Positions 1 through 64,000 of a stretch of 64,000 nucleotides of DNA are shown one piece after another. The position numbers were made by a program, and so were the translations under genes. The notes below the pieces were generated by a model. That model saw only the letters and a program-made list of their open reading frames with translations. It ran no database searches and was not told the origin of the DNA. Numbering within the stretch: the stretch's first letter is position 1; the number at the start of each line of letters is the position of its first letter. The DNA comes from a virus (lineage: Duplodnaviria > Caudoviricetes), in IMG/VR virus record IMGVR_UViG_3300005805_009498, positions 8,447-72,446 of that record; one strand, given 5' to 3'.

Positions 1-3000
1 TTGTACAGGTGGATTTGTCGTAAAGTTAAAAGATCCTACGCCCTGGTTTCTTGACAATATTTCAAACACTGCGTTCCATCCAGTGAATGTATCGTTTGCT
101 CCGGCCCCAAAGTTTATAGAGGATATAGTAGAATTAACGAAGTCATGTAGTTTAAACCCTATCTCGGAATTTATGTCCTGCAAAGGTGACAATAAAGTAT
201 TTACGTATTTTGTTCCTTTTATGCTGTAGATGTAAGTTCTTGTGTTTCCTTCCGAGTTTGTCTTGTTTGTTACGGTTGATACCTCTTTTTCTATTACAGA
301 CTTTGTGAGTTTGTCTATGTACTTGCTGTATCCTGCAAGGAACGTATTCTTGTTCTGCGAAAGATCTGTCTTTCCGCGTTCGTAAAATTCATCTAGCGCA
401 ATTTCTGCCTTAAATGCAGAAAGACCATCGATGGTTCTGGTGTATTTTGTAGTTATAGGTGAAAGCTTTTGTTCACCTTCATATGTTGCCTGTATATTTG
501 CCTCGGGACCGCTTCTTTTTGCAAGCTTTGCGAATCCTTCATTACCAAACTCTATGACAGCAAACTTTATTTTAGTAGTTGCTCCTGTGCTTGAACCGTT
601 GTTGTTGTTATTTCCCCCTTTGGTGTTCTCTTTTTCTACAAACCATTTTGAATCGTATGCCTTTTGCCCTGCTTGGAAAGTTCTAGGCTGTATTTTCTTC
701 AATTCAGTATACTTTCCTCCGTTTGTTCTTGGATCGTTTACGAACTCCTTGTTAAACAGAGCGTTCTTTTGTTCTGTTGTCAATCCTGCATAGGAGAACG
801 AACGTATTTCGTATCTTCCTACAAAGGTATCGGTGTTAATGTAATAGACGTTATAGTTTACTGTTGTGGTGGTTTGGGTATTTGTGTTTGTATTTGTTCC
901 TGTTCCGAGGTTTCCACTTCCTCCTGGGCCAAATTGATCCTGCCACATTGTTCCACCGTCTATTATGGAATCCACATTGAAGTTGTTATTTTTTCCTCCT
1001 CCTTGTGGGCCTTGGTTTCCTGTTCCTTGGTTTCCTGTTCCTTGGTTTCCTGTTCCTTGGTTTCCTGTTCCCTGATTTAATCTTGAAAGTCTCTCTATTT
1101 CTTCTCTTAAACTCTTTATAATGTCACTAAGTTCTTTTACCGATGATGACTGATTGTTTTTTGCTTCTTCCGCTAGTCTTTTTAGCTCTTCTTCCCTTTG
1201 TTTCAAAAGAGCATTTCTACGATCTAACTCGGTTTTTTGATCTTCCAACGATTCTACCTGATCTTCCAGGGTTTGTTGTTGTCCAAGCAGAGCAGTTTCA
1301 AGAGCCTTTAACGTTGATTCCTTGGAATTTAGTTGAGCCTCAAAAACGTTAAGACTGTTGCTTCTGGCATCAAGCGCAGACTCCCTATCCTTTACGGCAT
1401 TAAGTCTCGCTATGAATGAGTTGTTTCGTAGTTCTTCGATTTTGTCAAGAACTACCTGATAATTCTCTATTGCCTCAACGTTTCCTTTGTAGACCACCGT
1501 TTCTTCCCCTGTCAATCCATCCGGTATCACCTCTATTATCTCTAGATATTTCTTTTCTAGGGTGTATGGTTTAAGGTTGTTGTACACGGTTATAAGATCG
1601 TCCTTGGACTTCTGTGCCCAATCAGAAAATGGTATTGTAACCTCTTTTCCTCTAAGATCGCTTGCTATTTCTAGGCTTACCCTTGCTCTTACTATGTTCT
1701 TGTTTCTTACCGTTATGTAAAACTTACCAGGAAGATCCGATATCATTCTGGTAGCATCATTCGCAGGAACCCTAAATATGAGTTTTCCTGACTTTGTATC
1801 ATTTATTTGATTTGTTATGGCCGTTTCGTTGTTAGGGAAAGGCTGATACAGAGAATACCTGTACTTGTTTCCTGATCCGGTTTCAAAGATTATGTTTATC
1901 TCTTGTGCGCTAGAAAGATCAAGGGATTCTATGGAGTCCGGGGTAACCCTAAACACGTTAAACTTAAAATAATTATCGAACGGACTAACCAATACCACAG
2001 CTTCTGTTTGCCCGAACACTATGTCCCATTCGAACAGGTCTTCAGGTATAAACTGCCCAGACTTATCTATGAATAGTTTTCCCGTAGATACAGAGACATT
2101 ATTGTTTTCATAAAACGAAGGAGAAACTATCCTTTGAACTCTTATGTCCTGTTTTGGAACAGGAAGATTAAAAACGGGTCCTTCGGAAATTTTGTTGTAC
2201 ACCCTAAAAGGTATGACGTCTTCTCTAACATTTAACTTTAATCCGTTTCTTCCGAATTTTTTTGGTTCAAAAGAAGTCACTGACGCGGTACGAATTATCT
2301 GGCTTCCGTCTGTTTCGTTTGTAAGCCTCATCGTATAATCGATAGAAAAAGAAAACGCGGTATCGGAATTCTTCAGAATGGGTTTAAAAAGAGAAGGCTG
2401 ATCGAAATCATCGGTCTGTAAAATTACGTTACTGCTGCTGTACAGTTGAGAAAATCCAACCTGTTCCGAAACGGTGAGTTCGTGTATTACAACGTACTTT
2501 CCTCTGGTTTCATTTAGTATGGCTATGTAGTCCGATATGAAATTTTCGTCCCACGTAGGATAGTATTCAAAATAATCTCCGTTCTGTTTTATTACTGCAG
2601 CTAAATTTGAGAACTGATCCTGAGGTTCTATAGAAACATAAGAAGGTACCCCGGTTGTTAGATAATCGTAACCGTTTAGAGAGTTTACCTGTTCAATTTC
2701 GTAGAAATCAAACTTTATTAAGCCTTCTGTCAGGAATCCGTCGTTATCCGAAGTAAAGTAGTAAGCTATAGCGTCCTGTTTATCAGTTGCTGCGTTGTAT
2801 TCAGTTATCATGTCTGATAACGAAGGTATCAAAAACTCGACGTACTTATCGTAGTTAGCTCCGTTTATCACCATCGGTCTGGTGTTAAAAACTATGTAAT
2901 CGTCACCGTTAACATATGTCTGTAGAGCAACTCTTGTGTTCTTTATCCTGTTTGTCTCTGGGTAGGAAACGTCCAAAACAAATCCACTAGAGGAAGTAAA

Positions 3001-3354
3001 TGTATACCCAGATAAAATATGAACCCTTACCCTATCATAAGTAACGTTCCACTGTTGGGTAGGCGCATCTTCCGAAAGACTAGATACCTCAAACCTTTGA
3101 TCTGTGCTTAGATATGGTATAGGGACGTCCTGTTCGGTTCTAACCCATTGGTTTGCCCCGAGTTGCACAGACGATCTATCTAAAACGTTTCCTGTAGAAA
3201 GTTCGGAGTTGTTGTCGTTTAATACCTGAGTGTAACCCTGTATCGTGTTATCTATTATCGTAAACCCCGATGAACTGGTGTTTATCGTTGTATGTTCGTA
3301 CGTTATCTCTAATAGAGCGTAATCGTTTATCTTTACTAGTCTTGACTTAGGCAT
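1..3354 (-). CDS. Large putative virion structural protein, 3'-truncated by the window edge (at least 1118 aa); absent from the supplied ORF track
   Basis: I read it manually from ATG at 3354 (TGATG overlap with the upstream stop). MPKSRLVKINDYALLEITY... stays open through position 1. It contains a coiled-coil stretch (~1100-1450) and a GTGNQ repeat. Confidence 0.85.
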   Translation of the reverse strand, partial: MPKSRLVKINDYALLEITYEHTTINTSSSGFTIIDNTIQGYTQVLNDNNSELSTGNVLDRSSVQLGANQWVRTEQDVPIPYLSTDQRFEVSSLSEDAPTQQWNVTYDRVRVHILSGYTFTSSSGFVLDVSYPETNRIKNTRVALQTYVNGDDYIVFNTRPMVINGANYDKYVEFLIPSLSDMITEYNAATDKQDAIAYYFTSDNDGFLTEGLIKFDFYEIEQVNSLNGYDYLTTGVPSYVSIEPQDQFSNLAAVIKQNGDYFEYYPTWDENFISDYIAILNETRGKYVVIHELTVSEQVGFSQLYSSSNVILQTDDFDQPSLFKPILKNSDTAFSFSIDYTMRLTNETDGSQIIRTASVTSFEPKKFGRNGLKLNVREDVIPFRVYNKISEGPVFNLPVPKQDIRVQRIVSPSFYENNNVSVSTGKLFIDKSGQFIPEDLFEWDIVFGQTEAVVLVSPFDNYFKFNVFRVTPDSIESLDLSSAQEINIIFETGSGNKYRYSLYQPFPNNETAITNQINDTKSGKLIFRVPANDATRMISDLPGKFYITVRNKNIVRARVSLEIASDLRGKEVTIPFSDWAQKSKDDLITVYNNLKPYTLEKKYLEIIEVIPDGLTGEETVVYKGNVEAIENYQVVLDKIEELRNNSFIARLNAVKDRESALDARSNSLNVFEAQLNSKESTLKALETALLGQQQTLEDQVESLEDQKTELDRRNALLKQREEELKRLAEEAKNNQSSSVKELSDIIKSLREEIERLSRLNQGTGNQGTGNQGTGNQGTGNQGPQGGGKNNNFNVDSIIDGGTMWQDQFGPGGSGNLGTGTNTNTNTQTTTTVNYNVYYINTDTFVGRYEIRSFSYAGLTTEQKNALFNKEFVNDPRTNGGKYTELKKIQPRTFQAGQKAYDSKWFVEKENTKGGNNNNNGSSTGATTKIKFAVIEFGNEGFAKLAKRSGPEANIQATYEGEQKLSPITTKYTRTIDGLSAFKAEIALDEFYERGKTDLSQNKNTFLAGYSKYIDKLTKSVIEKEVSTVTNKTNSEGNTRTYIYSIKGTKYVNTLLSPLQDINSEIGFKLHDFVNSTISSINFGAGANDTFTGWNAVFEILSRNQGVGSFNFTTNPPVQ
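1011..1070 (-). repeat. Four exact tandem copies of a 15-bp unit encoding (GTGNQ)4
   Basis: cttggtttcctgttc at 1011, 1026, 1041 and 1056; in frame in the 1..3354 CDS. Confidence 0.95.
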
Positions 3355-4100
3355 CAGAAGTTAAATAAATTTATGCCGACATAAACGCCGACGCTTGGAA
3401 AAAATCCCGAACCCCCTGGAGTTATACCGTATCCTATTCCTCCACCCAACATAAGTGAGAATGGTCCTGAATTTCCCTTTACGAAAGATTTATCTGGGTC
3501 AATTACTGCACCCTCAAGATCGAAGTTTATTCCGGGAAAATCGGTTCTGGCAAATATTGAATAGCTTCCCTTCTCTTCTTTTATTCCTGTGTATATCTTT
3601 ACGTTCATCGAAAGATCGGAAAGTGTCGTTGATTTTGATCTCAACGAAATTTTGTTGTTAGCGATGGAAACCTCTGCGGGTAGAGATCCCTTGAACGATA
3701 TGGTATTTGAGCTATCGTAATTCCTATCGTATTTAAAGGAAACTGAGAAAGTGGAATCGTTTATTTTTTCCACGTCGTTATTTACAACAATGGTATCAAA
3801 AACAAACTTTGTTACTATCTTTGTTATGACCCTTACGTTTCCCTTTTGATTTTTCAGTTCCTGTGAAAGGTCGTCGTTTAGTTTCTTTAGGATTTCAATA
3901 TCGCCCATCAGAATCTTTCTCTCGTACTGTTCTTTTCCAAGCAGGTTCTTTACCTTTCTTGTTGTATCGATTAGCGCCTCATTGTTTTGATTGGCAACCT
4001 TTAGTTGCAACGCATTGGAACTGCACTGTTTTGCTGTAAACAAAAGAGCCAGAACCAATATGGCGATTGAAGCTATGTATGTTATTCTTTCTGTGTTCAT
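3354..4100 (-). CDS. Membrane-anchored coiled-coil protein with C-terminal amphipathic beta-strands; spanin-like candidate
   Basis: N-terminal hydrophobic helix ending in QC, a coiled coil, then a C-terminal GIGYGITPG...SVGVYVGINLFNF ending in Phe. Confidence 0.4.
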   Translation of the reverse strand: MNTERITYIASIAILVLALLFTAKQCSSNALQLKVANQNNEALIDTTRKVKNLLGKEQYERKILMGDIEILKKLNDDLSQELKNQKGNVRVITKIVTKFVFDTIVVNNDVEKINDSTFSVSFKYDRNYDSSNTISFKGSLPAEVSIANNKISLRSKSTTLSDLSMNVKIYTGIKEEKGSYSIFARTDFPGINFDLEGAVIDPDKSFVKGNSGPFSLMLGGGIGYGITPGGSGFFPSVGVYVGINLFNF

Positions 4101-4336
4101 TTTTCTGTAAGTACTGAGTTTATATCAAAAAGTATGTTACGTTCTCCGTATTTTTTTGTATAGTCGTCTATGAACCTTTTTTCTTTTTGCTTTATTTTTT
4201 CAAGCTGCAGTAGAGTTTCTTCGTTTTTCTTTTCTAACTTTTGTATCGAAGATAGGGTTCTTTCCAGCTTATCATTAATGACATTGTATTGCTTTATTAT
4301 CGATAACGCCTCTTCCCTTTCCTTGTTTGTCATCAC
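4097..4336 (-). CDS. Small coiled-coil hypothetical protein
   Basis: 79 aa, E/K-rich heptads, overlaps the genes on both sides by 4 nt. Confidence 0.7.
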   Translation of the reverse strand: MMTNKEREEALSIIKQYNVINDKLERTLSSIQKLEKKNEETLLQLEKIKQKEKRFIDDYTKKYGERNILFDINSVLTEK

Positions 4337-6867
4337 TTTACTCCTATAAGTTCAAAGTTAACCTGAGAATATACTATATTTATTCCTGCGTTCACTACTT
4401 GTAAGTTTACCATTGGATTTCCTGCCACTCCCATGGAGTTAAAGACAATATCGTCATACTGCGGGGAAGGATCTACACCTATTTGTTTTTCCATAATAAA
4501 TGCAACCTCTGCAATCTCGTTGAATCTAAGAGGAACTATCTCCGATGATTCTACCTTTATAATGTGATTACACAGTACGCTGTTAGTAGATACAGAAGCC
4601 GCACTGATATATTGTTTATTTCCCAAACTATCTATGACAAAATAATCGTTATCTATTCCAGTGTTTGGTGCAACATTTCCAACTGCGTTTACTGAAAGCG
4701 TTCCCTCATTGAATTGTGCTGGCGCAAATTCCCTTGTGTGAGTCGAAAGATACGAATATATCACAGGGGAAGAATAAGTGACATCTGTGGTATTGTAGTA
4801 GGATGAATAAAAGGGTTGTGAAGAGGTAGGTACAGTTTTTGGTAACGGTTGCGCCCAAGGAATGGTTGAATCGTACACCATTATTGCAGTGTGCACCGGA
4901 ATTGGCGATCCAAGACCAACAGTCGTCGGAGAAACATTTGGTCCAGCAAGCTTAACGTTCACGTATCCGTAAGCAACAACAGTAACACGATAAAACGCAA
5001 TCTTACCGTCGCTGCTTGTATTTGCTTTTACCTTATTTAAAACCGACGCGCGCAGTCTAGGAGTTATAGGATGTACGTATTGTCTTCCTGTTACGGTATC
5101 TGCTACGCTTATGCTATAATCTACACTTATTCCAGGTACTGTTATGTCGCTTACTGCGGGAGCAGGAGACTTAAAGTCAGGGAAATCGTATTCAAGCTTT
5201 GCGGTTTGGGTAATAGGATCTACCCCGATTTTATTTTGAACCAAAGGGACGTACATCACTTCCTTTTGATACTTATACGAGTCCGTGGCCCTTGACTGAG
5301 GCCACCCCCATGATGAGATTCTAGAATCTATTAAATTACTTCCCTTAGCCGGATTAATATCGGGTCTCCATGCCGAAGCCAGAATGTTTTTAAAGGGTTC
5401 ATAATTACCTTCGTTCTGCGCAACCGTTAAGTAGTCTGCCCCCCATTTCATCTGATTGTTTGCCCCAAGTCTGTTTGGAAACGCAAGTTGGTTTGATGGG
5501 TGTAACCAGTTCGATGAATACGTTATCCTGGATCCTAGGAAATTCATCAGCGTCGGGTACGATGCAAATACTGATGGATTAATGTCTAGATTTAATGTGT
5601 TTCCGCTTCCGCTTGCTATAAATTTATCGGTAAGATTTATATCAAGCGCGGTGTTTGGATTTGAGCTAAACTGTAAATTTGCTCCCCCGCCATTAACGTT
5701 AATATCTGTAAATGCGTATTGTAACCCTGTTCCTCCAGGAGGAGATGCGTTTATTACCAATGTATTTCCGGTACTTCCGGAAAAACTCACACCGGTTCCT
5801 GCTTGAAATATTACCGATGTCTGCGTGAAAGCGGTAGTTGGGCTAGACAACAACAACGTTGATGTGTCGACTAAAGTCGACATGCTAATTTGCGGGTCGA
5901 TAACCACCGGATTTTGTTGTAATGGAATCCAGTTTGAATCATAGAAATATTCAAAATGATCTACGTTCCACCTAAACGATCCGTTTCCGTAATCGGAGGA
6001 CGATTCGTTATTTGAAACAAATCTTACGACCCCTCCGATTATACCGGAGGTCTTTGTGTCAGAACTCGAAAACGAGCTTGTTCCTAATAGAAAGTATGGG
6101 CCATTAAACCCTGAATTGTCTGCAGGTTTGTTTATTACTGTACGGTCTGCCGAGAGATTAAATAATTGTTTATGTGTTGCATAATCGTCCCTCAGACCAA
6201 ATATGGATAGGGTTTCCTGTTCGTTTCCGTCCCAATCAGAGCTGATTACATATCCAGATTCTTCTGTCCATGTTGGATCAGGAAGATCCTCTCTTGCCGG
6301 TTGGTTTGCGAGTCGTATGTTGTTTCCTTCGCTAAAGACCTTAAGCTTATAGTTTCCTCCAACGTTTCCGTCCAATCCTGAGGCAGCTTCTGCGACATCT
6401 GTAGTGAGAAGCAGATTGTTTTGTGCTAAAAGGTTTAGTATGGTGTTACTGGTCCTCTTAAAAAACGGATCATCGGTTGTATCACCACCACCAGCTCCGG
6501 TCGTCGATCTAGTTAGTGTTCCAACCTTACTCCAAACACCAGCATTTCCAACATATTGATATATGTCAGAAGTAGACAAATCTATGTATAGATCCGAATT
6601 TGCAGGTGTAGGTAGTATATTACTTGCAGGACCCCCCGTTCCGGTATACCACCTGCTGCCTCTATCCCCCTTCACACCTCTTGCTCCTGGAAGACCTGGA
6701 GGCCCTGGAGGACCCGATATTCCAGGAAGACCGGTTAAACCCCTCTTTCCTGCTGGGCCTCCTCCTGCAAATCCTAGCTGTTCAAAGTTGTAGTTAATCT
6801 TATCAAATGCCTGTGCCAGACCATCGGAGGACTGTACAAGAAGCAGATTTATTGGGGTAGTTGACAT
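4333..6867 (-). CDS. Collagen-like tail fibre protein
   Basis: N-terminal fibre-anchor motif DGLAQAFDKINYNFEQL, then a G-X-Y run (GKRGLTGLPGISGPPGPPGLPGARGVKGDRG), then WYTGTGGP...DLYID typical of phage fibres. Confidence 0.75.
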   Translation of the reverse strand: MSTTPINLLLVQSSDGLAQAFDKINYNFEQLGFAGGGPAGKRGLTGLPGISGPPGPPGLPGARGVKGDRGSRWYTGTGGPASNILPTPANSDLYIDLSTSDIYQYVGNAGVWSKVGTLTRSTTGAGGGDTTDDPFFKRTSNTILNLLAQNNLLLTTDVAEAASGLDGNVGGNYKLKVFSEGNNIRLANQPAREDLPDPTWTEESGYVISSDWDGNEQETLSIFGLRDDYATHKQLFNLSADRTVINKPADNSGFNGPYFLLGTSSFSSSDTKTSGIIGGVVRFVSNNESSSDYGNGSFRWNVDHFEYFYDSNWIPLQQNPVVIDPQISMSTLVDTSTLLLSSPTTAFTQTSVIFQAGTGVSFSGSTGNTLVINASPPGGTGLQYAFTDINVNGGGANLQFSSNPNTALDINLTDKFIASGSGNTLNLDINPSVFASYPTLMNFLGSRITYSSNWLHPSNQLAFPNRLGANNQMKWGADYLTVAQNEGNYEPFKNILASAWRPDINPAKGSNLIDSRISSWGWPQSRATDSYKYQKEVMYVPLVQNKIGVDPITQTAKLEYDFPDFKSPAPAVSDITVPGISVDYSISVADTVTGRQYVHPITPRLRASVLNKVKANTSSDGKIAFYRVTVVAYGYVNVKLAGPNVSPTTVGLGSPIPVHTAIMVYDSTIPWAQPLPKTVPTSSQPFYSSYYNTTDVTYSSPVIYSYLSTHTREFAPAQFNEGTLSVNAVGNVAPNTGIDNDYFVIDSLGNKQYISAASVSTNSVLCNHIIKVESSEIVPLRFNEIAEVAFIMEKQIGVDPSPQYDDIVFNSMGVAGNPMVNLQVVNAGINIVYSQVNFELIGVK

Positions 6868-6870
6868 ATG

Positions 6871-9800
6871 TTATCTTCGTTTTATATTGAATGCTAGTAA
6901 TATCTGTTTTGTTCCATCTACCGGGATATCGAAATCGAACGACCTGGACTCCTGTATTCCTATGCTATCAACCATTTTGAATCCCTCGGATTCAGGAGAG
7001 GCTTCGATAGAAACAACCTCTGTCCGTGAAAAAGGTCTTTCGTAGACTTCGATGCTTTCCACGCTATAACGATACAACAGATTTCTGTTTATATATTCCT
7101 TAGATATTTCATATGGGCTCAAAGTCGTATTTAATTCTTCCCATATAGAAGAAAAGAAAGAAAATACACCAGAGTTAAACAGGTGATCGGATATAACACG
7201 ATCGAAATCGATGTGTATCTTTAGTCCTGTTCCTATCGAGGAATAGAAAACGGCGCTTTCACTTGAGTTTGAAGGAACAGAAAAATCTAAACATGAATAT
7301 GTGTTGGTTCTAAAAAATGTAGGAACCGACATGCTCTTTGAAGCAAGAAAGAATTTGTGATCGACCGGGTCTTTTATTCCCTCTATTGGGACATCTACGA
7401 ATTCATCTTCTGCCATTACGTAAAAATCGGAGCCCCACACATCGGTTATAGGGGAAAAATTTCTCCTACCTATCGCATAAGGGAGTTTCAATAACTTTCC
7501 GTTCATGTTTATGGTTCCAAAATTCACTCCTTTTTCAGAGACACGCTTGTACCAAATGCTCAAAGGATTTACTTGTAAAACATATGTGTTGTATCCCTTA
7601 AATGAATTTAATACCTGTTTTGTGATAGAAACGTCTTCGGAAGCCGCAAAGGAAACAATGTTTTTATAGGATGGTTCAAACTCTCCATCCAACCTAAATA
7701 TGTTGGTGTTGCTTTCCCTTTCTCTTATATTCACGTTTCCAAACTCGTCTAGGTTGGCTTCTTTTATTTTTGTTGGCCTTATCACTGATGGGTTTAAATA
7801 GGAAATCTTTATTTTGCTTTTTGCCTCATCGGTGTTTAAGTTCACCAAGATGTCATCAAAATCCATAAGATTCATCCTAGAAATTATCGAGTTCGCTGTT
7901 ATGGAGTTAAGGGTATCCAAATATATCGGCCAATCTCCTATTGCGTATACCTTGGCTTTCTGGATGAATGTTGTTTTTCCTCCTATCGATATTACGTTGT
8001 TCTCAGAATAGTTTACGTATGTCACCGCTAAAGTTCTATCGACGTCGGATATCACTCCAAAAAAGTTATCCGAGTATATTCCATCTATAAATAGTCTTTC
8101 TTTTTGTAATTCTGGATCAAAAACCCCTCTGACCCTTGATCTTGGTATTACTATATCGATTTTCAGTTCCTGACCAGATCCAGAGAACACCGTTCCTGAT
8201 ACGATGTAATCGACGTTTGGAAAATACTTAACACCGAATATTTCTATGTCCTTCTGTCTATTATCGTATTTTATGATCTTGACGTTTTTGTATTGATATT
8301 GATTGTATTCGTTCTGGTCATCTCCTTCAGAAGGTGTATTTATTAAGACCGTCTCATCTTCATTGTAAGCCCTGTTTACCTTTGAAAACTCCAGAATATC
8401 GGATCCATACACCATCATTGGGCCGTATATCTTTCCGCTTTCTGTGTTTTCATAGTTGAACCTTAGATCGTACAACTGTTGAAGCGATATGGACCCATCG
8501 ATAGAATAGGAATCAACGTTAATTTGAACAAATAGTGTTAAAGTTTTCCAAACTTCGTTGTATATGAGGCTTATCTTTGAAGGTTTATCTAACTCGGGTT
8601 CTACCTGTAATATTGCGGCAAACTTTGAACCGGATATGTTTATTTTAGAATCGAAAACCAGAGGGATGCCCTTAAACGTGGTTGTATATCCTGTGTTTCC
8701 TTGCTCTATGGTGGTCCACAAAAATCTTTTTTCTCTCTGAGCACCGCCAGAAAACACTTCTTCGCCATATCCAACGGTGAGATAGTCTGTAAAATAGTCG
8801 TATGTAGTGGACTTAAGGTCATCGATACTTATCCTTTTTCCGATGTACTCGTAGGTTTTTTCTACCTCTTGCAAAGGATAAAATTTTGGCCACCCGGATA
8901 TGAGATACCAATCCAACGAAAACGCTGTTTTTGAGATCCCAGATTCCGTTGCGTTAACAAACATATCGTATGGTAATAGATTAGGATCAACGTTTATAAG
9001 ATATGGAGCCATATCGACATTAACCGTATTTCTTCTCTTCCATCTTCCCGATGTATTTTCTAGCTTATTATTTACAGACTGTGTTGAGGTTGCAAAATTT
9101 GTTATTGAAGTTTCTTCCGTAATCCCGTTAAAACCCAATTCTATCGGATCTGATTCAGGCTGAGCAGATTGATCATCCGATTCTATGACAACACTGTAGG
9201 TTCCTTGCTCAAGATTCGTTGTGTATCTGTAGTCTAGATGGTCGTCATCAATCGGAAGAATTGTTGTATAAACATAGGTGCCAGAATTGGAAGTCTTGTC
9301 AATGTTTTGTTGTCCAAGTTTATTAAATGCAAAAGAAACAAGTCGTTTTATTTCAGAAAATACCCTCAACCTTTTTTCATCTGCCGGTAATTGGTACATG
9401 AAAGAAATCAACGCGTTCATAACGGCCTGTAGGTCAAACCCTCCTCCAGCAGATCCAACTGGAGGTTTTCCATAGACTATGTCAACCGACCACATTTCAG
9501 AAGCGTTATAGTCATAATTTAAAAAGTAGTCGCTTATATAGAAGTCTGTGGTGGTTGTAACAGTCGGATAGGATATTTGATAATCGACCCATTGCTTATC
9601 CTTGTTTAGATATTGGATCTTGAACTGATTAGGCGATTTTAAAATGTTCCATACAAAAGGAAACTGGGAATTTTCCACGACATTTGTACCCCTTTGTTTC
9701 CTCTTGTTCTGATCAAGAAAATCTGGTTCCTTTTGTGGGTCCCAATTTCTCCACTCGGTGTAAATGTTTTCGGCAATGTTTACCGATAGCTTTAGATTTT

Positions 9801-12800
9801 TCTGTTGGGATGTCCCATTGGCTGAAAATGGAGAGGAAAGTATTGTCGCTTCAGGTGCCAAAGATTGTCTTATTGAAAGTCCTGGAGAAATTTCTGTGTT
9901 ATTTGAATTTTTGTTGGGTTGAACCCTAACTGGTATCTCGTCAAAAAAATCCAAATCAATTACATTATAAAAAGAAAGTAATGATAGAGAAACCTTGTTG
10001 AAGTCTATCACCTGTAAACGATCGTTTAATAGGCTGGGTTCTCCGTTTCCGGAGAATTTTATGAGTACCCTTTCTTCCGATTCATCAACGAGAGAACGAA
10101 TGTCAGGAACGCTGTATTGCGAATTGTTCCATCTTTCAACAGTAAGTGGGCTTCCGCTCTTCGATAGTATCTTTGAATCTTCAGACAATAGCGTTGAAAA
10201 GCTTGGTTCCGTCGAAAAAACCTTTAGGTTCGACATGGAATCCAAGTTATAGATGTAATAGTTCGAAGATAGAACATCTTCCGACCTTTTTACTGTTAGA
10301 GGTTTTAGATTTGCCCCGTTTATTTCTGTTATGACTATTGATCTGTAAGGTGCATACATTCCAACAGAAATGTTCGATTGACCCGATTCCGAATAAAGAT
10401 AAAGGATCCCGTTAGAAACCAGAGATTTTAAAGGACAATCAACAAATCTTTGAATAGCGATACTAACAGAAGTAGCCAGGGAATCAGACGCAGAATAATC
10501 AAAATACGTTACTTGGTTTTCCGAAACTTTGACCCTTAAAGCCTGATAATCGGTTTTTAACTTTCCTCCGTAAAAGGTCAAACGATAATTTCCCGTTTCT
10601 AAGGATTCTGCAGAAACAAATCTGAGCGGAATGTTTGATTGAAAGCTTTCGCTGTTTATTAATTCGTAAGAATCCAAATTTACGGGAAAATATTCGTTTG
10701 TGAATATCTCCAATTCTGTGTACAGATCAGTTGAAATAAGCGTGTTTGTAACTATAGGTATTTCTATGATGGTTCCCGGTGTTTTTGTAACGTTGGGACT
10801 TGGGTTGTTTGACCTTATCACAGACCATCTTCTAGAGAATTCTCCGGTTTTCTCTTCTATTGTTATCCTGTCTCCGTATGATAGACTTTGTTCTCCTACA
10901 TAATCATAGAATTTAAACGATATACCGGTGTATGGATCCTTTTGTGTTTTAACAGGAACATTTACGTTGGATTTTGTTCCTATTATAGAACCCAGATCGA
11001 AGGTCTTGGAATCCAAGTCCATTAAACCAACTATAGAATTCTTATAATTTAGGAAAGAGAATGATTTTATAGAAGATGCCTGATCCTTGGATTTTATAAC
11101 AAATTTTCTATTCTTAGAATTTACTATCTTTGGACCAGGAATTGCTCCGTCTGTATCAAACTCCGAAACGTTAATGAAAACCTCATCGGAATGATTGAAC
11201 ACCCCATCTGATTCCAACACATCGAAGAACACCTTTATGTAGGTATCTTCAACTATAACCTTATTCGCAATAAGTATAGAATATGCCGAAGAATTCTTAT
11301 CGAAAAGAACCAAACAATCATTAAACTTGGAATCTTGATCAACTATCGCAGATATCCAATCCTGTATTTCGTTCCCTAATGAATCCTGTTTAGAAAGAAC
11401 CAAACAACGAGATAACGAAGCCTCGGATGAATCGAACTTTATTAATCCCTGATTTAATTCAGAACCACCAGGGTACAGGTCGAATATCCTTATCCAGTAG
11501 TTTATGGAAGTAGAATAGGTTTCGTTCTCAACGAATTCAAGATTCATCAATTTCTTTTGAGCGTTATACGAGGATTTTTCTACGTTTAGGTACTTGACAA
11601 AATCACCATTATCAAGCTCGAGCCTAATCTGTGTTCCGGTTTGTAAAATATCAGAAATGTTCGTCTCGCTAAAAAAAGAAACCTTCAATGTTCTAGAAGC
11701 CTGACTTGTTTCTACTATTTCGATTTCATAACGAGAAGGTATGAGATTATCGTTAAAGTCTATGAGAGAGGGATTAGAAACAGAGAAATTTCTATCGGGT
11801 GTATCGTTAAGATCCACCACAAGTTTAACCCCGTCTGAATTTATTATGGTTGAAGAATTAAAATCGGAATTGCTCGAAGATCTTGTTTGTTTTTGTGTGA
11901 AAAGCGTTGTTGTCGAATCTACGTTAGGTATGAATCTAGAAAGCTCGATATCATCGCAGTACATTCCAAAGTATTGATTTATTTCGTAGATCCCTGATTC
12001 AACATCATCGAACAGAAATTCTATGTTTAATAACTGAGGGTTAACAATCAATCCCCTGGAAAAACCGCTCGATAAGATCTCGTTGAATTCAAAATCTGAT
12101 AAGCCATCTTGTATGTCAACACCTATAAATTCGGTGTGAGAAACCCAATACCCTGTTTCTACCGAAACCCCGTTCCATTTTAATTGGTAACCCTGATTTA
12201 TCGAAACTTCAAGCGGAGGTTTGGAAAAGTTTTCGTTAGATATTAGATTGTTTAGATAAGGACCCAGCTCAGTAGACTGTATGTCTATCATTTTAACAAG
12301 GCTTGCTCCTTCAAGAAGATCTTTGCTATTATTGGTTGCGCTTCTTCTAAATATGGCGAAATACGAAGGAATAGTATCCTTTAACCACAACGGAGCAAAC
12401 ATTCTAAAGGATTCTTGGGTTTCCCTGTTTATTGAAACCCCTGAATTAAAATCTGTTAGGTATTGCTCAGATAAATTTGTTGTAGATACTTCGTAGTCCT
12501 GATTTGGTAATTGATATATCGATGGTTTTGACAGTGTTGAACAAAATCTTGAAATATCTTTTTCAAATCCAAGATTTGTGCACCGTCTTCTGTAACCTTG
12601 TTGTGAGTTTGAACTCGCAGAATATAGCTTATCCATGTAAAGTTCTCCCTCTGAATTAACCTGAAGGGTTATCACAGAAGAAACCGGTATGAATGACCTA
12701 GATAGCTGTGATGTTTGTGCGTTTTTTATTCCCAACGGCGGTTGGTCTATCGTTTTTATAGGAGAATCAACAGGTTCAACTATGAATTCGTATTCTAAAT

Positions 12801-13374
12801 TTTGTGTTATTCCCTGTTGAGATTCAAGCGAAATTGTTGCTGTTTGTCTCGAGTTCACAGAAACAGATGTTGAAACCTTTAAAAAATTCCTTATTTCAAA
12901 CTCTGTAGAAAAAAAACAACGGTTTGTTATTTGTACTGGGTTGTTTTGGGTCGGAAGAGTACCGTTCAAAAATTTATTTAGAGAATCCTTCTCTATCAAA
13001 AATAGAGGAAATTCTCCGTTGTATCCTATGAAATCGACATATATCGAAAGATACGATCCATCAGAAGAAAAAATGTAAAATCTCTTTCCCTTTTCATAAG
13101 CCTTAAAGGAAATATTTGACACACACAATTCTAGGTAATATTCCTCCGATTGTCCTTTCTTTGCATAAAGGGTGTTCTGTTTTATGAGAACAGAAGGTAC
13201 ACTGGGTACGGTAATATAAATGTTTCTTTCTGGACCGGGTCCTATCGTATTTTCAATCGAAAGGATTCCATAACTATCGTTAACGTTAACTTTGTAACTT
13301 AACTCGTTCCTACAAGAATTGTTGGAAACGGGTATGTAAAATGAATCTTGAAATTTGTCTGTGTATATTTTCAT
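6871..13374 (-). CDS. Very large putative virion structural protein (2167 aa)
   Basis: Uninterrupted ORF, beta-rich S/N/T composition, tightly coupled to tail genes; no catalytic motif recognised. Confidence 0.7.
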   Translation of the reverse strand: MKIYTDKFQDSFYIPVSNNSCRNELSYKVNVNDSYGILSIENTIGPGPERNIYITVPSVPSVLIKQNTLYAKKGQSEEYYLELCVSNISFKAYEKGKRFYIFSSDGSYLSIYVDFIGYNGEFPLFLIEKDSLNKFLNGTLPTQNNPVQITNRCFFSTEFEIRNFLKVSTSVSVNSRQTATISLESQQGITQNLEYEFIVEPVDSPIKTIDQPPLGIKNAQTSQLSRSFIPVSSVITLQVNSEGELYMDKLYSASSNSQQGYRRRCTNLGFEKDISRFCSTLSKPSIYQLPNQDYEVSTTNLSEQYLTDFNSGVSINRETQESFRMFAPLWLKDTIPSYFAIFRRSATNNSKDLLEGASLVKMIDIQSTELGPYLNNLISNENFSKPPLEVSINQGYQLKWNGVSVETGYWVSHTEFIGVDIQDGLSDFEFNEILSSGFSRGLIVNPQLLNIEFLFDDVESGIYEINQYFGMYCDDIELSRFIPNVDSTTTLFTQKQTRSSSNSDFNSSTIINSDGVKLVVDLNDTPDRNFSVSNPSLIDFNDNLIPSRYEIEIVETSQASRTLKVSFFSETNISDILQTGTQIRLELDNGDFVKYLNVEKSSYNAQKKLMNLEFVENETYSTSINYWIRIFDLYPGGSELNQGLIKFDSSEASLSRCLVLSKQDSLGNEIQDWISAIVDQDSKFNDCLVLFDKNSSAYSILIANKVIVEDTYIKVFFDVLESDGVFNHSDEVFINVSEFDTDGAIPGPKIVNSKNRKFVIKSKDQASSIKSFSFLNYKNSIVGLMDLDSKTFDLGSIIGTKSNVNVPVKTQKDPYTGISFKFYDYVGEQSLSYGDRITIEEKTGEFSRRWSVIRSNNPSPNVTKTPGTIIEIPIVTNTLISTDLYTELEIFTNEYFPVNLDSYELINSESFQSNIPLRFVSAESLETGNYRLTFYGGKLKTDYQALRVKVSENQVTYFDYSASDSLATSVSIAIQRFVDCPLKSLVSNGILYLYSESGQSNISVGMYAPYRSIVITEINGANLKPLTVKRSEDVLSSNYYIYNLDSMSNLKVFSTEPSFSTLLSEDSKILSKSGSPLTVERWNNSQYSVPDIRSLVDESEERVLIKFSGNGEPSLLNDRLQVIDFNKVSLSLLSFYNVIDLDFFDEIPVRVQPNKNSNNTEISPGLSIRQSLAPEATILSSPFSANGTSQQKNLKLSVNIAENIYTEWRNWDPQKEPDFLDQNKRKQRGTNVVENSQFPFVWNILKSPNQFKIQYLNKDKQWVDYQISYPTVTTTTDFYISDYFLNYDYNASEMWSVDIVYGKPPVGSAGGGFDLQAVMNALISFMYQLPADEKRLRVFSEIKRLVSFAFNKLGQQNIDKTSNSGTYVYTTILPIDDDHLDYRYTTNLEQGTYSVVIESDDQSAQPESDPIELGFNGITEETSITNFATSTQSVNNKLENTSGRWKRRNTVNVDMAPYLINVDPNLLPYDMFVNATESGISKTAFSLDWYLISGWPKFYPLQEVEKTYEYIGKRISIDDLKSTTYDYFTDYLTVGYGEEVFSGGAQREKRFLWTTIEQGNTGYTTTFKGIPLVFDSKINISGSKFAAILQVEPELDKPSKISLIYNEVWKTLTLFVQINVDSYSIDGSISLQQLYDLRFNYENTESGKIYGPMMVYGSDILEFSKVNRAYNEDETVLINTPSEGDDQNEYNQYQYKNVKIIKYDNRQKDIEIFGVKYFPNVDYIVSGTVFSGSGQELKIDIVIPRSRVRGVFDPELQKERLFIDGIYSDNFFGVISDVDRTLAVTYVNYSENNVISIGGKTTFIQKAKVYAIGDWPIYLDTLNSITANSIISRMNLMDFDDILVNLNTDEAKSKIKISYLNPSVIRPTKIKEANLDEFGNVNIRERESNTNIFRLDGEFEPSYKNIVSFAASEDVSITKQVLNSFKGYNTYVLQVNPLSIWYKRVSEKGVNFGTINMNGKLLKLPYAIGRRNFSPITDVWGSDFYVMAEDEFVDVPIEGIKDPVDHKFFLASKSMSVPTFFRTNTYSCLDFSVPSNSSESAVFYSSIGTGLKIHIDFDRVISDHLFNSGVFSFFSSIWEELNTTLSPYEISKEYINRNLLYRYSVESIEVYERPFSRTEVVSIEASPESEGFKMVDSIGIQESRSFDFDIPVDGTKQILLAFNIKRR

Positions 13375-13375
13375 T

Positions 13376-16300
13376 TTACGATTGTGTTGATGTTACTGTT
13401 GTTGTAGTATATTCTGTCACCGTTTGTGCGGTGTACGATGCGTTAACGATGAAATCAAAAGAGAACGTAGGTTCTCCTTTTATCGATATGTCCATTCCTA
13501 ATCCCCTGACATAGGTTAAGTTTGCTATGACTCCGTTTAGTGCTCCTCCGACGTTTCCTAAATAATCGACCATCCTGTATTGAAAAACCACAGGTATTGT
13601 AATTTGATTCTCGGATCCAAAATCCAATTCTACAGAAGAATCCAAACCTGTTCCCTTAACCTTTATAGCCTCCATGCTAGGAGCCTCCACGAACAAATAG
13701 GATCCAACCGTATTTGAACCTATGAGATATCTATCATTCTGGTAGAACGATTGTTTCATAGGATAAGGCCAATTAGATCCAACAATGGTGGAAAAATCTG
13801 AGTAAGAAGCCTGTGGAGAAGGAAGGTTATTTATTGGAGAAGAGGTGAATGTAGAAGCATGATAAAACTGAGGGTACCTAAAGGGAGCGTTTGACGCCAG
13901 AGAAGGGTTTGTATTGTTTAGATTTTGAGAATTGAAGTATTGATCAATAGTCAATGAAGATGCCGTTTGCAAATTAGGTTGGTTTGCACCATCTACAACT
14001 CTAATGAACTTCACAGCAGGGTGATCTATGCTTACGCAAAAGTTGCTTAACGCTCCCCCGCCTAGTGGCTTTAGATATTGTATTCCGTTTATGGTAACTG
14101 TATTTGTTGTATCAAATGTTCCGTTCCAAACCTTTGTGTTTGCTGTCCCTGATGAGGTCGGTTTTAACAATTGTGCGTTTGTAAAATACCTTGTTCCACC
14201 GTTGGCTGCTACATTTCTAACGTAGATGAATTGCCCTGCCTGTTGACGAGACTGGAAAGGAACAGGTTGCATTGCAACGTTTTCTACATCATAGAAATTT
14301 GCTTTTCCCCTTTGAGGTGCGATCGCCAATCCAATAGGAGCTATATCGTACTGTTTTTGTGCATAGTCCGATGGAACTTGTATTCCCTTGAATGTAGATA
14401 AAATAGAAACCGGGGTTCTTGGAAGAAGATCTGTTAGAAGACCCGGGAATTGTGATATGAGCTGAAGAGGAGTGGCCGAAGTGTTATCAATAATAACATC
14501 GTATCTCTTTGTTATTATTGCACCTGCTCTTTCGGTAGAAGGAACCGCCTTTAGATCCTCTGTGTAAAAACCCGAGTTTACCTTTATAGTAGCGCCGTTT
14601 GAAACGGTTGTTATGTTTCCAAAAGGATCTTTGATCCTAACCCTTAGTGTGCCTCTCGCGCTCTCTATCTTGGTCTGTAACGCAGTTATTTTTTCTTCTA
14701 GTTCACGAATCTTTTGGTTTATAGTTACCAACGAGGACCCTGTTAAGCTGTAATATATCGAGTCTCCGGAGTGGGCTATGTATGAACTGCCTACCTGTTG
14801 CACCTGTTGTAGGTGTTGGTTTATTCCAAGGTTTGTTATTGTATCTTGCAATCCCTGTTGGGCAAGCCTTGTTTGTATTGAGTTAACCAGGTTTGCTAAA
14901 TCTGGACTGACCAACGAATCTGGAAAATCAACTATTATGCTTGAAGAAAAATCGCTCTCTAACGGATTAGATGGCCATCCTGCTTCTGATATACTTGCTA
15001 CCTGTATCTCTAACCTCTCACCCTGGGTTATTGCAAGGTTTAACTGTTGTGTGTTTACCTGATTAGGGTCCTGTATATCGCTTCCTGTCCAAACTACCCT
15101 TCCATCGGGAAGAACCGTTTTTGTTCTTGGCTTAGTTACGAACTCTTCATATCTAGAAAAATAAGCAGAGGTGTCAGCGCCGGACGTGGTTGTGAAAGGT
15201 ATCTGTCTTGCAGATGCAACAGAATCGTTAACAGGAAGATACCTGTACTTTACCCTGAACGCAACTATTTCTTCTTTTCTACCGCTTGTCGATGTTGTGG
15301 CGGTAGGTATTTCCCAAAAACCGAACACTGAATACTTTGCATTCGTTGTAGACAGGTTGGGGTTTTGGTTTATGAAATTCTGTGCGCGCGTTAACAGACC
15401 CGCATTTTGTTCGTTCAACGAATCTATTTGCGACTGTAAGCTCTTCTTTGATGATTGATAGGATTGAACCTGGGAAGTAGAAAGATTTGCGTTCGAAGTA
15501 AGTATCGAATTTATCTTGTTTATTTCCGAACCAAGGCTCGATATAGTCCTATCGTTTATCTGTATCTGGTTGTAAATCTGATTTATCTCTTGTTCAGATT
15601 TTACTCCCTCCAACTGATCGTTTAATCTTTGAACGGTAAAATTTTGAGGAAGTATCTGAGGAGGAGAAGGCTTGGTACCAGTTAGTATGCTTACCCTCTT
15701 TTCCCTCGCCTGCGCCAATAATTCTTCGCTGAGATCCACAACACGTGTGTTATAAAAATCGGTTATTGTTTGATTTCCTGCTGCAGTTTGATAAAAAAGT
15801 TCGTTGCTGTAAAAAGCTACGCCAGGAGACCATTCCGAAGACATGATGTTATCGAATATCGGTTTCATGAAGATTATCTGATACTCGTCCACCGTTATAG
15901 GAACAGAAATTATCTGTGAGTTGTAGAGCTCGCTCTGTATGCTAAGTTCATCTACTCCTATGGCGATTACGTCCTCGCCCTGTAGCCTCTTTAGTGTTAC
16001 AACGTTTGTCGTAGAATCCACCTCTTGGACAGCGAACGTAGATGCTCCTTTCACCAATACATCTCCGGGTTTCAACGTCTGATTTGATCTTATCCTTGAT
16101 ATGCTATCGGTGTAAGATAAAGAAGAAAAGGTGTATCTTCTTGTGTTTGATTGACCTGATACCTGTTCAAGTACTTGAGTTACCGTAAAGTTTCCAAAGT
16201 AGCGAGGGGTAGATAAAGGTAGATCTATAGTTTCATCGTCGATACTAAAGTTTATTATTCCGTCTGTCAGAAATATAACGGTTTCATCGAACGCGAGATC

Positions 16301-16828
16301 CGGTCGATTTCTAAAGTTATTATTGAATATAGTTTGTTTATCAACAGAGTCTATGTTAAGTATCAGTCTTCTAACCATCACCTTTTTTACAGACGAATCG
16401 ATCTTTCCTGTTAGATCAAATCTAACAACCATCTGCGGTGATACCAAATTGTTAAAGAAGTAATTGTCCCTAGGAACAAAGTTTGTTGGCACAGTCAAAG
16501 AATTTATACGACGAGGGGCCGGATTTAAATTTACAGCTATTACCTTCTGATAACTTCCGTCCTGCTGTCTAACCAAAACATCTGTTTGACCTATTCCCGC
16601 AAGCTGATTTATGTTGTTATTTAGTCTCTTTAGTTCGTTGTTTATGTAACCCAAGGAAGGTATAGTAAGGCTAGAAACCTGACTATTTTCTAAAGTCAAC
16701 TGCACATCTATAGATTCGCTTGATGTACTCGCAGTAAGAGCAAGAGTGTTCAATATCTCTATTGCATTCTTGTTTATTCTTGTTAGTTCTGCTATGAAAC
16801 TATTTGAGCTATTGAATACTGCGGACAT
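13376..16828 (-). CDS. Putative baseplate/tail structural protein with central coiled coils (1150 aa)
   Basis: Long ORF in the tail operon with coiled-coil segments and beta-sandwich-like regions. Confidence 0.65.
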   Translation of the reverse strand: MSAVFNSSNSFIAELTRINKNAIEILNTLALTASTSSESIDVQLTLENSQVSSLTIPSLGYINNELKRLNNNINQLAGIGQTDVLVRQQDGSYQKVIAVNLNPAPRRINSLTVPTNFVPRDNYFFNNLVSPQMVVRFDLTGKIDSSVKKVMVRRLILNIDSVDKQTIFNNNFRNRPDLAFDETVIFLTDGIINFSIDDETIDLPLSTPRYFGNFTVTQVLEQVSGQSNTRRYTFSSLSYTDSISRIRSNQTLKPGDVLVKGASTFAVQEVDSTTNVVTLKRLQGEDVIAIGVDELSIQSELYNSQIISVPITVDEYQIIFMKPIFDNIMSSEWSPGVAFYSNELFYQTAAGNQTITDFYNTRVVDLSEELLAQAREKRVSILTGTKPSPPQILPQNFTVQRLNDQLEGVKSEQEINQIYNQIQINDRTISSLGSEINKINSILTSNANLSTSQVQSYQSSKKSLQSQIDSLNEQNAGLLTRAQNFINQNPNLSTTNAKYSVFGFWEIPTATTSTSGRKEEIVAFRVKYRYLPVNDSVASARQIPFTTTSGADTSAYFSRYEEFVTKPRTKTVLPDGRVVWTGSDIQDPNQVNTQQLNLAITQGERLEIQVASISEAGWPSNPLESDFSSSIIVDFPDSLVSPDLANLVNSIQTRLAQQGLQDTITNLGINQHLQQVQQVGSSYIAHSGDSIYYSLTGSSLVTINQKIRELEEKITALQTKIESARGTLRVRIKDPFGNITTVSNGATIKVNSGFYTEDLKAVPSTERAGAIITKRYDVIIDNTSATPLQLISQFPGLLTDLLPRTPVSILSTFKGIQVPSDYAQKQYDIAPIGLAIAPQRGKANFYDVENVAMQPVPFQSRQQAGQFIYVRNVAANGGTRYFTNAQLLKPTSSGTANTKVWNGTFDTTNTVTINGIQYLKPLGGGALSNFCVSIDHPAVKFIRVVDGANQPNLQTASSLTIDQYFNSQNLNNTNPSLASNAPFRYPQFYHASTFTSSPINNLPSPQASYSDFSTIVGSNWPYPMKQSFYQNDRYLIGSNTVGSYLFVEAPSMEAIKVKGTGLDSSVELDFGSENQITIPVVFQYRMVDYLGNVGGALNGVIANLTYVRGLGMDISIKGEPTFSFDFIVNASYTAQTVTEYTTTTVTSTQS

Positions 16829-16829
16829 A

Positions 16830-18971
16830 TTATCTAATTTTTTCGGTATTGAAAGTAAATGTGTTCTTATCCAAACAAACTATTTCGATGTATGGTGTGT
16901 TTCCTGAGAGCGCAAAGCTGTTAGCATCAAAAGATCCTACAACTACGCTATACGGTGAGCTAGCGCCAGATTTGTTTGACGCATCTGTCAATATGGTGAA
17001 CTTTCTATCAAACAGGGTTGATGTCTTCAAGAGATTCACCGGTGTAGAAAAACAAACCCTTATCACCTGACCGGTTTCGAAATCGTTTTGCGAATCATCT
17101 ATCAATAAAACCATATCTAGGTTTGGTTCGAACACTGCATTATTTGCTGTTTTAAAAAGCAAGTAGTTTGTTCCAGTCGTTAGACTTGCGTTGTAATTGT
17201 AAGATGTCGGCGTCTGACTATATTGCTCTAAATCGATGAAAGGCTTAGACGCATCAAAATTATAACCCTCTCTGGTGTTGTTTATAAACACCTTTCCTCC
17301 CTGTTTTAGTATGGAAATTCCAGGACCAGATTTTAAAACGTCTGTGTTATATTGAACCTCTACACTTGATTTATTGTTGTAGATGTTTAATATTTCCTGG
17401 TAGTTTCTATTTATCAGTTCAACAAGCGCCTTTGAATTTGTAAAATATGCCTGTGATGTCAAATACTGATCCTCAAGTGTTGTCACCCTTGAATCAAGGG
17501 AGTCTATCGAACTTTGGGTTATCATCAGATCTTTTGTTTCATCGATCTGTTTTTGTAAATTAGAGACGTCTGCTATTTGCGTTAAAAGGAGATCGCTTGC
17601 GTTACGAAGTTCTGTCAATGCATCGCTAAAAAGCTGCATAGAGAACGTATTGTAATCGTTTATGCTTGCCTGAACTGAGGTATCCTCGACGTTTGTGTCA
17701 AGTCTAAGATTTATCCTAAACCCGTAAGAATTTCCATTCATGTTGGTATTCTTATTTGGTTTGTATTTTGTAAATCTTGGAATGAACGCGCCAGAGGTTG
17801 ACGATTGAACATCATCAAGGAATAAAACCCCGTACAGATTTGTTGCCCTTTCGTTTGGATCTGATTGGGAAACAATATCATAGTAAACTAGAACCGCATT
17901 AAAATCAAACGTCACGCTTCCTGTGGTAACGTTAAATTGCTGCCATGCGTTTATCGCATTGTTCTGTACTGCCTGTTGGTAGTTAGAAAGACCAAAATCT
18001 ATTCCTATTCCATCTAGTCTGCTACGTCTAAAATAAACGTCCTCTCCTGCCATTGATCCCAGACCGGTGATTCTAAGATCGTCGTTTCTTGGATCGTTTA
18101 ATCTTATTGGTTCCAACAAGTAGCTGTTGTTATTAGGGAAAGACCACCACCATTCGTCGTTTACATAAAGTCCGTTGGAATCCTTTTTTGCCAATTGATA
18201 TGTTGGTTCTTCATATGCTCCCTCGGAATCATAATAAGCCCTAAAATCCAATCCTGCCGGTTGTGTGTCTTCCGCTGTTCTCCCTGATATGTAAACGGAA
18301 TCTATAGGGTTGGTTGCATTATATTGAAAAACCGCATTTGCCCCGTAGTTTAAATCCTTTGTATCGCTCTTTAGAAGAACATAAGGAGAACTTCCTGTTT
18401 CTGTGGGTATGTGAATGTAAATCTCAGCCTGGGTGTTTCCTTGAAACTTCGATGTATTCGTTATATCGATGTCACCAACGTATTTTATCACCCGTGAATA
18501 AAAAGAGGTTTCGTCCTCTTCTACAAACCTTTGACCCACGTTTGTGCTGTTCGTTGAGGTTTCCGAAGAATTTGCTTCCCTAAACCTAACAGCTCCTATC
18601 TCTTTAAGCCATTTAAAGAATACTCTCTCGGAAACTGTTGGAAGTTTTGTAGAGTCGTAATTGGGATCGCTTGTTATTAGGGTTTCTAAATTAAGCGCAT
18701 AGTTCTGAAAGGATTCCGCAAAGGCTATGTTAGGGTCGTTAGAGGTATCGTAGACCTTAGAAAAAGCCCCTGGGATTGATCTCAGTTGTATGTAATTTTC
18801 ATCGTTATTTGGTAAAGCGATGTTTGGTATGTTGAGTAATGCGAACTTTGAGAACGATATGTTATAGTTCGGATTTGTGAACGTAAAACTAAGGTCCTCG
18901 ACGCACGAAGGAAAGGTATAGAACGTTCCTCCTTGTACTCTTATGGGTCTTATAAAGGGTGCTACTGCCAT
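16830..18971 (-). CDS. Putative tail structural protein (713 aa)
   Basis: Long ORF with a coiled coil near the C-terminal third; preceded by the AATATATAAG motif. Confidence 0.65.
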   Translation of the reverse strand: MAVAPFIRPIRVQGGTFYTFPSCVEDLSFTFTNPNYNISFSKFALLNIPNIALPNNDENYIQLRSIPGAFSKVYDTSNDPNIAFAESFQNYALNLETLITSDPNYDSTKLPTVSERVFFKWLKEIGAVRFREANSSETSTNSTNVGQRFVEEDETSFYSRVIKYVGDIDITNTSKFQGNTQAEIYIHIPTETGSSPYVLLKSDTKDLNYGANAVFQYNATNPIDSVYISGRTAEDTQPAGLDFRAYYDSEGAYEEPTYQLAKKDSNGLYVNDEWWWSFPNNNSYLLEPIRLNDPRNDDLRITGLGSMAGEDVYFRRSRLDGIGIDFGLSNYQQAVQNNAINAWQQFNVTTGSVTFDFNAVLVYYDIVSQSDPNERATNLYGVLFLDDVQSSTSGAFIPRFTKYKPNKNTNMNGNSYGFRINLRLDTNVEDTSVQASINDYNTFSMQLFSDALTELRNASDLLLTQIADVSNLQKQIDETKDLMITQSSIDSLDSRVTTLEDQYLTSQAYFTNSKALVELINRNYQEILNIYNNKSSVEVQYNTDVLKSGPGISILKQGGKVFINNTREGYNFDASKPFIDLEQYSQTPTSYNYNASLTTGTNYLLFKTANNAVFEPNLDMVLLIDDSQNDFETGQVIRVCFSTPVNLLKTSTLFDRKFTILTDASNKSGASSPYSVVVGSFDANSFALSGNTPYIEIVCLDKNTFTFNTEKIR

Positions 18972-18977
18972 GTATGT

Positions 18978-18987
18978 CTTATATATT
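18978..18987 (-). promoter_or_regulatory. Candidate phage promoter motif AATATATAAG
   Basis: Lies in the 18-nt gap just upstream of the 18971 ATG; matches the motif recurring before other genes. Confidence 0.5.
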
Positions 18988-18989
18988 TC

Positions 18990-21239
18990 TTAGAAAAATG
19001 TGTTAAAAGTTCCTTGATCGGAGAATCCACTGTATCCTCCGGTAGAATCGTTGAATCCCATTATCTCCTCGAGAAATATTGTGTTGGGAAGAACGTTTTC
19101 TATTATAGTGCTGCTGCTTGTCGTCTCAACATATTTCCACGTTGAAGAATTATGAGGTTTGTACCTAAACACATATCTATTAAATCTTTTATTTTCCTGT
19201 ATTTGTAATCTGACGGAAAATACGCAGTTTAAAAGATTGTGTTCAAGAATCTCTTCCTGTGTAAGGTTAGAGATATAGTAGTTTAAAGATATCGGTATAT
19301 TTATTTGATCCACCTCGGAAATAACGTACCATTTTGATCCTGAGGCACTTGCACCGGTGGGTTTAAAGGAAACCATAGCGTCTAATACACCGTTATCAAA
19401 GGATAGAACGATTGCTTTGAAGTAGTCTATTCCGTAATTTCCTGATTTAACATCTATTAACGATTTAGATACGTATATCGTGTCTCCTTTTTTGTATTCG
19501 AACTGGTAAGGAATTTCCAGGTTTATTGTCACCTTTGATCCCGCCTTTATCTTTTTGAGATTTAAAGGCGTAGTAGGAGGTATAGATGAGGTCCATGAAG
19601 AACCGCCGTTAGATGTCGTCTTTATGTAGGTGTCATTTCCAGAAGACCAGAACAAGGAAGTGTTTAACATCTGTACGGAATAGAGGCTTCCGTAACCTGA
19701 AATCGTTGAAGGGTTCCAATTTATCCCTCCGTCGGTTGTTTTTGTGACAGAGCCGTTATTTCCAACACAAATCCCAACGTTTCCTATGAACCATACAGAG
19801 CGAAGATCATTGCTTGTTCCTGAATTTCTTGTAGTCCAAGAGTCTCCATCGGTGTTTGTTCTTATTATGGTTCCGTTCTTTCCACATGCATATCCTCTAG
19901 TTGAGCTCGTAAAAAACACGCCAAGAAGATCCTGCGACGTACCCGATACAGATGTTTTGTCCGTCCATGTCGATCCACCGTCCTCTGTCTCTATGACAGT
20001 ACCGGAGTTTCCAACTGCCCATCCTGTCAAAGAATCTATAAAATGAACCGAGTTAAGGTTGGTTACTACACCAGAAGTCTGACTAGACCATAATGATCCG
20101 TCCGAGGTTCCGTACAGTACTTCCCCGTTTGATCCTACTGCCCAAATGTTATCTTCGTCCAACAGGGTTATAGAATGTAGGTTTTCGTTTGTTCCCGAAT
20201 CTATTTCTTCCCAAGTTTCACCGCTGTCGGTTGTTTTAAATATTGATCCTGAATTTCCAACAACAAAACCAGTATACATTGATTGTGAGTTAATGGTGTC
20301 CATAAATGCAATCGATCTTGGCGTGTTCTTCATTTCCTTCGGGGTCACTAGCTTCCATGTAGATCCGGAGTTAGTTGTTTTTAAAACCACCGGATGTCCT
20401 TCGTTGTTTGTTCCTACAGTAAATCCCAACGAAGAGTTAATGAAAAATATAGAGTAAAATAGATCACCCGGTGTCATGTCGCTTATTTGGCTACGATATG
20501 TCGGTGTTCCGTCTATGATCACCTCAAACCCTGATTCTGGGTTGTCCCTTCTTTGAAGCCTCAAACTGTTTCCTTTTATCAGTTGAGGATAAGAAAGCAC
20601 GCTTTCTGGTGATTCTATCCATAAACTTCCGTTTGAGCTGTAAGACAACAAAGGCTTGTTTATTATCTTCGATAGATCCTTTGCATTAAAATTTACCTTA
20701 CGGATTATATCGTTATCGATATCAAAAACAGATCTATTTGCGTATTCGGTTAAAGGACTCGAAGAAATGAAGTATACCTGTTCCCCGAGCTGTATGGAAT
20801 CAACATACTTGGAAAACACATTAGAATATGTCGAATCGGCGACAAGAACCTTTGTTATGTTTCCGTATGTCGGATCTGTAACGTCTTGAGTGTCAACTAT
20901 TACCAAATCGAACACGCTTAGGTCCAACTCGTTCACAAAAAATATCCACCTTCCGCCGTTTAACAAGTTTCCTTCTTGGTTTCCGTTATTAACAAAACCA
21001 TCGATCCATATTTCATATAGATATCCGCTTGTAGAATAGTTTCCTCCCTGTTGATTCAGCGTGTAGGAAGAAAAGACAGAATCTATCGTTAGGGTTTTTG
21101 AAACCCTAAGTATTTCCCCCGTTGAAGATTTCCATCTTACAACATTTGCGTTTGACACCGGAGAAGGACCTGATGGATTTCCATCCTCAAGCCCTGGACT
21201 GTATCCAAACGGATCTTTGCATGTTAGTTGATTGGACAT
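18990..21239 (-). CDS. Tail-associated protein with a YCF48-like/BNR (Asp-box) beta-propeller and a C-terminal FN3-like domain
   Basis: Seven xTxDGGxxW-type repeats (KTTNSGSTW, KTTDSGETW, GTSDGSLW, ETEDGGSTW, RTNTDGDSW, KTTDGGINW, KTTSNGGSSW). C-terminal YVFRYKP...W..V...TIIENVLPNTIF resembles FN3. Confidence 0.8.
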   Translation of the reverse strand: MSNQLTCKDPFGYSPGLEDGNPSGPSPVSNANVVRWKSSTGEILRVSKTLTIDSVFSSYTLNQQGGNYSTSGYLYEIWIDGFVNNGNQEGNLLNGGRWIFFVNELDLSVFDLVIVDTQDVTDPTYGNITKVLVADSTYSNVFSKYVDSIQLGEQVYFISSSPLTEYANRSVFDIDNDIIRKVNFNAKDLSKIINKPLLSYSSNGSLWIESPESVLSYPQLIKGNSLRLQRRDNPESGFEVIIDGTPTYRSQISDMTPGDLFYSIFFINSSLGFTVGTNNEGHPVVLKTTNSGSTWKLVTPKEMKNTPRSIAFMDTINSQSMYTGFVVGNSGSIFKTTDSGETWEEIDSGTNENLHSITLLDEDNIWAVGSNGEVLYGTSDGSLWSSQTSGVVTNLNSVHFIDSLTGWAVGNSGTVIETEDGGSTWTDKTSVSGTSQDLLGVFFTSSTRGYACGKNGTIIRTNTDGDSWTTRNSGTSNDLRSVWFIGNVGICVGNNGSVTKTTDGGINWNPSTISGYGSLYSVQMLNTSLFWSSGNDTYIKTTSNGGSSWTSSIPPTTPLNLKKIKAGSKVTINLEIPYQFEYKKGDTIYVSKSLIDVKSGNYGIDYFKAIVLSFDNGVLDAMVSFKPTGASASGSKWYVISEVDQINIPISLNYYISNLTQEEILEHNLLNCVFSVRLQIQENKRFNRYVFRYKPHNSSTWKYVETTSSSTIIENVLPNTIFLEEIMGFNDSTGGYSGFSDQGTFNTFF

Positions 21240-24200
21240 CCTTGGAACTGTAATGTTTCAAATGAATCGAACACCGTGATGAAACCTTTCTTGTTTATCG
21301 TTTTTGTGTTTCCGTTTAGGTCGATCACCTCGGCCTCAACGTCAAAATCCCCGACCGAATCAAACGTCCAAACAAAGTAAGGATTCTTTGTTTTTAATAG
21401 AAGAACCCCCGTCTCTGAATCTGTAAGCTTCCATATTACGTCAACCACCCCAGATATCTGACAATTTGCAAGGTTGAAGAACACGGTAGAAAGGGTTAAC
21501 GCATCAACATGATCGTATCCTATGTAGGTTTCATTCCAGTTGAAGCTTCCATTTAGATACGGACCGTATTGAGATTTCATCAAGGCCGGAAGATTTCCGT
21601 TACACGTATCGAAATATTTTACAGGAGGAAATGTAAATCCGCCCTCTTCCCATGCCCTGTAATTTGACTCCTCTCGTGGATCATAGTTTCCTATGTTATC
21701 GGTGTCTCTGTATTTTCTAAAATCGTAAACCGGATATGTGTGAGAACGTGTTGGGAAATTTCTATAAATTCCTGTTACACCACCATCGAACTCTATGTAA
21801 CCCAAAGCATTCACACCTGGGACCTTTGCGGTTGCCAGTATCACATAAGTCGGTGGAACATAAATCTCTCTAGGAGGGGTTGCAGTTCCATCGAAAACCA
21901 ATGTTTGCGGTATTTGTCCCCATGGGGTAAAAAACACACGGTAATCAGTGAAATCGGTTATTGATGAGTATTCTATGCTGTCTTCTACATTTATGACTAT
22001 TTCGCCTATCGAGTTGAATTCCGCTCCTAGAGATGATATCGTGAGTTCTATGGTTTCGCTGTTATCGGATTTCACGACCTTTATCGTGTTTCCCGGAGAG
22101 AAATAGGGAAGACCTGATATGTCTTTATCAAAATCAAAGTTTACTGTAGGAGAAACCGAAGAATCCGAAGAGTTATCGTTTAGAAAATACCCATCGTTTA
22201 CCTCATAGCTTATTGATGTATAGTACGGCCACACGTTGCTCGCAGGATCGGGTAAAACCCTAATTATTCCCATGGTTTCGTTGTAAACGGCTATTGTGTA
22301 GTTGAACATTGAAATCTCTTGGATTTGGGATTCCTTAAGAGATTGAAGCGCATCTCCCATCGTCATATACTGATCGTTTGGAAATTCAAATAGTTCTCCG
22401 TCGTTTATACGTATTGAACCCCCAGGAGAAACAGTGTTTATGATGAAACCACATGTATAACTTGGATGATAGTCAAATGATCCCCATGTTCTAGAAAAAG
22501 CATTTTTCCATTGAACAGGTAAAGACGACCATTTATTCACAGATAGTATTCCCGCCCATTTTTCGGCGTAGTCTACGTCAAACTCGGAAAAATCTATTGA
22601 ATAGCTAGTATCAACGTTTGGCAAAAGATTTGCTGGGTCCTCCACTACAACGTTTGTATAAGAACCATCAAAAAATACGTTGGACACATGGAACGATATC
22701 CCTGCGTTTACATTTCCCCAATATGCAAGTACTTCGTTTGTTGCAGGATCCGGTAACTTTTCTAACGTCTTATCAGGATCATTAAAAAATATCGAGGTCC
22801 TTCCGTTATATGCGTTTGTTGTTCCAGGCGTTAGTCTTGTAGAAAAGTTAAAATACCTAAGTGTACAACCGTCAACCGAAGGAATTATAGACCCACCGGT
22901 CTGAGAGGTAGATATGTTGAAATTAGAATACCTTCTGTCCGTGGTTTTAAATTCAACCTCAGTTTTATCGGTCGTTACGTTATAATAACTGTAGGTGGCT
23001 ATGGCATCGGAAAATTCTACATCTCCGTTTAACATTATTTCTATGCTTAACCCAGTTCTGATCCATTTAGTTAGATTTCCATCTAACTCTGTTTTGTATT
23101 TAGGATAATAACCCGCCTCGCTTATTTCCGGGGTCATTGAATTAAACGTTAAAGAGTCTAAAGTAACCCTAGATATTATAGATATCAGTTTTCCTTTTAT
23201 TACGGAATCTTGGTATTCTCCACCTACGTATAGAGTTTTTTTCGCAGAATCATAAGACATCACATTTGTTGATGTTCTTGATTCCGGACCCTTAAATATA
23301 ACTATCTGATCCTTTGTCAACGCAGTCCTTGCGCTGGTATCAGGTTTATAATAGTTTCCAAACAACAAAACAGTTTTGTTTTCGTAATCTATGTCCGCTA
23401 TCTGTGCATTTTCTACCTCGTCCAAGAAGTCCTGGTCAAAATACCTAGAGGAGTTTATGTCTGCCCATCTTATTACCGATTGCTCCCAAGTGGTGTTTTT
23501 AAACCTTCTTGGAGATGATCTTCTAGATGTTCTACGCTTTCTTGTTGGTCTAAGAACCCCTTGGTTTCTAGTTGCCCATGACCAGTTTCCTTCTTGCCAT
23601 GTTCCGTATATTTCGTTCCATTCATCAACGGTATTAGAAGCACGATAAAACCCAACGAGGTTTGACGATTTCATGTTTGCAATAAAGGCTGATCTTATCA
23701 ATCTTGATTGAACGCCGCTACTAGTAAGATAGTACGCAAGTTCTACATCGTACGTTCCCTCGTAAGGAACGATGACCTCGTGTACAGTCAGCTCGCTTAG
23801 CTTTCCTCGTTTAACATATGTGAAGGGCCTTGCGTTTCCTGTGGAATTTATCCTCCATTCCATCTCATAGACGTCTCCGTCAGAAAGACCTCCCCATGTG
23901 AACTGGCTTCCAGGAAGAACGTCTTCAGATTCCTGAAGTTTGTTCCAGGACATACCAAGATCCTTCCAATAAAGCTTAAACGTTTCTGCTGTACAAGTTA
24001 CCTTTGCTCCGATTTTTTGAATTCCGCTTTCTAAAAACGTTGGAGCATTTTTGTTTACGTAAAAACTAGAAAGCTCATAGTTCGAAAGATCGGAAACGCT
24101 GTATGCAGAAAGCTCTTCTATCGAAAGACCCTCTCCTATTGGGTTTGTTTTTTTATACGGATTGTCTTGATCTTCTATGTAAGCTATCGTTGGTTCAACC

Positions 24201-26263
24201 TTAAACTTTATGTCAAGATAATCCGGTGATGCAACAACGTATTGGTTTTGCGTTAACCATGATTCTGTTGCGTATGTGTCAAAATAGACGCCTTCTCCCG
24301 TTATGTCAACTATTCTTGCGTTTAAGGGAAGAAAATATTTCTTCAAAACGTTTTTTAGGGAAAAAAGCTTTATCAGTATTTCTTCGTTTGTGAACTGAAA
24401 CGCATCTTGCGTTATCGGTTCACCGTTATCGTCAAAGGTTCCGGTCAACTTGTTTATGTCATAAACAAGACTAAACTTGCTAGTTTTTTTCCATACCTGA
24501 CTTGGAACCAAGGAATCGCTGTTTATCCCCTTTAAATTAAGAGGTACCTCGGTCTGTTTATACTTCCCATAAAGAGAAGAAGTAATGTCTATGTTTTTCC
24601 AATATTCCTTTAGCCTAAGATCTCCATACCCGAAAAACTTTAGCGCATTTATGAACCCTTTATAGGAACCAGTGTAAGGAAATATCTCTTCTCCTGCAGC
24701 AAGTAGTTCTTTTCTCTTTTCGTTTATTATTTGATAGTCTGGAAGGGCCTCGTTTACGTCTGCGTTTCTAAACACCGGTCCAACCTCAGGAACTATATCA
24801 TTTCCAAAGTTTTCCAGTATGAGTTTAAATCTTTCATCCTCTCCCTCAACTTCACCATAAACTGCAATTTCTGCAACCTTCTGCGATTCTTCTATAAGGT
24901 TCCATTCAACTACCACACACGAAGAAGCAGCAGGAACGTAACCGTTCTTATTATTACCGAAGAAAACATTTAATTCTGACGAGTTGCTTTTTTGTATGCT
25001 TACCACCGATTCTTTTGGATCATAATCCTCTATCTTATCGATGATCTTCATCGAGGTGAGCTGCTGATCTGTCACCAATATTCTATACGAAGAGAAATCT
25101 GTTATAGAGGAAAAGAAAGAATTGTCCTCGATATCGACTATCATGATATCTGTCGATGTATTGTAATTGCTACCTATTACTGTGCAGAAAAATATCGAGG
25201 AAGGGCTGTTGTTTTTTATTATTGCTACGGTAGAACCAGGCTGTAAACGTGACTCGGATTCAAAACTTCTTGGAGAAGAAAACTCCGCAGACATCGAACC
25301 CGGAGTTATGCTAGAGCTTGATAGAAGCTGAAACCCTGACTGTGGTTGCGCAACATAGATGTTAAAATAATAATCGCTTGGATTAAAGGAAGAGTTTACA
25401 TCTATCGGATAAATCTGGTTATTTAAACCGGTTCCGGTGAAAACCTGTCTTTGTGTTTCCGATACAGAGGTGAGGTTTGTATAGTATATCTCGAGGGTCC
25501 TTGCATACCTCGATTCCTCTTCCGAAAACAGACCCAGGTTCAATTGCATGACCCTGGAATCTATTTGGGTTCCGTCTTCTATTATTCTAAACAGGCTTGC
25601 ATCAGGATCCACCGCGATTGGTTCACCCCCGGAAAAGGTAACGCCCTCTATGGCATCGCTTGATCCATTATCCAGGTTTACGTCCTGATACTCGAGTCTT
25701 TTTATTAGAGGATAATCCCCAGCAGTGTCTACATCAAAAATGAAAAGGTTGTCTTTGGCTATTCCCTCTCTCCACTTTACGCTAAAATACGAGTTTTCTG
25801 CGCCTCTCGGGAATGTGTAAACATATGCTTCTATTTTCCACGAGGAAATAGTGCCTGATCCAAATTTTGAAATCGCCCTAACATAAAGAGAACCATCACC
25901 TGGATTATATCCCTGTACAGAAGCTACGAAATAATTAGACTCATCTGATTGATCTATTACCTTGACTTGTTGCCCAGGGTAATAAATGCGATCGAGCAAG
26001 TCGATATCGCTTGGATCCGCGTTAACATTTAACGTGACTATTCCACTCAGCCCTATCGGTAAGGTACCAAGGTTTATTGATTGAGAAAAAGAATATTCAT
26101 ACTTTACCTGTTCGGCAATGAAGATGTGTTGTACTTCATATAGAGATGTGGAAACCCTAGGAAAATAGAGCATTCCATACCACACACCGTATGTCCTACT
26201 TAGGTTAAGTTCATTACCTTCTTTATCGAAAAATTTAAGGTGACGACCTACCTCTATAAGCAT
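21224..26263 (-). CDS. Baseplate wedge protein, gp7/P2-gpI-like core with a C-terminal PKD-like domain (1679 aa)
   Basis: Motif YTGSYKGFINALKFFGY resembles P2-I/gp7; C-terminal WTFDSVGDFDVEAEV...GFITV resembles PKD; located downstream of the gp6-like gene. Confidence 0.6.
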   Translation of the reverse strand: MLIEVGRHLKFFDKEGNELNLSRTYGVWYGMLYFPRVSTSLYEVQHIFIAEQVKYEYSFSQSINLGTLPIGLSGIVTLNVNADPSDIDLLDRIYYPGQQVKVIDQSDESNYFVASVQGYNPGDGSLYVRAISKFGSGTISSWKIEAYVYTFPRGAENSYFSVKWREGIAKDNLFIFDVDTAGDYPLIKRLEYQDVNLDNGSSDAIEGVTFSGGEPIAVDPDASLFRIIEDGTQIDSRVMQLNLGLFSEEESRYARTLEIYYTNLTSVSETQRQVFTGTGLNNQIYPIDVNSSFNPSDYYFNIYVAQPQSGFQLLSSSSITPGSMSAEFSSPRSFESESRLQPGSTVAIIKNNSPSSIFFCTVIGSNYNTSTDIMIVDIEDNSFFSSITDFSSYRILVTDQQLTSMKIIDKIEDYDPKESVVSIQKSNSSELNVFFGNNKNGYVPAASSCVVVEWNLIEESQKVAEIAVYGEVEGEDERFKLILENFGNDIVPEVGPVFRNADVNEALPDYQIINEKRKELLAAGEEIFPYTGSYKGFINALKFFGYGDLRLKEYWKNIDITSSLYGKYKQTEVPLNLKGINSDSLVPSQVWKKTSKFSLVYDINKLTGTFDDNGEPITQDAFQFTNEEILIKLFSLKNVLKKYFLPLNARIVDITGEGVYFDTYATESWLTQNQYVVASPDYLDIKFKVEPTIAYIEDQDNPYKKTNPIGEGLSIEELSAYSVSDLSNYELSSFYVNKNAPTFLESGIQKIGAKVTCTAETFKLYWKDLGMSWNKLQESEDVLPGSQFTWGGLSDGDVYEMEWRINSTGNARPFTYVKRGKLSELTVHEVIVPYEGTYDVELAYYLTSSGVQSRLIRSAFIANMKSSNLVGFYRASNTVDEWNEIYGTWQEGNWSWATRNQGVLRPTRKRRTSRRSSPRRFKNTTWEQSVIRWADINSSRYFDQDFLDEVENAQIADIDYENKTVLLFGNYYKPDTSARTALTKDQIVIFKGPESRTSTNVMSYDSAKKTLYVGGEYQDSVIKGKLISIISRVTLDSLTFNSMTPEISEAGYYPKYKTELDGNLTKWIRTGLSIEIMLNGDVEFSDAIATYSYYNVTTDKTEVEFKTTDRRYSNFNISTSQTGGSIIPSVDGCTLRYFNFSTRLTPGTTNAYNGRTSIFFNDPDKTLEKLPDPATNEVLAYWGNVNAGISFHVSNVFFDGSYTNVVVEDPANLLPNVDTSYSIDFSEFDVDYAEKWAGILSVNKWSSLPVQWKNAFSRTWGSFDYHPSYTCGFIINTVSPGGSIRINDGELFEFPNDQYMTMGDALQSLKESQIQEISMFNYTIAVYNETMGIIRVLPDPASNVWPYYTSISYEVNDGYFLNDNSSDSSVSPTVNFDFDKDISGLPYFSPGNTIKVVKSDNSETIELTISSLGAEFNSIGEIVINVEDSIEYSSITDFTDYRVFFTPWGQIPQTLVFDGTATPPREIYVPPTYVILATAKVPGVNALGYIEFDGGVTGIYRNFPTRSHTYPVYDFRKYRDTDNIGNYDPREESNYRAWEEGGFTFPPVKYFDTCNGNLPALMKSQYGPYLNGSFNWNETYIGYDHVDALTLSTVFFNLANCQISGVVDVIWKLTDSETGVLLLKTKNPYFVWTFDSVGDFDVEAEVIDLNGNTKTINKKGFITVFDSFETLQFQGCPIN

Positions 26264-26274
26264 ATTAATTTGAT

Positions 26275-26343
26275 TTAACGGTTGTAGTCGTTAGAAAATT
26301 TTCCAGGAAATTCGCATCCTCTGTGTACAAGAAATTGTTTCAT
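26275..26343 (-). CDS. Putative 22-aa micro-ORF MKQFLVHRGCEFPGKFSNDYNR
   Basis: Starts in a TAATG stop-start overlap and fills the 80-nt gap, ending 11 nt before the next ATG. Confidence 0.3.
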   Translation of the reverse strand: MKQFLVHRGCEFPGKFSNDYNR

Positions 26344-27164
26344 TACATTTCCTGTATTATTGCACCATAAAGGTTCAATATAATCCACTGTGAACCGGTC
26401 CATGCAAGCTCTACGCAGCTGTTAAAAACGTTTGTGCTTGATGAACCATCGTTCTTACAGATAAGAATTCCTTGGTTTCCTACAGAAGAAGAATCAACCC
26501 CTAATATTGTACCTCCGGTTGGGGCCATTAAGTAATGTTCCGCAGTATTTGTAACATCACTATCAAGGGTTGTAACTATGGTTATCCTTTGACCTATGTC
26601 CCCTGTGTTGGGAAGCCTAACGTCCTTTATGTTATAACCATCAGCAGTGTTTGTTGGGTCGTATTCGTTTGTCCACTGTAAAAGAAAAACGCTAGATCCC
26701 GCAGTCACTAAATTTCCAGTTGTTCCAGAGACGGTTGCGTATGAATCTTGATCGTACGCAGGAACGAATGCGTTGGAGAAACCGGTCTGGATGTATGATC
26801 CGGAAACAGAAATTCCACCGGTGCTGGTTATTTTATTCGCAGAATTAGTTAGGTTTATGTTTCCACCCGAAACAGTTATCCCGTTTGTGACAACCAAGGA
26901 ATTGGTTGTCAATGTCTGCCCAACACCAAGATTTCCGTCAACATCTGCGGAATTTTCAACACTTAGTCCTATAGTAGTAAAAGGATCGGTTGAAAGTTTC
27001 TGTACCGTAACAGAGTTAGCAGTAAAATCACCGGTTGTTGTATCAAGGTAATTATCTGTTATGGTATCCACTGCTGTTTTTAGCGCAGAAAAATTATTGT
27101 TAAGGGTTATTCTGGACGCTGCAATTTCGTCCGTTTCTAGTATTTCTGTTATTGTTACTGACAT
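26343..27164 (-). CDS. Short tail/baseplate fibre protein
   Basis: N-terminal anchor DEIAASRITLNNNFSALK, a beta-helix-like middle, and a C-terminal FNSCVELAWTGSQW module. Confidence 0.6.
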   Translation of the reverse strand: MSVTITEILETDEIAASRITLNNNFSALKTAVDTITDNYLDTTTGDFTANSVTVQKLSTDPFTTIGLSVENSADVDGNLGVGQTLTTNSLVVTNGITVSGGNINLTNSANKITSTGGISVSGSYIQTGFSNAFVPAYDQDSYATVSGTTGNLVTAGSSVFLLQWTNEYDPTNTADGYNIKDVRLPNTGDIGQRITIVTTLDSDVTNTAEHYLMAPTGGTILGVDSSSVGNQGILICKNDGSSSTNVFNSCVELAWTGSQWIILNLYGAIIQEM

Positions 27165-27180
27165 CTTTACCTTAATTTTT

Positions 27181-27189
27181 GTATATATT
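27181..27189 (-). promoter_or_regulatory. Candidate phage promoter motif AATATATAC
   Basis: In the 28-nt gap upstream of the 27164 ATG. Confidence 0.5.
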
Positions 27190-27192
27190 TGT

Positions 27193-28914
27193 TCAAGTCA
27201 ATTTTAATTTCTTTATCTTTTCTATCGCCATTTTGTTATAGATTGATTCGCTTATAACTTCCTTTATCTCAATGTTAAGAGAACACGGTACTTCAAAATC
27301 TAGTGTGTCGTTGAAGTAGTTTCCGTACCTATCATACCAGCCTCCTCTTACCAATGGGAGTTCTCCTTTTCCTATTATGACATCTCCTTGACTATCTATG
27401 CCTATATCGGCAGGCTCAGGTACACCGGGGGTGGTAGCCAATTTTTGCAACCATTCGGCTTTTGCCCTTTCGTTTTCCTCGCATAGGAATTTAACGTTCA
27501 CGGAATCTATTCCCTTTATTCCCTCTAAAATTGCAACTATATCACTCTGCGGTATTCTGTCCCTTCTAACAAACGAAAGCAAATAACGATTCAGCTTTGA
27601 AACAATTTCAGATTTCAAGAGGTCTATTGATACGTTATCAAAAACGACCAGACTTATGTTCATAACATATCTCTTTAAAACCGGTCTAAGAATTCTCATT
27701 TCCGAGGTGACTAACATAGACCCTGATTCTTGTACGTAATCTCTTATCTTGTTTATTTCATCATCAAACAGGGTGAATTTATCCAGATCTACGGTGAAGT
27801 AGTTTTCGTTTGTCTTTAATCTTTTCTGTATTTCTGGCACAAGATACACATAAACCACGTTGTCGTCTTCTAGGTAATCGTCACCAAACGTGTCGAACGC
27901 ATCGACTATAGAAAAGTAGTTTAATTTTTGTAGGAAATAGACGTAGTTTTCCGGTCTTGCCAAGACAAACGACCTTGAGGCCTTTGGTGCTATTATTTTT
28001 GTTAGTTCTATTGGTTCAGAAAACGAACCTAACACCACCCTCGATGCTAACGCTATGTTTATTCCGTTGTTAACGTCTATTGTGTTACCAACCGCATCGA
28101 AGACAGAGTCTATGAATTTAAACTTTGCCTTTTCGGTAAAATCTATGATGTTTCCAAACGCACCATCGGTTACAAGATATTGAATGGTTATAGTTGAACC
28201 TACCGGTGGCCTCTTTCCGTACTGTTCGTTTCCAAATATTACGTCTATTCCGTTATTTAGAGATGTCTTTACCAAACACCCTGGAGTATCTAAAGGAATA
28301 TCGTATAAGCTATCATAGATTGCGTATTCTTCTCCGTTTACGTAAACATTAACATAGAAATTATCGATGTTGTTATTGTTCTTTACCACAGCATTGAACG
28401 TTTGTAAGGATTGCCCGGTTCCGGTAAAAGACTGGGTCTCTACTTTTCCCTGGACCATCTTTACCCTAACGGAGTTTCTTTGACCTATGTTCATTCTTAT
28501 TTCTTCCCTTGGGGCAAGAATCGAGTAGTAAAGACCGTTATTCAAACACTGTATGGTTGTAAAATTCGGTATAACGACCTGGTTGTTTGCTGCCTGTATT
28601 GTTTCCCCCGTAAAGGTGAGATCTATGTCTCCTGTTGCAGCTATTGCCCTGGTTGGGTTGTGTCCGGCCAATCTTGCGAGACCGTAAATCGAACTTTTTC
28701 TGGTAGCGGTGTATATGTTTAACTCAGTTATGCTGTCTTCTATGTAGAAAAAGACCTTTTGCGTGAACGCAGATATTGCAATTAATAATTGACCGTATGC
28801 AGAAGAAGGACCAAAAACCGATCCTGACTGTGAATACGCGTTCGAAAAATAGGTCTTGGCATCAGAATAAACCTGAGAAAAGAGTACCCTTATTTTATTT
28901 AGAAGTTCGTTCAC
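27193..28914 (-). CDS. gp6: Baseplate wedge subunit, T4 gp6-like (baseplate J family)
   Basis: IYTATRKSSIYGLARLAGHNPTRAIAA, DVIFGNEQYGKRPPVGSTITIQYLVTDG, and RSFVLARPENY match gp6/J motifs. Confidence 0.85.
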   Translation of the reverse strand: MNELLNKIRVLFSQVYSDAKTYFSNAYSQSGSVFGPSSAYGQLLIAISAFTQKVFFYIEDSITELNIYTATRKSSIYGLARLAGHNPTRAIAATGDIDLTFTGETIQAANNQVVIPNFTTIQCLNNGLYYSILAPREEIRMNIGQRNSVRVKMVQGKVETQSFTGTGQSLQTFNAVVKNNNNIDNFYVNVYVNGEEYAIYDSLYDIPLDTPGCLVKTSLNNGIDVIFGNEQYGKRPPVGSTITIQYLVTDGAFGNIIDFTEKAKFKFIDSVFDAVGNTIDVNNGINIALASRVVLGSFSEPIELTKIIAPKASRSFVLARPENYVYFLQKLNYFSIVDAFDTFGDDYLEDDNVVYVYLVPEIQKRLKTNENYFTVDLDKFTLFDDEINKIRDYVQESGSMLVTSEMRILRPVLKRYVMNISLVVFDNVSIDLLKSEIVSKLNRYLLSFVRRDRIPQSDIVAILEGIKGIDSVNVKFLCEENERAKAEWLQKLATTPGVPEPADIGIDSQGDVIIGKGELPLVRGGWYDRYGNYFNDTLDFEVPCSLNIEIKEVISESIYNKMAIEKIKKLKLT

Positions 28915-28928
28915 CCTTTACTAATTTT

Positions 28929-30275
28929 TTAGATACCAACAACCGTGGTTTTATCGTCAATCGAAGCAAGATCTGATAACCCACCGCTTCTTATGATGCA
29001 GTTTGTTATCTCACCCTTGACATTGTGTGGAAGATTGTCTATGTAGCAGTTAGAAAACTTATTATCGATCATCTTTATGTAAGAGGATTTTAATTTAGAG
29101 TCTTCTATTTTATTATCCATGACAATTTCACAGAAAAATAATTGAGAAGATTTTATTTCGCAGCCTATCAAGGTACATTGATCCAATATCGAATTTTTCA
29201 ATTTGCAGTCTATTAGGTCGTAAAACGATAGTCCCCAAGGTTTCTTAAAGACACCGTCCTTTACCTGATATCTGTGTAGATCAATATCTAGATTAACATA
29301 GCCTGATTTTAATCCATTCTTATATATCAGATCAAATAGCACCTTTCTGTATTCATCCCAATAAGTTGACAGAAGTTGATCACCATTTTTCAGGTCAACG
29401 TAAATGTCTATGTCTTTGTAAAATATTGAGAATACCTTGTGGTTTAACATTCCGTTTATGAACTTCTTGTGTTCAACCAATCGGGTTCTCAATCTTGATA
29501 CGTTTTCTTCGGTATATTTTGGATTTAAAAGACAATCGTATATTGTAAAGACCGCGTAATCCATGCACTCCAATATAGCCTTTATGTTGTCTTCGTAATT
29601 TTTTCCTCCGAGATATCTCATTTCCAGGTAACCCTTTGCGAGTTTCGCAAAGTTAAATCCAAAATATTTTTCTTCAGGAACAGAAAAGCTTGAACGGTTT
29701 ATGGTTTTTATGTTATCATCAAAACTAAAAAGATTGTTAGGAAACACATAATCGATCGATCGTGCAAAAACGTTTCCGCTTCTGTTTGGAAATTTAGAGA
29801 AAATGTAATCCTCATCAAACGAAAGAATGAGTTTCAAAACATCAAGCGCTGATATATCGATGTTTTTATTTGGTGTTTTAAACTTATCAAAACTAATGTT
29901 TATGTGAATTCCCGATCTATCGTTTGTCTTTCCGTTTTCTTTGATCCAGTTTAAAACCTTTGCCATGACAATTTTTGCTTCAAAGAATGGAGTTGGACCC
30001 GTGACAAGCTCTATCATGGATGCTCCTCCGGAGAAGTCGTGTTCTAGCTTATAATTATTATAATCCACAGGAACATCGGTATGGGATCCAGGAACTTTTT
30101 CCCCCTTTGGATTGGTTTTATAACCAGGAGCAACATTTTTTCCAAGAAGAGCCGAGAGTTCGGCTGCAACCATCGAGAAATTCTTTTTTCTAGAAAAGAA
30201 CTCGAACTCGAACCCTATAAGGGCCGAGTTCAAGATCTCATTCTTTGATAGAAACTCTTTAGTTTGTTGATTCAT
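28929..30275 (-). CDS. Putative amidoligase (COOH-NH2 ligase, Amidoligase_2-like) with a C-terminal beta-helix-like tail
   Basis: GFEFEF, ELVTGP, SGIHINISF, YFGFNF and YLEMRYLGG motifs. Confidence 0.75.
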   Translation of the reverse strand: MNQQTKEFLSKNEILNSALIGFEFEFFSRKKNFSMVAAELSALLGKNVAPGYKTNPKGEKVPGSHTDVPVDYNNYKLEHDFSGGASMIELVTGPTPFFEAKIVMAKVLNWIKENGKTNDRSGIHINISFDKFKTPNKNIDISALDVLKLILSFDEDYIFSKFPNRSGNVFARSIDYVFPNNLFSFDDNIKTINRSSFSVPEEKYFGFNFAKLAKGYLEMRYLGGKNYEDNIKAILECMDYAVFTIYDCLLNPKYTEENVSRLRTRLVEHKKFINGMLNHKVFSIFYKDIDIYVDLKNGDQLLSTYWDEYRKVLFDLIYKNGLKSGYVNLDIDLHRYQVKDGVFKKPWGLSFYDLIDCKLKNSILDQCTLIGCEIKSSQLFFCEIVMDNKIEDSKLKSSYIKMIDNKFSNCYIDNLPHNVKGEITNCIIRSGGLSDLASIDDKTTVVGI

Positions 30276-31395
30276 TTTCGTTTATTATGGTTGCAGAAAT
30301 CCTGTTGCATTTTGGCTCTATTTGATTTATTCTTATCTTTATTTCTCCGCCTATCTTTAATCTATTATTCTGACCAAATTGACCCTTCATTGATATCGTG
30401 CTACTTATTCCGCTAAACTCTAATGTTACGTAAGGTCCCTTTATGGAAACAACCTTTGCGCTCATGGCTATATCGCTATTTTCCCTTTCTATGATGTTTG
30501 CCATCTCTTGCAGCCTAAGTATCATTTGTTCTGTTGGGTTTTGCGTGAGAATGAAATTCTTTGGAGGAATTATGTCCCTTACCCATATGTTTATTTTGTT
30601 GCCTGGTCTAACTTGTCCGTTCTTAAACAGGTTCATCGTAGATTCATCCATGTCGTTCATAGACAATAAACCTGTCATTATTTCGTTAAATTCTATGAAT
30701 ATTCCCGTTTGTATCGTACCCGTAACAGTTCCTTCGTACATAACAGACATATCAAAATTCTCAATGAGCTCTGGCATGATGTGTTCGATGTATCTCTTGT
30801 TGGAAACGATGAACGTATTGCTTTCGTTTATGTAAGAGTCCAACATCACCTTTACGGTTTTTCCTAGGAAAGATTCGAAGTTGATTATCTTGTTTGCACT
30901 CGCAAGTGAACCAGGAAGAAACGCTTCAAGACCCTGAATGTTAACAAAATATCCTCCTCGATTCTTCTCTATCACCTTTGCGTTGTATACCTTTGAAGGG
31001 TCCCTTAGTTGATCAAAGAATTCGTTTCTTAAAATTTCCTTTCCTGCTTCGTAAAAGCTTCCACGTAAACCAGAGTCCACGGATGTTATCTTTACATGAT
31101 AGGTATTATTATACGATATTGACGACGCGAATTCCTCCGTAGTCATGCCTATAGACTTTAAGAATTCCTTCTCCTTGTTCATTTTTACAGCAATGGACGG
31201 GGAGTGTGGGCCGGAGACAACCAAAAGATTGTCAGAAAGCATAGTTGAAGAATTCACCTGAAAAATCTGTCCGACCGACACAGTTTTGTTTACCTCTCCG
31301 TGAGAATTATTTGAAACCATATCGAAATACATGGCGTCATCTACTGGATGTTGAAAATTTTGTTGTATCGAAAAGACCCTGGGATTGAATGTCAT
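30259..31395 (-). CDS. rpsA: Ribosomal protein S1-like multi-S1-domain RNA-binding protein
   Basis: NAKVIEKNRGGYFVNIQGLEAFLPGSL matches S1 domain 2; EGTVTGTIQTGIFIEFNEIMTGLL matches domain 3; there are further degenerate OB repeats. Confidence 0.8.
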   Translation of the reverse strand: MTFNPRVFSIQQNFQHPVDDAMYFDMVSNNSHGEVNKTVSVGQIFQVNSSTMLSDNLLVVSGPHSPSIAVKMNKEKEFLKSIGMTTEEFASSISYNNTYHVKITSVDSGLRGSFYEAGKEILRNEFFDQLRDPSKVYNAKVIEKNRGGYFVNIQGLEAFLPGSLASANKIINFESFLGKTVKVMLDSYINESNTFIVSNKRYIEHIMPELIENFDMSVMYEGTVTGTIQTGIFIEFNEIMTGLLSMNDMDESTMNLFKNGQVRPGNKINIWVRDIIPPKNFILTQNPTEQMILRLQEMANIIERENSDIAMSAKVVSIKGPYVTLEFSGISSTISMKGQFGQNNRLKIGGEIKIRINQIEPKCNRISATIINENESTN

Positions 31396-31428
31396 GAAAC
31401 CCTCTTAAATAAAGTTTGTTAAATATCT

Positions 31429-31437
31429 CTATATATC
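31429..31437 (-). promoter_or_regulatory. Candidate phage promoter motif GATATATAG upstream of the S1 gene
   Basis: 33 nt upstream of the 31395 ATG; identical 9-mers occur at 44250 and 54402. Confidence 0.55.
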
Positions 31438-31464
31438 TTTGTCATAAAGCTCCTCAAAAATCCC

Positions 31465-34218
31465 TTACAACGGGATTGTTGTTGGGCCAAATACGCTCTC
31501 TGGTAAAAATCCTCCGACGTACTTTCCTGATTTACACCATTTCCAAAGAAACAATAGAAACGGTATGTTTAATAAAGAAAGTCTTTCCCATACCGGTAAC
31601 TCGTCCTTCGCCATCGGAAGAGATGCGCTAAATGAAGGGCTTATTTCGGTTGGAAACCCAAATTGAAGCATCTTCGGAGAAAGGCTTGCCGCCAATGAAA
31701 CCAGAGATCCTAAAGCCAGAGAGAATGAGGTCAACAAAGCACTTAAATTTATTAAACCCAAATCTATGGTTGGAACTCTTATTTTATCAATAAGATCTCT
31801 AAGAGTTTTTAAAGTTTTTTCGTATTCCTCCTTGTATCTTTCGAACTCTTGCAATTTTTGTTTGTAGATCTGTTTTCCGTTTTCTATTATGCCTTTAACG
31901 AGATCCTCCGCCCTTTTTTTCAAAGAGGCTGCGATCTCATCTGCGTTGATCCTTATTTTTTCTGCCTGCTCTATTGCGTCTTTTACGAGTTTTGTTGCAT
32001 GATCTATCTGCGCCTGAATGTTTCTTGATATGTTTAGAGCAGCTTCTTCGTATTGTTTAAGATCGGTGTATCGTTGTTTTGCTTCATCTATTAAACGTTT
32101 TCCCTCGTCCTTTGCCTGTTTTATAGCCGCCTGTGCGGTTTCTTTTGCCGAGTTAACTATCTGTTGTCCTTGGTTCTTTGCGTTTTCTATTATCTTGTTT
32201 ATATCAACGCTTGCGTTTGCTAGATATGAATCTGCCTGTCTTTGAACGTCCTTCAACTGGTTTTTTACTTCCTGAACAAGCGCATTTATGTCTGCGGTAA
32301 CCCCATTTCTAAAATTTTCAAGCAAAGCCGCCAAAGCAGCAAACGTTAAATCAAACGAGGGTAAAGTTACCGGAGGTAAAGGTTCATGAGTGCTTATGTC
32401 GGTTGGTCCTCCTAAGGCAAAAGCAAAATACATCGAGCTCGACTGAAAAGGCCCCAAAGGTATAGGTAAAAAATGCTGTAGGAAAAGATACGGGCAGGGA
32501 AGAACCCCGCATTGCCCTATTAACAAGACGGCTATCATCTTGTCAGTTGGCGCTATAAAAACAGGTATCCATATTATCGGAAACGGTATCTTAAATAGAC
32601 CTGCGGGAGAAGGAATAAGAAGACCAACCGGCCAATGTACCGGAACAAGATTTACTATCGTTGCAAGCTTACAAAACTTTACCCACCAAGCGTAATCGAA
32701 TATGGTTGGATTTTTGCTTACATTTTTGAAATTCAGATCTTTTCCAGATTCGACCTTCGCAGGAACTTCCTTCGATTGACAGTTTAGCTTTGCTAATTCT
32801 TCCGTTACAGTCTTGTTTATCCCGTCTATCTCTTCCTGGGTTTTCTTTTCCTCTTCCTTTAGGCCTTTATACTGTTTTGACAGTTCAATAGATTTTTCGT
32901 TGTATTGTTTTGAAATCTCCATGAAATCGTTTTCTATGGCCTCTTTCTCTAAAAATCTATTAACGCCGAACGCAAATGACAACCTTGAAACTTCATCAAC
33001 GGTCTTTTTAAATTCGTTCTCTATGTTTTTTTCCATCTCGGAGCCTTGCTTCTTCACATCATCTGTTGCGCCGTCCTTTTCCATATTCATACCGTTGACG
33101 TAATTCATGAATTCGTCAGGTATGTCCTTTATCTTGCCCTTTATTGGAAGATTTTCTTTGTTTATCTTTATCAAAGGAGAAGATCCGAATATCCCTCCAA
33201 GGAATCCTGCGTCTATTTCTATGTCGAATTGGTTACTAAACGAAAGTATTATTTCTTCCATCTTTTTTTGAACAACCGAATCTTCCGACGCAAATTCATA
33301 GTCCTTATCTAAGGTTTGTAGCTTCTTTCTGATTTCTTCTACGTTGTTTTTTGGATCCTTTAGCTGTTCGTTAAGTCTATTGACTTCACCGTATCCTTCC
33401 AGGAAAGATTGGTAGTACGCATCAACTATAGAGTGATAATAATAGTCTAGCTGTATCTCCTGTATCTTGTTTTTTATTTCTGTGTATTTTTTTACTTTTT
33501 CCTGAACGGACTTTACTATTTCGTTCATTTTTGATACGCAGTCGGGTGCATTTTTTGGGAATATATCGGCGCTTTGTGTCGCCTTCATTTCGTCCAATAA
33601 TCTATTGAAATCCTCCGGTGATATTTCAGGAAGAGAAGTGTTCTGTATATCTGTGCTTTCTCCGGGAGGTGGTATTTCAGGAATAACCTCTGCTATTTTT
33701 ACGGGTGTCTCTTGTTGAACCGGAACCTCACACGCAGCGCCAATGACCTCATTTTCGGAAAACTCCAGAGTCTCTTCTATCTCTGGTGGTGCGCATAGAT
33801 CAAACTGATCTATTTGTTCTTCCGATAACCTAGGTGTTTGATCCTCCTGTGTTGGATCTATTTGACCCGGTTGCGTGTTTTGTTCAGGCTCAACGTCCGG
33901 ATCAATTGGTGGTGGTTCTAAAGCCTTCGCTAATTCGTCTTCAGTAAAATCCCTTTGCATGTTCTGTTCCACCTGATCGATGTCTATCAGAGCGGCCTTC
34001 AATCGATTTTCATCGATGGGTTCCAAACCGTTTTGTTTCAGGATTTCGTTTAACTGTTTGATGTTGGATAAATCTGGTTCTTCAAAGTCTATGAACTCGG
34101 TTCCGTTTATCTTTTTCTTTTTTATCCGTGAAATTATGTCCTGTATGATGGGTATCAGCTGTATAGGAAGCGTCGTTATGGACATAATCCAATTAACTAT
34201 TTGTTGAAAGTCTATCAA
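31465..34218 (-). CDS. Large helical/coiled-coil protein downstream of the spike gene (possible ejected or tape-measure-like protein)
   Basis: 917 aa with an acidic Pro-rich linker, coiled coils, 11-residue A-K-x-x-x repeats and hydrophobic Pro-rich segments; TTG start with a strong SD. Confidence 0.5.
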   Translation of the reverse strand: MIDFQQIVNWIMSITTLPIQLIPIIQDIISRIKKKKINGTEFIDFEEPDLSNIKQLNEILKQNGLEPIDENRLKAALIDIDQVEQNMQRDFTEDELAKALEPPPIDPDVEPEQNTQPGQIDPTQEDQTPRLSEEQIDQFDLCAPPEIEETLEFSENEVIGAACEVPVQQETPVKIAEVIPEIPPPGESTDIQNTSLPEISPEDFNRLLDEMKATQSADIFPKNAPDCVSKMNEIVKSVQEKVKKYTEIKNKIQEIQLDYYYHSIVDAYYQSFLEGYGEVNRLNEQLKDPKNNVEEIRKKLQTLDKDYEFASEDSVVQKKMEEIILSFSNQFDIEIDAGFLGGIFGSSPLIKINKENLPIKGKIKDIPDEFMNYVNGMNMEKDGATDDVKKQGSEMEKNIENEFKKTVDEVSRLSFAFGVNRFLEKEAIENDFMEISKQYNEKSIELSKQYKGLKEEEKKTQEEIDGINKTVTEELAKLNCQSKEVPAKVESGKDLNFKNVSKNPTIFDYAWWVKFCKLATIVNLVPVHWPVGLLIPSPAGLFKIPFPIIWIPVFIAPTDKMIAVLLIGQCGVLPCPYLFLQHFLPIPLGPFQSSSMYFAFALGGPTDISTHEPLPPVTLPSFDLTFAALAALLENFRNGVTADINALVQEVKNQLKDVQRQADSYLANASVDINKIIENAKNQGQQIVNSAKETAQAAIKQAKDEGKRLIDEAKQRYTDLKQYEEAALNISRNIQAQIDHATKLVKDAIEQAEKIRINADEIAASLKKRAEDLVKGIIENGKQIYKQKLQEFERYKEEYEKTLKTLRDLIDKIRVPTIDLGLINLSALLTSFSLALGSLVSLAASLSPKMLQFGFPTEISPSFSASLPMAKDELPVWERLSLLNIPFLLFLWKWCKSGKYVGGFLPESVFGPTTIPL

Positions 34219-34223
34219 TCTTT

Positions 34224-34231
34224 CCTCCTTA
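34224..34231 (-). promoter_or_regulatory. Perfect Shine-Dalgarno TAAGGAGG, 5 nt before the TTG start at 34218
   Basis: Minus strand reads TAAGGAGG-AAAGA-TTG; the TAA is the stop codon of the spike gene. Confidence 0.6.
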
Positions 34232-34960
34232 CGCTGTTGTTTTTACGGTCTTAGAAAGCGCAGATCTTGCCTGTTGCATTGTCGCTGTAGCTACACCCGG
34301 AGACGGAGGCCACTTTAGATCAACCGTTGCCGCAAGAGTATCAAGGGCCGCAAGTAAAACTTCGCCTAGCACAACGGAGAACTCAGGAGAAGTACCCAGA
34401 TCGGTTTTTCCTCCGTTTACGTGTATCTTTGGAGAATTAACCTCAACCTTGCTACGGGCATTTATTGTTATCTTTCCGGCCTTAAGTTCAATGTTCGACT
34501 GGCTTTCCTTGTGATCTATAAGGATAGACTGATCCGGATTTATGGATATGCTGCTGTCTTTATAGTAGATTTGCATGCCGTTTGCTGGTGTGAACCAAAC
34601 TTTAAGATCCTGGCCCTCGTCGTACAACAACACATGAGAATCTAAATAGCTCTGTGCCAGTTCTCGTCTAAGCTTATCGTTTAGGTGAATTATCGACGTC
34701 CAAACAGGAGCGTGTATATCTCCGTTCATGAACGATACGTGCACCAACGCTCCGATCTTTGGGATGGATATGTTTCCTCCTCCTCCCGTTTCACCGCCGG
34801 CAAAAACAGTGGAACCAGAATAGAAGCACCATGGAAGGTCTTCGTCCTTCTCATCTTCGAAAATACCAATTACCCTTATCTTGCATCTGCCAAGACGTTC
34901 AGGATCCTTGTTATCTACTACTACTCCTATGTAGTCGTTTTTATCAAGATCTAAAGCCAT
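34229..34960 (-). CDS. gp5: Baseplate central spike, gp5/gpV-like OB-fold (no lysozyme domain)
   Basis: YIGVVVDNKDPERLGRCKIRV...LPW...IPKIGALVHVSFMNGD is the Gp5 N-terminal OB signature; beta-strand repeats follow. Confidence 0.85.
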   Translation of the reverse strand: MALDLDKNDYIGVVVDNKDPERLGRCKIRVIGIFEDEKDEDLPWCFYSGSTVFAGGETGGGGNISIPKIGALVHVSFMNGDIHAPVWTSIIHLNDKLRRELAQSYLDSHVLLYDEGQDLKVWFTPANGMQIYYKDSSISINPDQSILIDHKESQSNIELKAGKITINARSKVEVNSPKIHVNGGKTDLGTSPEFSVVLGEVLLAALDTLAATVDLKWPPSPGVATATMQQARSALSKTVKTTA

Positions 34961-36650
34961 CTTCTACTGTTGGTTTTTCAAACTTTATTTTCTCTGTTAT
35001 ATCATCTAAAACGCTAGGTTTTACAAACTGTATGTCGTTATCTACGTTTGTGACGACCGAAGGAAATCCGAAAGATATGGAACCCAAAGAGGTCTCTACT
35101 GTAGGTTTTTCCATGTTTACCGATTGGTTTATCACCGTATTCACTGTTGGCCGGGTCAAAGAAACCGTCTCTTCGGAATCCGTTTCAACGCTCGGTCTTG
35201 TTTGATCAACCCCTTCGGATATCTCAGTGTTCACCGTTGGAGAAACAAACTGAACATTGTTTTCTACGTTGTTGTTCACCGTGGGTTTTGTTAGATTGAT
35301 GGAGTCACCCAGCTCGGTTTCTACCGGTGGTCTGTTAAGGGTTATTTCAGATAGTTTATCCTCGACCTTTGGTTTTATGAAATCGATCCTTTCTGTTGCC
35401 ATATTTTCCTCTATTTTTATTCCTTCTCCGTTTTCCGCGTCGGCGGACATGTTAACGCTACCTGTTATCTCTCCGCTTTGATCGTTGGAATCCATGATTA
35501 CGTTACCGGTTAGTTCGGTTTCTACGCTTGGTCTTCCAAGATTAACGAACGATGGCTCTCCGGTTATTTTTGCCGAAGAGTTTATAGCGTCTATGATGTT
35601 CTTTGCAGATTCGGAAAATGTCTGTTGTTTTGAAATTCCGTCTAGTAATTGTTTTGTTATTTGATCCCTTTGGGCATAAGGAAGCGAAGCTATCCTGTCT
35701 CCACGGGTGAGGGTCAATCTGTTGATGAAATTTTGATCAATGTTCCTCTGGAGGTCCAACAACACCTGTTTATAGTTTGTTTCGTACGATCTAACAAACG
35801 GAGAAAGAAGGGATCGGTAGTTTATTACATCGTTTCGCTGGTTCAAATCCGCTCCGCTGCCGCCCTGTTTTATTACTAGGTCTCTTTTTATTTCCCCTAA
35901 CATGTAATTAAGCAGGGAATAGGAGTTTGTTTCTTGAACCCTATTCACTATGATGTTAAATTTAGGATTTATCTGCGTAGGAGCCTCAGAACTATCTAAT
36001 TGAGTCGGCATGGAATCAGAGAAATCAAATTCGCAGTCCATACATCGGAAAGCGACCGTTGAAACATGATTCAACCAATTTGTACCACTCTGTTGGGAGA
36101 AGGTTCTTAGATTCCTTGCCTCGCCTATCATGACGGTCATGTTGAACCTCTTTTTATCTATGGTCAGAAGCTCTCTAAAAAATCTTCTGTCTCTTGTTGC
36201 CTTTCTGTATAGATCGGCCAACGCGGTCATCCTTAGATCTACCGTTTCATAACAATCTAATGTTAGTGTTATAGGTTTGGACTCGGTTGTCCCTTCTTTG
36301 GTTTGATAGCCCCATTTCCAAAGTTCGTTAATCCCGGATATGCTTTTAAAAAACCAAGGAAAATCGTTTGATATTTTGTACAACATCCAAACAAATTCGT
36401 TAAGGACGTCGCCTCTTTCCTGTTCCCCCATCCTTCTAAGGTAGCTTATAGCGCTTTCGTCACGGGATTCGTTTAACAACAACCCTTGCATGACTTCATC
36501 GTTGGAAACCGGAGGTTCAAAATCAAAGAGTACCCTAAACGTAACAAACCCTGGGTCGTTATACTTAAGCTTCTGTTCGTTTTGAGAACCAGAAGACTCC
36601 GTAATGAACTTTCTTTCTAACCTTCCAACGCTTAATAGGCTACTGCTCAT
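34944..36650 (-). CDS. Putative baseplate/tail-tube-related protein with a C-terminal 15-aa repeat tail
   Basis: Baseplate operon context, a globular N-domain (NDPGFVTFRVLFDF), and a degenerate repeat array at the C-terminus. Confidence 0.5.
   Translation of the reverse strand: MSSSLLSVGRLERKFITESSGSQNEQKLKYNDPGFVTFRVLFDFEPPVSNDEVMQGLLLNESRDESAISYLRRMGEQERGDVLNEFVWMLYKISNDFPWFFKSISGINELWKWGYQTKEGTTESKPITLTLDCYETVDLRMTALADLYRKATRDRRFFRELLTIDKKRFNMTVMIGEARNLRTFSQQSGTNWLNHVSTVAFRCMDCEFDFSDSMPTQLDSSEAPTQINPKFNIIVNRVQETNSYSLLNYMLGEIKRDLVIKQGGSGADLNQRNDVINYRSLLSPFVRSYETNYKQVLLDLQRNIDQNFINRLTLTRGDRIASLPYAQRDQITKQLLDGISKQQTFSESAKNIIDAINSSAKITGEPSFVNLGRPSVETELTGNVIMDSNDQSGEITGSVNMSADAENGEGIKIEENMATERIDFIKPKVEDKLSEITLNRPPVETELGDSINLTKPTVNNNVENNVQFVSPTVNTEISEGVDQTRPSVETDSEETVSLTRPTVNTVINQSVNMEKPTVETSLGSISFGFPSVVTNVDNDIQFVKPSVLDDITEKIKFEKPTVEDGFRS
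34950..35535 (-). repeat. About 10-11 degenerate 14-15-aa protein repeats, [KR]P[ST]V[EN]x...[IV]x[FL]x
   Basis: RPPVETELGDSINLT / KPTVNNNVENNVQFV / SPTVNTEISEGVDQT / RPSVETDSEETVSLT / RPTVNTVINQSVNME / KPTVETSLGSISFG / FPSVVTNVDNDIQFV / KPSVLDDITEKIKFE / KPTVED. Confidence 0.85.
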
Positions 36651-37933
36651 CTATCCTGAAATTTTGTCACTAACGCCGCATTAGGAGTGTCTTCCGGATT
36701 TCGAATTGATAAATTTGAGCTTTGCGTGGATTCTTCCCAAACAAAATCATCAAATCCCAACTCCAGGAATCTCTCGTGTATCATCTTATCGTAGTATGAT
36801 GATATGTATCTCACTGCCCTCTGTATCTCTGGCCTTCTAGGTTCTTGGGTGTTGTTTCCTCCGCTGTTCATGTACTGGAGATAACACAGACGAGGTACAT
36901 GTATGAAGCGAGTCTTTAGAAAGCTTCTGACCACAAGCTCGTAATCATCTGCGATGTGTAGCTTAGGATTGTGCCCGCCTATGCTGAAATAAAACTCAGA
37001 TTCCCATGCCCTTATGTGGTTTGGGGCTGCAACAATATGACGTATCGTCTTTGGATTTATAGGAGCGGTTTCGCAAGTGTAAATGGCTCCGTTGTAATGA
37101 GCATCATAGTGTTTTCCGTATCCAAACCCCCAACCCGGTCCATAATTTACGCAACCACCAGTTTCAAAAACTTCCGAGGCATCCGTGTACAGAAACTTTG
37201 CATCTGGATATTCTTTGAACCCAGAAACCACATGATCAAGCGCCCAAAAGGTTAAAACGTCATCGTGATCCAGCTCAACAAGATATTTTCCTGTGCAAAG
37301 TCCTGCGGCGTTTCTCTTTACTTCTCCTATCATTCCGCTGGGTTTGTTGCCTTTAAAGACCTTTATTCTATGATCTTGCTGAGCAAGTTCACAAAGCATG
37401 TCATAGGTTTTATCCCCGTCGTTTGAGTCGTCATATAGAACCCATTCCCAGTTTTTATGTCTCTGCGCAATAAGCGAAGAAAAAACCCGGTATATTCTGT
37501 TTCCGGTTCTATAGGTTGGAGTAAAACAGCTAACCAACGGATCCGCATCGTTCTTTTCGGTGTTTAAACACGAATCTATGAAACATGTGTACGCCGCATC
37601 TCCTATTTCAGGGTTGTTCGAGTATTCATTAACATGAATCCATTTTCTTCTGATACTATAAGGAGCGTTTAGGAGCTGAGGATATTCCGAGGAGCTCTCT
37701 CCCGTAGTTAGAAAAACCGAGGGATTTATCTTGTTTATTATGGTATTTAGATCCTCTTGGTCTGTGAAGAAATGACATTCGAAATCGTGTGATTCCCAAT
37801 TTATGTAATCGCTCGATTTAATTTTTATGTCCTGTATTGAAACAGGATCCTTGGAAAATATTGCAACAACTGGTGTAATAGGCACGGTAATATCCTTTAA
37901 ATTGTTTATTGTCTTACTGAAGATGTGGTCCAT
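36647..37933 (-). CDS. Glycosyltransferase family 2 (GT-A) with an extra N-terminal domain
   Basis: PLVSCFTPTYR...WEWVLYDDSND...CTGKYLVELDHDD (DxD motif). Confidence 0.9.
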   Translation of the reverse strand: MDHIFSKTINNLKDITVPITPVVAIFSKDPVSIQDIKIKSSDYINWESHDFECHFFTDQEDLNTIINKINPSVFLTTGESSSEYPQLLNAPYSIRRKWIHVNEYSNNPEIGDAAYTCFIDSCLNTEKNDADPLVSCFTPTYRTGNRIYRVFSSLIAQRHKNWEWVLYDDSNDGDKTYDMLCELAQQDHRIKVFKGNKPSGMIGEVKRNAAGLCTGKYLVELDHDDVLTFWALDHVVSGFKEYPDAKFLYTDASEVFETGGCVNYGPGWGFGYGKHYDAHYNGAIYTCETAPINPKTIRHIVAAPNHIRAWESEFYFSIGGHNPKLHIADDYELVVRSFLKTRFIHVPRLCYLQYMNSGGNNTQEPRRPEIQRAVRYISSYYDKMIHERFLELGFDDFVWEESTQSSNLSIRNPEDTPNAALVTKFQDR

Positions 37934-39321
37934 TCCCTCTTCGATAAATATATCACCTGAGAAAATCCCAACTGCTCTGTTTGATCGTAAATTAGTTTGT
38001 GACCCTTTACATAATAAAAATCGCTAAGAAAAGAGTTTGCGGTTGACACAGTTCTGGTTCCTGTCTCGTATTTCGGATCGGTAACAGTAAACCTATCTGT
38101 CGCATCCCCGTAATTCATTATTATGACCGGAACGCGTTGTCCTCTGTGAACAAATAGGTTTGGGTTTGCCAGACTTGCTTCTAACATGATCTTTTCTATC
38201 TCCATCAGGTTAAATGAGTTCAACATTTTTGCTACCATGTAGTTTCGATGAACGTTTCCTATGGGTAAAGAATATTGGGTTCCCAACCAGACAAGGGAAG
38301 CTATTGTTCCAGTAAAAGCATTCCAAAACAATGGAGTCACAGTCTGAGGTGCATCAGGGGTAGATAAAGGACCTACAGCGTCTCCTACAACGGTTCTTGA
38401 AGAAAAATCATAAAGAGCGTAATCCTTATAAACACCTTGATTATATGTGATTAAAGAGGCGTTGTTTATGATATCGAACTTTCTTATGAAGTTGTTAAAC
38501 GACATCGTCGTGACATCGTTTGTTAAAGCGAAAACCTCCATGTTTGATTCGAACGTTTTATTCTCCTTTGGAATCCTCACGTTAATGTCGCTTATCACAC
38601 CGGGTTGTCCATCAGGGGCATATGTAAACTGTTTGTTTACGTTTATCAAATTGAGATTGTAATAGAAATCTATGAATGCGGTAAAGAAGCTGTTTTCGTC
38701 CTCCCACGCATGATCAGTTATAGAATTAATGAACCGTTCATAATTCCCAATCAATCTCCATCTCATCTTATCGTTGGTTGAATCAACGTTTGACGCGAAT
38801 CCTATTTCTAACTCCTCTGCGATTTTTTTTAACACCTCATAACTTGTTCCTTCGAGAGAAAAAATCTTCTCTGTATAAAAGTTAGGAATGTACAACCTTG
38901 CGGTAATCCTTAAAACGGAAACCCCGATGTCTCCAGGATAATCTCCTCCGAAATAGTCAACTGTAACTATTTGATAGTCGTTTCTTATTGGTTTTATGTT
39001 ATCGTTAGGAGAACGAAGAAATATGGAAATTATGTCTCCTGCTCTGGGAAATATCTGTTTAAAAAAATTACTTTTTCCTCCGGAAAGATTTATTGTCATG
39101 AACAGCTTTGGCATAAACCCCATGCAATCCAATTCTACACGTCCCAACATGGGTTGGGGAATTTCTTCGGAGTTCAATAAAACATAAGGATATGCCTGAC
39201 CTACCATTGCGGTAGTATATCCCTGGGGACCGCCCGTACCTAATTTTTGTTCGGGCGCATTCATGGTAAGGATCTTAAGCTTTGCCTTTACCTTTTCCTT
39301 TATGTTTATTTGTTCTAACAA
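37906..39321 (-). CDS. Putative baseplate hub protein (gp27/VgrG-N-like)
   Basis: Lies between gp53-like and gp5-like genes; GTSYEVLKKIAEELEIGF and FFTAFIDFYYNLNL are hub-like; 471 aa. Confidence 0.55.
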   Translation of the reverse strand: MLEQINIKEKVKAKLKILTMNAPEQKLGTGGPQGYTTAMVGQAYPYVLLNSEEIPQPMLGRVELDCMGFMPKLFMTINLSGGKSNFFKQIFPRAGDIISIFLRSPNDNIKPIRNDYQIVTVDYFGGDYPGDIGVSVLRITARLYIPNFYTEKIFSLEGTSYEVLKKIAEELEIGFASNVDSTNDKMRWRLIGNYERFINSITDHAWEDENSFFTAFIDFYYNLNLINVNKQFTYAPDGQPGVISDINVRIPKENKTFESNMEVFALTNDVTTMSFNNFIRKFDIINNASLITYNQGVYKDYALYDFSSRTVVGDAVGPLSTPDAPQTVTPLFWNAFTGTIASLVWLGTQYSLPIGNVHRNYMVAKMLNSFNLMEIEKIMLEASLANPNLFVHRGQRVPVIIMNYGDATDRFTVTDPKYETGTRTVSTANSFLSDFYYVKGHKLIYDQTEQLGFSQVIYLSKREWTTSSVRQ

Positions 39322-39324
39322 GTT

Positions 39325-39933
39325 TTACGTTATCCTATTTTTTATTAACCTAGCCAGAAGCTCTCCTTTGCTAACAGGATTGCTTTCGTTAGTTATACAC
39401 TTTCCAATGTTTGGCGCAAATATCACCTGACCGCCCTTTATCAAAAATTGTTTATCTCCAAAATCTGCTACACTGGGTGGAAGACCGCTTCCATCTTCCT
39501 TTAACTCTTCTACTCCCTTTTCGAAATTTTGGTTAAACTGTTGTATTGCAGACTCGAGAGTTTGCGTTTGATTTGGATCCGTGTAATTCAACCTAAAATC
39601 TAAGGGAACCTCTGTTTGTATTGGATCTCTCTCAACTTCAGATTCCCTTGAAAATGAAACGTTATTTGGAATAACTAAGGTATCATCCAAATCCAAAGAA
39701 AAAGGATTCGATATTCCATTTACTTTACATATTTGGTCCTGGTAGGAATCCTCTCCATAAACTCTTACAGACACCAAATCTGGTCTAGCCTGTTCTCCAT
39801 CGATAACCTTTGCAATGGTTTGAAATTTTATAGACAAACTTTTTAAGGTTTTAGCAGCGAGATCAACTATAGTCTCCGCACCATCGGTTCTTGTCTTTTC
39901 GGGCTTTAGAGAAAGTATAAATGAATCAAACAT
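39325..39933 (-). CDS. gp53: Baseplate wedge protein, gp53/LysM-like
   Basis: ARPDLVSVRVYG...ICKVNGISNPFSLDLDDTLVIP signature. Confidence 0.75.
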   Translation of the reverse strand: MFDSFILSLKPEKTRTDGAETIVDLAAKTLKSLSIKFQTIAKVIDGEQARPDLVSVRVYGEDSYQDQICKVNGISNPFSLDLDDTLVIPNNVSFSRESEVERDPIQTEVPLDFRLNYTDPNQTQTLESAIQQFNQNFEKGVEELKEDGSGLPPSVADFGDKQFLIKGGQVIFAPNIGKCITNESNPVSKGELLARLIKNRIT

Positions 39934-40537
39934 CGGTCTGCAATTTTTTCAATATCCAGTAGGAATCCACCAGATCGTCTATAGGTTTAACAACGTTTTC
40001 TTTTTTGATCAAATTTTCCAGCTGAGATTTCATCTTTATGTATATTGGATTTTTTTCTAACTGTTGGTCTTCAGATGAAAGAAATGCATTGAGCATATCG
40101 GGTTTCTTAAATCTTGCACCACCAGCGAAGGATTTTATTGTCACGGGAGAATAAAAAAACATTCTTTCTGGCTCCAATATCTCCTTTATGATCATGTTTC
40201 TAAGAAGGAATTGGTAAGAAGCCAACTCTAAAAGACTATTTCCTTTACTATTAAAGGAATGACCTTCCAGCGCAATTGCCGTTATATGATTTTTTTTCAA
40301 TACCTCTGTTATCGAAGAACACAGAATCTGCGCATCTATTATCTTCATTCTTTCGGAGGAACAATAATTTGAACCTTGAACCCTTTTTGGTAAAACATGG
40401 GAGACAAACCCTTTTTCTCCGAGATCAAAATGTTTCATTCCTTCCCTAGAAAAATGATGCCACGTGTAATTACCGTCTAATAGAATACAAACACAGGTGG
40501 AATTTATGCTAAAATCTATGGATGCGATGCCTTCCAT
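39926..40537 (-). CDS. RuvC-like Holliday junction resolvase
   Basis: Acidic residues in IDFSINST, IALEGHSF and DDLVDS, plus SPVTIKSFAGG...KKPDM. Confidence 0.8.
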   Translation of the reverse strand: MEGIASIDFSINSTCVCILLDGNYTWHHFSREGMKHFDLGEKGFVSHVLPKRVQGSNYCSSERMKIIDAQILCSSITEVLKKNHITAIALEGHSFNSKGNSLLELASYQFLLRNMIIKEILEPERMFFYSPVTIKSFAGGARFKKPDMLNAFLSSEDQQLEKNPIYIKMKSQLENLIKKENVVKPIDDLVDSYWILKKLQTDV

Positions 40538-40556
40538 TTTCTATTAATTTTATAGA

Positions 40557-43151
40557 TCATTGTCGTTGAATCGAGGTTCCGCTTACTACAGCTGCAGGAT
40601 TCGTATTTTTTGGAGCTGTACGTGATATTTGAGGAGTAGGAAGAGTAAGATCCGGGTTTGATGGAACCTTAAAGAAGTTTGACATAGGAGCCGCGATACT
40701 ATCTGAAAACGCATCGGTAAAATCAAAAATAGCAGAGGTTGCAACCTGTTTTGATATTTCTTCTTGAACCTGTTCAAGGGTCTTGGACGTTCCAGTGATT
40801 CCTGGTTTTGGTATGTAAAGAGGCCCAAATCCGTCGTTGAAAACAGATTCAACGTCCTGATTTGCCCTAGGCATTCCAGGTTTTAATGTGACGGTTGCAG
40901 ACATTTCAGTTGGAAAATCATCCGGTCCTAATTCGTTGTTAAATGTTATCTCGACCCCCTCACAAATAAGATTTCCTAAGGTTGCTATAGGTTTGAATGG
41001 GTTTCCTACTGTGAGATGCCACTCTCCCACAGGAGCGCCTGTCTTTAGTGCTTGAAATTCAGGAATTGCAGGATTTCCTCCGCTTGTAAGGTTAAACAAA
41101 CCAGACAGAAGATCTATTGCCGTTAACTCTTTTAGTTGCTCTGGTAAAAGACCACCGATACCGGCCATTGCTGCAGTTGCGGTTGCTGTAGTATCTTGAC
41201 TGCCCCCTGCCGCATCTACGCTGCTGCTGTCCTTTGCTTTATTAGGATTTTGTATGTTGCTATTTCTTAGTTGGGTAAAAAATTTAACTATATCTGCGCC
41301 TTTAAACTGATTCCCAAATGATTTTTGTAGGATCTCATAAAATTTTGTTGTGGCAGAATCAAAATCCCCGTTCCATATCAATCCAACCAGCTTTATTGTG
41401 TCCTCTTCGCTTAAAAGAGGAAATATTCCCTTATTCAGATAGAACCTGGCTTCTCCTCCCCAAAAATTACCGCGGTAATGGGTTGTTGCTAAAATGTTTG
41501 ACATGATGTCCAACATAGCGGCCTTCGCATTTATGTGACCTATTGCCTTTAAAGAATATTCAAACTTTAATTGTATGGTTTCGGCAACTCCACCAAAAAG
41601 TCCAGGAACCCTTTTTTGTGCGCTGGTTATAACATTGTAAGGCTCTCTATAGAGATCCGAAAGATAACCGCCTCGTTCATATGGGTTGAATGTGTCCAAA
41701 TAGCTTCCTATTCCAGAAAAACGAGACTTATCTATGATGTTTGCATACGCAAGTATACCTGACGCAAAAAATTCTGGATTTAATCCGGCTTTACTTGCTG
41801 CCTGTTTTATAGAACCAGTAAGATCTCCTATGTCATTAAAAAATGTTCCTTTTCCGCCTCCTGTAAGGGCCTTTGACAGTCCTCCTGTTGCCAGTCCTGC
41901 GGCTAAAGATGCTACTCCGGCCCCAAGTTTTGCAACACGACTAGCTTCAAATAAACTTGTTATTCCAGTAGCTGCGCCTTGAAAGAGTTTTACATCCTGT
42001 ATATTTGATTCGTTTTGACCCTGCCACTTTGAACTAACACTAATCTTGAGTATTGTGCCCAGATCGTTCCCACTTTCTCCTCCAAAATAGGTCACCATTT
42101 GCGAGACTGGATTATTTCCCCATCCCTGTACACGATATGCCCCTTTTACTCCCTTTCCGCTTGATCCAAAATAAGCAGAACGGGTTAAATTGTCCTGTAT
42201 AGGAAACATGTATCTTCTTAGGGTTATTAGCCTTGTTAAAGGAATTCTATTGTAATGTTTAAGCCAAAGAAAATCTGCCGCCCTGTATGGGGTTGGGTTA
42301 GTTTTTGAAAATGCGCCAAATTTATTTAACAAGGCGGATAACGTAACCTCTTTTTTTCCTATAGTTGAAACCCCAAGTCTAGATTCTTTATCCAATAGCA
42401 ATCTTGATTGAGCCTTTGAATCTTCACCAGCGCTAGTTCCATTTGCTATGGAATTTAATCTAAAAACGTAGTGTGGGTTTACAATCGGTTCAACCCCTTG
42501 GTATCCTACTCTTTCTCCTTGTCCGTCGCCCGAAACTTTTTCAAGGCTCAATCCCTTTGAATATCTTTCATGAGCATCTATTGGTCCAAAGAATGCATAA
42601 GAAAGACGGGAATCAACAACGCCTAGGTTGGTTGTTGCAGCTGCGCTTGGGTTTAATAGTGTGTTCACCGCACCGCGAAAAACGTCCTTAACATCCTGCA
42701 CGACACTACGTGCTATGGATTCTCCTGCCTGTTCAGCCTGGTTAGATACGCTGCTTGAAAGATTACGAGCAAACGTTGAAATCTCTTGCCCCGGGTTTCT
42801 TATAAGGTTTCCAACGTTAATCCTAGAAAGCTCATCGCCTACGAAAGTTCCTCCAAAGTTCGATGCTATGTCTGCGATTGGAACCAGGTCCTGACCGGAT
42901 TGAAAGAAATTTCCCGTGACGCCGAAAGCCTGAGGAGAAGATAGCACAGAAAACCTATCGAAATTAGGACCAAGGTTTTGTACGGTGTTGGAATTTAATC
43001 CCGATATGTTCTTTACTGTAGAGCTTACAGATTTCGCGGGATCGGATCCGAACGTTATGCCAGAAGATATGTTTCCTGTGACCAGTCCCTCTTCAAGGTT
43101 TTGAGGGTCAAAAGGAAGGGCAATGTTCTGTGCGTTGGAAAAAATGCTCAT
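40557..43151 (-). CDS. Putative baseplate/tail tube initiator-like structural protein (864 aa)
   Basis: Baseplate context; C-terminal GEWHLTVGNP...GNLICEGVEITF...DDFPTEMSATVTLKPG resembles a tube-fold beta-sheet. Confidence 0.45.
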   Translation of the reverse strand: MSIFSNAQNIALPFDPQNLEEGLVTGNISSGITFGSDPAKSVSSTVKNISGLNSNTVQNLGPNFDRFSVLSSPQAFGVTGNFFQSGQDLVPIADIASNFGGTFVGDELSRINVGNLIRNPGQEISTFARNLSSSVSNQAEQAGESIARSVVQDVKDVFRGAVNTLLNPSAAATTNLGVVDSRLSYAFFGPIDAHERYSKGLSLEKVSGDGQGERVGYQGVEPIVNPHYVFRLNSIANGTSAGEDSKAQSRLLLDKESRLGVSTIGKKEVTLSALLNKFGAFSKTNPTPYRAADFLWLKHYNRIPLTRLITLRRYMFPIQDNLTRSAYFGSSGKGVKGAYRVQGWGNNPVSQMVTYFGGESGNDLGTILKISVSSKWQGQNESNIQDVKLFQGAATGITSLFEASRVAKLGAGVASLAAGLATGGLSKALTGGGKGTFFNDIGDLTGSIKQAASKAGLNPEFFASGILAYANIIDKSRFSGIGSYLDTFNPYERGGYLSDLYREPYNVITSAQKRVPGLFGGVAETIQLKFEYSLKAIGHINAKAAMLDIMSNILATTHYRGNFWGGEARFYLNKGIFPLLSEEDTIKLVGLIWNGDFDSATTKFYEILQKSFGNQFKGADIVKFFTQLRNSNIQNPNKAKDSSSVDAAGGSQDTTATATAAMAGIGGLLPEQLKELTAIDLLSGLFNLTSGGNPAIPEFQALKTGAPVGEWHLTVGNPFKPIATLGNLICEGVEITFNNELGPDDFPTEMSATVTLKPGMPRANQDVESVFNDGFGPLYIPKPGITGTSKTLEQVQEEISKQVATSAIFDFTDAFSDSIAAPMSNFFKVPSNPDLTLPTPQISRTAPKNTNPAAVVSGTSIQRQ

Positions 43152-43510
43152 ATCAGTAATTGAAAGTTTAGTTCTTCATTGATGTAAACATCAAGCACGG
43201 CCGTTTTTGATATTTCTCCCTCTGAAATGTAAAGATCGAACTCAACGTTGATTCCAGGAAAATAGGGTTTTATGTATTGAAAATACTGTGAATCTATTTC
43301 CTGCAACATGTCGTCCCTATCAAAGTCGTATTCAAAAAGCATATCTTCAAGGTTCAACCCATAGAATGGAAATGCCACCACTTCTCCTGGAGAAGTGGCA
43401 AAAAGCATTTTCAACTGTTCGATAAGGTCTTGAAGCTTATCGTTTTCTTCCATTTTGTTCGCAACGAACTTTGGGTCGTCTTCGTTACGAAGATATATGT
43501 CTCTTAACAT
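43148..43510 (-). CDS. gp25: Baseplate wedge/sheath initiator, gp25-like
   Basis: 120 aa; LKMLFATSPGEVVAFPFYGLNLEDMLFE matches the GPW/gp25 motif. Confidence 0.75.
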   Translation of the reverse strand: MLRDIYLRNEDDPKFVANKMEENDKLQDLIEQLKMLFATSPGEVVAFPFYGLNLEDMLFEYDFDRDDMLQEIDSQYFQYIKPYFPGINVEFDLYISEGEISKTAVLDVYINEELNFQLLI

Positions 43511-43514
43511 AAGT

Positions 43515-44246
43515 TTAGTGTATCTGTAAGAAGTAGTCAGGAACGTTTTCCGTGTCTATCTTCTCTATTACCTTGTCAACCATTGCTGTTCCTTGAGTTT
43601 CAAGAGTGTTCGCATTTATCTGTGCACCACCAGGAAGCGTCATGCTTATGAATGAATAAACGCGTGCCATGGATATAAGCGCCTTTCCTTTCACATAGTC
43701 TATGAAAAGAGGATCATCGTACAGGCTTTGCTCTGGTATCTTTGTCATTACCCTGCAGGAAACATCGTACATCGGATTTCTTCCAAGAAGAGTCAGGTGA
43801 CGGGTGTTTTGATTAAAGCTAAACTGTATCCTCTCAAGAAAATAAGCTCTTGTTAAGTCGTAATAGGCGTATTGGGCCGTACGGTATACTAGATCATCGC
43901 TACCGAACGGGGCAAGATAAAGCTCTGCTGCTATCAGTCGATTTTCGGTTATGTCCCGGTCGATCATTCCAAAAAAGTTGGCTGACTTCATCTCTTTAAC
44001 GTCCAAAACGCTGACCACGCACTCAGGGAGAACTATCTGTCTGCGATTGGATTTCCATACGCTATCAAACGTAGACTTAGGAAGTATGTAATAAACAGTT
44101 TCTACCGCATATTGATAGTTTTGATAGAACCATCGAGCTGCGTCATTTATTATCCTGTCTATTTCTTTTATTCCTATCGAGGTAGAAATAGCGCCAGAAG
44201 CTGTTATTTCGTCCTGAACAAGTTCTATTAATTGATCTTTTACCAT
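43515..44246 (-). CDS. gp13: Neck/head-completion protein, gp13-like
   Basis: C-terminal MTLPGGAQINANTLETQG matches the gp13 LPGGxxxN motif. Confidence 0.8.
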   Translation of the reverse strand: MVKDQLIELVQDEITASGAISTSIGIKEIDRIINDAARWFYQNYQYAVETVYYILPKSTFDSVWKSNRRQIVLPECVVSVLDVKEMKSANFFGMIDRDITENRLIAAELYLAPFGSDDLVYRTAQYAYYDLTRAYFLERIQFSFNQNTRHLTLLGRNPMYDVSCRVMTKIPEQSLYDDPLFIDYVKGKALISMARVYSFISMTLPGGAQINANTLETQGTAMVDKVIEKIDTENVPDYFLQIH

Positions 44247-44249
44247 GGT

Positions 44250-44258
44250 CTATATATC
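44250..44258 (-). promoter_or_regulatory. Candidate phage promoter motif GATATATAG
   Basis: Sits between the terminator and the neck-gene ATG (3 nt upstream). Confidence 0.55.
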
Positions 44259-44261
44259 AAA

Positions 44262-44291
44262 AAATAAAGGGCGCTTTTGCGCCCTTTATTT
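44262..44291. terminator. Rho-independent terminator ending the 49553-44286 operon
   Basis: 13-bp stem aaataaagggcgc-tttt-gcgccctttattt, with a T-run on the minus strand. Confidence 0.9.
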
Positions 44292-44645
44292 TATCTTTAT
44301 CACTTGATCGACGTGTTTGTGTAGCCTCTTCAAAGAATCGTTGTCCAACAAAAAGGATTTCTTTATCTCTATTTCAAGAGACAACAGCTCCTTTTTTATG
44401 TTTTTCACCAGTTCAACCGATATTGAGGGGTTGATATACTGAATGCTACTTTTCTTTTTCTTTTTGGCAAACTCAAATTCTTCCTTTAATATTAGATTCA
44501 TAAGGTAAACAGAAGTGTTTTCCATCTGTCCGTCTGAATTCTTTTTCAATCTTAGAAGTATTTTGTTTACATCTATGACATACGGTTTGGATCCCGTAGC
44601 GTACTTCGGTGCGTTGGATTTCTCCTTAGAAAAAATCAGGTTCAT
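44286..44645 (-). CDS. Hypothetical protein
   Basis: 119 aa, 4-nt overlap with the upstream gene, ends in the terminator. Confidence 0.7.
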   Translation of the reverse strand: MNLIFSKEKSNAPKYATGSKPYVIDVNKILLRLKKNSDGQMENTSVYLMNLILKEEFEFAKKKKKSSIQYINPSISVELVKNIKKELLSLEIEIKKSFLLDNDSLKRLHKHVDQVIKIK

Positions 44646-45079
44646 TTACTTAATTTTTTACTTTCAATCTTTTCTTGAACTTCCATGTTTCTTTCCATTA
44701 TCTCTGATACCTTTTCCTCAGAATATCCTTTTTCCAAAAGATGCGCAGCGATAGATTCGTTTCTTAGATCCATGGATTTTCTAATGTTTTTTATGACTTC
44801 CTCGGTGTTTGATGCATGAAGTTGTTTTCCGTTCTGTATGTTATTCTTTATGTTTTCAAACCAATCCTTATATCCTAATCGATTCTTTAACTTTATGTAT
44901 CCGCTTTGTTTTAACAAGGATCTTCTAAACTTTCTATTAAACGTCATGTTTGAGAATAACGAAGTATCAAAATCATCCTGAATAGCTGGATCTGGCTGTT
45001 CAACGCTTAGATCGATCTCTTGGACCGGGTTTTCTTGTTCTATGTTGTTTTCTTCCAAAACCTGTGTTTCCTCGTTCAT
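44642..45079 (-). CDS. Hypothetical protein
   Basis: 145 aa, acidic N-terminus, coupled by 4-nt overlaps. Confidence 0.75.
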   Translation of the reverse strand: MNEETQVLEENNIEQENPVQEIDLSVEQPDPAIQDDFDTSLFSNMTFNRKFRRSLLKQSGYIKLKNRLGYKDWFENIKNNIQNGKQLHASNTEEVIKNIRKSMDLRNESIAAHLLEKGYSEEKVSEIMERNMEVQEKIESKKLSK

Positions 45080-45648
45080 TTCTTTTCTCCGTAAATTTTT
45101 GTTATTGAATTTTTTATGGCGTTATTTATTTCTTCCTTGGATACCGATTCTACTATTATATCTATCACCTCATTGACTGTAGACTCATCAAAGGTTTCGT
45201 TTATCATCTTAAAAAATGACTTTGTCGGTAAGTTTATTTCCAATTCTATGGGAACGATCTCTGTACTTTTTTTGGATCTTAATAGTAGATCGGACGAGAA
45301 CGTTCCTCTACTCTTTTTGCTCTGCGTTTCCGTTGGTTTTTCTTTGACTCTTTCCAGGCCTAACATTGCCATGTGTTGGTCAGGAATGGCTGATTCGCTT
45401 TTAACCCTTTTTTGTTTTAAAACCTCGGGACTCTCAATTGGGTACATCATGTCCAAATCTATTCTGCCTAAAGCGTTTTCCTTTGTTGGAATAACGATGA
45501 AGTCCTTTCCCAATTTTGACATCGGAATCCTTTGACCGTTGGAAAGAACAGCAAAATCCTCAAAAGTTTGACTGTCCTGTGTTAGTTCAACCGGTTCAAC
45601 ATTTCCTCTGTTTGATCCTATTATCCATTGTAAGTATTGATTATTCAT
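45076..45648 (-). CDS. Hypothetical protein
   Basis: 190 aa, overlaps both neighbours. Confidence 0.75.
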   Translation of the reverse strand: MNNQYLQWIIGSNRGNVEPVELTQDSQTFEDFAVLSNGQRIPMSKLGKDFIVIPTKENALGRIDLDMMYPIESPEVLKQKRVKSESAIPDQHMAMLGLERVKEKPTETQSKKSRGTFSSDLLLRSKKSTEIVPIELEINLPTKSFFKMINETFDESTVNEVIDIIVESVSKEEINNAIKNSITKIYGEKK

Positions 45649-45952
45649 CGAAGAGCGTTATTATATTTTCTTGATAAAACTTTTTTCTATCTTCCTGCAT
45701 TGTATCTATGGTGTTGGTTATCATTTCCTTAAGAAATTCTAGATTTTCTTTAAAGAATATGTTTACCCCTCTTTTAGAGACATCGTCGGAATTTGATGTG
45801 AAGTTTTTTGGAATCTCGTTTATTCTCCAAAACAATAGTGGACGACAATCCACAAATTTTATGTTTACCTCTTTCCATCCGTTTGGCTTTACGGTTATCG
45901 TTTCACAAAGATCCCATTCTATGTCGTTTTCAATCTTGTAGTCTATCTTCAT
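45641..45952 (-). CDS. Hypothetical protein
   Basis: 103 aa, overlaps both neighbours. Confidence 0.7.
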   Translation of the reverse strand: MKIDYKIENDIEWDLCETITVKPNGWKEVNIKFVDCRPLLFWRINEIPKNFTSNSDDVSKRGVNIFFKENLEFLKEMITNTIDTMQEDRKKFYQENIITLFDE

Positions 45953-46647
45953 GCGTTAATTCCCCCTATTACCCTTGGCCAATAAACATCTGGGGATATT
46001 CCCATCAACTGTATCACCAATTCCAATTCCTTATCGGCGTTAAGACCATTAGGAAGATTCCAATGATGGCTTTCTACCGGTTTCACGTGAGAGGCTTTAA
46101 CATCGTCTATTATAGCAAGTCTTTCGTAATTAAGTTCCCTTGCCCATAGATAATCTTGCGCCCACCCTGAATATGTTATGGTGAATGTTCCAAGAACACG
46201 TCTTAGCGCCGATGTCTTAAACAACGGACACATTATCTCAACATAGTTTGTGTATCTAATGAACTTGGTTTGATCGTTCAATACTAATGGAAAACTATAG
46301 TAACTGTCATGGGTTAACGATGGCTGACATATATTTAGATTATAATCCTGCGCAATCGTAAACAATCTAGCTATCTCGGTTGGATCAAGATGAACATCGT
46401 AATCAGGCATCCATATCCAATCATACTGATCGAGTATGTCGTACTTTTCGATGAACCTCTTGTATATGTGATGTTTGTACCCTTTGTCTTTCACATAATA
46501 CTTTGCTGTTCCATACACCTGAGGATCGTCGTTCCATTCGTCAGGGTTGAAATTTATAAGAGCAAGATCAAATCCGCATAGTTTAAAGTCTTTGTCGTTA
46601 TAAAATCCCCCCTCGGCGCTTGTAGCTATGACGAGGTTTCTTTTCAT
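45949..46647 (-). CDS. DUF707-family GT-A glycosyltransferase-like protein
   Basis: YDWIWMPDYD (DxD), ICQPSL, YVEIMCPLF and SGWAQDYLW match the DUF707 pattern. Confidence 0.8.
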   Translation of the reverse strand: MKRNLVIATSAEGGFYNDKDFKLCGFDLALINFNPDEWNDDPQVYGTAKYYVKDKGYKHHIYKRFIEKYDILDQYDWIWMPDYDVHLDPTEIARLFTIAQDYNLNICQPSLTHDSYYSFPLVLNDQTKFIRYTNYVEIMCPLFKTSALRRVLGTFTITYSGWAQDYLWARELNYERLAIIDDVKASHVKPVESHHWNLPNGLNADKELELVIQLMGISPDVYWPRVIGGINA

Positions 46648-46883
46648 TGCTGTGTTTGTTCTTCTTGCTGCTGTGTAGCGTTTACCGATTCTACAGAGCG
46701 ATCAGGTCTAAAAAACACTATTGCATCATAAATGATCTTGGCTTCTTGAATTGAATATGCGCCAAGTCTTGTTGCGTGTTCTGCCGCGTTTACGAGAACG
46801 TTTATCGCCTTAGCTGGATCGTCTATCACATACGCAGGTGTTTGTGGACGTTCTGGTTGCGGTGTTTGTTCGGTTGTTTCCAT
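46644..46883 (-). CDS. Small hypothetical protein
   Basis: 79 aa, TAATG and ATGA coupling; GAYSIQEAKIIYDAI helix. Confidence 0.7.
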   Translation of the reverse strand: METTEQTPQPERPQTPAYVIDDPAKAINVLVNAAEHATRLGAYSIQEAKIIYDAIVFFRPDRSVESVNATQQQEEQTQQ

Positions 46884-47731
46884 TATTCCTCTACGAAAAA
46901 TTTGTTAAATATGTCGATGTAATCTTGTGTTTTAAGAACCGAAAAATCTTCTATAGATTCCATGTGTTCGTTAAAACGCTTTGCTTGTATTGATATTCCA
47001 GTATTTGGATCAAAGATCGGCTTAGTTATCTTTAGCTCTATATCATTATTTGAATTTGGATTTTCCTTTCTCAATTCTTGTACCAGAGAGAAATGTCTCT
47101 CGTAATAATGAGTATTATCAGAGCAATGATAGTAGGTTCCAACTTCGAGTTCGTTGTATTTTTCCTTTAGAAGAAGGTACATCGATTGATAAACAACAGA
47201 AAAGAACGGCGCATCGTATTGAAGACCATAGAATATGTCGTTTGATCTCATCTGTACCTTCATGTTTAGCTTATTATCTCTTATCCAAAAGTTCATATAC
47301 ATTGTACAAACGAAATCCTTAACACCTTGACGTTGATACGCCGGTGTATTAAAAACCATTATGGCTTGACGCGTAGATTTGTCGTTAATAAGGGCATCAT
47401 AGGCCCACTTGAACTGGCTTTTGTTTTGTCTTGAATTTATGATGTATCCGTAATTGGAATTAACACGGTTAAACTCATCTACCAGACTTTTCCAAAAGCT
47501 AGAAAATTCGTTGATTCTATTTATGTTTGTATCTTCACACAGATACCACCATAATTCTCCTATGAAATACTTCCAATTAAAAGCCTTGCTATCGAAGTTC
47601 ATGAGAGGGTATAACGGATCGAACTCAAGGGTGGTAAGATACTCTTCTACGACCTTTAATCCTCTTGGTGAATCTTCGGTTTCCATCCTTGAAAGGAGAG
47701 ACAGAACTTCGCTGTTTAGGGTTTTTTTCAT
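46883..47731 (-). CDS. Thymidylate-synthase-superfamily enzyme of the cytosine-specific type (dCMP hydroxymethylase-like, T4 gp42-like)
   Basis: E59, catalytic C142 (DFVCT), MRSND165, and D173 at the position of E. coli Asn177 / T4 gp42 Asp179; HYY210. Confidence 0.85.
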   Translation of the reverse strand: MKKTLNSEVLSLLSRMETEDSPRGLKVVEEYLTTLEFDPLYPLMNFDSKAFNWKYFIGELWWYLCEDTNINRINEFSSFWKSLVDEFNRVNSNYGYIINSRQNKSQFKWAYDALINDKSTRQAIMVFNTPAYQRQGVKDFVCTMYMNFWIRDNKLNMKVQMRSNDIFYGLQYDAPFFSVVYQSMYLLLKEKYNELEVGTYYHCSDNTHYYERHFSLVQELRKENPNSNNDIELKITKPIFDPNTGISIQAKRFNEHMESIEDFSVLKTQDYIDIFNKFFVEE

Positions 47732-47769
47732 GATTGATTTATACGTCCTTTAAACTTGCTTGGTTATAC

Positions 47770-48822
47770 CTAAAATAAAGCGATGATTTTTGTTTTTCTC
47801 GTTGGTTTTCCTGTTTCAAAATCATACATGTATGAGTGTCTGGATAGATGTACGGATCCAGGTTTTTCCATACACTGTTCCGCGTATTTTTCAGGGTCCA
47901 TCACATACCATTCATCTGGCCACCTAATGACCATATAATCATGGTCGTAAGAGAAATCGCTAATAAGTCTATTGAATTCCTTTACCGCATCTGATCTTTG
48001 TTGTCTTGTTCCGAAAAAAGGAGATCCTTTATACCATCCGGTTTTTGGGATCTTCCTTTCTTCGTGTTCTATGGGAAGAAGAGAAACCAACCAGACATTT
48101 TCTATTCCTCTATTGTCTTTAAGATCCTTTGCAAACTCTGCATATCTTTTAGCAAGATCAAGCAACGACGCCATTGGATCTTCCTGTCTAAAAATATGAT
48201 GCCTAACGTCTATGTTACCCATGTAAAGGATCACGTTTTTGGTTCCTTCAGGGAAATTAAATTGATCCTTTTTGTTTAAAAACCCGTGTAAAGTTTGGCC
48301 ATCGTTCCTGCTAATGTTTGCCCCTGGTTCATAGATAGAGACAGCATGACTGTCCCCATAGATGAAGGTTTTACTGTTAAGAACAACATCAATTCGAGGA
48401 ATGGACTCTGATATGGACTTATATCGTGAGGCGTCAAGTTCAACCCACTCTTCGCATGCGCCCTTTGCTCTTGAATTTATGAATTCACCGATATCAGGCA
48501 TATCGTGATTCAATATGAATATTTTTCCTTTAAATGATTCTAGCCTTTTTACCCTGTCTGCTACTTCCTTTGTTGCTCCTCCAAATAAGTTGAAAGTTCC
48601 TTGAAACTCCATAGGAAGAAGTATCAACCAAACATCGTAATTATGAATGTTATCGTCCTTAGTAAGGACATCGCATTCTATTTCAAGGCTGTTTAATTGA
48701 CAGCGTATTAGATATGGCCAGGAGGATTTGTGGGATTCTTTTTTTCTGCTATATGACGTAACAACGTCGTCTATGGCAATCCTTTTTCCCCTTAGATCAT
48801 CAAGAGCATCATATATGTTCAT
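47770..48822 (-). CDS. Fusion of a T4 beta-glucosyltransferase-like N-terminal domain and an SGNH hydrolase/acyltransferase domain
   Basis: N-half KRIAI...YLI...CDVLTK...NYDVWLIL...FNLFGG...FKGKIFILNHD parallels T4 BGT (KIAII...YLF...VDIISLK...DYDRLIVV...INFFGG...YKSKIYYLFTD). C-half has GDSH, G175, GNID and SVH blocks. Confidence 0.65.
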   Translation of the reverse strand: MNIYDALDDLRGKRIAIDDVVTSYSRKKESHKSSWPYLIRCQLNSLEIECDVLTKDDNIHNYDVWLILLPMEFQGTFNLFGGATKEVADRVKRLESFKGKIFILNHDMPDIGEFINSRAKGACEEWVELDASRYKSISESIPRIDVVLNSKTFIYGDSHAVSIYEPGANISRNDGQTLHGFLNKKDQFNFPEGTKNVILYMGNIDVRHHIFRQEDPMASLLDLAKRYAEFAKDLKDNRGIENVWLVSLLPIEHEERKIPKTGWYKGSPFFGTRQQRSDAVKEFNRLISDFSYDHDYMVIRWPDEWYVMDPEKYAEQCMEKPGSVHLSRHSYMYDFETGKPTRKTKIIALF

Positions 48823-48824
48823 CT

Positions 48825-49106
48825 TTATTTCTTCTCGTTATGATAGTTCTCTAAACCTTGGATGTATGCGACAGCATCTAAAAGATTATCCCTCTTATGC
48901 TGATAGCTCTCTCTGGAAAATTTAAGGGCTATGAGGGCCTTAAACATGTGATCCGCGCTAAGGTTCATCCCTGTCATACCGTTAAATATCATTGCGGCCC
49001 TTTCCATACCTTCGCTAAATGGGCCATATTGACGATCGGCTTCTTCCGATCGATTGTTAACTATTTCTTCTGCTTGTGTTAATATGCTCATAGATTTATT
49101 ATACAT
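48825..49106 (-). CDS. DUF6378-like all-helical protein (dNTP diphosphohydrolase-like)
   Basis: RQYGPFSE...LIALKFSRE...RDNLLDAVAYI pattern. Confidence 0.7.
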   Translation of the reverse strand: MYNKSMSILTQAEEIVNNRSEEADRQYGPFSEGMERAAMIFNGMTGMNLSADHMFKALIALKFSRESYQHKRDNLLDAVAYIQGLENYHNEKK

Positions 49107-49121
49107 TGTTAGATAGAATTG

Positions 49122-49553
49122 TTATTTATCATAGCCGTTTTCGTTTATCCATCGCAAATACTTTTTTAGTTCCTTGTCCTCTACCGTTATGGAATATACG
49201 CCCTGTTGAAATATCTTCCATGAATCCGAGGCGTACTTTCCCACTCCAGGAAGGGATTCAACGGAATTTCCATCCCAATTTAACCATTTTTCAGAGAATT
49301 TTTTCCACATCTTTGCCCTTCTATTGTAAAATCCTAGAGGCCTTATTATGGATATGATTTCCTCATCCGTTGCAGAACAAAGAGATTTTGCATCAGGAAA
49401 ACGAGAGAAGAACTGGTTTCTTACCTTATCCACTTGTTTGTACCCGGTCTGATTAAGCATCATACAAACCAGGAGCATCTTCCATGGGTCGTCTTGATAG
49501 ATTTCTTGACGATATTTAAAGGGACTGGTAGGGGGCTTTGTCGTTTTTTTCAT
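49122..49553 (-). CDS. MBD4-like HhH-GPD mismatch DNA glycosylase (143 aa; real start at 49553)
   Basis: DPWKMLLVCMMLNQT...RPLGFYNRRAK...LPGVGKYASDSWKIF...EDKELKKY closely follows the MBD4 catalytic domain; the catalytic Asp is present. Confidence 0.9.
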   Translation of the reverse strand: MKKTTKPPTSPFKYRQEIYQDDPWKMLLVCMMLNQTGYKQVDKVRNQFFSRFPDAKSLCSATDEEIISIIRPLGFYNRRAKMWKKFSEKWLNWDGNSVESLPGVGKYASDSWKIFQQGVYSITVEDKELKKYLRWINENGYDK

Positions 49554-49559
49554 GATTCT

Positions 49560-49579
49560 AATATATAGAAAAACTATAT
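49560..49579. promoter_or_regulatory. Divergent promoter region with AATATATAG and an inverted ATATAG/CTATAT pair
   Basis: 29-nt gap between divergent starts at 49553 (-) and 49583 (+). Confidence 0.5.
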
Positions 49580-49582
49580 CTT

Positions 49583-49900
49583 GTGAAAACTTTTTTACAG
49601 ATAAAAAGCATAAACGAATCGAAAGAAGGATACCAGGCATTAAAAGATCTAAATAGATTACATAAGTTAGAGCTTGAGATACAGGATATCCAAAGAACGG
49701 TTGTGGAACTATTGGATAAGGCAAAGAAATATAAGATTGGAAGCAAGGAAAGAGAAAAGTTGGAAGAAAGAATGTTTAAGTTTATCGAAGAGAAGAAAAG
49801 CATTCAGGAAGAGATAGATTACGAAATTAGAATTTTTAAGCGCTCCATTGCTTTAATTGACACGGATGGACACTTAGACGTAGAAGATTTTTTTAATTAA
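49583..49900 (+). CDS. Small coiled-coil protein, putative internal head protein
   Basis: GTG start; N-terminus MKTFLQIKSINES resembles the T4 capsid-targeting sequence. Confidence 0.65.
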   Translation: MKTFLQIKSINESKEGYQALKDLNRLHKLELEIQDIQRTVVELLDKAKKYKIGSKEREKLEERMFKFIEEKKSIQEEIDYEIRIFKRSIALIDTDGHLDVEDFFN

Positions 49901-49912
49901 AAAACCTTAAGT

Positions 49913-50506
49913 ATGCCAGCAAGATCACAACAACAACAAAAAATAATGGGTTTAGCCCTTGCGTTCAAAAGAGGAGAAGTTCCATCTTCTGAAGTTAGCG
50001 ATAAGGTTAAATCATTGGCAAAAACCATGAGCATGAAAGAATTAGAGGCTTATGCATCTACAAAGCATAAAGGCCTTCCAAAAAAAGTAAAGGAGTCAAC
50101 AATGAACACACCCGGTTCTAAATTATCAACATTCGTTCAATTTATGCGCGAAAAAGAAGAAGACGTAGAAGACGTTGAAAAAATGGACAACGATGCAGAG
50201 ATGGTCGATGATACAGACGTTGATGTGGAAATCGATACGGATGATGAAATGACCGGCGATGAGAAGATGATAAGTGTAAGATCTAGCTCTCCGATGAAAC
50301 CGGTAAGAAACAAACATTCTTACGAATGGAGCGAGCCAGAATCAAAGATGATACAGTATCAGTTAAAAAACATCATTGAAAATGCAGAGGAACTTATTCA
50401 GCTTGTCGAAGGCTGCGATGAAATTGAGGATTGGGTTCAATCAAAGGTTACCCTCGCAGATGATTACATCTCTACCCTAAGGGATTACATGAAACACAGG
50501 GACTAA
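49913..50506 (+). CDS. DUF3008-like N-domain protein, putative internal head protein
   Basis: MPARSQQQQKIMG...MSMKELEAYASTKHKGLPKKV is DUF3008-like; acidic linker; C-terminal EDWVQSKVTLADDYI helix. Confidence 0.8.
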   Translation: MPARSQQQQKIMGLALAFKRGEVPSSEVSDKVKSLAKTMSMKELEAYASTKHKGLPKKVKESTMNTPGSKLSTFVQFMREKEEDVEDVEKMDNDAEMVDDTDVDVEIDTDDEMTGDEKMISVRSSSPMKPVRNKHSYEWSEPESKMIQYQLKNIIENAEELIQLVEGCDEIEDWVQSKVTLADDYISTLRDYMKHRD

Positions 50507-50527
50507 ATAAAAACTCTATAGAAAAAG

Positions 50528-50553
50528 AAAAAGGGAGCATTAGCTCCCTTTTT
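50528..50553. terminator. Bidirectional rho-independent terminator
   Basis: aaaaagggagc-atta-gctcccttttt between convergent genes. Confidence 0.9.
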
Positions 50554-50587
50554 TATTGTTCGATAGTTGGCCTTGGACAAAAATAAA

Positions 50588-50615
50588 AAACCCTCTTGGT
50601 TTCCCAAGAGGGTTT
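50588..50615 (-). terminator. Rho-independent terminator of the major capsid gene
   Basis: aaaccctcttgg-tttc-ccaagagggttt, with a T-run on the minus strand, 25 nt after the capsid stop. Confidence 0.9.
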
Positions 50616-50639
50616 ATTTAGAAATCTAGGTTTTCTAGA

Positions 50640-52475
50640 TTAGACTATACCTGCTGCAGGTGTTTCAACCCAGAATGTGTAGTATTGAGCTTCTGGATAG
50701 AATCCAGCGTCAACAAGAGCGTAACGGCTCTTAACAGCAATCTTAGGTGACATTGTTCCTTCAGCGATAGTGCTGATCGACTCCGCCATGAGGTAAGGCA
50801 TGAACTTGATGCCTGGCTCGATGTCAGCGCCCTTACGACCAACGAGGATACGTGTATCGTTCCATGTCATGTTAGGATCAACGTAAACTGTCATTCCGAA
50901 CAGCGTTCCTGCTGGATACAGCTGGCCGCTTGACTGGTTTAGGGTGTTATCGAACGGAGCAAGAGAGAATCCCTTAACGATGTTGAGGGCCGAAAGCACC
51001 TGAGCATTTGTGACAACGAAGTTCGCTGGGCCACGACGACCACGTGTGTGGATCAGGTTCGAAGCCGCATGGATCTTGCTGACGATGCGCTGTTGTGCTG
51101 TCGAGAGGTTCTCGAAGTTTCCGTAATCTGCGTAAGCTGGGATGTTGTTTGTCCATGAAAGCGCAGTGTTTGACTTACCAATGTACGATGACGTTGTTGC
51201 TGATACTGTCTGTGTTGGATCAAGCGAAAGGTTAAGTGTGAAACCTTGCGTTTGCTTAACATCGTAGTTGTTCTGCCATCCGAGTGCGAACGCGCGAGAA
51301 AGGATGTGCTTGTTGATCGACTGTGAAACTTCGTTAACAAGTACGCCTTCTGCCATAGCGAGGATATCGATACCAAACTGGCGGTTCATGTCCTGGATTT
51401 GCTCAGTTGTTACGCTGATCGTTACCTGGAATGTTCCAGCTTGTACGTTCTTTGTGAACGTTTGGATACCCATTGCACGTGGATATGTTTCTTCTCCAGT
51501 TCCACGGCTCATAGGATCGTATGGCTTTGTTCCGTCTGTGAACGGTCCGTTCCATGTGTTTGTATCATCTGCACCAGCTCCAGAGAAACCATAGATGTGA
51601 TTCTCAAGGGCAGAAACATAACCTGGACGGAAAGGAGCGCCTGTTGTTCCATTTCCTGAAGCGTACGCTGTATCGTTTGGTTGACCCGAAGTTTCACCTA
51701 CGATAGAAGAATACGTAGTGCCAGAACCAACGCCAAACGCATCAGCGATAGTTACTGTGTTTGGATTTGTGCTAGCCTGATAATCAAGCGCAGAATCAAG
51801 CACACCAGTTGAAACAACCTTGAAAATTAGATCGCCCGTTACGAACGACTTACCAACATAAACAAGCTTTGCTGCGTCGCATTCTGCAAGTGTTACCTCA
51901 TAGTCTGTTGTCTTTGAAGTATCAAGCGATGCCTCAAGAGGAACAGCATAGTATGTAGATCCAACAGTTAGCTGTCCAGTATCTCCATCGTATACCTCAG
52001 TTGCAGGCATGCTAATCATGAGCGGCTGTGTCTTGTTTGCATCTTGACCTGATGTTGCGTAATCAAGCTTACCACCTGCATAGATGTAATCTAGATAAGG
52101 AAGGATTCCCGTCGGTCCTGGCATAGGTATAACAGAGACGATGTCGAAACCGACTGTCTTTGCAGCAACCTGGATTGCCAAAGGAAGAAGCGATGGGAAC
52201 TTATCACCTGATCCCTGATACGATGTGTTGTAAAAGTTAGCAGGCGTTACCATTGCTGTACCGAGGTTAACCGGTCCTTGACCAGGAACGTTAACAAGTT
52301 GAGCAAGACCAGTTCCCTGGAATGACTCGTTCATTGTGAAGCTTTCGTTCATCTGGTGGTAGTGGCAATACTTAGAGAGCCAGTTCTTCTTGTAACCTTC
52401 CTTGACTCCAACGGACTCAAGCATAGGCGACCACTCGTTGATGATCTGTGCTTCGTTCAAAAGCTGTAGATTCAT
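50640..52475 (-). CDS. gp23: Major capsid protein, T4 gp23-like
   Basis: AAKTVGFDIVSVIPMPGPTG, FQVTISVTTEQIQDM, EVSQSINKHIL, PGIKFMPY and KIAVKSRYALV motifs; strong codon bias; downstream of the protease. Confidence 0.92.
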   Translation of the reverse strand: MNLQLLNEAQIINEWSPMLESVGVKEGYKKNWLSKYCHYHQMNESFTMNESFQGTGLAQLVNVPGQGPVNLGTAMVTPANFYNTSYQGSGDKFPSLLPLAIQVAAKTVGFDIVSVIPMPGPTGILPYLDYIYAGGKLDYATSGQDANKTQPLMISMPATEVYDGDTGQLTVGSTYYAVPLEASLDTSKTTDYEVTLAECDAAKLVYVGKSFVTGDLIFKVVSTGVLDSALDYQASTNPNTVTIADAFGVGSGTTYSSIVGETSGQPNDTAYASGNGTTGAPFRPGYVSALENHIYGFSGAGADDTNTWNGPFTDGTKPYDPMSRGTGEETYPRAMGIQTFTKNVQAGTFQVTISVTTEQIQDMNRQFGIDILAMAEGVLVNEVSQSINKHILSRAFALGWQNNYDVKQTQGFTLNLSLDPTQTVSATTSSYIGKSNTALSWTNNIPAYADYGNFENLSTAQQRIVSKIHAASNLIHTRGRRGPANFVVTNAQVLSALNIVKGFSLAPFDNTLNQSSGQLYPAGTLFGMTVYVDPNMTWNDTRILVGRKGADIEPGIKFMPYLMAESISTIAEGTMSPKIAVKSRYALVDAGFYPEAQYYTFWVETPAAGIV

Positions 52476-52495
52476 TTTTTCTTTATTTTTTAAAA

Positions 52496-54367
52496 TTATA
52501 ATTTACCAATTAGACTCTTCTTAACCTGTTCGATATAAGAAGAATTGTTACCCTTCACGGACTCAATTGTGCTGTAAGGATTTACAGATTCGTTGAGGGT
52601 TTCCGTGACGTTTCCATTGAAGTTGACAACGTCAGGCCTTGTGGCCCAGAAGTTCCTTATCTGATAAGGCGTATCAAGCTTTATGTATTGAGCCTGGGAC
52701 GCGATACGACGACGGCTTTCCTCTGAGAGGGATTCCCAAATAGGAGCGTACTCCGTTGGCATTTCCTTTATCCACTTTGGAAGACTTGCCTTCTTCCTCG
52801 ATGCAGAAAGCGAAGATTCCCAAATGTTCACAACGTCCTTCTCCGTAAAGAATATCGAGTTACTCATTGCCTCATTGACTATCTCTTTTTCAGTCAGCGG
52901 CAAGTCTATGAACTTCTTCCTTCTTTCTGGTGAAAGCAGTCTTAAGAACGGGAACTTTGCTGATTCATTCAACGTCTGAACCTTCTCTTTTTTGGCTTCA
53001 GCTATCAAATGATTTACCTTTTCGGAAAGATTATCACCGGCCAACATTGATGCCTGTTTTTCTTTCCTCTTCTTAACCATTTTCTTTTCTTTTTCATTTA
53101 TAGATTCAACAACGTAATCCGAATATTGTATGGCCTTGTCTGTCTGTTCAGCAACATATTCGGTGTATCCTATAGAATGGTTTACCGCTTCTGCAAGATA
53201 ATCGTTGTGCTTGATAGAAAGATCCAGATTTTCTCCTAGGTATTCGGAATAACCTATAGAATCGTTTAGATTCTCTGCCAGATAGTTTCCGTATTCTATT
53301 GAATCTTCGACCTTTTCTGCCAGATAATTACTGTAATTTATGTTTTGGTTTACCTTCTCTGAAATGTAGTTAGAATAAGAGATGTTCTTATCTAGATTTT
53401 CAGCGAGATAGTTTTGATAGCTGTCAGAAAGATTCAATCTCTCGGCTATGTAGTTTGAATAATCTATTGTGTCCGTCACCTTTCTCTTGAGCTTATTGAC
53501 AGAGCTAATATTCGTGTCAACATTCTCTGAAAGATAGTTACAATAGTTTATTGTTCCATTGAGCTTCTCCGCAAGATAGTTTGTGTACTCTATCAACTTC
53601 GCCATGTTGTCGTCGTTAGAAGAAGCTCTGTTAACTCTCTTTATAAGACCCGAGAGTTTCTTCTCGAGTAATTCGATCTCTCTCTTAACAAGCTTTGAAT
53701 ACTCGTTGAGCTCAGAGACCTTTACCGTATCATCCTTTGGATTTGAGCCCATAACTTTGTTATTTTTTTGTTGTTTTGTTTTTTCAATATCGCTAAATAA
53801 TGAGCCCGGATCATACATCTCCGAAACATCATATATGTGTATGTTTGATTTTGCAGAAAAACCTAGAGATTCGTTCACCAGTGAAAGCTGAGCGTTTTCA
53901 AATCCTGGGTCTGCGACTAGATCGTAAGTAAATATTTTCTTAAGTTTGACCTTTTTATCTGAGCCAACCGTTCCTGCCGCCCTTGATGAAATCGAAAGAG
54001 GAACTCCCGCTTCAACCAATCGTTTTGCGGTGATTCCTGCATCTGTGTTTAAGAGTCTTACCTTGCCCTTAAGACACCTTGTTGACTTATCGTATTCAAG
54101 ATTTTCTATTATGTGAGATACCTTTTGCAGAGAAACATCAAACTTCTCTGGATGGTCCAATTCTCCCATAAGTCTCTTTGACTTTATCTTATCGCGAAGA
54201 TAATCGAGGTGTGGAAGGTATTCGTTTTCCTCGTATATCCTATCGTTGTTATTTACAACTCCAAACTGGGCAAATATTCCCTCTAGAACTATATCTCCGT
54301 TGCCTTCGTTCTTGGATTCGAGGATTGAACTGGAATTTTCCAGTATTAAAAGAACCTTTTGATCCAT
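52496..54367 (-). CDS. gp21: Prohead protease (gp21/peptidase U9-like) fused to a scaffold-like coiled-coil region
   Basis: NNNDRIY, MGELDHP (His), SISSRAAG (Ser) and TYDLVADPGFENA, followed by 14-aa repeats. Confidence 0.92.
   Translation of the reverse strand: MDQKVLLILENSSSILESKNEGNGDIVLEGIFAQFGVVNNNDRIYEENEYLPHLDYLRDKIKSKRLMGELDHPEKFDVSLQKVSHIIENLEYDKSTRCLKGKVRLLNTDAGITAKRLVEAGVPLSISSRAAGTVGSDKKVKLKKIFTYDLVADPGFENAQLSLVNESLGFSAKSNIHIYDVSEMYDPGSLFSDIEKTKQQKNNKVMGSNPKDDTVKVSELNEYSKLVKREIELLEKKLSGLIKRVNRASSNDDNMAKLIEYTNYLAEKLNGTINYCNYLSENVDTNISSVNKLKRKVTDTIDYSNYIAERLNLSDSYQNYLAENLDKNISYSNYISEKVNQNINYSNYLAEKVEDSIEYGNYLAENLNDSIGYSEYLGENLDLSIKHNDYLAEAVNHSIGYTEYVAEQTDKAIQYSDYVVESINEKEKKMVKKRKEKQASMLAGDNLSEKVNHLIAEAKKEKVQTLNESAKFPFLRLLSPERRKKFIDLPLTEKEIVNEAMSNSIFFTEKDVVNIWESSLSASRKKASLPKWIKEMPTEYAPIWESLSEESRRRIASQAQYIKLDTPYQIRNFWATRPDVVNFNGNVTETLNESVNPYSTIESVKGNNSSYIEQVKKSLIGKL
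53090..53593 (-). repeat. Twelve tandem 14-aa repeats, consensus IxYxNYLAExLxxS
   Basis: Run from IEYTNYLAEKLNGT to IQYSDYVVESINEK; one copy is degenerate; 504 nt. Confidence 0.9.
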
Positions 54368-54401
54368 GTTTTTTTATTTTATTAAGTGTATTACCTCTTT
54401 G

Positions 54402-54410
54402 CTATATATC
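54402..54410 (-). promoter_or_regulatory. Candidate phage promoter motif GATATATAG upstream of the protease-capsid operon
   Basis: 34 nt upstream of the 54367 ATG, followed by an A-rich leader. Confidence 0.55.
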
Positions 54411-54426
54411 AATAGTTTTAGAAAAA

Positions 54427-55281
54427 TTAAGTTAAGAACAAATTTCTCTCGGTTTCTCTTCTTCTTGTCAAGCCCTTTAACACCTTGCCTTTTGATTTAT
54501 TCCATTTTGAAAAATCTGCAGCCGCCCCCTGATAATCCTTATCGTTAAGTTTTGTAAGAAGCGAGCTTTTCTTTAGGTTTCCTCCGCCCACGTTATATGT
54601 AAATGAAACCAACGCGTCATATTGGTTTTGGCTCAGAGGGACTTTTACGTATTTCTTTACGTAGTTTTCGTATCCTACAACCTTCTTTCTTAAAAGGGCA
54701 TCGGCCTGTTGTTCGGTCATGGAGGTATACTCCCCGGGTTTCATCGTGACGCCGTATCCGATGGTTAATTTTCCGCCCGCACAGATGTATGGAGTGGATC
54801 TAAATCCCTCGAATTTTTTTATGAGGTTTATTCCGTTTTCGGATATTGAAATCCCTAAAACGTTTGACGGTATCGATTTTTTCTGCGTTTCGGCGTTGGA
54901 TAAATTTTTAGAATCTTTAGGGTTCTCTTCGGATTTGGTTTCTTGCTTTTTACTTAAGGATATCTGGTTGTTTATTTTAGCAGATAATGAATTAGCAATT
55001 TCCTTTGTTATTGGATCCGATTCTATTGTTGTACGTATATCTATAGAATCTATCGAAGAATTTATACTTTCTCCCGAATTTAAAAGCGATACTAATTTAT
55101 CCCTGTCAAATGTTATTTCGGTTGCGTACGAATCGGAATTTTTAGGTTCGTTCCCTGAGACTATTTCCCTTATATTGTTTATATCGTCTTCCGAAAATCC
55201 GTTAGAGGCAACAGAAAACGATCGTACGAATGGTACGTAGTATTTTATTTCCGATTTGCTTTCTAGTATGAAGGATCTCAT
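54427..55281 (-). CDS. GH24 lysozyme with an N-terminal extension
   Basis: ISENGINLIKKFEGFRSTPYICAGGKLTIGYG (E-x8-C-x5-T), LSQNQYDALVSFTYNVG and GLTRRRETE. Confidence 0.92.
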   Translation of the reverse strand: MRSFILESKSEIKYYVPFVRSFSVASNGFSEDDINNIREIVSGNEPKNSDSYATEITFDRDKLVSLLNSGESINSSIDSIDIRTTIESDPITKEIANSLSAKINNQISLSKKQETKSEENPKDSKNLSNAETQKKSIPSNVLGISISENGINLIKKFEGFRSTPYICAGGKLTIGYGVTMKPGEYTSMTEQQADALLRKKVVGYENYVKKYVKVPLSQNQYDALVSFTYNVGGGNLKKSSLLTKLNDKDYQGAAADFSKWNKSKGKVLKGLTRRRETERNLFLT

Positions 55282-55285
55282 GATC

Positions 55286-55294
55286 CTATATACT
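55286..55294 (-). promoter_or_regulatory. Candidate promoter motif variant AGTATATAG
   Basis: 4 nt upstream of the lysozyme ATG, in an 18-nt gap. Confidence 0.4.
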
Positions 55295-55299
55295 ATTTT

Positions 55300-55941
55300 T
55301 TATATGTGAACTGCTAAAAGTTCAGGAACTTCAATCCATTCGAACATTTTTCCAAGCCTATCGTAGGTGTAACCGTCATTATAATAACCTTGTTCTCCCG
55401 AGAATGTGTCCCAACCGCATGCGATCATAGCTTCCCTTCTAACAACCACCTGTTGCGTATCGATGTTTTGAAACACCGGTGGTATACCATTTATGACCTG
55501 TGGAGCAGAACCTAAGTGCTGAGGAAGGGGCCCTAGATGTAGAATCTTACATATTGAAAAAGCTTTATCGGGATTAGATTCCAACGCCTCTACGTTTCTT
55601 TCCACAAAGTGGGAAAACAGGACGTTATCATCGTCCATGTGAACCAAATACTTTATACTTAAATCGGATTCTATGAAGTTTCTAAGAACGTATTCTCTAA
55701 CTCCACCGCCGTAGGAGTTGGTGTTTTCTCCTGTACACACATAGATGATATACGGATCCTGAAGAGATTCAACGTATTGCTTTACGTGTTCTTCTTCCGG
55801 TCCGTCCGAACATATTATGTGTAACATCGATCCGGCATATGATTGGGATCTGACAGAACGAACCCCACGATCTATTATGTTTATGTCCCTCTTGTATGTC
55901 GGGGTTATTATTGCAACCTTTGGTAGCTGTGGATTTATCAT
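55300..55941 (-). CDS. Glycosyltransferase family 2 (GT-A)
   Basis: KVAIITPTYKR...IICSDG...YLVHMDDDN. Confidence 0.88.
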   Translation of the reverse strand: MINPQLPKVAIITPTYKRDINIIDRGVRSVRSQSYAGSMLHIICSDGPEEEHVKQYVESLQDPYIIYVCTGENTNSYGGGVREYVLRNFIESDLSIKYLVHMDDDNVLFSHFVERNVEALESNPDKAFSICKILHLGPLPQHLGSAPQVINGIPPVFQNIDTQQVVVRREAMIACGWDTFSGEQGYYNDGYTYDRLGKMFEWIEVPELLAVHI

Positions 55942-56462
55942 TGTATGTTGTATCCTTCTATTATTTCTAATATCTGTTCTTCTGTGTATTCGTCTGTATC
56001 AAGGATTATATCATAGTCTTTAAAGTTCGAGAAAGTTTTTTTATCCCGAGATATTCTTTTTAGTATCTGCAGAACGGAATCCCCTCTCTCTGTGGATCTT
56101 TTTATCCTTGTTACCAATGGAGCGGTAAGCTGTATTACCAGGGTTGATTCTGAAAGTTCGGAGGTTCTTAACTTAGATATGGCCTTTGGTGTCAATATGA
56201 AAATTTGACGTGCTTCCAGGTCTCTCATGGAAGTTCCATAATAGTCCCCAAAAACATCATCATATTCAAAGAAAAAATCCTGTTGTATAAGTTCTTCGAA
56301 CCTTTCCCTAGAAACAAAGTGATAATCATGACCCTCTATTTCGTTTTCTCTCATTGGACGGGTCGTGTAAGAAACCGAAGGATTAAGGTTTCTTTGTATC
56401 AATGACTGTTTTATCGTTGTTTTTCCCGAACAGGAGGGACCGCAAAGAACTATTCTTTTCAT
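55938..56462 (-). CDS. gmk: Guanylate kinase-like NMP kinase
   Basis: GPSCSGKTT P-loop, SYTTRPMRENEIEGHDYHFVS and YYGTS. Confidence 0.92.
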   Translation of the reverse strand: MKRIVLCGPSCSGKTTIKQSLIQRNLNPSVSYTTRPMRENEIEGHDYHFVSRERFEELIQQDFFFEYDDVFGDYYGTSMRDLEARQIFILTPKAISKLRTSELSESTLVIQLTAPLVTRIKRSTERGDSVLQILKRISRDKKTFSNFKDYDIILDTDEYTEEQILEIIEGYNIQ

Positions 56463-57694
56463 ATCACAAACCCCACTTTACTTTTCTTTTCCTTTACATT
56501 ATGATATAATACGGTTCTTTGGTTTTTCAACGAATATATGTCGGCCAAAGACATTTCACGATCAGCTTCCTTTTCTATTTTTAGATGCTTTAGCAGAAGA
56601 TTGGATTCTTCTATGCTAAGATTGGTGAATTCCTTCCTTGCAAGCAGTCTTTCTGGTCGAAGCAAAGCGGAATCGATGAACTCAAGGTTTGTGTTGAACG
56701 TTAGTATTATTTGTGTTCCTAATATGTCGTTTAGTATTCCATCTGTTATATTCAAGAGGTTAGATATTCCAAGACTTCTAACACCGGAATCTCGACTTTC
56801 GACAAGTGTTTCGGCATCCTCTAGCAATATTATCGTCGGATTGTTTTGCTCTAAAATCCAATCGGACAAGAACGTTATGAAATTTGGGTCCAAGAAAGAA
56901 TCTATGAAATTCGAAGGAACATAGAGAACGTTCTTCTTGCTCTTGACTAAATCCTTTAGTAACATTCTTATGTAATAGGTTTTTCCTGTTCCAGGTTCTC
57001 CGTGAAATATTATGAGTCCTTTACTATCGGTCTTTAATAATGACGATAGTTTCTTATGAAACTCAGAGAATTTTTCTCCATAATGAAGATCAAGTTCCTG
57101 GGCAGAAAGATTTTTTGCACCCTTTCCAAGATTGTATTCCTTTACATACATCCCCTCTGGAGTAGATCCAATTATTCCTATTATCGGTGAGTCTTCGTCT
57201 ATGAATTGACTTGCTCGTTGATAACAGGAAAGCAACATATCTTTAGAAAGTTGTTCGCACTGTTCTCTTAGCTCTTCTACGAACGATATCTCACTATTGC
57301 TGATCTCCAATATTTTTCTTTGAACATCGTCTATTTTTTGCGAATATTCCTTCGTACTAAACTGTACAAGAATATCACAGTTCTCGTTCTGATAAGTTTC
57401 GGTCCTTATGCGATCTATGAGATATTTTTCGGATGCATCTTTAACTAGGTTTTCCCTAAATTCTTCGTTATTCACGGTGTCATCGAAAGCTGTGCTGCAA
57501 TATGAGGATGCGCATTTAAACCCTTTTTCTGCTAAAAAAGATCTTACTTTATCGAGATTTAAAGTACATGTGTTTAAAATAGAGGACGTTGGTTTTTCAT
57601 GGATCCTTGACAAATAGCTCGTAGAATTAAATTGATATGCCGACGTTCTATTTCCATGCAAACCGTTGTATGGTCCTTCAGCTAAGCTTAACAT
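56459..57694 (-). CDS. AAA+ ATPase (classical AAA clade)
   Basis: Walker A GEPGTGKT, Walker B ILLEDAE, NLLNITDG, and second region of homology DSALLRPERL. Confidence 0.9.
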   Translation of the reverse strand: MLSLAEGPYNGLHGNRTSAYQFNSTSYLSRIHEKPTSSILNTCTLNLDKVRSFLAEKGFKCASSYCSTAFDDTVNNEEFRENLVKDASEKYLIDRIRTETYQNENCDILVQFSTKEYSQKIDDVQRKILEISNSEISFVEELREQCEQLSKDMLLSCYQRASQFIDEDSPIIGIIGSTPEGMYVKEYNLGKGAKNLSAQELDLHYGEKFSEFHKKLSSLLKTDSKGLIIFHGEPGTGKTYYIRMLLKDLVKSKKNVLYVPSNFIDSFLDPNFITFLSDWILEQNNPTIILLEDAETLVESRDSGVRSLGISNLLNITDGILNDILGTQIILTFNTNLEFIDSALLRPERLLARKEFTNLSIEESNLLLKHLKIEKEADREMSLADIYSLKNQRTVLYHNVKEKKSKVGFVI

Positions 57695-57944
57695 ATTTCC
57701 CCGCTATTCTTAAAAATTTTGCGTTATCAATCAGATTGAAATCTGTATCGCTAAAGAAGACCAATGGATAATTCAACCATTCGCTCACGCAATACATTAC
57801 TATTCTCTTATCGCCTAATTTTATTATGGTTTCCCTCGATGCGGGGTTCTCTCTAAAAGAATCAATCTCTATAAGGTCGGGTCTTTTTAGCAATTCCCCG
57901 TATACAATGTGAGCCTTTGAGGGTTTAAATTTATTCATTAACAT
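57678..57944 (-). CDS. Hypothetical protein
   Basis: 88 aa, overlaps the ATPase start. Confidence 0.6.
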   Translation of the reverse strand: MLMNKFKPSKAHIVYGELLKRPDLIEIDSFRENPASRETIIKLGDKRIVMYCVSEWLNYPLVFFSDTDFNLIDNAKFLRIAGKYVKLS

Positions 57945-57992
57945 TGTAGGTTTTCCTGTGATAAAATCTTAATTATTATTTCATAGACCTAA

Positions 57993-58002
57993 CTTATATA
58001 TG
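57993..58002 (-). promoter_or_regulatory. Candidate promoter motif CATATATAAG for the leftward 57944 operon
   Basis: In the divergent region, overlapping the ATG of the plus-strand gene. Confidence 0.35.
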
Positions 58003-59256
58003 TTCTACCAAGCATTTGAACTATTCGAACAGTTTAAATATTCCGAGTGTTTAGGAATGTTCGAAGAAATATCTTTAAACACCGAGGATCCTAAATTTAA
58101 GTACTGGTCTCTCGTATTTTTAGGAAGATGCAAAAGAAAGCTTTCGATACCGGGTGAATTATCGCACTTTGAAGAGGCTATGTCACTTTTCCCTGATAGG
58201 GCGGAAGCCATATTTGAAATGGGAAACAGTCATTATCTGCACAGAAACTTCGAAGAGGCCGAAAAATTTTTAAAGATGTCGTATTCGTGCGACAAGAACC
58301 ATCAATGTATCAGATATGAGTTTGAAAAATATTTTGAAGAACCGCACGAAATTTTGATCGACATATATTTAAGACAAAAAAGGTTCAATGAGGCAGAGGA
58401 ATTGATAACAGGATTAATTCTAAACGGGAGAAAAGACCTTTATAACGTTAAGAACGCCGAACATAACCTTCTTTACTCGAGATTTTTCAATAACGCGGGT
58501 CTTGAGTTTATGAAATCAAGAACCATACAGACTTCTGATACATTGATAATACAGTTAACAAACGGATACGATGGCCTTGGAGACAATCTGGTTTTCAGCC
58601 ACATACCAAGGATAGCAAAAGAATCTGGAAAATTTAAAAGGGTCCTTATTTCAAATCAAAACAAATACAAAGGAGAAGATTACCCTAAATTGGTATGGGA
58701 AACAAATCCTTATGTTGATGGCTTTACCGATCTTCCGGGAACCTATTCTTCGATACAGATGAACCGAGTGTTAGATAAATGGAACAACATACACGATTCC
58801 TTAAACCTAATGGACAGCATAATGTTGCTACATAATTTAGACGATGGGAAAAGGAATCATATGCCGGAGTGCTATTATAAGCCCAAAGTTATAGAATCAC
58901 TGAAAGACAAAGTGATTTTTGACGTTGGAACAAAAACGTTAAATACCTCCATCATCAATAAGGATAAACTTACAAGCATATTAAAGGAAAACGGTATATT
59001 TCCTGACTACATCGTAGGAGCTTCGACGCATGAGAATTCTATAAAACTAGAAGGAGTAGAACAACTAAACCCTGCATCTATATGGGATTGGGCAGATATG
59101 ATGTATAGCGCAAAACACTACGTCTGTTTCAACAGCGGAGGATATTGGTTATCCGGGGCATTGGGAATAAAAGCTAAACACATTTGGGTGGAAACAAAGA
59201 ATTTACCCGCATGGTCATTTCTCGATCACGAAAACATAAAAATAGACGTTGAGTAA
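58000..59256 (+). CDS. TPR-domain protein fused to a GT9-like (GT-B) glycosyltransferase
   Basis: N-terminal TPRs (FPDRAEAIFEMGNSHY...); GLGDNL and YVCFNSGGYWLSGALGIK parallel the GT9 GD and DSGxxHLAxAxG motifs. Confidence 0.7.
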   Translation: MFYQAFELFEQFKYSECLGMFEEISLNTEDPKFKYWSLVFLGRCKRKLSIPGELSHFEEAMSLFPDRAEAIFEMGNSHYLHRNFEEAEKFLKMSYSCDKNHQCIRYEFEKYFEEPHEILIDIYLRQKRFNEAEELITGLILNGRKDLYNVKNAEHNLLYSRFFNNAGLEFMKSRTIQTSDTLIIQLTNGYDGLGDNLVFSHIPRIAKESGKFKRVLISNQNKYKGEDYPKLVWETNPYVDGFTDLPGTYSSIQMNRVLDKWNNIHDSLNLMDSIMLLHNLDDGKRNHMPECYYKPKVIESLKDKVIFDVGTKTLNTSIINKDKLTSILKENGIFPDYIVGASTHENSIKLEGVEQLNPASIWDWADMMYSAKHYVCFNSGGYWLSGALGIKAKHIWVETKNLPAWSFLDHENIKIDVE

Positions 59257-59263
59257 TTAAATG

Positions 59264-59317
59264 TACCTTATCGGGTATAAATGTGTGTTGAGGGAAATAA
59301 TTATACCCGATAGGGTA
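59264..59317. terminator. 17-bp inverted repeat with a 20-nt loop between convergent genes
   Basis: taccttatcgggtataa ... ttatacccgatagggta (one G-T pair); no U-tract. Confidence 0.55.
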
Positions 59318-59551
59318 TTACCACTTATCTAACGGACACTTTGAATCGGTCAGTTTTGCCTTCGCATCAAGAAAACACCCACACTGTAAACACCTTGCAG
59401 GCAGTGACTCTGCGCTATAGAAGCTACAACGTTGACATGTGTTAAGTCTTTCGTTGTAAACAGAATCATCCACCGTTATGGACGAAATTGATTGTTGAAC
59501 CTTATCTATGACGGTGGAAACGAGGTTCTTTTTCTTACAGTTACAACCCAT
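59318..59551 (-). CDS. Small Cys-rich protein, DUF6171-like
   Basis: ERLNTCQRC...CLQCGCFLDAKAKL...KCPLDKW. Confidence 0.8.
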   Translation of the reverse strand: MGCNCKKKNLVSTVIDKVQQSISSITVDDSVYNERLNTCQRCSFYSAESLPARCLQCGCFLDAKAKLTDSKCPLDKW

Positions 59552-60038
59552 TTTTAAACTCCGAAAATGTTTTTATAGTTCTTAGATTATCAAAGGATTC
59601 CGCTGTTATCCTCTGTGGTTCGACCATGTTCTTTGAAGGTCCAGGAACATAGAAGTTATCATGATATCCTAAAAGTTCCATATCAGTTATATCTCCGCTG
59701 TCATCAACTTTAACAATAGAATCGGGATTAAGTTCAACCTCTTTGTTTCCGTTGGACCTTATTATCACCGTTCCAACGTTGCCCTTTTCGTCTGTTATTA
59801 TTTTTGTTATTACACCCTTGTGAAGCTTTTCTGATTTTTTCCTTGACCTTTTTCCTATCACAACCTCTCCAACGTTTAACTGTTTTGAGTAGTCGACATC
59901 ATTTCTTCCATCTACGGACGGAAGACCAGTGTCACGTATGTCTCTAATTCTTACCCTGAACGCGGGATTCTCATAGTTGGAATACGCATCCTGTGTAGAA
60001 TTTTGAAAGGGAAAAGTACCAGAGGTTATAGAAGACAT
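59541..60038 (-). CDS. Hypothetical protein with an SH3/KOW-like domain, putative head protein
   Basis: LNVGEVVIG...GVITKI...EVELNPDSI; C-terminal IKTFSEF motif. Confidence 0.6.
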   Translation of the reverse strand: MSSITSGTFPFQNSTQDAYSNYENPAFRVRIRDIRDTGLPSVDGRNDVDYSKQLNVGEVVIGKRSRKKSEKLHKGVITKIITDEKGNVGTVIIRSNGNKEVELNPDSIVKVDDSGDITDMELLGYHDNFYVPGPSKNMVEPQRITAESFDNLRTIKTFSEFKNGL

Positions 60039-60045
60039 GTTTTAG

Positions 60046-60273
60046 TTACTTCTTTTTTCTATTTGTATAGGATTCTTCCTCAGGAGGGTTTGTCCCAAGC
60101 TCAAAGAAATGATGAGATACATCTTCCAGATCGTTGTTAATTAGGTCGTTTGTGATATCGTCCTGTATGTCTAGTGGTCTACCCTTTGAGTACTGATGTA
60201 TCTTTTTGAAAAAATCTACGGGAACTCCCGAGTGTAGGGATTCGTTCATCCATTTGTTGAATTTCTTTACCAT
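60046..60273 (-). CDS. Small putative internal head protein
   Basis: N-terminal MVKKFNKWMNES; the promoter motif lies 21 nt upstream. Confidence 0.6.
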   Translation of the reverse strand: MVKKFNKWMNESLHSGVPVDFFKKIHQYSKGRPLDIQDDITNDLINNDLEDVSHHFFELGTNPPEEESYTNRKKK

Positions 60274-60291
60274 TGGGCATTAATTTTTACT

Positions 60292-62991
60292 CTAGTATAT
60301 ATCGCGTCTTAAGAATTCTATCCAATCTTTTCCGTCATAAACCAAGAAAAGTCTTGAATTGTATTTTTCATTTCCCCATTGATCGGTGGATATTATCACC
60401 CTTTGGTCCCCAGAATTACCTGTCAGAAGCTCTCCGTTTGTTAGGGTGACGCCCAAAAAAGGATATATTAGGTTGTTTATCTCCAACACTAAAACCTGCC
60501 CTCTTTTTCCCGGGGATATTTTTATCCTGTAATCTAGGGCAGAATTTCCAATTTCATCTTCGCTAAACTCTAACTTATAATATGATTTTTCGACATTTAA
60601 CCCTATGTAATAAGGTGAAGGATTTAGGGTTATTATATTTATTTTGAATACCGCGGGGTTTATAAAGTCCTCTAAACTTAAGTCAACCTCTTTTTTCTTT
60701 TCCCCGTTTGGACCGGTTACTATCACGGGTCCAGTAGGACTAGTTTGATAAGGATTAAACTTATCTTCTATGTTTGAACAATCTTTATACGAAAGCATTC
60801 TTTCTCCTAGAATGGTTTTTCCGTTTATTATCTGTGTTTGATCCTTTAAAATAAACGTGGTAACGGGATATTCGTATGTTGGATTTCCTATATTTGTAAC
60901 AACCCCTGATGCAGAGGTTGAAGTTTGTTGTATCTTTATTCTTCTTATTATCTGTCTACCATCGGGAGCAGGAGAGGGATCGCAATATTCGGTCGTTCTG
61001 ACCTCTCCTCTTGTAGCCGGAATACACACATAGAAATCGTTCCATGCGGGGTTATTAGGAGATGGGTCACCGATAAAAATTCCATCGATCACCCTTTTAT
61101 AAGTTGAATATGCAAGCTCGGGTGTATCATACATCCCGGATTTGACTATCGAACATGCAGTTTCCTGATCCCATGCCCTAGATTCGTAACCCAGCCAACT
61201 TTTTGTTTCCATGTCTTTAGCTCTGGTAAAATATCTCCCGTTGCGTGTCCATTGAGCAGGATTACCTAGTTTACCAGGAGCCATGAATATCCATGTTAAA
61301 AATGAGAATACGTTATTTTTAATTGCTCCAGCCGAAGAGTTTAATAAAATTACCTCTGAACCCCCATCGTTATCAATGTATTCTACGTAACCTATGGAAT
61401 TTATTCTATCGGTTGTGGTTGATCCCAAAGAGTTGGGAAGTAGATCTGGTTTTGTTATTATTTTCCTTCTGTATTGGTTAAGGTTATCGGATACAACCTT
61501 TTTTAGATCGGTCGAAGTCTCACATTCTATGATGTTCACAACCGATTGGTCGGTTGAAAAAGGGACCGTTATAAGATCGAGCAATTCCTTTCCCGTCGAA
61601 TTGTTTTTGTATTGCTTGAACTTATAAAAAGGAAAGAACTTTGACCCAATGAATCTTTCTGGATTAGAAGTGTTTAAATAGGGAGAAACATCGCCCTTTT
61701 CAACAGGAGACCTATCGACAACGTATTGTATTAGGTTTGATAAGAAGTACTTTCTTCTTGCTTTTATGAATCCTCCGTTGGACTCAAGATTTCCTGGTTC
61801 ATCGATCGGGCTTTGACCGCTTCCTTGATAATACGTCGTCAGTCTAGTCATGAATATTGAAGGACTGTTAGAATATATGTCTCCGGAATAAAGATCGGAG
61901 AAGGGTTCCCAATATATGTTATCATAACTCATCAAAAGGTCAACATCTGGCCTTCCCCTGGTTGCTGCTTCTGCGGATATAGCCGACAGCCAGTCCTCTA
62001 AAACGTTTGATTCCGTATACGCGAATGTCGGTATAGTCACCTGTTTTGGAACAACCGAAGAAGGTTCGTATTCCTCTGACGCGTTTCTTAATGTTATGTC
62101 CGTGTTTAACCAATTAAGCAAAACAGAGGAATCAATCCTAAGTGAAAGATTATCGGTAGACTGTGAAAATATCATCCCATTGTATATGGTCTTTAAAACA
62201 TCGGAAAGTTGAACGTAAGTTATGTCGGTCTTATCGTTTGTCGTTACAGGATACAAGAAATGACCCCACCCGGTCTTCAAAGAATTTTTGGTCGTAAAAT
62301 TTGACCTTAGATAGGTTGGAATAGTTTGTTCGTAATAGAAGCTTTTTTCTCCAAGAAGGGACGTATTAGTAAAATCGGAATATTGACCCCCTAAAGAAGA
62401 GTCTATTAAATAAGCCCTGATTGTGTAATGGAACTGTAGGTTCTTTATCTTGTTATTTCCCACTGTTCTTTCAATGAGGTCAAGCTTATTTACAAACATA
62501 ACAAGCCTTATTCCAACTTCGCCGGAATCAAATAGTCCCTCGGAGACTGTTTTTCCGGTCGGTTTAATTGAATCAATGGCTAAATATGCAGCATCAACTC
62601 CAAGGTTTATGTTTGCAAACGATTGCAAAGACACACCGGATGCATCCTTGTTATTTATGGGAGGAGGAGAATTGTTGTACCCAATTAACACCGCGTTCAT
62701 GTACCATAAATCTGATATATTTGAAAGGTATTTAAGACCCTTAAATTGAAAATGATAACGACCGTTGTGATTTATGTCATAAACAATGTTGTTATCTAAC
62801 CCGCTATCTTCAAAGCTATAGTATCTTCCATATGCGCCGGGTATATCGGTTTCATATACCCTAGTATCTATATAAGTAATGTTTGCGCATTCATTCAAAG
62901 ACTGATTAAACAGAGTGTAATCCGTATTCGGATAAGATACTAGATACGGATACCCAGTAGCAAGTCTAAGAAATGGAATTTTTTTTATCAT
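60292..62991 (-). CDS. Large putative virion/fibre-associated protein (899 aa; real start at 62991)
   Basis: ATG in a TAATG overlap; C-terminal YNSRLFLVYDGKDWIEFLRR module shared with its neighbour. Confidence 0.7.
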   Translation of the reverse strand: MIKKIPFLRLATGYPYLVSYPNTDYTLFNQSLNECANITYIDTRVYETDIPGAYGRYYSFEDSGLDNNIVYDINHNGRYHFQFKGLKYLSNISDLWYMNAVLIGYNNSPPPINNKDASGVSLQSFANINLGVDAAYLAIDSIKPTGKTVSEGLFDSGEVGIRLVMFVNKLDLIERTVGNNKIKNLQFHYTIRAYLIDSSLGGQYSDFTNTSLLGEKSFYYEQTIPTYLRSNFTTKNSLKTGWGHFLYPVTTNDKTDITYVQLSDVLKTIYNGMIFSQSTDNLSLRIDSSVLLNWLNTDITLRNASEEYEPSSVVPKQVTIPTFAYTESNVLEDWLSAISAEAATRGRPDVDLLMSYDNIYWEPFSDLYSGDIYSNSPSIFMTRLTTYYQGSGQSPIDEPGNLESNGGFIKARRKYFLSNLIQYVVDRSPVEKGDVSPYLNTSNPERFIGSKFFPFYKFKQYKNNSTGKELLDLITVPFSTDQSVVNIIECETSTDLKKVVSDNLNQYRRKIITKPDLLPNSLGSTTTDRINSIGYVEYIDNDGGSEVILLNSSAGAIKNNVFSFLTWIFMAPGKLGNPAQWTRNGRYFTRAKDMETKSWLGYESRAWDQETACSIVKSGMYDTPELAYSTYKRVIDGIFIGDPSPNNPAWNDFYVCIPATRGEVRTTEYCDPSPAPDGRQIIRRIKIQQTSTSASGVVTNIGNPTYEYPVTTFILKDQTQIINGKTILGERMLSYKDCSNIEDKFNPYQTSPTGPVIVTGPNGEKKKEVDLSLEDFINPAVFKINIITLNPSPYYIGLNVEKSYYKLEFSEDEIGNSALDYRIKISPGKRGQVLVLEINNLIYPFLGVTLTNGELLTGNSGDQRVIISTDQWGNEKYNSRLFLVYDGKDWIEFLRRDIY
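60295..60303 (-). promoter_or_regulatory. Candidate promoter motif GATATATAC
   Basis: Overlaps the last codons of the upstream gene, 21 nt before the 60273 ATG. Confidence 0.45.
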
Positions 62992-63515
62992 TACACCGTA
63001 TATAAAAATCTGCTTAATTCTATCCAATTAAACCCGTCGGAAACAAACAATATAGACGCGCGATTATACGCATTGACATCGGTGGGATCGACCACTATGT
63101 CTTCGTTTTCCTTTAACAAAATGCAACCGGTCCCTGACACCAAGAGTTGATTTGCCAAAATTTTTAACCCACCTCCTGTGGGCGCGGAAGAAAACAACAC
63201 CAACAGGATTTTTGCAGGAGGTTCGGCAAAATCAAAGGTTATCCGGAAATTATCGATATCGTTTGGATCGGTGTTAACAGCCCTATCCGAAGTCAATGAA
63301 ATGTAGGATGTGCCGGAAGTAGAAACTTCGTAAGGTGGATTATCGCTAACTATTTGTATGTCCGAAGGATCGTCAAATACCAAAGAATTTATTGTTAATT
63401 CTCCCAATACATCGATAGTATCAGGGGTGTTATCAACACTCTGAACAAGATATGTATTCTGAGTAGGATAAATTGGAATTCCATTTACCCAATATAAGGG
63501 TTCTTGTACTGGCAT
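62991..63515 (-). CDS. Putative fibre/decoration protein
   Basis: 174 aa, beta-rich, C-terminal YNRASILFVSDGFNWIELSR. Confidence 0.65.
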   Translation of the reverse strand: MPVQEPLYWVNGIPIYPTQNTYLVQSVDNTPDTIDVLGELTINSLVFDDPSDIQIVSDNPPYEVSTSGTSYISLTSDRAVNTDPNDIDNFRITFDFAEPPAKILLVLFSSAPTGGGLKILANQLLVSGTGCILLKENEDIVVDPTDVNAYNRASILFVSDGFNWIELSRFLYTV

Positions 63516-63516
63516 G

Positions 63517-64000
63517 TTATGCTGATATTAAGTAACCAAAAGATGTTGTAGAATCCATGTATATTATCAGTGTTTTATTTGTTGGAATGGTTATAGGAGA
63601 ACCTCCATTAATCGTAGCACTGAAAGCAAATGAAGAACTTGTATTAACTATAGTAAACACATGTGCTTCTCCTGTCGCAGGATTTCCTGAGAGTGTAAAT
63701 GAAACTGTGTATCCTGTATTATTTGGAGTATAGAACAATACCTTTTGAGATTCCGTTGATGTCAAATTTTGTGCAACATTGTTTGTTATTTGAATAGGTC
63801 CAGATTTATCTGGTGGACATGGGCAAGGACCACTTGGTCCCTGTGGACCTGAAGGGCCTTGTGGACCTGAAAGGCCTTGTGGACCTGAAGGGCCTTGTTG
63901 ACCTGAAGGGCCTTGTGGACCTGAAGGGCCTTGTGGACCTGAAGGGCCTTGTGGACCTGAAGGGCCTTGTGGACCTGAAGGGCCTTGTTGACCTGAAGGG
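63517..64000 (-). CDS. Collagen-like fibre protein, 5'-truncated by the window edge
   Basis: The frame of the listed 63517..63765 ORF stays open to the window end as (GPSGPQ)[11 protein letters not shown], followed by a beta-rich C-domain. Confidence 0.85.
63842..64000 (-). repeat. 18-bp tandem repeat (about 9 copies visible) encoding GPSGPQ collagen hexapeptides
   Basis: tgtggacctgaagggcct repeated; copy 2 has an L variant, copies 4 and 9 have a Q variant. Confidence 0.95.

What the first reader, a model, noticed from the sequence alone, without database searches (positions are those of the whole stretch)
49122..49553. Stand-alone MBD4-type glycosylase leading the modification operon
Seen: a 143-aa protein resembling the eukaryotic MBD4 catalytic domain (DPWKM.., PLGFY..RAK, LPGVGKYASDSW with the catalytic Asp) more than MutY/Nth; it has no Fe-S cysteines. 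Known: MBD4 excises T, U and 5-hmU paired with G. Inference: it repairs deaminated modified cytosine in the phage genome. Alternatively it attacks host or competitor DNA. It may also inform the origin of eukaryotic MBD4.
Basis: partly seen in the sequence, partly recalled or inferred. Interest (0 to 1): 0.72.

Follow-up and report, generated by a model that had tools for sequence, protein, structure and literature searches.

The report
Phage stand-alone MBD4-type mismatch glycosylase
A large uncultured phage carries an intact, stand-alone copy of the catalytic domain of the eukaryotic DNA-repair enzyme MBD4 as the first gene of its cytosine-modification gene block; it most likely removes the thymine-like bases left opposite G when the phage's modified cytosines deaminate.

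Summary
Its best solved relatives are MBD4 glycosylase domains (E 1e-23, full length); MutY reaches 1e-6. The AF2 model (pLDDT 94.9) superposes on MBD4 at TM 0.88-0.92. It has no Fe-S cysteines.

One correction: the catalytic Asp is D126 in TVEDKEL (human D560), not the Asp in GKYASDSW. Q16 (hQ449) and Y107 (hY540) are kept. The Arg468 plug is Gln.

The gene opens a minus-strand block: DUF6378, a 350-aa unknown protein, an Asp-type (dCMP-type) thymidylate-synthase homologue and a DUF707 protein. The block is syntenic in relatives whose glycosylase is only 49% identical.

Homologues sit one gene upstream of the Asp-type TS in the all-5-methylcytosine phage Xp12. Six of seven near-complete phage genomes with this glycosylase have a route to 5-substituted cytosine.

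The link is not universal. Most of 113 loci show no TS nearby, one complete genome has none, and some homologues look bacterial.

Best reading (0.7): a monofunctional G:T / G:U / G:hmU mismatch glycosylase repairing deaminated modified cytosine. An AU test leaves the origin of eukaryotic MBD4 unresolved.

This scan has already noted phage MBD4-type glycosylases in at least 92 other genomes. I found no published description.

The parts
49122..49553 (-). MBD4-type HhH-GPD DNA glycosylase, 143 aa (P0001). Q16, L33, N34, L73, G74, Y107 and D126 correspond to human Q449, L466, N467, L506, G507, Y540 and D560. Q35 stands in place of R468.
49560..49587 (-). Promoter-like site (TTCACA-16-TATATT, 10 of 12) 7 nt upstream of the ATG. 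Weak evidence: site counts in the region are not above shuffles.
48825..49106 (-). DUF6378 protein, 93 aa, function unknown. It is the conserved immediate downstream neighbour of the glycosylase in the window lineage, in the P0059 lineage and in L056. In L097 it follows the Asp-type TS instead.
47770..48822 (-). 350-aa viral protein of unknown function (phrog_13881) with a weak C-terminal GDSL/SGNH-like signal.
46883..47731 (-). Thymidylate-synthase homologue of the cytosine (Asp) type. Best solved relative is T4 dCMP hydroxymethylase. The D in GLQYD aligns with T4 D179, and the Cys nucleophile is present.
46644..46883 (-). 79-aa ORF, no family, conserved in L007 (94% identity) and L071.
45949..46647 (-). 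DUF707-like protein, 232 aa (candidate glycosyltransferase; Pfam 3.5e-6, just above the cut-off).
44286..45952 (-). Four tightly packed hypothetical genes (103, 190, 145 and 119 aa) closing the block. Syntenic in L007; three of the four (103, 190 and 119 aa) were also found in L071.
44261..44292 (.). 14-bp-stem palindromic hairpin with T/A runs on both sides: terminator-like end of the block.
55300..56462 (-). GT2 glycosyltransferase (213 aa) and guanylate-kinase-like protein (174 aa; candidate dNMP kinase). Both lie about 6 kb upstream of the glycosylase in relatives too, so they may belong to the same pathway. Inference only.

Best explanation
The gene encodes an active, monofunctional mismatch-specific pyrimidine DNA glycosylase of the MBD4 type. 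Like the MBD4 catalytic domain, it should flip out T, U or 5-hydroxymethyl-U (or a further 5-substituted U) that is paired with G. It should read the base through Gln16 and Tyr107 and hydrolyse the glycosidic bond with Asp126. The resulting abasic site would be processed by host AP endonuclease, polymerase and ligase. The phage makes its DNA with a 5-substituted cytosine, started by the Asp-type TS homologue three genes downstream. Deamination of such cytosines gives T-like bases that uracil-DNA glycosylase cannot see. The enzyme would therefore be the repair arm of the modification block, transcribed together with it. Shown here: family membership, intact active-site residues, fold, purifying selection, conserved synteny, and recurrence next to cytosine-type TS genes in independent phage lineages. 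Inferred: substrate range, monofunctionality, the chemical identity of the phage's cytosine modification, and reliance on host enzymes after base removal.
For: (1) MBD4 is by far the closest solved family: E 1e-23 against 1e-6 for MutY, and TM 0.88-0.92 against 0.67 or less for the others. (2) The residues that PMC3479182 describes as forming the T/5hmU pocket and the catalytic centre are kept: Gln449 (essential), Tyr540, Leu466 and Asp560 correspond to Q16, Y107, L33 and D126. Q16, L33, N34, G74, Y107 and D126 are invariant in 54 diverse homologues. (3) Tyr occupies the position of the Nth lyase Lys120, as in monofunctional MBD4 (alignment; principle in PMC8307549). (4) The downstream TS homologue is closest to T4 dCMP hydroxymethylase (2.6e-20) and has Asp at the T4 D179 position. 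(5) The order Gly-DUF6378-350aa-AspTS-79aa-DUF707 and most of the following small genes is kept in L007 and in L071 (a 260-kb contig), although the L071 glycosylase is only 49% identical. (6) Independent lineages show the same link. In Xp12 (genome all 5mC per PMC7653180) and in Donnerlittchen the homologue lies one gene upstream of an Asp-type TS ('GLPYD'), with a MazG-like pyrophosphohydrolase between them, followed by dCMP deaminase and DHFR. S-TIM54 has an Asp-type TS plus a C5-methylase-like gene. G059, G062 and G067 have Asp-type TS genes, and G078 has a C5-methyltransferase. (7) Omega is 0.055-0.10 where dS is measurable. (8) Purified mouse MBD4 domain repairs heat-deaminated Xp12 (5mC) and T4gt (5hmC) DNA in all sequence contexts (bioRxiv 10.1101/2023.03.02.530819), so the chemistry fits the proposed task.
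Against: No biochemical data exist for any phage member. The Arg468 'plug' is Gln here, although this position varies across the family, including in plant MBD4-like proteins. The link to cytosine modification is not general. Only about 6 of 113 IMG/VR loci have an Asp-type TS within 10 kb. One 100%-complete 174-kb genome (G039) has neither a TS-family gene nor a C5-methylase. Several contigs have only Asn-type TS genes. One homologue (P0106) lies in a bacterial-looking context with TonB receptor and GyrB genes. No control for the base rate of Asp-type TS or C5-methylases in comparable phage genomes was run. The actual base in this phage's DNA is unknown. No AP endonuclease of the ExoIII or EndoIV families was found in this contig or in its 88%-complete relative.
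Confidence: 0.7

Rival explanations
1. It is a generic phage-borne G:T / G:U mismatch repair enzyme with no special tie to modified cytosine. On this reading, its place at the head of the modification block in this lineage is an accident of genome organisation.
For: The family is very widespread in viral contigs: at least 590 IMG/VR contigs. Most loci show unrelated neighbours such as LysM, QueD/PTPS and FkbM methyltransferase genes. G039 is complete and lacks TS and C5-methylase genes. P0108 sits beside an Fpg/Nei gene in a repair-like setting, and P0106 looks bacterial.
Against: Tight synteny with the Asp-type TS is kept while the glycosylase diverges to 49% identity. Adjacency to Asp-type TS has arisen in at least three separate clades of the tree: the window clade, the Xp12 clade and L097. 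Six of seven near-complete carrier genomes have a route to 5-substituted cytosine.
Confidence: 0.15
2. It is an offensive enzyme. It would excise bases from host or competitor DNA to help degrade it, for example unmodified cytosine, or T:G sites created by a phage deaminase, while the phage's own modified DNA is spared.
For: The gene sits in an early-looking block with nucleotide-pool genes. Phages with modified cytosine commonly destroy cytosine-containing host DNA (general knowledge of T4). Phage deaminases selective for 5mC exist (abstract of 10.1101/2024.12.05.627091). Relatives G003 and G040 encode a dCMP/cytidine deaminase-family protein.
Against: Gln449 and Tyr540, the residues that read O2, N3-H and O4 of T/U in MBD4, are invariant here. 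The loop lengths around the orphan-G contacts are unchanged, with one single-residue gap in the whole alignment. Nothing suggests a change of specificity. MBD4-type enzymes need a G mismatch, which normal host DNA lacks.
Confidence: 0.07
3. It is a step of the modification pathway itself. It would remove a base (unmodified or wrongly modified) so that a modified one can be put in, or act as a non-catalytic DNA-binding partner of the neighbouring DUF6378 and 350-aa proteins.
For: It is the first gene of the modification block. DUF6378 is its conserved immediate neighbour in three lineages. The functions of DUF6378 and the 350-aa protein are unknown.
Against: No HhH-GPD enzyme is known to work as a base-exchange enzyme (my knowledge). 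The catalytic Asp and base-reading residues are intact, so a non-catalytic role is unlikely. In L097 DUF6378 travels with the TS rather than with the glycosylase. Many homologues stand alone without these partners.
Confidence: 0.05

Closest known systems
Glycosylase domain of mammalian MBD4/MED1 (human residues about 426-580; PDB 1NGN, 3IHO, 4DK9, 4E9E-H, 4EVV, 4EW0, 6VJW)
   Same: Same fold and length of the catalytic domain (TM 0.88-0.92, 36-37% identity). Same catalytic Asp, Gln and Tyr of the pyrimidine pocket, no Fe-S cluster, and Tyr in place of the lyase Lys.
   Different: No methyl-CpG-binding domain or linker: the phage protein is the bare 143-aa domain. Arg468 (helix-filling plug) is Gln, Leu508 is Phe and Lys562 is Glu. 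It is encoded by a phage inside a cytosine-modification gene block.
Plant and algal MBD4-like proteins (MBD4L; e.g. the Marchantia, Chara and Saponaria proteins found here)
   Same: Same subfamily in the tree. These long proteins carry only the C-terminal glycosylase domain and, in the members scanned, no recognisable MBD. The plug residue is variable there too.
   Different: They are long eukaryotic proteins with N-terminal extensions. Whether the phage forms are ancestral, derived or sister to them is unresolved (AU p 0.67).
Mig.MthI thymine-DNA glycosylase of Methanothermobacter plasmid pFV1 (PDB 1KEA), and the E. coli Dcm-Vsr pair
   Same: Same biological logic (my knowledge): a T:G-mismatch repair enzyme encoded next to the enzyme that creates 5-methylcytosine. 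Mig is also an HhH-GPD enzyme and is the next-best structural match (TM 0.67).
   Different: Mig has a 4Fe-4S cluster and belongs to the Nth/MutY branch. Vsr is an endonuclease, not a glycosylase. Both serve site-specific methylation, not wholesale replacement of cytosine.
Hypothetical protein QNN97216.1 of Xanthomonas phage Xp12 and homologues in other Bradleyvirinae (annotated 'hypothetical', 'ENDO3c domain' or 'endonuclease III')
   Same: Stand-alone phage MBD4-type glycosylase (35% identity, E 1e-18) placed just upstream of an Asp-type TS homologue in a phage known to contain 5mC instead of C.
   Different: It belongs to a different clade of the family and has Leu at the plug position. Its neighbours are a MazG-like pyrophosphohydrolase, dCMP deaminase and DHFR rather than DUF6378, the 350-aa protein and DUF707.

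Membership tests
MBD4-type subfamily of HhH-GPD DNA glycosylases | HhH-GPD fold | tested here: met
   Pfam PF00730 at 5.8e-11, above the cut-off. AF2 pLDDT 94.9. Foldseek TM 0.88-0.92 to 16 MBD4 structures.
MBD4-type subfamily of HhH-GPD DNA glycosylases | Closer to MBD4 than to Nth, MutY, Mig or AlkA over the whole domain | tested here: met
   phmmer E 1e-23 for MBD4 against 1e-6 or worse for the rest. The tree separates 131 MBD4-type rows from five Fe-S outgroup rows (E. coli Nth and MutY, the APSV1 glycosylase, and Nth- and MutY-type ORFs from two phage-labelled records) with SH-aLRT 98.
MBD4-type subfamily of HhH-GPD DNA glycosylases | Catalytic Asp of the GPD motif (human D560) | tested here: met
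   D126 aligns with mouse D534 / human D560. It is invariant in alignment A1 and present in 177 of 182 short homologues.
MBD4-type subfamily of HhH-GPD DNA glycosylases | Pyrimidine-pocket residues Gln449 and Tyr540 (and Leu466) | tested here: met
   These correspond to Q16, Y107 and L33, all invariant in A1. Their roles are taken from PMC3479182.
MBD4-type subfamily of HhH-GPD DNA glycosylases | Arg468 filling the gap left by the flipped base | tested here: not met
   The position is Gln35. It is variable across the family: Q101, L39, C21, R13 in short forms and R18, K14, Q13 in long eukaryotic forms. It is therefore not a family-defining residue, and E. coli Nth and MutY also have Gln at this column of the alignment.
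MBD4-type subfamily of HhH-GPD DNA glycosylases | No 4Fe-4S cluster loop | tested here: met
   The protein has only two Cys, and no C-x6-C-x2-C-x5-C motif occurs in any of 267 homologues.
MBD4-type subfamily of HhH-GPD DNA glycosylases | Monofunctional: no lyase Lys in the HhH second helix | tested here: met
   Tyr107 occupies the column of E. coli Nth Lys120. This is at sequence level only; the chemistry was not assayed.
MBD4-type subfamily of HhH-GPD DNA glycosylases | Excision of T, U and 5hmU opposite G | not testable with these tools
   Needs enzyme assays.
Full-length MBD4 (MED1) of animals | N-terminal methyl-CpG-binding domain | tested here: not met
   The protein is 143 aa and is covered end to end by the glycosylase domain.
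Nth / MutY / Mig branch of HhH-GPD | C-terminal 4Fe-4S cluster, and for Nth the lyase Lys | tested here: not met
   NCBIfam nth and mutY models score 36-40 bits against cut-offs of 212-287.
Phage pre-replicative cytosine replacement pathway (T4 / Xp12 type) | dCMP-specific TS homologue (Asp at the T4 D179 / E. coli N177 position) | tested here: met
   The D in GLQYD aligns with T4 D179. T4 dCMP hydroxymethylase is the best solved match at 2.6e-20.
Phage pre-replicative cytosine replacement pathway (T4 / Xp12 type) | dCTP-removing pyrophosphatase and dNMP kinase for the modified nucleotide | tested here: inconclusive
   A guanylate-kinase-like gene lies at 55938-56462. No dCTPase was recognised in the 72-kb fragment, and DUF6378 could not be assigned. 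The contig is only about 24% of the genome.

The most novel reading that the evidence does not exclude
Phage MBD4-type glycosylases may be a dedicated, co-evolving 'maintenance arm' of cytosine-replacement systems. In this lineage the enzyme may be tuned to excise the deaminated form of a still-unknown hypermodified cytosine, possibly working with the conserved DUF6378 neighbour. The eukaryotic MBD4 domain may have been acquired from this viral/bacterial pool.
Probability: 0.15. Interest if true: 0.72.

Novelty: new member of a known kind. Interest (0 to 1): 0.5.

Why it matters
Genomes in which every cytosine is 5-substituted face a specific problem. Deamination yields thymine-like bases that the ubiquitous uracil-DNA glycosylase ignores. 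A phage-borne MBD4-type enzyme, encoded with the modification genes, would be a simple solution and would explain how such genomes stay stable. The same pairing in Xp12, a cultivable model whose gene is still annotated 'hypothetical', makes the idea testable with ordinary genetics and enzymology. These small, cluster-free, apparently context-independent T:G / hmU:G glycosylases could also be useful reagents for removing deamination artefacts in methylation sequencing, a task for which mouse MBD4 is already used (10.1101/2023.03.02.530819). The family's breadth (at least 590 viral contigs; 923 cluster representatives at E <= 1e-10) also shows that the 'eukaryotic' MBD4 domain is one branch of a mostly viral and microbial family. 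The direction of transfer remains open.

Tried and rejected
- Megablast of 12 kb around the gene against GenBank phages found no match.
- PHROGs has no family for the glycosylase.
- Literature searches found no description of phage MBD4-type glycosylases. The MetaGPA paper does not mention glycosylases. Iyer et al. 2013 (NAR) is not held, so I could not check whether it mentions the family.
- DUF6378: no PDB sequence match. BLASTP and hhalign against the Xp12 MazG-like neighbour found nothing. The Atlas returns only other DUF6378 clusters. The AF2 model from 6 sequences is poor (pLDDT 66) and Foldseek gave no hit. Its role stays unknown.
- The C-terminal half of the Xp12 257-aa protein gives only a faint DUF1599 hit (E 0.23). 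This is a lead, not a result.
- 350-aa protein: PDB and Atlas gave nothing usable.
- The genome search could not reach the ENA/JGI contigs of the P0059 lineage. Whether that lineage has a second, Asp-type TS is therefore unknown.
- The idea that eukaryotic MBD4 is nested inside phage forms came from the quick tree. I dropped it after the AU test: the constrained tree was even better, p 0.67.
- A survey of common neighbours in 113 loci gave no family-wide partner gene.
- An inactive or pseudogene reading is rejected on the intact catalytic residues and omega of 0.055-0.10.

Full report
**The gene.** On the minus strand, an ATG at 49553 opens a 143-codon frame that ends with TAA at 49122-49124. 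The longer TTG-initiated frame (200 aa) overlaps a plus-strand ORF. Homologues do not support it: the closest ones are 143 aa long and cover 99-100% of the query. Where synonymous divergence can be measured between close relatives, omega is 0.055-0.10. In the other pairs dS is saturated while dN is only 0.09-0.26. This is a real gene under purifying selection.

**Family.**
- Pfam assigns HhH-GPD at 5.8e-11.
- Against all PDB sequences, the first 15 distinct hits are MBD4 glycosylase domains (E 1e-23 to 1e-21). They align from residue 5 to 139 with a single one-residue gap. MutY, the archaeal Mig enzyme and Nth follow at 1e-6 to 1e-2.
- NCBIfam nth and mutY models reach only 36-40 bits against cut-offs above 200.
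- An AF2 model built on 54 homologues has pLDDT 94.9. It matches 16 MBD4 structures at TM 0.88-0.92 and rmsd 1.2-1.5 A. The next hit is Mig.MthI at TM 0.67, and MutY and Nth are near 0.6.
- None of 267 collected homologues has the Fe-S cysteine motif.
- In a tree of 136 non-redundant domains, the Fe-S enzymes separate from 131 MBD4-type rows with SH-aLRT 98. The Fe-S group is E. coli Nth and MutY, a crenarchaeal virus glycosylase, and two Nth/MutY-type genes in phage-labelled records.

**Active site.** I mapped residues through the alignment to mouse MBD4 (1NGN), using the structural description in PMC3479182.
- Gln449, essential for base recognition, is Q16.
- Leu466 is L33.
- Tyr540 is Y107.
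- Leu506, whose carbonyl reads the orphan G, is L73.
- The catalytic Asp560 is D126, in the segment TVEDKEL.
- The D534N mutant chain of mouse MBD4 marks this column unambiguously.
That Asp (D110) is conserved in the family but is not the GPD-motif Asp.
- Q16, L33, N34, G74, Y107 and D126 are invariant in 54 diverse homologues.
- Tyr107 sits where Nth has its lyase Lys. This fits a monofunctional enzyme, as stated for MBD4 in PMC8307549.
- The one notable difference is the Arg468 plug, which is Gln here. The position varies throughout the family, including plant MBD4-like proteins, and E. coli Nth and MutY also have Gln at this column.

**Genomic setting.** The window is part of a 72-kb IMG/VR viral contig judged about 24% complete. 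A relative reaches 260 kb at 88% completeness, so this is a large phage of roughly 300 kb.

The glycosylase is the first minus-strand gene after two short plus-strand ORFs. A promoter-like site lies just upstream. Terminator hairpins close the preceding capsid operon (50615-50528) and the end of the block (44261-44292). Downstream, with gaps of -4 to 38 nt, come:
- a DUF6378 protein;
- a 350-aa protein of a viral family without function, with a weak GDSL signal;
- a TS homologue;
- a 79-aa ORF;
- a DUF707-like protein;
- four small hypothetical genes.

The TS homologue is closest to T4 dCMP hydroxymethylase (2.6e-20, against 1e-11 to 1e-13 for true TS). It has Asp at the position of T4 Asp179. 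It therefore most likely acts on dCMP. Whether it makes 5-hydroxymethyl- or 5-methyl-dCMP cannot be told from sequence.

**Is the link to cytosine modification more than local accident?** Several results say yes.
- The gene order is conserved in L007, and nearly all of it in L071. In L071 the glycosylase has drifted to 49% identity and the TS to 52%.
- The best GenBank phage hits are the Xp12 group, Stenotrophomonas AXL1 and Janthinobacterium Donnerlittchen (E 1e-16 to 1e-18).
- Xp12 is the classic phage whose cytosine is fully replaced by 5mC (PMC7653180). In Xp12 and Donnerlittchen the homologue, annotated 'hypothetical' or 'endonuclease III', lies one gene upstream of a TS homologue that also carries Asp ('GLPYD'). 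A MazG/PRA-PH pyrophosphohydrolase lies between them, and dCMP deaminase and DHFR follow.
- Cyanophage S-TIM54 has a homologue, plus an Asp-type TS ('GVPLD') beside a C5-methylase-like gene 30 kb away.
- In a further lineage (L097) the glycosylase, an Asp-type TS and a DUF6378 gene lie within 6 kb in a different order.

Near-complete genomes that carry the glycosylase:

| Genome | Route to 5-substituted cytosine |
|---|---|
| Xp12 | Asp-type TS |
| Donnerlittchen | Asp-type TS |
| S-TIM54 | Asp-type TS (plus a C5-methylase-like gene) |
| G040 | Asp-type TS |
| G067 | Asp-type TS (plus an Asn-type TS) |
| G078 | C5-methyltransferase (1e-40), with an Asn-type TS |
| G039 | neither found |

**Limits of that link.**
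- The family is large: at least 590 IMG/VR contigs and 923 cluster representatives at E <= 1e-10.
- Most loci show no TS within 10 kb.
- Nine of 50 larger contigs carry only Asn-type TS genes.
- Common neighbours differ by lineage: LysM, QueD and FkbM-type genes.
- One homologue sits beside an Fpg/Nei gene in a jumbo-phage-like contig.
- One homologue is in a bacterial-looking region.
- A widespread lineage (P0059; 229-aa form with a C-terminal extension) keeps the Gly-DUF6378 pair. It lies near a T4-type alpha-glucosyltransferase (PF11440, 1.9e-22) and a dUTPase_2-family protein. The nearby TS there is Asn-type, and I could not search the rest of those contigs.
- I ran no matched control for base rates.

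The basal function of the family is thus probably plain G:T/U mismatch repair, recruited repeatedly by phages with 5-substituted cytosine.

**Mechanism proposed.** 5mC and 5hmC deaminate to T and 5hmU, which Ung cannot remove. In an all-modified genome, every such event is a G mismatch that only a mismatch-specific pyrimidine glycosylase can correct towards G:C. Mouse MBD4 domain does exactly this on deaminated Xp12 and T4gt DNA in every sequence context (10.1101/2023.03.02.530819). In MBD4 the 5-hydroxymethyl group makes no protein contact, so other 5-substituents may be tolerated as well.

No ExoIII- or EndoIV-family gene was found in this contig, in G003 or in the 88%-complete G040. The abasic site is therefore presumably handed to host enzymes. 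These steps are inferred, not shown.

**Origin of eukaryotic MBD4.** The long proteins in the family are eukaryotic (Chara, Marchantia, Saponaria, Chlorokybus). In the quick tree they fall in one subclade inside short forms. But the AU test does not reject a tree in which all other short forms are a single sister group (p 0.67; the constrained tree scored better). The short metagenomic sequences nearest the eukaryotes have no taxonomy. Nothing can be concluded about direction.

**Prior notes and literature.** [quoted passage not shown] Within this scan the same kind of gene has been noted 136 times in at least 92 genomes. Follow-up agents reached the same reading, including the Xp12 link. I reached the Xp12 result independently, before reading those notes.

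**Verdict.** This is an orthodox, intact member of the MBD4-type glycosylase family in a new host setting. It is credibly, but not exclusively, tied to modified-cytosine genomes.

Noticed in passing
window:48825-49106 (-); also L046:10706-10999, L056:779-1039, L097:15478-15732: DUF6378 (93 aa, highly conserved, 58 invariant positions in 6 sequences) travels with the MBD4-type glycosylase or with the Asp-type TS in at least three phage lineages. Its fold and function remain unknown: the AF2 model has pLDDT 66 and there are no structural or PDB sequence matches.
   Followed up: partly
L001 (Xp12, MT664984.1) 5908-8037: Xp12's 'hypothetical protein' QNN97216.1 is an MBD4-type glycosylase. The adjacent 257-aa 'HAD hydrolase' is actually a MazG/PRA-PH-type pyrophosphohydrolase (6.6e-15), with a C-terminal half giving only a faint DUF1599 hit. 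Its 'thymidylate synthase' carries Asp at the specificity position, as expected for the dCMP methylase.
   Followed up: partly
window:47770-48822 (-): A 350-aa protein (phrog_13881, weak GDSL/SGNH signal at residues 165-316) always follows DUF6378 in this lineage. It also occurs in L056 and L057. There is no solved relative by sequence. It is a candidate DNA- or nucleotide-modifying enzyme of unknown chemistry.
   Followed up: partly
L046:12397-20542 (ENA contig, P0059 lineage): This widespread phage lineage has a T4-type DNA alpha-glucosyltransferase homologue and a dUTPase_2-family protein. Its family-B DNA polymerase is called as two ORFs (467 and 402 aa), separated by ribonucleotide reductase genes and a 249-aa ORF. 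Its glycosylase has an extra C-terminal region of about 85 aa.
   Followed up: no
window:55300-56462 (-): A GT2 glycosyltransferase and a guanylate-kinase-like protein overlap by 4 nt. They keep the same position relative to the glycosylase block in L005, L007 and L071. They may be the sugar-transfer and dNMP-kinase steps of the modification pathway.
   Followed up: partly
L144 (G053, IMG/VR provirus) 259-2118: A 620-aa open frame contains a divergent TS-like segment (below the Pfam cut-off) with Asp at the specificity column, in a contig that also has an MBD4-type glycosylase.
   Followed up: no
L124:8268-8759 and about 20 related loci: In the S-TIM54-like marine group, a QueD/PTPS gene (3.6e-16) is a frequent close neighbour of the glycosylase.
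   Followed up: no
L052 (OR846587.1) and L054 (MT837372.1): The weaker 'phage' hits of the tblastn search are ordinary Fe-S Nth- and MutY-type genes in unverified phage-labelled records. They look bacterial and were used only as outgroups.
   Followed up: partly
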